Assembly (NCBI GenBank): GCA_000004985.1
Contig: GG739043.1
From: Naegleria gruberi
Lineage: Eukaryota
DNA: 37,049 bases
Direction: 5' to 3' (one strand)
The translations under genes and the position numbers were made by a program. Position 1 is the first letter of the stretch; each line of letters begins with the position of its first letter. Under the pieces are notes generated by a model. The model had not been told where the DNA came from. It did no database searches and was given only the letters and a program-made list of their open reading frames with translations. Below, one piece after another: positions 1 to 37,049 of the stretch.

Positions 1-9
1 TATTCATAA

Positions 10-693
10 ACGATTTGGAGAGAGCTGGAGAGTGCACAAAGCGAATCCTATTTCATTTATACAGCAGATGAAACGTACAACTCAATTAACATTGTCGATT
101 TTGAACCAGCTATTTCTGCCACATCCGAAAATCAAACCTTGAACGAACTTGCTAAAAAGATTTGCACAAATCTTGGTTTAACTGGAACTTTCTATCAGAC
201 TTGTTTGTTCGATGTAATTTCAACTGGTGACACTTCCTTTGCAATGGCTAGTGCTAATGCAGTTGCTGCTGATGCATGTGAATCCAACCCAGCTTCCTGT
301 GCAAATGTTACCTGTCCAAACCATTGCAGTTTGAATGGAATTTGTTTGGATGGTGTATGTCAATGTTTATCAGGATTTTTGGGATCTGATTGTTCTGTTG
401 TGGATGCAAACGCTCAATTTGCCTCCATTATCATAGGAGCAGTTATTTCTGTTGTGGTTGTTTTGGTGATTATATTGGTGGCAATATTTGTCTTATTTTA
501 CATAGGTACCAAGCTGAAGAAAGGTTGGGGTGATAAACACAGAACAATACCAAGCATGGTTAGTATTGTGCCCACACTTACTGGAAAAGATGAAATACCA
601 ATGGATCATGGCAATATTGTAATGGACAATCAACATTACGGAACAGTTTTATTCCACAAGAAAACAAATCAAAGAACTCAAAATACTGCTTAA
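10..693 (+). CDS. 3'-terminal coding part of a type I membrane protein: extracellular region with a tenascin-type EGF-like domain (about 274-393), one TM helix (about 421-504), cytoplasmic tail of about 60 aa. The 5' end is outside the window or in an upstream exon.
   Basis: Frame 1 is open from nt 10 (a TAA sits at 7-9) to a TAATAA double stop at 691-696. The ORF track gives 139-693. The translation contains DACESNPASCANVTCPNHCSLNGICLDGVCQCLSGFLGSDC, which matches the spacing of tenascin/teneurin EGF repeats (CPxxCSxxGxCxxGxCxCxxGFxGxDC). A 28-residue hydrophobic stretch IIIGAVISVVVVLVIILVAIFVLFYI follows, then a basic stop-transfer KLKKGW, and an NVT glycosylation sequon lies on the extracellular side. 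M139 is not a plausible true start, since no signal peptide follows it. A possible acceptor ..tttcatttatacag|cag lies near nt 62, so the exact 5' exon boundary is unresolved. Confidence 0.65.
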   Translation, partial: TIWRELESAQSESYFIYTADETYNSINIVDFEPAISATSENQTLNELAKKICTNLGLTGTFYQTCLFDVISTGDTSFAMASANAVAADACESNPASCANVTCPNHCSLNGICLDGVCQCLSGFLGSDCSVVDANAQFASIIIGAVISVVVVLVIILVAIFVLFYIGTKLKKGWGDKHRTIPSMVSIVPTLTGKDEIPMDHGNIVMDNQHYGTVLFHKKTNQRTQNTA

Positions 694-2012
694 TAAATCG
701 AACATGTTTCAGTTTTTCTCTCTTCTATTTCAAATCTATGTTCAATCCAAAATCTTATCTAACATCTTTGCACTACTCCACTTTCAGATATGGTCACAAC
801 AAAATTGCTCGAAACAATTCCACGAAGATTGCTCATTTTCTCCAGTCCACAGAATTTGCAGTTGTTTGTTCGAGAGAAGTACAATGTTCTGAAATTCTTT
901 TGAAGAAATCTTGTAGAATAATGGTTGAAGACCAATCTTGAAAGAAAATATCTAGCTAATTTCATTTCTGCTATTGTTGTGCATAATTTGCAAGGAGTTT
1001 TGATATTGGATAATTGGAGCCTATCTGTCACATTTTGTAAATCTGAAATAGTCTTCTAAGTCATTCTATCATTAAACAGCTGCAAGAATAATTTTTCATA
1101 GGAAAACCAAACGTTCCGAAATTGCTTGGACCCTTGTAGATTGTGATGAGTTTTTCCCCCAATTCCAAAGAAGTGAACCCTTGAAAAAGGTTCAGGTAAA
1201 ATAATCCTCCCTATCTGTCTCCTCAATTCCCAAATAAAATCTAATTCCATATGTATTGTTTTTCATTCACTTAATAGAGTTGCTCATTAATAATACTCCA
1301 TTTCTTCCACCCAATGAAATGTAATTTGGTGGCACCTATCCATCTCTTTTGTGTTTGTATTAACTCCAAATCTGTTGTAAGCTTTATATACATACGAGTA
1401 TGTGAAAATATCTCACATCCATGTTGTTTACACATTGAAGAATTGAATTGTCTGAAAAATCCATATATGCCCTTCTCTAAATCCAATCTGAACAAATTTC
1501 CTCTTCTCGGATTTCCAAATTTACCAAATCCAATAGAATCCCTTGTCCTTAATTGTTGCACCCAAATGTTCCCTCTCCTTCTCCGAACAACAACAATTCT
1601 ACAATTTTGAAATAATTACTCTACCCCAACACGATTGATTGTTATTATTAATAGGGAGGGAATCAATCAACATCGATGATGAGAGAATTGGATCCGAGTC
1701 TCCAGCATTAACCTTCATCCGAGTCTCTCCATTATTATTGTTCTTGTTCCACTTAAAAACCTATTACAAAATATTCTTCTTCATGATTCAAAACATGAAC
1801 GGAAAACCATCCATAACAAAATAGCCTACAATAATAAGCAGTAAGAAATTCCCTCCGCTATTGTTGCAGCTTAATATCGCTTCAACTTATTGTTTGCTTT
1901 TTTTTTCGTTTTTTTATTTTTGCTCTTTTTCAGTGCCTTAATTGGCACCGTTAGAAATGCTGCAATTTATCCATTCTGTAAGAGATAAAGAGATTCAAAG
2001 ATATGAAGCATG

Positions 2013-2017
2013 AAAAA
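2013..2017 (-). terminator. RNA polymerase III terminator (T5 run) immediately 3' of the 5S gene
   Basis: Plus-strand aaaaa at 2013-2017 is TTTTT on the minus strand, directly abutting the 5S 3' end at 2018. Confidence 0.55.
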
Positions 2018-2135
2018 GACTACAGCACCACAGGTTCCCAAGTTGTCTCCAACCTCAGTACTGATGTGGCTCGACGATGCTTAACTTCTCAAATCGGACG
2101 GGATGAGGTGCATTCATCGTGATATGGCCGTAGCC
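2018..2135 (-). rRNA. 5S ribosomal RNA gene, 118 nt
   Basis: The reverse complement of 2018-2135 reads GGCTACGGCCATATCACGATGAATGCACCTCATCCCGTCCGATTTGAGAAGTTAAGCATCGTCGAGCCACATCAGTACTGAGGTTGGAGACAACTTGGGAACCTGTGGTGCTGTAGTC. It contains the conserved eukaryotic 5S blocks: a 5' xCTACGGCCATA start, the CATCCCGTCCGAT box-A/loop-C region, GAAGTTAAGC, GTACT, GGTTGGAGAC, and a 3' GGTGCTGTAG. The 5' end (GGCUACGGC) pairs with the 3' end (GCUGUAGUC) to form helix I. A T5 run follows directly on the same strand. Confidence 0.85.
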
Positions 2136-2249
2136 ATTCATTTTACTAAAATAAGAATTATTAACAATCCTTCTTACAAAGCTGAATTTTTCAAGTTTCA
2201 ATTCCATGTAGAGAATAATTTATTTAATAATTAAAATTCTAATAATTCA

Positions 2250-2268
2250 TTCGAAATCAATTCGAAAT
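2250..2268. promoter_or_regulatory. Tandem ttcgaaat motif (2250-2257 and 2261-2268), about 50-65 bp upstream of the ATG at 2315
   Basis: Direct repeat of an 8-mer whose core TTCGAA is palindromic. Its position fits a proximal promoter element, but there is no functional evidence. Confidence 0.2.
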
Positions 2269-2314
2269 TTAGCTTCAAGTCATCTGTCATCCCAGTCAAA
2301 AAAATCAACAAAAA

Positions 2315-3008
2315 ATGAGTAGTCTCGAAAAACTATCAACCTACACACACGAGTTGGAAAGTGTCGAGTCAAAGATTGAAGAAAACATCACCACTCTTCG
2401 TCGTCTAAACATTACCAATCAATCGGATCCAAATTTTATTTCCTCACAAATTTCCACACTATCCGAAACCATTGAAGAATTATTGGAAAAATGTAGGAAA
2501 TTATATAACAAGATTAATAACTTGACAAAGAATGATCCATCCGTTGAAAATCAAGTATCCGATACCAAGAAGAAACACAAGGAAATTATTGCCAAGTTGA
2601 GAGCAAGTTACAAACAATCAAAAACATTTATTGAAACTAAAGCAAAGGGGTTGAATGATGGTAAATCATCAAATAACTCTGCTTTAGAATCAACAAATTC
2701 CAATTTAACATCAAATTCATCATCATCAGCAACAAATAGTGGTGGTGCTTCTGGTGGTGGTAAAAAGGAAGGTTTCTTTACATTTGCAAACAAATTGAAT
2801 GAAGGAAAGAATTCATCCAATGCCATTGAAGAAGATGATGTTGTGGAAGTTAAGAGAAACAGTGATGCTGATGTGACAAATATGTACAAGGGAAATGCCA
2901 ATCTGACACAGGAACAACGTCAAAGGCACGATGAAATTGAAAAGGAATTATTTTCTGAAGTATTTTCAACTCAGAAGGAATGTTTGGACATTATCGATCG
3001 TTTGAATA
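2315..3008 (+). CDS. 5' part of a protein-coding gene (start codon present, 3' end lost in the N-run): predicted coiled-coil N-terminus followed by a Ser/Asn/Gly-rich low-complexity region. Function unknown.
   Basis: ATG at 2315 sits in an A-rich context (caaaaaATGagt). There is an uninterrupted ORF of 231 codons up to the gap. No GTAAGT donor occurs inside it. Codon usage is GGT/TCA/GAA/AAT-biased like the other coding segments. The antisense ORF 2608-2901 is a low-complexity mirror and is rejected. The ORF-track extension to 7042 is an artefact of the Ns. Confidence 0.65.
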
Positions 3009-6000
3009 ANNNNNNNNNNNNNNNNNNNNNNNNNNNNNNNNNNNNNNNNNNNNNNNNNNNNNNNNNNNNNNNNNNNNNNNNNNNNNNNNNNNNNNNNNNN
3101 NNNNNNNNNNNNNNNNNNNNNNNNNNNNNNNNNNNNNNNNNNNNNNNNNNNNNNNNNNNNNNNNNNNNNNNNNNNNNNNNNNNNNNNNNNNNNNNNNNNN
3201 NNNNNNNNNNNNNNNNNNNNNNNNNNNNNNNNNNNNNNNNNNNNNNNNNNNNNNNNNNNNNNNNNNNNNNNNNNNNNNNNNNNNNNNNNNNNNNNNNNNN
3301 NNNNNNNNNNNNNNNNNNNNNNNNNNNNNNNNNNNNNNNNNNNNNNNNNNNNNNNNNNNNNNNNNNNNNNNNNNNNNNNNNNNNNNNNNNNNNNNNNNNN
3401 NNNNNNNNNNNNNNNNNNNNNNNNNNNNNNNNNNNNNNNNNNNNNNNNNNNNNNNNNNNNNNNNNNNNNNNNNNNNNNNNNNNNNNNNNNNNNNNNNNNN
3501 NNNNNNNNNNNNNNNNNNNNNNNNNNNNNNNNNNNNNNNNNNNNNNNNNNNNNNNNNNNNNNNNNNNNNNNNNNNNNNNNNNNNNNNNNNNNNNNNNNNN
3601 NNNNNNNNNNNNNNNNNNNNNNNNNNNNNNNNNNNNNNNNNNNNNNNNNNNNNNNNNNNNNNNNNNNNNNNNNNNNNNNNNNNNNNNNNNNNNNNNNNNN
3701 NNNNNNNNNNNNNNNNNNNNNNNNNNNNNNNNNNNNNNNNNNNNNNNNNNNNNNNNNNNNNNNNNNNNNNNNNNNNNNNNNNNNNNNNNNNNNNNNNNNN
3801 NNNNNNNNNNNNNNNNNNNNNNNNNNNNNNNNNNNNNNNNNNNNNNNNNNNNNNNNNNNNNNNNNNNNNNNNNNNNNNNNNNNNNNNNNNNNNNNNNNNN
3901 NNNNNNNNNNNNNNNNNNNNNNNNNNNNNNNNNNNNNNNNNNNNNNNNNNNNNNNNNNNNNNNNNNNNNNNNNNNNNNNNNNNNNNNNNNNNNNNNNNNN
4001 NNNNNNNNNNNNNNNNNNNNNNNNNNNNNNNNNNNNNNNNNNNNNNNNNNNNNNNNNNNNNNNNNNNNNNNNNNNNNNNNNNNNNNNNNNNNNNNNNNNN
4101 NNNNNNNNNNNNNNNNNNNNNNNNNNNNNNNNNNNNNNNNNNNNNNNNNNNNNNNNNNNNNNNNNNNNNNNNNNNNNNNNNNNNNNNNNNNNNNNNNNNN
4201 NNNNNNNNNNNNNNNNNNNNNNNNNNNNNNNNNNNNNNNNNNNNNNNNNNNNNNNNNNNNNNNNNNNNNNNNNNNNNNNNNNNNNNNNNNNNNNNNNNNN
4301 NNNNNNNNNNNNNNNNNNNNNNNNNNNNNNNNNNNNNNNNNNNNNNNNNNNNNNNNNNNNNNNNNNNNNNNNNNNNNNNNNNNNNNNNNNNNNNNNNNNN
4401 NNNNNNNNNNNNNNNNNNNNNNNNNNNNNNNNNNNNNNNNNNNNNNNNNNNNNNNNNNNNNNNNNNNNNNNNNNNNNNNNNNNNNNNNNNNNNNNNNNNN
4501 NNNNNNNNNNNNNNNNNNNNNNNNNNNNNNNNNNNNNNNNNNNNNNNNNNNNNNNNNNNNNNNNNNNNNNNNNNNNNNNNNNNNNNNNNNNNNNNNNNNN
4601 NNNNNNNNNNNNNNNNNNNNNNNNNNNNNNNNNNNNNNNNNNNNNNNNNNNNNNNNNNNNNNNNNNNNNNNNNNNNNNNNNNNNNNNNNNNNNNNNNNNN
4701 NNNNNNNNNNNNNNNNNNNNNNNNNNNNNNNNNNNNNNNNNNNNNNNNNNNNNNNNNNNNNNNNNNNNNNNNNNNNNNNNNNNNNNNNNNNNNNNNNNNN
4801 NNNNNNNNNNNNNNNNNNNNNNNNNNNNNNNNNNNNNNNNNNNNNNNNNNNNNNNNNNNNNNNNNNNNNNNNNNNNNNNNNNNNNNNNNNNNNNNNNNNN
4901 NNNNNNNNNNNNNNNNNNNNNNNNNNNNNNNNNNNNNNNNNNNNNNNNNNNNNNNNNNNNNNNNNNNNNNNNNNNNNNNNNNNNNNNNNNNNNNNNNNNN
5001 NNNNNNNNNNNNNNNNNNNNNNNNNNNNNNNNNNNNNNNNNNNNNNNNNNNNNNNNNNNNNNNNNNNNNNNNNNNNNNNNNNNNNNNNNNNNNNNNNNNN
5101 NNNNNNNNNNNNNNNNNNNNNNNNNNNNNNNNNNNNNNNNNNNNNNNNNNNNNNNNNNNNNNNNNNNNNNNNNNNNNNNNNNNNNNNNNNNNNNNNNNNN
5201 NNNNNNNNNNNNNNNNNNNNNNNNNNNNNNNNNNNNNNNNNNNNNNNNNNNNNNNNNNNNNNNNNNNNNNNNNNNNNNNNNNNNNNNNNNNNNNNNNNNN
5301 NNNNNNNNNNNNNNNNNNNNNNNNNNNNNNNNNNNNNNNNNNNNNNNNNNNNNNNNNNNNNNNNNNNNNNNNNNNNNNNNNNNNNNNNNNNNNNNNNNNN
5401 NNNNNNNNNNNNNNNNNNNNNNNNNNNNNNNNNNNNNNNNNNNNNNNNNNNNNNNNNNNNNNNNNNNNNNNNNNNNNNNNNNNNNNNNNNNNNNNNNNNN
5501 NNNNNNNNNNNNNNNNNNNNNNNNNNNNNNNNNNNNNNNNNNNNNNNNNNNNNNNNNNNNNNNNNNNNNNNNNNNNNNNNNNNNNNNNNNNNNNNNNNNN
5601 NNNNNNNNNNNNNNNNNNNNNNNNNNNNNNNNNNNNNNNNNNNNNNNNNNNNNNNNNNNNNNNNNNNNNNNNNNNNNNNNNNNNNNNNNNNNNNNNNNNN
5701 NNNNNNNNNNNNNNNNNNNNNNNNNNNNNNNNNNNNNNNNNNNNNNNNNNNNNNNNNNNNNNNNNNNNNNNNNNNNNNNNNNNNNNNNNNNNNNNNNNNN
5801 NNNNNNNNNNNNNNNNNNNNNNNNNNNNNNNNNNNNNNNNNNNNNNNNNNNNNNNNNNNNNNNNNNNNNNNNNNNNNNNNNNNNNNNNNNNNNNNNNNNN
5901 NNNNNNNNNNNNNNNNNNNNNNNNNNNNNNNNNNNNNNNNNNNNNNNNNNNNNNNNNNNNNNNNNNNNNNNNNNNNNNNNNNNNNNNNNNNNNNNNNNNN

Positions 6001-7030
6001 NNNNNNNNNNNNNNNNNNNNNNNNNNNNNNNNNNNNNNNNNNNNNNNNNNNNNNNNNNNNNNNNNNNNNNNNNNNNNNNNNNNNNNNNNNNNNNNNNNNN
6101 NNNNNNNNNNNNNNNNNNNNNNNNNNNNNNNNNNNNNNNNNNNNNNNNNNNNNNNNNNNNNNNNNNNNNNNNNNNNNNNNNNNNNNNNNNNNNNNNNNNN
6201 NNNNNNNNNNNNNNNNNNNNNNNNNNNNNNNNNNNNNNNNNNNNNNNNNNNNNNNNNNNNNNNNNNNNNNNNNNNNNNNNNNNNNNNNNNNNNNNNNNNN
6301 NNNNNNNNNNNNNNNNNNNNNNNNNNNNNNNNNNNNNNNNNNNNNNNNNNNNNNNNNNNNNNNNNNNNNNNNNNNNNNNNNNNNNNNNNNNNNNNNNNNN
6401 NNNNNNNNNNNNNNNNNNNNNNNNNNNNNNNNNNNNNNNNNNNNNNNNNNNNNNNNNNNNNNNNNNNNNNNNNNNNNNNNNNNNNNNNNNNNNNNNNNNN
6501 NNNNNNNNNNNNNNNNNNNNNNNNNNNNNNNNNNNNNNNNNNNNNNNNNNNNNNNNNNNNNNNNNNNNNNNNNNNNNNNNNNNNNNNNNNNNNNNNNNNN
6601 NNNNNNNNNNNNNNNNNNNNNNNNNNNNNNNNNNNNNNNNNNNNNNNNNNNNNNNNNNNNNNNNNNNNNNNNNNNNNNNNNNNNNNNNNNNNNNNNNNNN
6701 NNNNNNNNNNNNNNNNNNNNNNNNNNNNNNNNNNNNNNNNNNNNNNNNNNNNNNNNNNNNNNNNNNNNNNNNNNNNNNNNNNNNNNNNNNNNNNNNNNNN
6801 NNNNNNNNNNNNNNNNNNNNNNNNNNNNNNNNNNNNNNNNNNNNNNNNNNNNNNNNNNNNNNNNNNNNNNNNNNNNNNNNNNNNNNNNNNNNNNNNNNNN
6901 NNNNNNNNNNNNNNNNNNNNNNNNNNNNNNNNNNNNNNNNNNNNNNNNNNNNNNNNNNNNNNNNNNNNNNNNNNNNNNNNNNNNNNNNNNNNNNNNNNNN
7001 NNNNNNNNNNNNNNNNNNNNNNNNNNNNNN
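3009..7030. other. Unresolved or masked sequence (4022 N)
   Basis: Run of n. The 3' part of the 2315 gene and the upstream part of the ankyrin-repeat gene are hidden here. Confidence 1.
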
Positions 7031-7436
7031 TATTTAATTTAATATTATTTATAATATTAGGATGTAAGTATTTTAATATTTAATTTAATATATTTTATAA
7101 TATTAGGTTGTAAGTATTTTAATATTTAATTTAATTTTATATTTATAATATTAGTTTGTAAGTATTTTAATATTTAATTTAATATTATTTATAATATTAG
7201 GATGTAAGTAATTTAATATTTAATTTAATATTATTTATAATATTAGGTTGTAAGTATTTTAATATTTAATTTTAGTTTATATTTATAATATTAGGATGTA
7301 AGTATTTTAATATTTAATTTAATTTTATATTTATAATATTAGTTTGTAAGTATTTTAATATTTAATTTAATATTATTTATAATATTAGGATGTAAGTATT
7401 TTAATATTTAATTTAATTTTATATTTATAATATTAG
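7031..7436 (+). repeat. Tandem array of 9 intron-like units (the first is truncated by the gap), about 43-45 nt each. Each unit starts GTAAGTAT, ends TATAATATTAG, and is separated from the next by exactly 3 nt: gat, gtt, ttt, gat, gtt, gat, ttt, gat.
   Basis: Unit coordinates: ..7060, 7064-7106, 7110-7154, 7158-7200, 7204-7246, 7250-7294, 7298-7342, 7346-7388, 7392-7436. The 3-nt spacers are at 7061-7063, 7107-7109, 7155-7157, 7201-7203, 7247-7249, 7295-7297, 7343-7345 and 7389-7391. Units come in a 43-nt variant (..aatattatttataatattag) and a 45-nt variant (..aattttatatttataatattag), arranged as a rough 3-unit higher-order repeat (43-gat, 43-gtt, 45-ttt). Confidence 0.9.
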
Positions 7437-7523
7437 ACACCATTATACACTGCTTGCCAAAATGGTTATTTAGAAATTGTTAAATTATTATTATCATGTA
7501 AAACAATTGATGTTAATTTGGGT
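7437..7523 (+). CDS. Ankyrin-repeat exon (87 nt, phase 0/0) encoding TPLYTACQNGYLEIVKLLLSCKTIDVNLG
   Basis: It directly follows ..attag and is followed by gtaagta. The translation matches the ANK consensus (TPLHxAxxxGHxxVVxLLLxxGADVN). It is 85-90% nt-identical to the start of the next exon at 7711. Confidence 0.7.
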
Positions 7524-7710
7524 GTAAGTATTTTAATATTTAATTTATATTTATATTTATAATATTAGCGTGTAAGTATTTTAATATTTAATTTAATTTT
7601 ATTTATAATATTAGAAAGTAAGTATTTTAATATTTAATTTAATTTTTATATTTATAATATTAGTTTGTAAGTATTTAATATTTAATTTAATTTTTATTTT
7701 TATATATTAG
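7524..7710 (+). repeat. Second array of 4 intron-like units (45, 43, 46 and 44 nt) with 3-nt spacers cgt, aaa, ttt
   Basis: Units are at 7524-7568, 7572-7614, 7618-7663 and 7667-7710. Spacers are at 7569-7571, 7615-7617 and 7664-7666. It is the same unit family as 7031-7436. Confidence 0.9.
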
Positions 7711-8346
7711 CCACCATTATACACTGCTTGCCAAAATGGGCATTTAGAAATTGTTAAACAATTACTTCAACATCCAAATATTAACATAAATTACACATGG
7801 TCAGTGAATGGAATTAATATTCAAACAATTAAAAGTGACATGGAAAAAGAACAACAACTATTAAAAGAACAATCGGAACAATTAAAATTTAACCAACTAG
7901 AAATGGAAAGATTAGAAAGAGAAAGAATTAAAAAATTAGAAATGGAAAGAATTGAAAAGGAAAGAATTGAAAAAGAATGTTTACTAAAAATAGAAAGAGA
8001 AAGAAAAGAATTAGAGAAAAAACAATCATTCATAATCACATCTGAAACATTTTCAAAATTATGTTCACTCAACCAACAAGTTGATAATAATAGAAGAAAA
8101 GTTGAAAAACAATTTGAATCGATTCAATCATTTTCTTCTTCTATTCAAATTAAGAAAGAATTTCAAGATGAATATTTAACAATTTGTAATAATTTAAATA
8201 ATTGTTGTAATTTAATTGAAAGATTAACAAGTAATAATTATAATATTGAAAATAATGAACATTTATTAACTATTAATAATTTAATGAATAATATTAGAAC
8301 TATATTGGAATTTATTAATAATCAAAAATATTTATTAAATACAATC
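7711..8346 (+). CDS. Exon continuing the ankyrin-repeat gene: second ANK repeat (PPLYTACQNGHLEIVKQLLQHPNININ), then an E/R/K-rich predicted alpha-helical or coiled-coil segment (about 7861-8025), then an Asn-rich low-complexity region. It runs into the second N-run.
   Basis: Frame 1 is open from the acceptor at 7710/7711 to the gap. The ORF-track start at M7804 is internal, because the upstream ANK codons are in the same frame. The translation includes EMERLERERIKKLEMERIEKERIEKECLLKIERERKELEKK followed by N-rich sequence (NNLNNCCNLIERLTSNNYNIENNEH..). The antisense ORF 7821-8072 is a low-complexity mirror. Confidence 0.7.
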
Positions 8347-11300
8347 NNNNNNNNNNNNNNNNNNNNNNNNNNNNNNNNNNNNNNNNNNNNNNNNNNNNNN
8401 NNNNNNNNNNNNNNNNNNNNNNNNNNNNNNNNNNNNNNNNNNNNNNNNNNNNNNNNNNNNNNNNNNNNNNNNNNNNNNNNNNNNNNNNNNNNNNNNNNNN
8501 NNNNNNNNNNNNNNNNNNNNNNNNNNNNNNNNNNNNNNNNNNNNNNNNNNNNNNNNNNNNNNNNNNNNNNNNNNNNNNNNNNNNNNNNNNNNNNNNNNNN
8601 NNNNNNNNNNNNNNNNNNNNNNNNNNNNNNNNNNNNNNNNNNNNNNNNNNNNNNNNNNNNNNNNNNNNNNNNNNNNNNNNNNNNNNNNNNNNNNNNNNNN
8701 NNNNNNNNNNNNNNNNNNNNNNNNNNNNNNNNNNNNNNNNNNNNNNNNNNNNNNNNNNNNNNNNNNNNNNNNNNNNNNNNNNNNNNNNNNNNNNNNNNNN
8801 NNNNNNNNNNNNNNNNNNNNNNNNNNNNNNNNNNNNNNNNNNNNNNNNNNNNNNNNNNNNNNNNNNNNNNNNNNNNNNNNNNNNNNNNNNNNNNNNNNNN
8901 NNNNNNNNNNNNNNNNNNNNNNNNNNNNNNNNNNNNNNNNNNNNNNNNNNNNNNNNNNNNNNNNNNNNNNNNNNNNNNNNNNNNNNNNNNNNNNNNNNNN
9001 NNNNNNNNNNNNNNNNNNNNNNNNNNNNNNNNNNNNNNNNNNNNNNNNNNNNNNNNNNNNNNNNNNNNNNNNNNNNNNNNNNNNNNNNNNNNNNNNNNNN
9101 NNNNNNNNNNNNNNNNNNNNNNNNNNNNNNNNNNNNNNNNNNNNNNNNNNNNNNNNNNNNNNNNNNNNNNNNNNNNNNNNNNNNNNNNNNNNNNNNNNNN
9201 NNNNNNNNNNNNNNNNNNNNNNNNNNNNNNNNNNNNNNNNNNNNNNNNNNNNNNNNNNNNNNNNNNNNNNNNNNNNNNNNNNNNNNNNNNNNNNNNNNNN
9301 NNNNNNNNNNNNNNNNNNNNNNNNNNNNNNNNNNNNNNNNNNNNNNNNNNNNNNNNNNNNNNNNNNNNNNNNNNNNNNNNNNNNNNNNNNNNNNNNNNNN
9401 NNNNNNNNNNNNNNNNNNNNNNNNNNNNNNNNNNNNNNNNNNNNNNNNNNNNNNNNNNNNNNNNNNNNNNNNNNNNNNNNNNNNNNNNNNNNNNNNNNNN
9501 NNNNNNNNNNNNNNNNNNNNNNNNNNNNNNNNNNNNNNNNNNNNNNNNNNNNNNNNNNNNNNNNNNNNNNNNNNNNNNNNNNNNNNNNNNNNNNNNNNNN
9601 NNNNNNNNNNNNNNNNNNNNNNNNNNNNNNNNNNNNNNNNNNNNNNNNNNNNNNNNNNNNNNNNNNNNNNNNNNNNNNNNNNNNNNNNNNNNNNNNNNNN
9701 NNNNNNNNNNNNNNNNNNNNNNNNNNNNNNNNNNNNNNNNNNNNNNNNNNNNNNNNNNNNNNNNNNNNNNNNNNNNNNNNNNNNNNNNNNNNNNNNNNNN
9801 NNNNNNNNNNNNNNNNNNNNNNNNNNNNNNNNNNNNNNNNNNNNNNNNNNNNNNNNNNNNNNNNNNNNNNNNNNNNNNNNNNNNNNNNNNNNNNNNNNNN
9901 NNNNNNNNNNNNNNNNNNNNNNNNNNNNNNNNNNNNNNNNNNNNNNNNNNNNNNNNNNNNNNNNNNNNNNNNNNNNNNNNNNNNNNNNNNNNNNNNNNNN
10001 NNNNNNNNNNNNNNNNNNNNNNNNNNNNNNNNNNNNNNNNNNNNNNNNNNNNNNNNNNNNNNNNNNNNNNNNNNNNNNNNNNNNNNNNNNNNNNNNNNNN
10101 NNNNNNNNNNNNNNNNNNNNNNNNNNNNNNNNNNNNNNNNNNNNNNNNNNNNNNNNNNNNNNNNNNNNNNNNNNNNNNNNNNNNNNNNNNNNNNNNNNNN
10201 NNNNNNNNNNNNNNNNNNNNNNNNNNNNNNNNNNNNNNNNNNNNNNNNNNNNNNNNNNNNNNNNNNNNNNNNNNNNNNNNNNNNNNNNNNNNNNNNNNNN
10301 NNNNNNNNNNNNNNNNNNNNNNNNNNNNNNNNNNNNNNNNNNNNNNNNNNNNNNNNNNNNNNNNNNNNNNNNNNNNNNNNNNNNNNNNNNNNNNNNNNNN
10401 NNNNNNNNNNNNNNNNNNNNNNNNNNNNNNNNNNNNNNNNNNNNNNNNNNNNNNNNNNNNNNNNNNNNNNNNNNNNNNNNNNNNNNNNNNNNNNNNNNNN
10501 NNNNNNNNNNNNNNNNNNNNNNNNNNNNNNNNNNNNNNNNNNNNNNNNNNNNNNNNNNNNNNNNNNNNNNNNNNNNNNNNNNNNNNNNNNNNNNNNNNNN
10601 NNNNNNNNNNNNNNNNNNNNNNNNNNNNNNNNNNNNNNNNNNNNNNNNNNNNNNNNNNNNNNNNNNNNNNNNNNNNNNNNNNNNNNNNNNNNNNNNNNNN
10701 NNNNNNNNNNNNNNNNNNNNNNNNNNNNNNNNNNNNNNNNNNNNNNNNNNNNNNNNNNNNNNNNNNNNNNNNNNNNNNNNNNNNNNNNNNNNNNNNNNNN
10801 NNNNNNNNNNNNNNNNNNNNNNNNNNNNNNNNNNNNNNNNNNNNNNNNNNNNNNNNNNNNNNNNNNNNNNNNNNNNNNNNNNNNNNNNNNNNNNNNNNNN
10901 NNNNNNNNNNNNNNNNNNNNNNNNNNNNNNNNNNNNNNNNNNNNNNNNNNNNNNNNNNNNNNNNNNNNNNNNNNNNNNNNNNNNNNNNNNNNNNNNNNNN
11001 NNNNNNNNNNNNNNNNNNNNNNNNNNNNNNNNNNNNNNNNNNNNNNNNNNNNNNNNNNNNNNNNNNNNNNNNNNNNNNNNNNNNNNNNNNNNNNNNNNNN
11101 NNNNNNNNNNNNNNNNNNNNNNNNNNNNNNNNNNNNNNNNNNNNNNNNNNNNNNNNNNNNNNNNNNNNNNNNNNNNNNNNNNNNNNNNNNNNNNNNNNNN
11201 NNNNNNNNNNNNNNNNNNNNNNNNNNNNNNNNNNNNNNNNNNNNNNNNNNNNNNNNNNNNNNNNNNNNNNNNNNNNNNNNNNNNNNNNNNNNNNNNNNNN

Positions 11301-14300
11301 NNNNNNNNNNNNNNNNNNNNNNNNNNNNNNNNNNNNNNNNNNNNNNNNNNNNNNNNNNNNNNNNNNNNNNNNNNNNNNNNNNNNNNNNNNNNNNNNNNNN
11401 NNNNNNNNNNNNNNNNNNNNNNNNNNNNNNNNNNNNNNNNNNNNNNNNNNNNNNNNNNNNNNNNNNNNNNNNNNNNNNNNNNNNNNNNNNNNNNNNNNNN
11501 NNNNNNNNNNNNNNNNNNNNNNNNNNNNNNNNNNNNNNNNNNNNNNNNNNNNNNNNNNNNNNNNNNNNNNNNNNNNNNNNNNNNNNNNNNNNNNNNNNNN
11601 NNNNNNNNNNNNNNNNNNNNNNNNNNNNNNNNNNNNNNNNNNNNNNNNNNNNNNNNNNNNNNNNNNNNNNNNNNNNNNNNNNNNNNNNNNNNNNNNNNNN
11701 NNNNNNNNNNNNNNNNNNNNNNNNNNNNNNNNNNNNNNNNNNNNNNNNNNNNNNNNNNNNNNNNNNNNNNNNNNNNNNNNNNNNNNNNNNNNNNNNNNNN
11801 NNNNNNNNNNNNNNNNNNNNNNNNNNNNNNNNNNNNNNNNNNNNNNNNNNNNNNNNNNNNNNNNNNNNNNNNNNNNNNNNNNNNNNNNNNNNNNNNNNNN
11901 NNNNNNNNNNNNNNNNNNNNNNNNNNNNNNNNNNNNNNNNNNNNNNNNNNNNNNNNNNNNNNNNNNNNNNNNNNNNNNNNNNNNNNNNNNNNNNNNNNNN
12001 NNNNNNNNNNNNNNNNNNNNNNNNNNNNNNNNNNNNNNNNNNNNNNNNNNNNNNNNNNNNNNNNNNNNNNNNNNNNNNNNNNNNNNNNNNNNNNNNNNNN
12101 NNNNNNNNNNNNNNNNNNNNNNNNNNNNNNNNNNNNNNNNNNNNNNNNNNNNNNNNNNNNNNNNNNNNNNNNNNNNNNNNNNNNNNNNNNNNNNNNNNNN
12201 NNNNNNNNNNNNNNNNNNNNNNNNNNNNNNNNNNNNNNNNNNNNNNNNNNNNNNNNNNNNNNNNNNNNNNNNNNNNNNNNNNNNNNNNNNNNNNNNNNNN
12301 NNNNNNNNNNNNNNNNNNNNNNNNNNNNNNNNNNNNNNNNNNNNNNNNNNNNNNNNNNNNNNNNNNNNNNNNNNNNNNNNNNNNNNNNNNNNNNNNNNNN
12401 NNNNNNNNNNNNNNNNNNNNNNNNNNNNNNNNNNNNNNNNNNNNNNNNNNNNNNNNNNNNNNNNNNNNNNNNNNNNNNNNNNNNNNNNNNNNNNNNNNNN
12501 NNNNNNNNNNNNNNNNNNNNNNNNNNNNNNNNNNNNNNNNNNNNNNNNNNNNNNNNNNNNNNNNNNNNNNNNNNNNNNNNNNNNNNNNNNNNNNNNNNNN
12601 NNNNNNNNNNNNNNNNNNNNNNNNNNNNNNNNNNNNNNNNNNNNNNNNNNNNNNNNNNNNNNNNNNNNNNNNNNNNNNNNNNNNNNNNNNNNNNNNNNNN
12701 NNNNNNNNNNNNNNNNNNNNNNNNNNNNNNNNNNNNNNNNNNNNNNNNNNNNNNNNNNNNNNNNNNNNNNNNNNNNNNNNNNNNNNNNNNNNNNNNNNNN
12801 NNNNNNNNNNNNNNNNNNNNNNNNNNNNNNNNNNNNNNNNNNNNNNNNNNNNNNNNNNNNNNNNNNNNNNNNNNNNNNNNNNNNNNNNNNNNNNNNNNNN
12901 NNNNNNNNNNNNNNNNNNNNNNNNNNNNNNNNNNNNNNNNNNNNNNNNNNNNNNNNNNNNNNNNNNNNNNNNNNNNNNNNNNNNNNNNNNNNNNNNNNNN
13001 NNNNNNNNNNNNNNNNNNNNNNNNNNNNNNNNNNNNNNNNNNNNNNNNNNNNNNNNNNNNNNNNNNNNNNNNNNNNNNNNNNNNNNNNNNNNNNNNNNNN
13101 NNNNNNNNNNNNNNNNNNNNNNNNNNNNNNNNNNNNNNNNNNNNNNNNNNNNNNNNNNNNNNNNNNNNNNNNNNNNNNNNNNNNNNNNNNNNNNNNNNNN
13201 NNNNNNNNNNNNNNNNNNNNNNNNNNNNNNNNNNNNNNNNNNNNNNNNNNNNNNNNNNNNNNNNNNNNNNNNNNNNNNNNNNNNNNNNNNNNNNNNNNNN
13301 NNNNNNNNNNNNNNNNNNNNNNNNNNNNNNNNNNNNNNNNNNNNNNNNNNNNNNNNNNNNNNNNNNNNNNNNNNNNNNNNNNNNNNNNNNNNNNNNNNNN
13401 NNNNNNNNNNNNNNNNNNNNNNNNNNNNNNNNNNNNNNNNNNNNNNNNNNNNNNNNNNNNNNNNNNNNNNNNNNNNNNNNNNNNNNNNNNNNNNNNNNNN
13501 NNNNNNNNNNNNNNNNNNNNNNNNNNNNNNNNNNNNNNNNNNNNNNNNNNNNNNNNNNNNNNNNNNNNNNNNNNNNNNNNNNNNNNNNNNNNNNNNNNNN
13601 NNNNNNNNNNNNNNNNNNNNNNNNNNNNNNNNNNNNNNNNNNNNNNNNNNNNNNNNNNNNNNNNNNNNNNNNNNNNNNNNNNNNNNNNNNNNNNNNNNNN
13701 NNNNNNNNNNNNNNNNNNNNNNNNNNNNNNNNNNNNNNNNNNNNNNNNNNNNNNNNNNNNNNNNNNNNNNNNNNNNNNNNNNNNNNNNNNNNNNNNNNNN
13801 NNNNNNNNNNNNNNNNNNNNNNNNNNNNNNNNNNNNNNNNNNNNNNNNNNNNNNNNNNNNNNNNNNNNNNNNNNNNNNNNNNNNNNNNNNNNNNNNNNNN
13901 NNNNNNNNNNNNNNNNNNNNNNNNNNNNNNNNNNNNNNNNNNNNNNNNNNNNNNNNNNNNNNNNNNNNNNNNNNNNNNNNNNNNNNNNNNNNNNNNNNNN
14001 NNNNNNNNNNNNNNNNNNNNNNNNNNNNNNNNNNNNNNNNNNNNNNNNNNNNNNNNNNNNNNNNNNNNNNNNNNNNNNNNNNNNNNNNNNNNNNNNNNNN
14101 NNNNNNNNNNNNNNNNNNNNNNNNNNNNNNNNNNNNNNNNNNNNNNNNNNNNNNNNNNNNNNNNNNNNNNNNNNNNNNNNNNNNNNNNNNNNNNNNNNNN
14201 NNNNNNNNNNNNNNNNNNNNNNNNNNNNNNNNNNNNNNNNNNNNNNNNNNNNNNNNNNNNNNNNNNNNNNNNNNNNNNNNNNNNNNNNNNNNNNNNNNNN

Positions 14301-17300
14301 NNNNNNNNNNNNNNNNNNNNNNNNNNNNNNNNNNNNNNNNNNNNNNNNNNNNNNNNNNNNNNNNNNNNNNNNNNNNNNNNNNNNNNNNNNNNNNNNNNNN
14401 NNNNNNNNNNNNNNNNNNNNNNNNNNNNNNNNNNNNNNNNNNNNNNNNNNNNNNNNNNNNNNNNNNNNNNNNNNNNNNNNNNNNNNNNNNNNNNNNNNNN
14501 NNNNNNNNNNNNNNNNNNNNNNNNNNNNNNNNNNNNNNNNNNNNNNNNNNNNNNNNNNNNNNNNNNNNNNNNNNNNNNNNNNNNNNNNNNNNNNNNNNNN
14601 NNNNNNNNNNNNNNNNNNNNNNNNNNNNNNNNNNNNNNNNNNNNNNNNNNNNNNNNNNNNNNNNNNNNNNNNNNNNNNNNNNNNNNNNNNNNNNNNNNNN
14701 NNNNNNNNNNNNNNNNNNNNNNNNNNNNNNNNNNNNNNNNNNNNNNNNNNNNNNNNNNNNNNNNNNNNNNNNNNNNNNNNNNNNNNNNNNNNNNNNNNNN
14801 NNNNNNNNNNNNNNNNNNNNNNNNNNNNNNNNNNNNNNNNNNNNNNNNNNNNNNNNNNNNNNNNNNNNNNNNNNNNNNNNNNNNNNNNNNNNNNNNNNNN
14901 NNNNNNNNNNNNNNNNNNNNNNNNNNNNNNNNNNNNNNNNNNNNNNNNNNNNNNNNNNNNNNNNNNNNNNNNNNNNNNNNNNNNNNNNNNNNNNNNNNNN
15001 NNNNNNNNNNNNNNNNNNNNNNNNNNNNNNNNNNNNNNNNNNNNNNNNNNNNNNNNNNNNNNNNNNNNNNNNNNNNNNNNNNNNNNNNNNNNNNNNNNNN
15101 NNNNNNNNNNNNNNNNNNNNNNNNNNNNNNNNNNNNNNNNNNNNNNNNNNNNNNNNNNNNNNNNNNNNNNNNNNNNNNNNNNNNNNNNNNNNNNNNNNNN
15201 NNNNNNNNNNNNNNNNNNNNNNNNNNNNNNNNNNNNNNNNNNNNNNNNNNNNNNNNNNNNNNNNNNNNNNNNNNNNNNNNNNNNNNNNNNNNNNNNNNNN
15301 NNNNNNNNNNNNNNNNNNNNNNNNNNNNNNNNNNNNNNNNNNNNNNNNNNNNNNNNNNNNNNNNNNNNNNNNNNNNNNNNNNNNNNNNNNNNNNNNNNNN
15401 NNNNNNNNNNNNNNNNNNNNNNNNNNNNNNNNNNNNNNNNNNNNNNNNNNNNNNNNNNNNNNNNNNNNNNNNNNNNNNNNNNNNNNNNNNNNNNNNNNNN
15501 NNNNNNNNNNNNNNNNNNNNNNNNNNNNNNNNNNNNNNNNNNNNNNNNNNNNNNNNNNNNNNNNNNNNNNNNNNNNNNNNNNNNNNNNNNNNNNNNNNNN
15601 NNNNNNNNNNNNNNNNNNNNNNNNNNNNNNNNNNNNNNNNNNNNNNNNNNNNNNNNNNNNNNNNNNNNNNNNNNNNNNNNNNNNNNNNNNNNNNNNNNNN
15701 NNNNNNNNNNNNNNNNNNNNNNNNNNNNNNNNNNNNNNNNNNNNNNNNNNNNNNNNNNNNNNNNNNNNNNNNNNNNNNNNNNNNNNNNNNNNNNNNNNNN
15801 NNNNNNNNNNNNNNNNNNNNNNNNNNNNNNNNNNNNNNNNNNNNNNNNNNNNNNNNNNNNNNNNNNNNNNNNNNNNNNNNNNNNNNNNNNNNNNNNNNNN
15901 NNNNNNNNNNNNNNNNNNNNNNNNNNNNNNNNNNNNNNNNNNNNNNNNNNNNNNNNNNNNNNNNNNNNNNNNNNNNNNNNNNNNNNNNNNNNNNNNNNNN
16001 NNNNNNNNNNNNNNNNNNNNNNNNNNNNNNNNNNNNNNNNNNNNNNNNNNNNNNNNNNNNNNNNNNNNNNNNNNNNNNNNNNNNNNNNNNNNNNNNNNNN
16101 NNNNNNNNNNNNNNNNNNNNNNNNNNNNNNNNNNNNNNNNNNNNNNNNNNNNNNNNNNNNNNNNNNNNNNNNNNNNNNNNNNNNNNNNNNNNNNNNNNNN
16201 NNNNNNNNNNNNNNNNNNNNNNNNNNNNNNNNNNNNNNNNNNNNNNNNNNNNNNNNNNNNNNNNNNNNNNNNNNNNNNNNNNNNNNNNNNNNNNNNNNNN
16301 NNNNNNNNNNNNNNNNNNNNNNNNNNNNNNNNNNNNNNNNNNNNNNNNNNNNNNNNNNNNNNNNNNNNNNNNNNNNNNNNNNNNNNNNNNNNNNNNNNNN
16401 NNNNNNNNNNNNNNNNNNNNNNNNNNNNNNNNNNNNNNNNNNNNNNNNNNNNNNNNNNNNNNNNNNNNNNNNNNNNNNNNNNNNNNNNNNNNNNNNNNNN
16501 NNNNNNNNNNNNNNNNNNNNNNNNNNNNNNNNNNNNNNNNNNNNNNNNNNNNNNNNNNNNNNNNNNNNNNNNNNNNNNNNNNNNNNNNNNNNNNNNNNNN
16601 NNNNNNNNNNNNNNNNNNNNNNNNNNNNNNNNNNNNNNNNNNNNNNNNNNNNNNNNNNNNNNNNNNNNNNNNNNNNNNNNNNNNNNNNNNNNNNNNNNNN
16701 NNNNNNNNNNNNNNNNNNNNNNNNNNNNNNNNNNNNNNNNNNNNNNNNNNNNNNNNNNNNNNNNNNNNNNNNNNNNNNNNNNNNNNNNNNNNNNNNNNNN
16801 NNNNNNNNNNNNNNNNNNNNNNNNNNNNNNNNNNNNNNNNNNNNNNNNNNNNNNNNNNNNNNNNNNNNNNNNNNNNNNNNNNNNNNNNNNNNNNNNNNNN
16901 NNNNNNNNNNNNNNNNNNNNNNNNNNNNNNNNNNNNNNNNNNNNNNNNNNNNNNNNNNNNNNNNNNNNNNNNNNNNNNNNNNNNNNNNNNNNNNNNNNNN
17001 NNNNNNNNNNNNNNNNNNNNNNNNNNNNNNNNNNNNNNNNNNNNNNNNNNNNNNNNNNNNNNNNNNNNNNNNNNNNNNNNNNNNNNNNNNNNNNNNNNNN
17101 NNNNNNNNNNNNNNNNNNNNNNNNNNNNNNNNNNNNNNNNNNNNNNNNNNNNNNNNNNNNNNNNNNNNNNNNNNNNNNNNNNNNNNNNNNNNNNNNNNNN
17201 NNNNNNNNNNNNNNNNNNNNNNNNNNNNNNNNNNNNNNNNNNNNNNNNNNNNNNNNNNNNNNNNNNNNNNNNNNNNNNNNNNNNNNNNNNNNNNNNNNNN

Positions 17301-20300
17301 NNNNNNNNNNNNNNNNNNNNNNNNNNNNNNNNNNNNNNNNNNNNNNNNNNNNNNNNNNNNNNNNNNNNNNNNNNNNNNNNNNNNNNNNNNNNNNNNNNNN
17401 NNNNNNNNNNNNNNNNNNNNNNNNNNNNNNNNNNNNNNNNNNNNNNNNNNNNNNNNNNNNNNNNNNNNNNNNNNNNNNNNNNNNNNNNNNNNNNNNNNNN
17501 NNNNNNNNNNNNNNNNNNNNNNNNNNNNNNNNNNNNNNNNNNNNNNNNNNNNNNNNNNNNNNNNNNNNNNNNNNNNNNNNNNNNNNNNNNNNNNNNNNNN
17601 NNNNNNNNNNNNNNNNNNNNNNNNNNNNNNNNNNNNNNNNNNNNNNNNNNNNNNNNNNNNNNNNNNNNNNNNNNNNNNNNNNNNNNNNNNNNNNNNNNNN
17701 NNNNNNNNNNNNNNNNNNNNNNNNNNNNNNNNNNNNNNNNNNNNNNNNNNNNNNNNNNNNNNNNNNNNNNNNNNNNNNNNNNNNNNNNNNNNNNNNNNNN
17801 NNNNNNNNNNNNNNNNNNNNNNNNNNNNNNNNNNNNNNNNNNNNNNNNNNNNNNNNNNNNNNNNNNNNNNNNNNNNNNNNNNNNNNNNNNNNNNNNNNNN
17901 NNNNNNNNNNNNNNNNNNNNNNNNNNNNNNNNNNNNNNNNNNNNNNNNNNNNNNNNNNNNNNNNNNNNNNNNNNNNNNNNNNNNNNNNNNNNNNNNNNNN
18001 NNNNNNNNNNNNNNNNNNNNNNNNNNNNNNNNNNNNNNNNNNNNNNNNNNNNNNNNNNNNNNNNNNNNNNNNNNNNNNNNNNNNNNNNNNNNNNNNNNNN
18101 NNNNNNNNNNNNNNNNNNNNNNNNNNNNNNNNNNNNNNNNNNNNNNNNNNNNNNNNNNNNNNNNNNNNNNNNNNNNNNNNNNNNNNNNNNNNNNNNNNNN
18201 NNNNNNNNNNNNNNNNNNNNNNNNNNNNNNNNNNNNNNNNNNNNNNNNNNNNNNNNNNNNNNNNNNNNNNNNNNNNNNNNNNNNNNNNNNNNNNNNNNNN
18301 NNNNNNNNNNNNNNNNNNNNNNNNNNNNNNNNNNNNNNNNNNNNNNNNNNNNNNNNNNNNNNNNNNNNNNNNNNNNNNNNNNNNNNNNNNNNNNNNNNNN
18401 NNNNNNNNNNNNNNNNNNNNNNNNNNNNNNNNNNNNNNNNNNNNNNNNNNNNNNNNNNNNNNNNNNNNNNNNNNNNNNNNNNNNNNNNNNNNNNNNNNNN
18501 NNNNNNNNNNNNNNNNNNNNNNNNNNNNNNNNNNNNNNNNNNNNNNNNNNNNNNNNNNNNNNNNNNNNNNNNNNNNNNNNNNNNNNNNNNNNNNNNNNNN
18601 NNNNNNNNNNNNNNNNNNNNNNNNNNNNNNNNNNNNNNNNNNNNNNNNNNNNNNNNNNNNNNNNNNNNNNNNNNNNNNNNNNNNNNNNNNNNNNNNNNNN
18701 NNNNNNNNNNNNNNNNNNNNNNNNNNNNNNNNNNNNNNNNNNNNNNNNNNNNNNNNNNNNNNNNNNNNNNNNNNNNNNNNNNNNNNNNNNNNNNNNNNNN
18801 NNNNNNNNNNNNNNNNNNNNNNNNNNNNNNNNNNNNNNNNNNNNNNNNNNNNNNNNNNNNNNNNNNNNNNNNNNNNNNNNNNNNNNNNNNNNNNNNNNNN
18901 NNNNNNNNNNNNNNNNNNNNNNNNNNNNNNNNNNNNNNNNNNNNNNNNNNNNNNNNNNNNNNNNNNNNNNNNNNNNNNNNNNNNNNNNNNNNNNNNNNNN
19001 NNNNNNNNNNNNNNNNNNNNNNNNNNNNNNNNNNNNNNNNNNNNNNNNNNNNNNNNNNNNNNNNNNNNNNNNNNNNNNNNNNNNNNNNNNNNNNNNNNNN
19101 NNNNNNNNNNNNNNNNNNNNNNNNNNNNNNNNNNNNNNNNNNNNNNNNNNNNNNNNNNNNNNNNNNNNNNNNNNNNNNNNNNNNNNNNNNNNNNNNNNNN
19201 NNNNNNNNNNNNNNNNNNNNNNNNNNNNNNNNNNNNNNNNNNNNNNNNNNNNNNNNNNNNNNNNNNNNNNNNNNNNNNNNNNNNNNNNNNNNNNNNNNNN
19301 NNNNNNNNNNNNNNNNNNNNNNNNNNNNNNNNNNNNNNNNNNNNNNNNNNNNNNNNNNNNNNNNNNNNNNNNNNNNNNNNNNNNNNNNNNNNNNNNNNNN
19401 NNNNNNNNNNNNNNNNNNNNNNNNNNNNNNNNNNNNNNNNNNNNNNNNNNNNNNNNNNNNNNNNNNNNNNNNNNNNNNNNNNNNNNNNNNNNNNNNNNNN
19501 NNNNNNNNNNNNNNNNNNNNNNNNNNNNNNNNNNNNNNNNNNNNNNNNNNNNNNNNNNNNNNNNNNNNNNNNNNNNNNNNNNNNNNNNNNNNNNNNNNNN
19601 NNNNNNNNNNNNNNNNNNNNNNNNNNNNNNNNNNNNNNNNNNNNNNNNNNNNNNNNNNNNNNNNNNNNNNNNNNNNNNNNNNNNNNNNNNNNNNNNNNNN
19701 NNNNNNNNNNNNNNNNNNNNNNNNNNNNNNNNNNNNNNNNNNNNNNNNNNNNNNNNNNNNNNNNNNNNNNNNNNNNNNNNNNNNNNNNNNNNNNNNNNNN
19801 NNNNNNNNNNNNNNNNNNNNNNNNNNNNNNNNNNNNNNNNNNNNNNNNNNNNNNNNNNNNNNNNNNNNNNNNNNNNNNNNNNNNNNNNNNNNNNNNNNNN
19901 NNNNNNNNNNNNNNNNNNNNNNNNNNNNNNNNNNNNNNNNNNNNNNNNNNNNNNNNNNNNNNNNNNNNNNNNNNNNNNNNNNNNNNNNNNNNNNNNNNNN
20001 NNNNNNNNNNNNNNNNNNNNNNNNNNNNNNNNNNNNNNNNNNNNNNNNNNNNNNNNNNNNNNNNNNNNNNNNNNNNNNNNNNNNNNNNNNNNNNNNNNNN
20101 NNNNNNNNNNNNNNNNNNNNNNNNNNNNNNNNNNNNNNNNNNNNNNNNNNNNNNNNNNNNNNNNNNNNNNNNNNNNNNNNNNNNNNNNNNNNNNNNNNNN
20201 NNNNNNNNNNNNNNNNNNNNNNNNNNNNNNNNNNNNNNNNNNNNNNNNNNNNNNNNNNNNNNNNNNNNNNNNNNNNNNNNNNNNNNNNNNNNNNNNNNNN

Positions 20301-23300
20301 NNNNNNNNNNNNNNNNNNNNNNNNNNNNNNNNNNNNNNNNNNNNNNNNNNNNNNNNNNNNNNNNNNNNNNNNNNNNNNNNNNNNNNNNNNNNNNNNNNNN
20401 NNNNNNNNNNNNNNNNNNNNNNNNNNNNNNNNNNNNNNNNNNNNNNNNNNNNNNNNNNNNNNNNNNNNNNNNNNNNNNNNNNNNNNNNNNNNNNNNNNNN
20501 NNNNNNNNNNNNNNNNNNNNNNNNNNNNNNNNNNNNNNNNNNNNNNNNNNNNNNNNNNNNNNNNNNNNNNNNNNNNNNNNNNNNNNNNNNNNNNNNNNNN
20601 NNNNNNNNNNNNNNNNNNNNNNNNNNNNNNNNNNNNNNNNNNNNNNNNNNNNNNNNNNNNNNNNNNNNNNNNNNNNNNNNNNNNNNNNNNNNNNNNNNNN
20701 NNNNNNNNNNNNNNNNNNNNNNNNNNNNNNNNNNNNNNNNNNNNNNNNNNNNNNNNNNNNNNNNNNNNNNNNNNNNNNNNNNNNNNNNNNNNNNNNNNNN
20801 NNNNNNNNNNNNNNNNNNNNNNNNNNNNNNNNNNNNNNNNNNNNNNNNNNNNNNNNNNNNNNNNNNNNNNNNNNNNNNNNNNNNNNNNNNNNNNNNNNNN
20901 NNNNNNNNNNNNNNNNNNNNNNNNNNNNNNNNNNNNNNNNNNNNNNNNNNNNNNNNNNNNNNNNNNNNNNNNNNNNNNNNNNNNNNNNNNNNNNNNNNNN
21001 NNNNNNNNNNNNNNNNNNNNNNNNNNNNNNNNNNNNNNNNNNNNNNNNNNNNNNNNNNNNNNNNNNNNNNNNNNNNNNNNNNNNNNNNNNNNNNNNNNNN
21101 NNNNNNNNNNNNNNNNNNNNNNNNNNNNNNNNNNNNNNNNNNNNNNNNNNNNNNNNNNNNNNNNNNNNNNNNNNNNNNNNNNNNNNNNNNNNNNNNNNNN
21201 NNNNNNNNNNNNNNNNNNNNNNNNNNNNNNNNNNNNNNNNNNNNNNNNNNNNNNNNNNNNNNNNNNNNNNNNNNNNNNNNNNNNNNNNNNNNNNNNNNNN
21301 NNNNNNNNNNNNNNNNNNNNNNNNNNNNNNNNNNNNNNNNNNNNNNNNNNNNNNNNNNNNNNNNNNNNNNNNNNNNNNNNNNNNNNNNNNNNNNNNNNNN
21401 NNNNNNNNNNNNNNNNNNNNNNNNNNNNNNNNNNNNNNNNNNNNNNNNNNNNNNNNNNNNNNNNNNNNNNNNNNNNNNNNNNNNNNNNNNNNNNNNNNNN
21501 NNNNNNNNNNNNNNNNNNNNNNNNNNNNNNNNNNNNNNNNNNNNNNNNNNNNNNNNNNNNNNNNNNNNNNNNNNNNNNNNNNNNNNNNNNNNNNNNNNNN
21601 NNNNNNNNNNNNNNNNNNNNNNNNNNNNNNNNNNNNNNNNNNNNNNNNNNNNNNNNNNNNNNNNNNNNNNNNNNNNNNNNNNNNNNNNNNNNNNNNNNNN
21701 NNNNNNNNNNNNNNNNNNNNNNNNNNNNNNNNNNNNNNNNNNNNNNNNNNNNNNNNNNNNNNNNNNNNNNNNNNNNNNNNNNNNNNNNNNNNNNNNNNNN
21801 NNNNNNNNNNNNNNNNNNNNNNNNNNNNNNNNNNNNNNNNNNNNNNNNNNNNNNNNNNNNNNNNNNNNNNNNNNNNNNNNNNNNNNNNNNNNNNNNNNNN
21901 NNNNNNNNNNNNNNNNNNNNNNNNNNNNNNNNNNNNNNNNNNNNNNNNNNNNNNNNNNNNNNNNNNNNNNNNNNNNNNNNNNNNNNNNNNNNNNNNNNNN
22001 NNNNNNNNNNNNNNNNNNNNNNNNNNNNNNNNNNNNNNNNNNNNNNNNNNNNNNNNNNNNNNNNNNNNNNNNNNNNNNNNNNNNNNNNNNNNNNNNNNNN
22101 NNNNNNNNNNNNNNNNNNNNNNNNNNNNNNNNNNNNNNNNNNNNNNNNNNNNNNNNNNNNNNNNNNNNNNNNNNNNNNNNNNNNNNNNNNNNNNNNNNNN
22201 NNNNNNNNNNNNNNNNNNNNNNNNNNNNNNNNNNNNNNNNNNNNNNNNNNNNNNNNNNNNNNNNNNNNNNNNNNNNNNNNNNNNNNNNNNNNNNNNNNNN
22301 NNNNNNNNNNNNNNNNNNNNNNNNNNNNNNNNNNNNNNNNNNNNNNNNNNNNNNNNNNNNNNNNNNNNNNNNNNNNNNNNNNNNNNNNNNNNNNNNNNNN
22401 NNNNNNNNNNNNNNNNNNNNNNNNNNNNNNNNNNNNNNNNNNNNNNNNNNNNNNNNNNNNNNNNNNNNNNNNNNNNNNNNNNNNNNNNNNNNNNNNNNNN
22501 NNNNNNNNNNNNNNNNNNNNNNNNNNNNNNNNNNNNNNNNNNNNNNNNNNNNNNNNNNNNNNNNNNNNNNNNNNNNNNNNNNNNNNNNNNNNNNNNNNNN
22601 NNNNNNNNNNNNNNNNNNNNNNNNNNNNNNNNNNNNNNNNNNNNNNNNNNNNNNNNNNNNNNNNNNNNNNNNNNNNNNNNNNNNNNNNNNNNNNNNNNNN
22701 NNNNNNNNNNNNNNNNNNNNNNNNNNNNNNNNNNNNNNNNNNNNNNNNNNNNNNNNNNNNNNNNNNNNNNNNNNNNNNNNNNNNNNNNNNNNNNNNNNNN
22801 NNNNNNNNNNNNNNNNNNNNNNNNNNNNNNNNNNNNNNNNNNNNNNNNNNNNNNNNNNNNNNNNNNNNNNNNNNNNNNNNNNNNNNNNNNNNNNNNNNNN
22901 NNNNNNNNNNNNNNNNNNNNNNNNNNNNNNNNNNNNNNNNNNNNNNNNNNNNNNNNNNNNNNNNNNNNNNNNNNNNNNNNNNNNNNNNNNNNNNNNNNNN
23001 NNNNNNNNNNNNNNNNNNNNNNNNNNNNNNNNNNNNNNNNNNNNNNNNNNNNNNNNNNNNNNNNNNNNNNNNNNNNNNNNNNNNNNNNNNNNNNNNNNNN
23101 NNNNNNNNNNNNNNNNNNNNNNNNNNNNNNNNNNNNNNNNNNNNNNNNNNNNNNNNNNNNNNNNNNNNNNNNNNNNNNNNNNNNNNNNNNNNNNNNNNNN
23201 NNNNNNNNNNNNNNNNNNNNNNNNNNNNNNNNNNNNNNNNNNNNNNNNNNNNNNNNNNNNNNNNNNNNNNNNNNNNNNNNNNNNNNNNNNNNNNNNNNNN

Positions 23301-26300
23301 NNNNNNNNNNNNNNNNNNNNNNNNNNNNNNNNNNNNNNNNNNNNNNNNNNNNNNNNNNNNNNNNNNNNNNNNNNNNNNNNNNNNNNNNNNNNNNNNNNNN
23401 NNNNNNNNNNNNNNNNNNNNNNNNNNNNNNNNNNNNNNNNNNNNNNNNNNNNNNNNNNNNNNNNNNNNNNNNNNNNNNNNNNNNNNNNNNNNNNNNNNNN
23501 NNNNNNNNNNNNNNNNNNNNNNNNNNNNNNNNNNNNNNNNNNNNNNNNNNNNNNNNNNNNNNNNNNNNNNNNNNNNNNNNNNNNNNNNNNNNNNNNNNNN
23601 NNNNNNNNNNNNNNNNNNNNNNNNNNNNNNNNNNNNNNNNNNNNNNNNNNNNNNNNNNNNNNNNNNNNNNNNNNNNNNNNNNNNNNNNNNNNNNNNNNNN
23701 NNNNNNNNNNNNNNNNNNNNNNNNNNNNNNNNNNNNNNNNNNNNNNNNNNNNNNNNNNNNNNNNNNNNNNNNNNNNNNNNNNNNNNNNNNNNNNNNNNNN
23801 NNNNNNNNNNNNNNNNNNNNNNNNNNNNNNNNNNNNNNNNNNNNNNNNNNNNNNNNNNNNNNNNNNNNNNNNNNNNNNNNNNNNNNNNNNNNNNNNNNNN
23901 NNNNNNNNNNNNNNNNNNNNNNNNNNNNNNNNNNNNNNNNNNNNNNNNNNNNNNNNNNNNNNNNNNNNNNNNNNNNNNNNNNNNNNNNNNNNNNNNNNNN
24001 NNNNNNNNNNNNNNNNNNNNNNNNNNNNNNNNNNNNNNNNNNNNNNNNNNNNNNNNNNNNNNNNNNNNNNNNNNNNNNNNNNNNNNNNNNNNNNNNNNNN
24101 NNNNNNNNNNNNNNNNNNNNNNNNNNNNNNNNNNNNNNNNNNNNNNNNNNNNNNNNNNNNNNNNNNNNNNNNNNNNNNNNNNNNNNNNNNNNNNNNNNNN
24201 NNNNNNNNNNNNNNNNNNNNNNNNNNNNNNNNNNNNNNNNNNNNNNNNNNNNNNNNNNNNNNNNNNNNNNNNNNNNNNNNNNNNNNNNNNNNNNNNNNNN
24301 NNNNNNNNNNNNNNNNNNNNNNNNNNNNNNNNNNNNNNNNNNNNNNNNNNNNNNNNNNNNNNNNNNNNNNNNNNNNNNNNNNNNNNNNNNNNNNNNNNNN
24401 NNNNNNNNNNNNNNNNNNNNNNNNNNNNNNNNNNNNNNNNNNNNNNNNNNNNNNNNNNNNNNNNNNNNNNNNNNNNNNNNNNNNNNNNNNNNNNNNNNNN
24501 NNNNNNNNNNNNNNNNNNNNNNNNNNNNNNNNNNNNNNNNNNNNNNNNNNNNNNNNNNNNNNNNNNNNNNNNNNNNNNNNNNNNNNNNNNNNNNNNNNNN
24601 NNNNNNNNNNNNNNNNNNNNNNNNNNNNNNNNNNNNNNNNNNNNNNNNNNNNNNNNNNNNNNNNNNNNNNNNNNNNNNNNNNNNNNNNNNNNNNNNNNNN
24701 NNNNNNNNNNNNNNNNNNNNNNNNNNNNNNNNNNNNNNNNNNNNNNNNNNNNNNNNNNNNNNNNNNNNNNNNNNNNNNNNNNNNNNNNNNNNNNNNNNNN
24801 NNNNNNNNNNNNNNNNNNNNNNNNNNNNNNNNNNNNNNNNNNNNNNNNNNNNNNNNNNNNNNNNNNNNNNNNNNNNNNNNNNNNNNNNNNNNNNNNNNNN
24901 NNNNNNNNNNNNNNNNNNNNNNNNNNNNNNNNNNNNNNNNNNNNNNNNNNNNNNNNNNNNNNNNNNNNNNNNNNNNNNNNNNNNNNNNNNNNNNNNNNNN
25001 NNNNNNNNNNNNNNNNNNNNNNNNNNNNNNNNNNNNNNNNNNNNNNNNNNNNNNNNNNNNNNNNNNNNNNNNNNNNNNNNNNNNNNNNNNNNNNNNNNNN
25101 NNNNNNNNNNNNNNNNNNNNNNNNNNNNNNNNNNNNNNNNNNNNNNNNNNNNNNNNNNNNNNNNNNNNNNNNNNNNNNNNNNNNNNNNNNNNNNNNNNNN
25201 NNNNNNNNNNNNNNNNNNNNNNNNNNNNNNNNNNNNNNNNNNNNNNNNNNNNNNNNNNNNNNNNNNNNNNNNNNNNNNNNNNNNNNNNNNNNNNNNNNNN
25301 NNNNNNNNNNNNNNNNNNNNNNNNNNNNNNNNNNNNNNNNNNNNNNNNNNNNNNNNNNNNNNNNNNNNNNNNNNNNNNNNNNNNNNNNNNNNNNNNNNNN
25401 NNNNNNNNNNNNNNNNNNNNNNNNNNNNNNNNNNNNNNNNNNNNNNNNNNNNNNNNNNNNNNNNNNNNNNNNNNNNNNNNNNNNNNNNNNNNNNNNNNNN
25501 NNNNNNNNNNNNNNNNNNNNNNNNNNNNNNNNNNNNNNNNNNNNNNNNNNNNNNNNNNNNNNNNNNNNNNNNNNNNNNNNNNNNNNNNNNNNNNNNNNNN
25601 NNNNNNNNNNNNNNNNNNNNNNNNNNNNNNNNNNNNNNNNNNNNNNNNNNNNNNNNNNNNNNNNNNNNNNNNNNNNNNNNNNNNNNNNNNNNNNNNNNNN
25701 NNNNNNNNNNNNNNNNNNNNNNNNNNNNNNNNNNNNNNNNNNNNNNNNNNNNNNNNNNNNNNNNNNNNNNNNNNNNNNNNNNNNNNNNNNNNNNNNNNNN
25801 NNNNNNNNNNNNNNNNNNNNNNNNNNNNNNNNNNNNNNNNNNNNNNNNNNNNNNNNNNNNNNNNNNNNNNNNNNNNNNNNNNNNNNNNNNNNNNNNNNNN
25901 NNNNNNNNNNNNNNNNNNNNNNNNNNNNNNNNNNNNNNNNNNNNNNNNNNNNNNNNNNNNNNNNNNNNNNNNNNNNNNNNNNNNNNNNNNNNNNNNNNNN
26001 NNNNNNNNNNNNNNNNNNNNNNNNNNNNNNNNNNNNNNNNNNNNNNNNNNNNNNNNNNNNNNNNNNNNNNNNNNNNNNNNNNNNNNNNNNNNNNNNNNNN
26101 NNNNNNNNNNNNNNNNNNNNNNNNNNNNNNNNNNNNNNNNNNNNNNNNNNNNNNNNNNNNNNNNNNNNNNNNNNNNNNNNNNNNNNNNNNNNNNNNNNNN
26201 NNNNNNNNNNNNNNNNNNNNNNNNNNNNNNNNNNNNNNNNNNNNNNNNNNNNNNNNNNNNNNNNNNNNNNNNNNNNNNNNNNNNNNNNNNNNNNNNNNNN

Positions 26301-29300
26301 NNNNNNNNNNNNNNNNNNNNNNNNNNNNNNNNNNNNNNNNNNNNNNNNNNNNNNNNNNNNNNNNNNNNNNNNNNNNNNNNNNNNNNNNNNNNNNNNNNNN
26401 NNNNNNNNNNNNNNNNNNNNNNNNNNNNNNNNNNNNNNNNNNNNNNNNNNNNNNNNNNNNNNNNNNNNNNNNNNNNNNNNNNNNNNNNNNNNNNNNNNNN
26501 NNNNNNNNNNNNNNNNNNNNNNNNNNNNNNNNNNNNNNNNNNNNNNNNNNNNNNNNNNNNNNNNNNNNNNNNNNNNNNNNNNNNNNNNNNNNNNNNNNNN
26601 NNNNNNNNNNNNNNNNNNNNNNNNNNNNNNNNNNNNNNNNNNNNNNNNNNNNNNNNNNNNNNNNNNNNNNNNNNNNNNNNNNNNNNNNNNNNNNNNNNNN
26701 NNNNNNNNNNNNNNNNNNNNNNNNNNNNNNNNNNNNNNNNNNNNNNNNNNNNNNNNNNNNNNNNNNNNNNNNNNNNNNNNNNNNNNNNNNNNNNNNNNNN
26801 NNNNNNNNNNNNNNNNNNNNNNNNNNNNNNNNNNNNNNNNNNNNNNNNNNNNNNNNNNNNNNNNNNNNNNNNNNNNNNNNNNNNNNNNNNNNNNNNNNNN
26901 NNNNNNNNNNNNNNNNNNNNNNNNNNNNNNNNNNNNNNNNNNNNNNNNNNNNNNNNNNNNNNNNNNNNNNNNNNNNNNNNNNNNNNNNNNNNNNNNNNNN
27001 NNNNNNNNNNNNNNNNNNNNNNNNNNNNNNNNNNNNNNNNNNNNNNNNNNNNNNNNNNNNNNNNNNNNNNNNNNNNNNNNNNNNNNNNNNNNNNNNNNNN
27101 NNNNNNNNNNNNNNNNNNNNNNNNNNNNNNNNNNNNNNNNNNNNNNNNNNNNNNNNNNNNNNNNNNNNNNNNNNNNNNNNNNNNNNNNNNNNNNNNNNNN
27201 NNNNNNNNNNNNNNNNNNNNNNNNNNNNNNNNNNNNNNNNNNNNNNNNNNNNNNNNNNNNNNNNNNNNNNNNNNNNNNNNNNNNNNNNNNNNNNNNNNNN
27301 NNNNNNNNNNNNNNNNNNNNNNNNNNNNNNNNNNNNNNNNNNNNNNNNNNNNNNNNNNNNNNNNNNNNNNNNNNNNNNNNNNNNNNNNNNNNNNNNNNNN
27401 NNNNNNNNNNNNNNNNNNNNNNNNNNNNNNNNNNNNNNNNNNNNNNNNNNNNNNNNNNNNNNNNNNNNNNNNNNNNNNNNNNNNNNNNNNNNNNNNNNNN
27501 NNNNNNNNNNNNNNNNNNNNNNNNNNNNNNNNNNNNNNNNNNNNNNNNNNNNNNNNNNNNNNNNNNNNNNNNNNNNNNNNNNNNNNNNNNNNNNNNNNNN
27601 NNNNNNNNNNNNNNNNNNNNNNNNNNNNNNNNNNNNNNNNNNNNNNNNNNNNNNNNNNNNNNNNNNNNNNNNNNNNNNNNNNNNNNNNNNNNNNNNNNNN
27701 NNNNNNNNNNNNNNNNNNNNNNNNNNNNNNNNNNNNNNNNNNNNNNNNNNNNNNNNNNNNNNNNNNNNNNNNNNNNNNNNNNNNNNNNNNNNNNNNNNNN
27801 NNNNNNNNNNNNNNNNNNNNNNNNNNNNNNNNNNNNNNNNNNNNNNNNNNNNNNNNNNNNNNNNNNNNNNNNNNNNNNNNNNNNNNNNNNNNNNNNNNNN
27901 NNNNNNNNNNNNNNNNNNNNNNNNNNNNNNNNNNNNNNNNNNNNNNNNNNNNNNNNNNNNNNNNNNNNNNNNNNNNNNNNNNNNNNNNNNNNNNNNNNNN
28001 NNNNNNNNNNNNNNNNNNNNNNNNNNNNNNNNNNNNNNNNNNNNNNNNNNNNNNNNNNNNNNNNNNNNNNNNNNNNNNNNNNNNNNNNNNNNNNNNNNNN
28101 NNNNNNNNNNNNNNNNNNNNNNNNNNNNNNNNNNNNNNNNNNNNNNNNNNNNNNNNNNNNNNNNNNNNNNNNNNNNNNNNNNNNNNNNNNNNNNNNNNNN
28201 NNNNNNNNNNNNNNNNNNNNNNNNNNNNNNNNNNNNNNNNNNNNNNNNNNNNNNNNNNNNNNNNNNNNNNNNNNNNNNNNNNNNNNNNNNNNNNNNNNNN
28301 NNNNNNNNNNNNNNNNNNNNNNNNNNNNNNNNNNNNNNNNNNNNNNNNNNNNNNNNNNNNNNNNNNNNNNNNNNNNNNNNNNNNNNNNNNNNNNNNNNNN
28401 NNNNNNNNNNNNNNNNNNNNNNNNNNNNNNNNNNNNNNNNNNNNNNNNNNNNNNNNNNNNNNNNNNNNNNNNNNNNNNNNNNNNNNNNNNNNNNNNNNNN
28501 NNNNNNNNNNNNNNNNNNNNNNNNNNNNNNNNNNNNNNNNNNNNNNNNNNNNNNNNNNNNNNNNNNNNNNNNNNNNNNNNNNNNNNNNNNNNNNNNNNNN
28601 NNNNNNNNNNNNNNNNNNNNNNNNNNNNNNNNNNNNNNNNNNNNNNNNNNNNNNNNNNNNNNNNNNNNNNNNNNNNNNNNNNNNNNNNNNNNNNNNNNNN
28701 NNNNNNNNNNNNNNNNNNNNNNNNNNNNNNNNNNNNNNNNNNNNNNNNNNNNNNNNNNNNNNNNNNNNNNNNNNNNNNNNNNNNNNNNNNNNNNNNNNNN
28801 NNNNNNNNNNNNNNNNNNNNNNNNNNNNNNNNNNNNNNNNNNNNNNNNNNNNNNNNNNNNNNNNNNNNNNNNNNNNNNNNNNNNNNNNNNNNNNNNNNNN
28901 NNNNNNNNNNNNNNNNNNNNNNNNNNNNNNNNNNNNNNNNNNNNNNNNNNNNNNNNNNNNNNNNNNNNNNNNNNNNNNNNNNNNNNNNNNNNNNNNNNNN
29001 NNNNNNNNNNNNNNNNNNNNNNNNNNNNNNNNNNNNNNNNNNNNNNNNNNNNNNNNNNNNNNNNNNNNNNNNNNNNNNNNNNNNNNNNNNNNNNNNNNNN
29101 NNNNNNNNNNNNNNNNNNNNNNNNNNNNNNNNNNNNNNNNNNNNNNNNNNNNNNNNNNNNNNNNNNNNNNNNNNNNNNNNNNNNNNNNNNNNNNNNNNNN
29201 NNNNNNNNNNNNNNNNNNNNNNNNNNNNNNNNNNNNNNNNNNNNNNNNNNNNNNNNNNNNNNNNNNNNNNNNNNNNNNNNNNNNNNNNNNNNNNNNNNNN

Positions 29301-32300
29301 NNNNNNNNNNNNNNNNNNNNNNNNNNNNNNNNNNNNNNNNNNNNNNNNNNNNNNNNNNNNNNNNNNNNNNNNNNNNNNNNNNNNNNNNNNNNNNNNNNNN
29401 NNNNNNNNNNNNNNNNNNNNNNNNNNNNNNNNNNNNNNNNNNNNNNNNNNNNNNNNNNNNNNNNNNNNNNNNNNNNNNNNNNNNNNNNNNNNNNNNNNNN
29501 NNNNNNNNNNNNNNNNNNNNNNNNNNNNNNNNNNNNNNNNNNNNNNNNNNNNNNNNNNNNNNNNNNNNNNNNNNNNNNNNNNNNNNNNNNNNNNNNNNNN
29601 NNNNNNNNNNNNNNNNNNNNNNNNNNNNNNNNNNNNNNNNNNNNNNNNNNNNNNNNNNNNNNNNNNNNNNNNNNNNNNNNNNNNNNNNNNNNNNNNNNNN
29701 NNNNNNNNNNNNNNNNNNNNNNNNNNNNNNNNNNNNNNNNNNNNNNNNNNNNNNNNNNNNNNNNNNNNNNNNNNNNNNNNNNNNNNNNNNNNNNNNNNNN
29801 NNNNNNNNNNNNNNNNNNNNNNNNNNNNNNNNNNNNNNNNNNNNNNNNNNNNNNNNNNNNNNNNNNNNNNNNNNNNNNNNNNNNNNNNNNNNNNNNNNNN
29901 NNNNNNNNNNNNNNNNNNNNNNNNNNNNNNNNNNNNNNNNNNNNNNNNNNNNNNNNNNNNNNNNNNNNNNNNNNNNNNNNNNNNNNNNNNNNNNNNNNNN
30001 NNNNNNNNNNNNNNNNNNNNNNNNNNNNNNNNNNNNNNNNNNNNNNNNNNNNNNNNNNNNNNNNNNNNNNNNNNNNNNNNNNNNNNNNNNNNNNNNNNNN
30101 NNNNNNNNNNNNNNNNNNNNNNNNNNNNNNNNNNNNNNNNNNNNNNNNNNNNNNNNNNNNNNNNNNNNNNNNNNNNNNNNNNNNNNNNNNNNNNNNNNNN
30201 NNNNNNNNNNNNNNNNNNNNNNNNNNNNNNNNNNNNNNNNNNNNNNNNNNNNNNNNNNNNNNNNNNNNNNNNNNNNNNNNNNNNNNNNNNNNNNNNNNNN
30301 NNNNNNNNNNNNNNNNNNNNNNNNNNNNNNNNNNNNNNNNNNNNNNNNNNNNNNNNNNNNNNNNNNNNNNNNNNNNNNNNNNNNNNNNNNNNNNNNNNNN
30401 NNNNNNNNNNNNNNNNNNNNNNNNNNNNNNNNNNNNNNNNNNNNNNNNNNNNNNNNNNNNNNNNNNNNNNNNNNNNNNNNNNNNNNNNNNNNNNNNNNNN
30501 NNNNNNNNNNNNNNNNNNNNNNNNNNNNNNNNNNNNNNNNNNNNNNNNNNNNNNNNNNNNNNNNNNNNNNNNNNNNNNNNNNNNNNNNNNNNNNNNNNNN
30601 NNNNNNNNNNNNNNNNNNNNNNNNNNNNNNNNNNNNNNNNNNNNNNNNNNNNNNNNNNNNNNNNNNNNNNNNNNNNNNNNNNNNNNNNNNNNNNNNNNNN
30701 NNNNNNNNNNNNNNNNNNNNNNNNNNNNNNNNNNNNNNNNNNNNNNNNNNNNNNNNNNNNNNNNNNNNNNNNNNNNNNNNNNNNNNNNNNNNNNNNNNNN
30801 NNNNNNNNNNNNNNNNNNNNNNNNNNNNNNNNNNNNNNNNNNNNNNNNNNNNNNNNNNNNNNNNNNNNNNNNNNNNNNNNNNNNNNNNNNNNNNNNNNNN
30901 NNNNNNNNNNNNNNNNNNNNNNNNNNNNNNNNNNNNNNNNNNNNNNNNNNNNNNNNNNNNNNNNNNNNNNNNNNNNNNNNNNNNNNNNNNNNNNNNNNNN
31001 NNNNNNNNNNNNNNNNNNNNNNNNNNNNNNNNNNNNNNNNNNNNNNNNNNNNNNNNNNNNNNNNNNNNNNNNNNNNNNNNNNNNNNNNNNNNNNNNNNNN
31101 NNNNNNNNNNNNNNNNNNNNNNNNNNNNNNNNNNNNNNNNNNNNNNNNNNNNNNNNNNNNNNNNNNNNNNNNNNNNNNNNNNNNNNNNNNNNNNNNNNNN
31201 NNNNNNNNNNNNNNNNNNNNNNNNNNNNNNNNNNNNNNNNNNNNNNNNNNNNNNNNNNNNNNNNNNNNNNNNNNNNNNNNNNNNNNNNNNNNNNNNNNNN
31301 NNNNNNNNNNNNNNNNNNNNNNNNNNNNNNNNNNNNNNNNNNNNNNNNNNNNNNNNNNNNNNNNNNNNNNNNNNNNNNNNNNNNNNNNNNNNNNNNNNNN
31401 NNNNNNNNNNNNNNNNNNNNNNNNNNNNNNNNNNNNNNNNNNNNNNNNNNNNNNNNNNNNNNNNNNNNNNNNNNNNNNNNNNNNNNNNNNNNNNNNNNNN
31501 NNNNNNNNNNNNNNNNNNNNNNNNNNNNNNNNNNNNNNNNNNNNNNNNNNNNNNNNNNNNNNNNNNNNNNNNNNNNNNNNNNNNNNNNNNNNNNNNNNNN
31601 NNNNNNNNNNNNNNNNNNNNNNNNNNNNNNNNNNNNNNNNNNNNNNNNNNNNNNNNNNNNNNNNNNNNNNNNNNNNNNNNNNNNNNNNNNNNNNNNNNNN
31701 NNNNNNNNNNNNNNNNNNNNNNNNNNNNNNNNNNNNNNNNNNNNNNNNNNNNNNNNNNNNNNNNNNNNNNNNNNNNNNNNNNNNNNNNNNNNNNNNNNNN
31801 NNNNNNNNNNNNNNNNNNNNNNNNNNNNNNNNNNNNNNNNNNNNNNNNNNNNNNNNNNNNNNNNNNNNNNNNNNNNNNNNNNNNNNNNNNNNNNNNNNNN
31901 NNNNNNNNNNNNNNNNNNNNNNNNNNNNNNNNNNNNNNNNNNNNNNNNNNNNNNNNNNNNNNNNNNNNNNNNNNNNNNNNNNNNNNNNNNNNNNNNNNNN
32001 NNNNNNNNNNNNNNNNNNNNNNNNNNNNNNNNNNNNNNNNNNNNNNNNNNNNNNNNNNNNNNNNNNNNNNNNNNNNNNNNNNNNNNNNNNNNNNNNNNNN
32101 NNNNNNNNNNNNNNNNNNNNNNNNNNNNNNNNNNNNNNNNNNNNNNNNNNNNNNNNNNNNNNNNNNNNNNNNNNNNNNNNNNNNNNNNNNNNNNNNNNNN
32201 NNNNNNNNNNNNNNNNNNNNNNNNNNNNNNNNNNNNNNNNNNNNNNNNNNNNNNNNNNNNNNNNNNNNNNNNNNNNNNNNNNNNNNNNNNNNNNNNNNNN

Positions 32301-35300
32301 NNNNNNNNNNNNNNNNNNNNNNNNNNNNNNNNNNNNNNNNNNNNNNNNNNNNNNNNNNNNNNNNNNNNNNNNNNNNNNNNNNNNNNNNNNNNNNNNNNNN
32401 NNNNNNNNNNNNNNNNNNNNNNNNNNNNNNNNNNNNNNNNNNNNNNNNNNNNNNNNNNNNNNNNNNNNNNNNNNNNNNNNNNNNNNNNNNNNNNNNNNNN
32501 NNNNNNNNNNNNNNNNNNNNNNNNNNNNNNNNNNNNNNNNNNNNNNNNNNNNNNNNNNNNNNNNNNNNNNNNNNNNNNNNNNNNNNNNNNNNNNNNNNNN
32601 NNNNNNNNNNNNNNNNNNNNNNNNNNNNNNNNNNNNNNNNNNNNNNNNNNNNNNNNNNNNNNNNNNNNNNNNNNNNNNNNNNNNNNNNNNNNNNNNNNNN
32701 NNNNNNNNNNNNNNNNNNNNNNNNNNNNNNNNNNNNNNNNNNNNNNNNNNNNNNNNNNNNNNNNNNNNNNNNNNNNNNNNNNNNNNNNNNNNNNNNNNNN
32801 NNNNNNNNNNNNNNNNNNNNNNNNNNNNNNNNNNNNNNNNNNNNNNNNNNNNNNNNNNNNNNNNNNNNNNNNNNNNNNNNNNNNNNNNNNNNNNNNNNNN
32901 NNNNNNNNNNNNNNNNNNNNNNNNNNNNNNNNNNNNNNNNNNNNNNNNNNNNNNNNNNNNNNNNNNNNNNNNNNNNNNNNNNNNNNNNNNNNNNNNNNNN
33001 NNNNNNNNNNNNNNNNNNNNNNNNNNNNNNNNNNNNNNNNNNNNNNNNNNNNNNNNNNNNNNNNNNNNNNNNNNNNNNNNNNNNNNNNNNNNNNNNNNNN
33101 NNNNNNNNNNNNNNNNNNNNNNNNNNNNNNNNNNNNNNNNNNNNNNNNNNNNNNNNNNNNNNNNNNNNNNNNNNNNNNNNNNNNNNNNNNNNNNNNNNNN
33201 NNNNNNNNNNNNNNNNNNNNNNNNNNNNNNNNNNNNNNNNNNNNNNNNNNNNNNNNNNNNNNNNNNNNNNNNNNNNNNNNNNNNNNNNNNNNNNNNNNNN
33301 NNNNNNNNNNNNNNNNNNNNNNNNNNNNNNNNNNNNNNNNNNNNNNNNNNNNNNNNNNNNNNNNNNNNNNNNNNNNNNNNNNNNNNNNNNNNNNNNNNNN
33401 NNNNNNNNNNNNNNNNNNNNNNNNNNNNNNNNNNNNNNNNNNNNNNNNNNNNNNNNNNNNNNNNNNNNNNNNNNNNNNNNNNNNNNNNNNNNNNNNNNNN
33501 NNNNNNNNNNNNNNNNNNNNNNNNNNNNNNNNNNNNNNNNNNNNNNNNNNNNNNNNNNNNNNNNNNNNNNNNNNNNNNNNNNNNNNNNNNNNNNNNNNNN
33601 NNNNNNNNNNNNNNNNNNNNNNNNNNNNNNNNNNNNNNNNNNNNNNNNNNNNNNNNNNNNNNNNNNNNNNNNNNNNNNNNNNNNNNNNNNNNNNNNNNNN
33701 NNNNNNNNNNNNNNNNNNNNNNNNNNNNNNNNNNNNNNNNNNNNNNNNNNNNNNNNNNNNNNNNNNNNNNNNNNNNNNNNNNNNNNNNNNNNNNNNNNNN
33801 NNNNNNNNNNNNNNNNNNNNNNNNNNNNNNNNNNNNNNNNNNNNNNNNNNNNNNNNNNNNNNNNNNNNNNNNNNNNNNNNNNNNNNNNNNNNNNNNNNNN
33901 NNNNNNNNNNNNNNNNNNNNNNNNNNNNNNNNNNNNNNNNNNNNNNNNNNNNNNNNNNNNNNNNNNNNNNNNNNNNNNNNNNNNNNNNNNNNNNNNNNNN
34001 NNNNNNNNNNNNNNNNNNNNNNNNNNNNNNNNNNNNNNNNNNNNNNNNNNNNNNNNNNNNNNNNNNNNNNNNNNNNNNNNNNNNNNNNNNNNNNNNNNNN
34101 NNNNNNNNNNNNNNNNNNNNNNNNNNNNNNNNNNNNNNNNNNNNNNNNNNNNNNNNNNNNNNNNNNNNNNNNNNNNNNNNNNNNNNNNNNNNNNNNNNNN
34201 NNNNNNNNNNNNNNNNNNNNNNNNNNNNNNNNNNNNNNNNNNNNNNNNNNNNNNNNNNNNNNNNNNNNNNNNNNNNNNNNNNNNNNNNNNNNNNNNNNNN
34301 NNNNNNNNNNNNNNNNNNNNNNNNNNNNNNNNNNNNNNNNNNNNNNNNNNNNNNNNNNNNNNNNNNNNNNNNNNNNNNNNNNNNNNNNNNNNNNNNNNNN
34401 NNNNNNNNNNNNNNNNNNNNNNNNNNNNNNNNNNNNNNNNNNNNNNNNNNNNNNNNNNNNNNNNNNNNNNNNNNNNNNNNNNNNNNNNNNNNNNNNNNNN
34501 NNNNNNNNNNNNNNNNNNNNNNNNNNNNNNNNNNNNNNNNNNNNNNNNNNNNNNNNNNNNNNNNNNNNNNNNNNNNNNNNNNNNNNNNNNNNNNNNNNNN
34601 NNNNNNNNNNNNNNNNNNNNNNNNNNNNNNNNNNNNNNNNNNNNNNNNNNNNNNNNNNNNNNNNNNNNNNNNNNNNNNNNNNNNNNNNNNNNNNNNNNNN
34701 NNNNNNNNNNNNNNNNNNNNNNNNNNNNNNNNNNNNNNNNNNNNNNNNNNNNNNNNNNNNNNNNNNNNNNNNNNNNNNNNNNNNNNNNNNNNNNNNNNNN
34801 NNNNNNNNNNNNNNNNNNNNNNNNNNNNNNNNNNNNNNNNNNNNNNNNNNNNNNNNNNNNNNNNNNNNNNNNNNNNNNNNNNNNNNNNNNNNNNNNNNNN
34901 NNNNNNNNNNNNNNNNNNNNNNNNNNNNNNNNNNNNNNNNNNNNNNNNNNNNNNNNNNNNNNNNNNNNNNNNNNNNNNNNNNNNNNNNNNNNNNNNNNNN
35001 NNNNNNNNNNNNNNNNNNNNNNNNNNNNNNNNNNNNNNNNNNNNNNNNNNNNNNNNNNNNNNNNNNNNNNNNNNNNNNNNNNNNNNNNNNNNNNNNNNNN
35101 NNNNNNNNNNNNNNNNNNNNNNNNNNNNNNNNNNNNNNNNNNNNNNNNNNNNNNNNNNNNNNNNNNNNNNNNNNNNNNNNNNNNNNNNNNNNNNNNNNNN
35201 NNNNNNNNNNNNNNNNNNNNNNNNNNNNNNNNNNNNNNNNNNNNNNNNNNNNNNNNNNNNNNNNNNNNNNNNNNNNNNNNNNNNNNNNNNNNNNNNNNNN

Positions 35301-36206
35301 NNNNNNNNNNNNNNNNNNNNNNNNNNNNNNNNNNNNNNNNNNNNNNNNNNNNNNNNNNNNNNNNNNNNNNNNNNNNNNNNNNNNNNNNNNNNNNNNNNNN
35401 NNNNNNNNNNNNNNNNNNNNNNNNNNNNNNNNNNNNNNNNNNNNNNNNNNNNNNNNNNNNNNNNNNNNNNNNNNNNNNNNNNNNNNNNNNNNNNNNNNNN
35501 NNNNNNNNNNNNNNNNNNNNNNNNNNNNNNNNNNNNNNNNNNNNNNNNNNNNNNNNNNNNNNNNNNNNNNNNNNNNNNNNNNNNNNNNNNNNNNNNNNNN
35601 NNNNNNNNNNNNNNNNNNNNNNNNNNNNNNNNNNNNNNNNNNNNNNNNNNNNNNNNNNNNNNNNNNNNNNNNNNNNNNNNNNNNNNNNNNNNNNNNNNNN
35701 NNNNNNNNNNNNNNNNNNNNNNNNNNNNNNNNNNNNNNNNNNNNNNNNNNNNNNNNNNNNNNNNNNNNNNNNNNNNNNNNNNNNNNNNNNNNNNNNNNNN
35801 NNNNNNNNNNNNNNNNNNNNNNNNNNNNNNNNNNNNNNNNNNNNNNNNNNNNNNNNNNNNNNNNNNNNNNNNNNNNNNNNNNNNNNNNNNNNNNNNNNNN
35901 NNNNNNNNNNNNNNNNNNNNNNNNNNNNNNNNNNNNNNNNNNNNNNNNNNNNNNNNNNNNNNNNNNNNNNNNNNNNNNNNNNNNNNNNNNNNNNNNNNNN
36001 NNNNNNNNNNNNNNNNNNNNNNNNNNNNNNNNNNNNNNNNNNNNNNNNNNNNNNNNNNNNNNNNNNNNNNNNNNNNNNNNNNNNNNNNNNNNNNNNNNNN
36101 NNNNNNNNNNNNNNNNNNNNNNNNNNNNNNNNNNNNNNNNNNNNNNNNNNNNNNNNNNNNNNNNNNNNNNNNNNNNNNNNNNNNNNNNNNNNNNNNNNNN
36201 NNNNNN
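8347..36206. other. Unresolved or masked sequence (27860 N)
   Basis: Run of n. ORF-track entries 7804..36210(+), 8315..36289(-) and 8322..36389(-) consist almost entirely of X and are not real proteins. Confidence 1.
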
Positions 36207-36389
36207 GTGAAAAGCCTTGTTGACCAGTGTAATTCTCCTCCTGTCCATTCCTCTCGGAAGAAATTCAAACACATACTCGAGAATATCAATATTTAATTGA
36301 TCCATGTTCGTGTCCACAATTGTGGCAGTATTTTGCAATGATGATGATGTTGATGATGGCGATGATGATGAAGAAGAATTAAAGGACAT
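36207..36389 (-). CDS. N-terminal exon or segment of an F-box protein: Ser-rich N-terminus followed by an F-box motif (about 36207-36296). The gene continues into the N-run.
   Basis: The reverse complement of 36207-36389 translates as MSFNSSSSSSPSSTSSSLQNTATIVDTNMDQLNIDILEYVFEFLPRGMDRRRITLVNKAFH, with ATG at 36387-36389. LNIDILEYVFEFLP....ITLVNKAF fits the F-box consensus (LPxEILxxIFxxL.......VCKxW). It is the real 61 residues of track ORF 8322..36389. The overlapping track ORF 8315..36289 is in another frame and has no protein-like features. Confidence 0.7.
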
Positions 36390-36796
36390 TGAAAGGGATG
36401 ATATTGTTGTGTATTTTGTTTTGTTGAGTTTTGATTCAATTGTTAGCGTAAAGGAAGAAATTTGAATTCAACTTGGAGATTGAAGGCATTCTACTTTCCA
36501 TGCTGGAGCGAAAGATAATTTTCTCTGAGAGAAAAAGCAGAGTCTTGAGAAAATATTTCTCTCATCATCATGAAAGAAGGTTTTCTTTGGGATTGATTTA
36601 TGAATTTTATATTTTTTATTTATGAATTTTATATTTGAAATAAAAGACTAACGGCAGGTTTAAGCGCGCAAAACGATTACACCTCCCAATCAACAACAAT
36701 TAAGTTTAATTGTAAACAAGAAGATAATCATGTAATTTCTGCATCTCTGAACAAAACAAAAAAGACTTGAACAGCCATCATCATTATCAAATAATA
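36390..36796. promoter_or_regulatory. Putative bidirectional promoter or intergenic region, about 400 bp, between the divergent F-box gene (-) and the membrane-protein gene (+)
   Basis: Two start codons face away from each other, at 36389 (-) and 36797 (+). The region is AT-rich and has no ORF. It contains a short direct repeat at 36597-36636 and an isolated GC-rich patch (ggcaggtttaagcgcgcaaaacg, about 36654-36676). Confidence 0.4.
36597..36636. repeat. Direct repeat tttatgaattttatattt x2 (copies at 36597-36614 and 36619-36636, period 22 bp)
   Basis: Exact 18-nt duplication read directly from the sequence. It lies in the shared upstream region of the two divergent genes. Confidence 0.8.
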
Positions 36797-37049
36797 ATGG
36801 CGGAGCACATTAACTTTTATCGAGATGAATTCGGAAGAAATTTTGTCAATATAACTTCTTTAGATCATTTTGCTCCGATTGGAGTGAGTGGTATTTCCAT
36901 TGGAATTGAATTTGGTTTTCTGGCAAGTTTCATTGCTTGTTGTGTAGCATTGGTTTCTCTCTTGAATCATTTAAAAAAGATTCAATTGCCAACGAATGCC
37001 AAGAAATTCTTCATTCTGGTTTCGGTATTTATGGGCATTCAGATGGTAA
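36797..37049 (+). CDS. N-terminal part of a membrane protein: short N-terminus with an NIT sequon, then two predicted TM segments. The ORF runs off the window end.
   Basis: ATG at 36797 sits in an A-rich context (aataataATGgcg). Frame 2 is open to the window end (84 codons). The translation is MAEHINFYRDEFGRNFVNITSLDHFAPIGVSGISIGIEFGFLASFIACCVALVSLLNHLKKIQLPTNAKKFFILVSVFMGIQMV. Two hydrophobic stretches are separated by a short basic loop, a topology compatible with a 7TM receptor-like N-terminus, but the family cannot be assigned. It is absent from the ORF track only because no stop lies within the window. Confidence 0.55.
   Translation, partial: MAEHINFYRDEFGRNFVNITSLDHFAPIGVSGISIGIEFGFLASFIACCVALVSLLNHLKKIQLPTNAKKFFILVSVFMGIQMV

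Follow-up and report, generated by a model that had tools for sequence, protein, structure and literature searches.

A canonical 5S rRNA gene of Naegleria gruberi, probably one of many dispersed chromosomal copies

The window, by which is meant the whole stretch of 37,049 nucleotides analysed here, comes from a Naegleria gruberi scaffold (contig GG739043.1) and consists largely of N (31,881 of 37,049 bases, or 86%). Real sequence is confined to positions 1-3009, 7031-8346 and 36207-37049, about 5.2 kb. Because a gene model, P0001, jumps the first of the two N runs (3010-7030, 4,021 bases, and 8347-36206, 27,860 bases), these runs look like real assembly gaps and not like masking. The visible sequence contains a single 5S rRNA gene, flanked by the 3' part of one protein-coding gene and the 5' part of another (Table 1). 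An earlier note on this DNA had called the gene solitary. One copy is indeed all that the visible DNA holds, and with 31,881 of the bases given as N the description applies to those 5.2 kb; further 5S copies may lie within the gaps.

Table 1. Features of the visible sequence around the 5S rRNA gene, in window coordinates
Feature	Position	Strand	Basis
EGF-domain single-pass membrane protein gene, 3' part	1..693	+	open frame to stop at 693
T5 run, putative Pol III terminator	2013..2017	-	read from sequence; C comes next
5S rRNA gene, 119 nt (GGCUACGG...GUAGUCU)	2017..2135	-	RF00001, fold, covariation, identity to L011/L007
Box C-like element (GAGGTTGGAGACAACTTG), +80 to +97, putative	2039..2056	-	the gene's best match to the box C pattern of Feng et al. 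2012, 2 mismatches
Box A of internal control region (AGTTAAGCATCGTCG), +50 to +64, putative	2072..2086	-	exact match, Feng et al. 2012 pattern
AT-rich TATA-like stretch (TTAATAATT), -29 to -21	2156..2164	-	read from sequence
NPSN11-type t-SNARE gene, first 231 codons, ended by N gap at 3010	2315..3009	+	protein identity; tblastn

The ATG at 2315 lies 180 bp from the 5' end of the 5S gene on the opposite strand, and the two genes are divergent, as had been described. An NPSN11-like SNARE begins at this ATG; the start is conserved, and its orthologues open with MSSQDKL or MSSLEKL. The 231 codons read from the ATG match the N. gruberi predicted protein P0001 with 100% identity; identity to the NPSN11 proteins of other species is 57-60% for N. 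lovaniensis and N. fowleri and 41% for Willaertia. The earlier note had measured the locus against Dictyostelium. That frame does not fit, since the window belongs to N. gruberi, a heterolobosean, with a neighbouring protein 100% identical to that of the species; of the explanations then offered, that of a different lineage was borne out, namely Heterolobosea and not a dictyostelid. Across the 5S gene from the SNARE gene, the closest coding sequence that can be recognised belongs to the EGF-domain protein, which has Pfam matches to EGF_Teneurin, EGF_2 and RGM_C-like domains. The 1.3 kb between this gene and the 5S gene (694-2016) matched no Pfam family, and a comparison with 5.8 billion proteins yielded no homologue. 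Several open frames of 50-114 aa run through it on the minus strand, and it may be non-coding or the site of an orphan or decayed gene.

Beyond the first gap the sequence has a character of its own. Segment 7031-8346 has a GC content of 15.6%, as against 33-37% in the remaining scaffold, and at 7031-7710 within it a 46-47-nt unit is repeated in tandem about 14.7 times, an array that is broken up by two ankyrin-repeat coding pieces. Each unit resembles a mini-intron (GTAAGT...TATAATATTAG), and the 3-nt spacers between units read gat, gtt or ttt. The gene model P0001 (391 aa) fuses the first ~216 SNARE residues (window 2315-2962) to the product of 7031-8346 across the 4-kb gap. Its part beyond the gap contains the string DVFDVDFD, which corresponds to 3-nt micro-exons between the tandem intron-like units, followed by ankyrin repeats and a coiled coil. 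The orthologues are complete t-SNAREs of 344-348 aa, and the P0001 model is almost certainly chimeric.

The feature at 2017-2135 is a genuine, intact and canonical 5S rRNA gene. The covariance-model search that had been proposed as a check (Rfam RF00001, cmscan) matched window positions 2135 to 2017 of the minus strand with 105.4 bits, against a gathering threshold of 38, and an E value of 2.6e-22; the match spans model positions 1-120 of 120, and no non-canonical pairs were flagged. The 118-nt gene previously placed at 2018-2135 is thereby borne out, the Rfam range being one base longer at the end that meets the first T of the T run; the mature 3' end of the RNA could lie at 2018 or a few U beyond. 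This was the sole Rfam match above gathering in the visible window, in which there was no match to SSU, LSU or 5.8S rRNA, no snRNA neighbour of the 5S gene and, according to ARAGORN, no tRNA gene. A scan of 1-3009 at a permissive E value added only sub-threshold miRNA noise. The gene also accounts for the local GC island, as had been proposed, because GC content is 51.3% across 2017-2135 and falls to 29.9% in 1880-2016 and 22.9% in 2136-2314.

The structure of the RNA is preserved throughout. Folded alone, the 119-nt sequence adopts the canonical three-way junction as its minimum free energy structure (-41.5 kcal/mol, z score of -2.61 against shuffles), and all helices are intact. Covariation was examined in an alignment of the window 5S sequence with six related 5S sequences from metagenomes (five of them distinct). 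In this alignment, 97.4% of cells in the three-way junction are paired, and 14 of the 39 pairs have undergone compensatory change on both sides, which is strong support for the fold; none of 500 shuffles matched the real alignment, and slid partners pair in 31-41% of cells.

At its 3' end, the gene runs directly into five T residues, read from 2017 to 2013 on the minus strand, which agrees with the T5 terminator of the earlier description. With the first of these the Rfam match ends. The stretch AGTCTTTT is the last that is common to all four Naegleria-type loci (the window and three loci described below), and TTTT is present in 4/4. With at least four T directly at its 3' end, the gene has the T run expected of a type 1 Pol III gene. 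The putative internal control region and the upstream AT-rich stretch are listed in Table 1. Roles for box A, the box C-like element and the AT-rich stretch are putative and are assigned from sequence; TTAATAATT may be an upstream promoter element. When three loci were compared, AT-rich stretches with TA steps were found also in L007 and L012, at about -30 to -13, in a position that is not fixed. In N. gruberi, according to Feng et al. 2012 (PMC3369914), 5S genes have a TATA box as well as an internal control region. The same study found no TFIIIA homologue in N. gruberi (PMC3369914), and an internal-promoter mechanism is for this reason assumed by analogy.

Three further Naegleria-type 5S loci were recovered from metagenomes. 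A scan with a 24-nt 5S pattern yielded one of them, L007, along with five loci from other protists, and a spurious open reading frame overlapping the 5S gene, used as a protein query, yielded L011 and L012. No further Naegleria copies were found in prokaryotic genome and viral contig collections. The 5S gene of L011 is identical to that of the window (119/119) and that of L007 differs at one position (118/119; U24 to A), on which evidence the window sequence is canonical. The L012 gene is a variant scoring 92.3 bits, with the substitution T33C and 2 nt (CT) inserted in loop C; it lies between tRNA-Met(CAT) and tRNA-Glu(TTC) genes in a small Pol III gene cluster (209-764, 1255-1328). L011 and L012 were both found in one ENA metagenome. 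The 5S gene of L007 (539-657) and a 361-aa open reading frame (823-1908) are divergent, the former lying upstream of the ATG of the latter at a distance of 166 bp. The similarity of all three loci to the window is limited to 2013-2137, that is, to the 5S gene, TTTT and 2 nt upstream, and the window shares no flanks with any of them at the DNA or protein level.

The other-protist contigs present a different picture. In L010 (1-2328), L008, L005 and L006, genes for 5S, U6, U3, U5, U1, U2, U4 and SRP RNAs lie within 1-2 kb, and L006 has two 5S copies about 1 kb apart. These small-RNA clusters are composed, like the window gene, of Pol III genes and have a 24-nt 5S stretch in common with it; they differ in that their 5S sequences, from another protist, are ~76% identical to that of the window, and in that the visible DNA has no tRNA or snRNA gene next to the window copy.

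The state of the scaffold invites the question of whether a 5S read, from an artefact or a contaminant, was misjoined to Naegleria sequence. The scaffold is 86% N, has an aberrant GC content at 7031-8346 and bears a gene model almost certainly chimeric across the gap, all of which would fit such a join. The 5S gene itself, however, lies within a gap-free stretch of 3,009 bp, at a distance of 180 bp from what is unmistakably the Naegleria NPSN11 orthologue, and the same 5S sequence recurs in independent environmental contigs of Naegleria type, which makes such a misjoin extremely improbable.

A second possibility is that the window gene is silent, transcription having ceased, and represents either a 5S pseudogene or a retroposed copy derived from RNA. 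Among the 279 5S genes catalogued in the species (see below) some are certainly defective, and 15 of the listed entries are shorter than 110 nt; moreover, loci that resemble each other over a transcript-length unit and its T run, and nowhere else, could equally have arisen through an RNA-mediated process. The window gene, in contrast, is full length and its score of 105.4 bits is as high as that of any related copy. Its helices are all intact, the T run is complete and an AT-rich upstream region is present. An A-rich tail directly 3' of the gene is absent, as is a convincing target-site duplication: the best direct repeat flanking the gene matches at 14 of 18 positions, which is chance level, since it was matched in 48 of 200 shuffles. 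Because an identical 5S sequence exists elsewhere in unrelated flanks (the 119/119 identity to the independent locus L011), because there is neither a poly(A) tract nor a significant duplication, and because similarity ends at the T run, a silent copy is very unlikely, and the retroposed copy suggested in the earlier note loses its footing on the same tail, repeat and identity evidence. A 5S retropseudogene or 5S-derived SINE was likewise considered and rejected: no A tail, target-site duplication, truncation or shared non-5S body was seen.

A related view would make the window gene the 5S-derived head of an element that is SINE-like or otherwise mobile, or assign it to a larger repeat that spreads 5S genes through the genome. 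In favour of this view, copies of the gene are many and dispersed, and an A-rich tract lies ~90-125 nt downstream (window 1895-1935). Against it, L007, L011 and L012 share with the window nothing beyond the 5S gene, TTTT and the 2 nt upstream, Pol III would be halted by the T run that immediately follows the gene and would not reach a downstream body, and 694-2016 is without a protein homologue or Pfam match. Membership of a mobile or larger repeated unit is thus highly improbable.

Conservation of the site between species was examined at the NPSN11 loci of N. lovaniensis (L001), N. fowleri (L002, L003) and Willaertia magna (L004), each taken with flanks of 10 kb as far as its contig extended. 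No 5S gene was found at any of these loci within that range, and by tblastn the SNARE gene alone is common to them and the window. Conserved synteny of the 5S site was for these reasons rejected, and the site is taken not to be conserved between species; at about one 5S copy per 150 kb, however, absence from L001-L004 is also what chance would lead one to expect.

The place of the window gene in its genome can be read from the published catalogue. Feng, Sun, Xin & Wen 2012 (PLoS One 7:e36878; PMC3369914) listed 279 putative 5S genes in the JGI N. gruberi assembly. One row of their Table S1, R33401, gives scaffold_213 2016-2132 (PMC3369914). These coordinates are within 1-3 nt of the Rfam match, the first base of the published gene, a T, corresponding to window 2132, and by matching coordinates alone scaffold_213 is very probably the window and the entry the window copy, no difference between the two being apparent. 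It is the one copy listed on scaffold_213 and belongs, with a similarity of 0.75, to the modal class, in which a count made here from Table S1 places ~160 of the 279 entries. The statement that the gene had been missed by ORF-based annotation holds for protein-gene models, but not for the published record, in which the gene is apparently catalogued. The published gene set, from the same organism and with the same strand logic, also agrees with the present analysis in that both place the genes apart from rDNA and give them a putative internal control region and a TATA-like stretch.

When Table S1 was parsed, the 279 entries fell on 117 scaffolds, of which 57 carry a single copy; of the entries, 264 measure at least 110 nt. 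The median distance between neighbouring copies on the same scaffold is 34 kb and the shortest 462 bp; 9 of the 162 intervals between neighbours are at most 2 kb, and one is below 1 kb. Density in N. gruberi comes to about one copy per 150 kb. From this spacing and these scaffold counts it follows that the family is dispersed, with loose clusters. A tandem array, with head-to-tail copies at a period of a few hundred base pairs, was not seen either in the visible 5.2 kb, which has one copy, or in the spacing of Table S1, with its median of 34 kb. There is a mismatch at this point between the dispersed coordinates of Table S1 and the 'tandem: Y' that Table 1 of Feng et al. records for N. gruberi.

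Nor is there a sign of linkage to the large rRNA genes, none of which was matched in the visible window. The N. gruberi 5S genes are scored N for 'located with rDNA units' (Feng et al. 2012; PMC3369914). Naegleria's circular extrachromosomal element (CERE), of ~14 kb and present in 3,000-5,000 copies, carries single 5.8S, 18S and 28S genes (PMC5805870), and no 5S gene has been reported on it (PMC5805870). The suggestion that the window gene is a dispersed chromosomal copy is upheld, and in the visible sequence it is unlinked to rDNA; the arrangement of the copies genome-wide, which the earlier note had proposed to check, is dispersed according to the published table. What does not survive is the idea that a single 5S gene standing among Pol II genes is informative: with 279 putative copies on 117 scaffolds, this is the documented normal state in N. 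gruberi, and the window gene is real, canonical, apparently already known and ordinary for its species.

Other organisms show both likenesses and differences. The 5S gene of Dictyostelium discoideum is carried on an extrachromosomal rDNA palindrome. Dictyostelium and Naegleria alike keep their large rRNA genes outside the chromosomes, on a multicopy element, but that of Naegleria has been described with 5.8S, 18S and 28S genes only, and its 5S genes are chromosomal and dispersed. A closer parallel exists in Schizosaccharomyces pombe, Neurospora crassa and Acanthamoeba, in which single 5S genes, each with its own Pol III promoter and T run and with unique flanks, are scattered among Pol II genes. 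Naegleria differs from these organisms in belonging to the heterolobosean lineage and in that its large rRNA genes are not chromosomal, and its 5S copy number is higher than that of the fungi.

Taken together, the window gene is best read as one of ~260-280 dispersed chromosomal 5S rRNA genes of Naegleria gruberi, a reading to which a probability of about 0.9 is attached. As the general biology of eukaryotic 5S genes would have it, Pol III would transcribe the gene from the minus strand by way of the internal control region, with box A at +50 and the box C-like element at +80; the AT-rich element near -25 might assist initiation, and transcription would end in the T5 run. The resulting RNA of ~119 nt would then join the large ribosomal subunit. 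Since no 5S gene has been reported on the rDNA element of Naegleria, the supply of 5S RNA has to come from the chromosomal copies. The identity of the window gene to independent copies suggests that it is transcribed, most likely as a working member of the family; a canonical sequence by itself, however, is no proof of transcription.

In Naegleria, copying or homogenisation of the 5S genes might proceed by exact transcript-length units, with an RNA intermediate or with short-tract gene conversion among hundreds of dispersed loci, and the genes might also settle by preference ~170-180 bp upstream of divergent Pol II genes, where they could serve as promoter-proximal boundary elements. In favour of this scheme, similarity among the four loci stops at the gene ends, and two loci have the divergent layout at ~170-180 bp; the occurrence of that layout at 166-180 bp in two loci could, however, simply reflect a compact genome, and the scheme as a whole is very unlikely.

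Beyond correct annotation, the locus has little importance. For the 5S family of the species, the published coordinates do not support the published label 'tandem' and describe instead dispersed copies with loose clusters. For the locus, the correct label is a 5S rRNA gene of Naegleria gruberi, and not a sign of unusual genome organisation.
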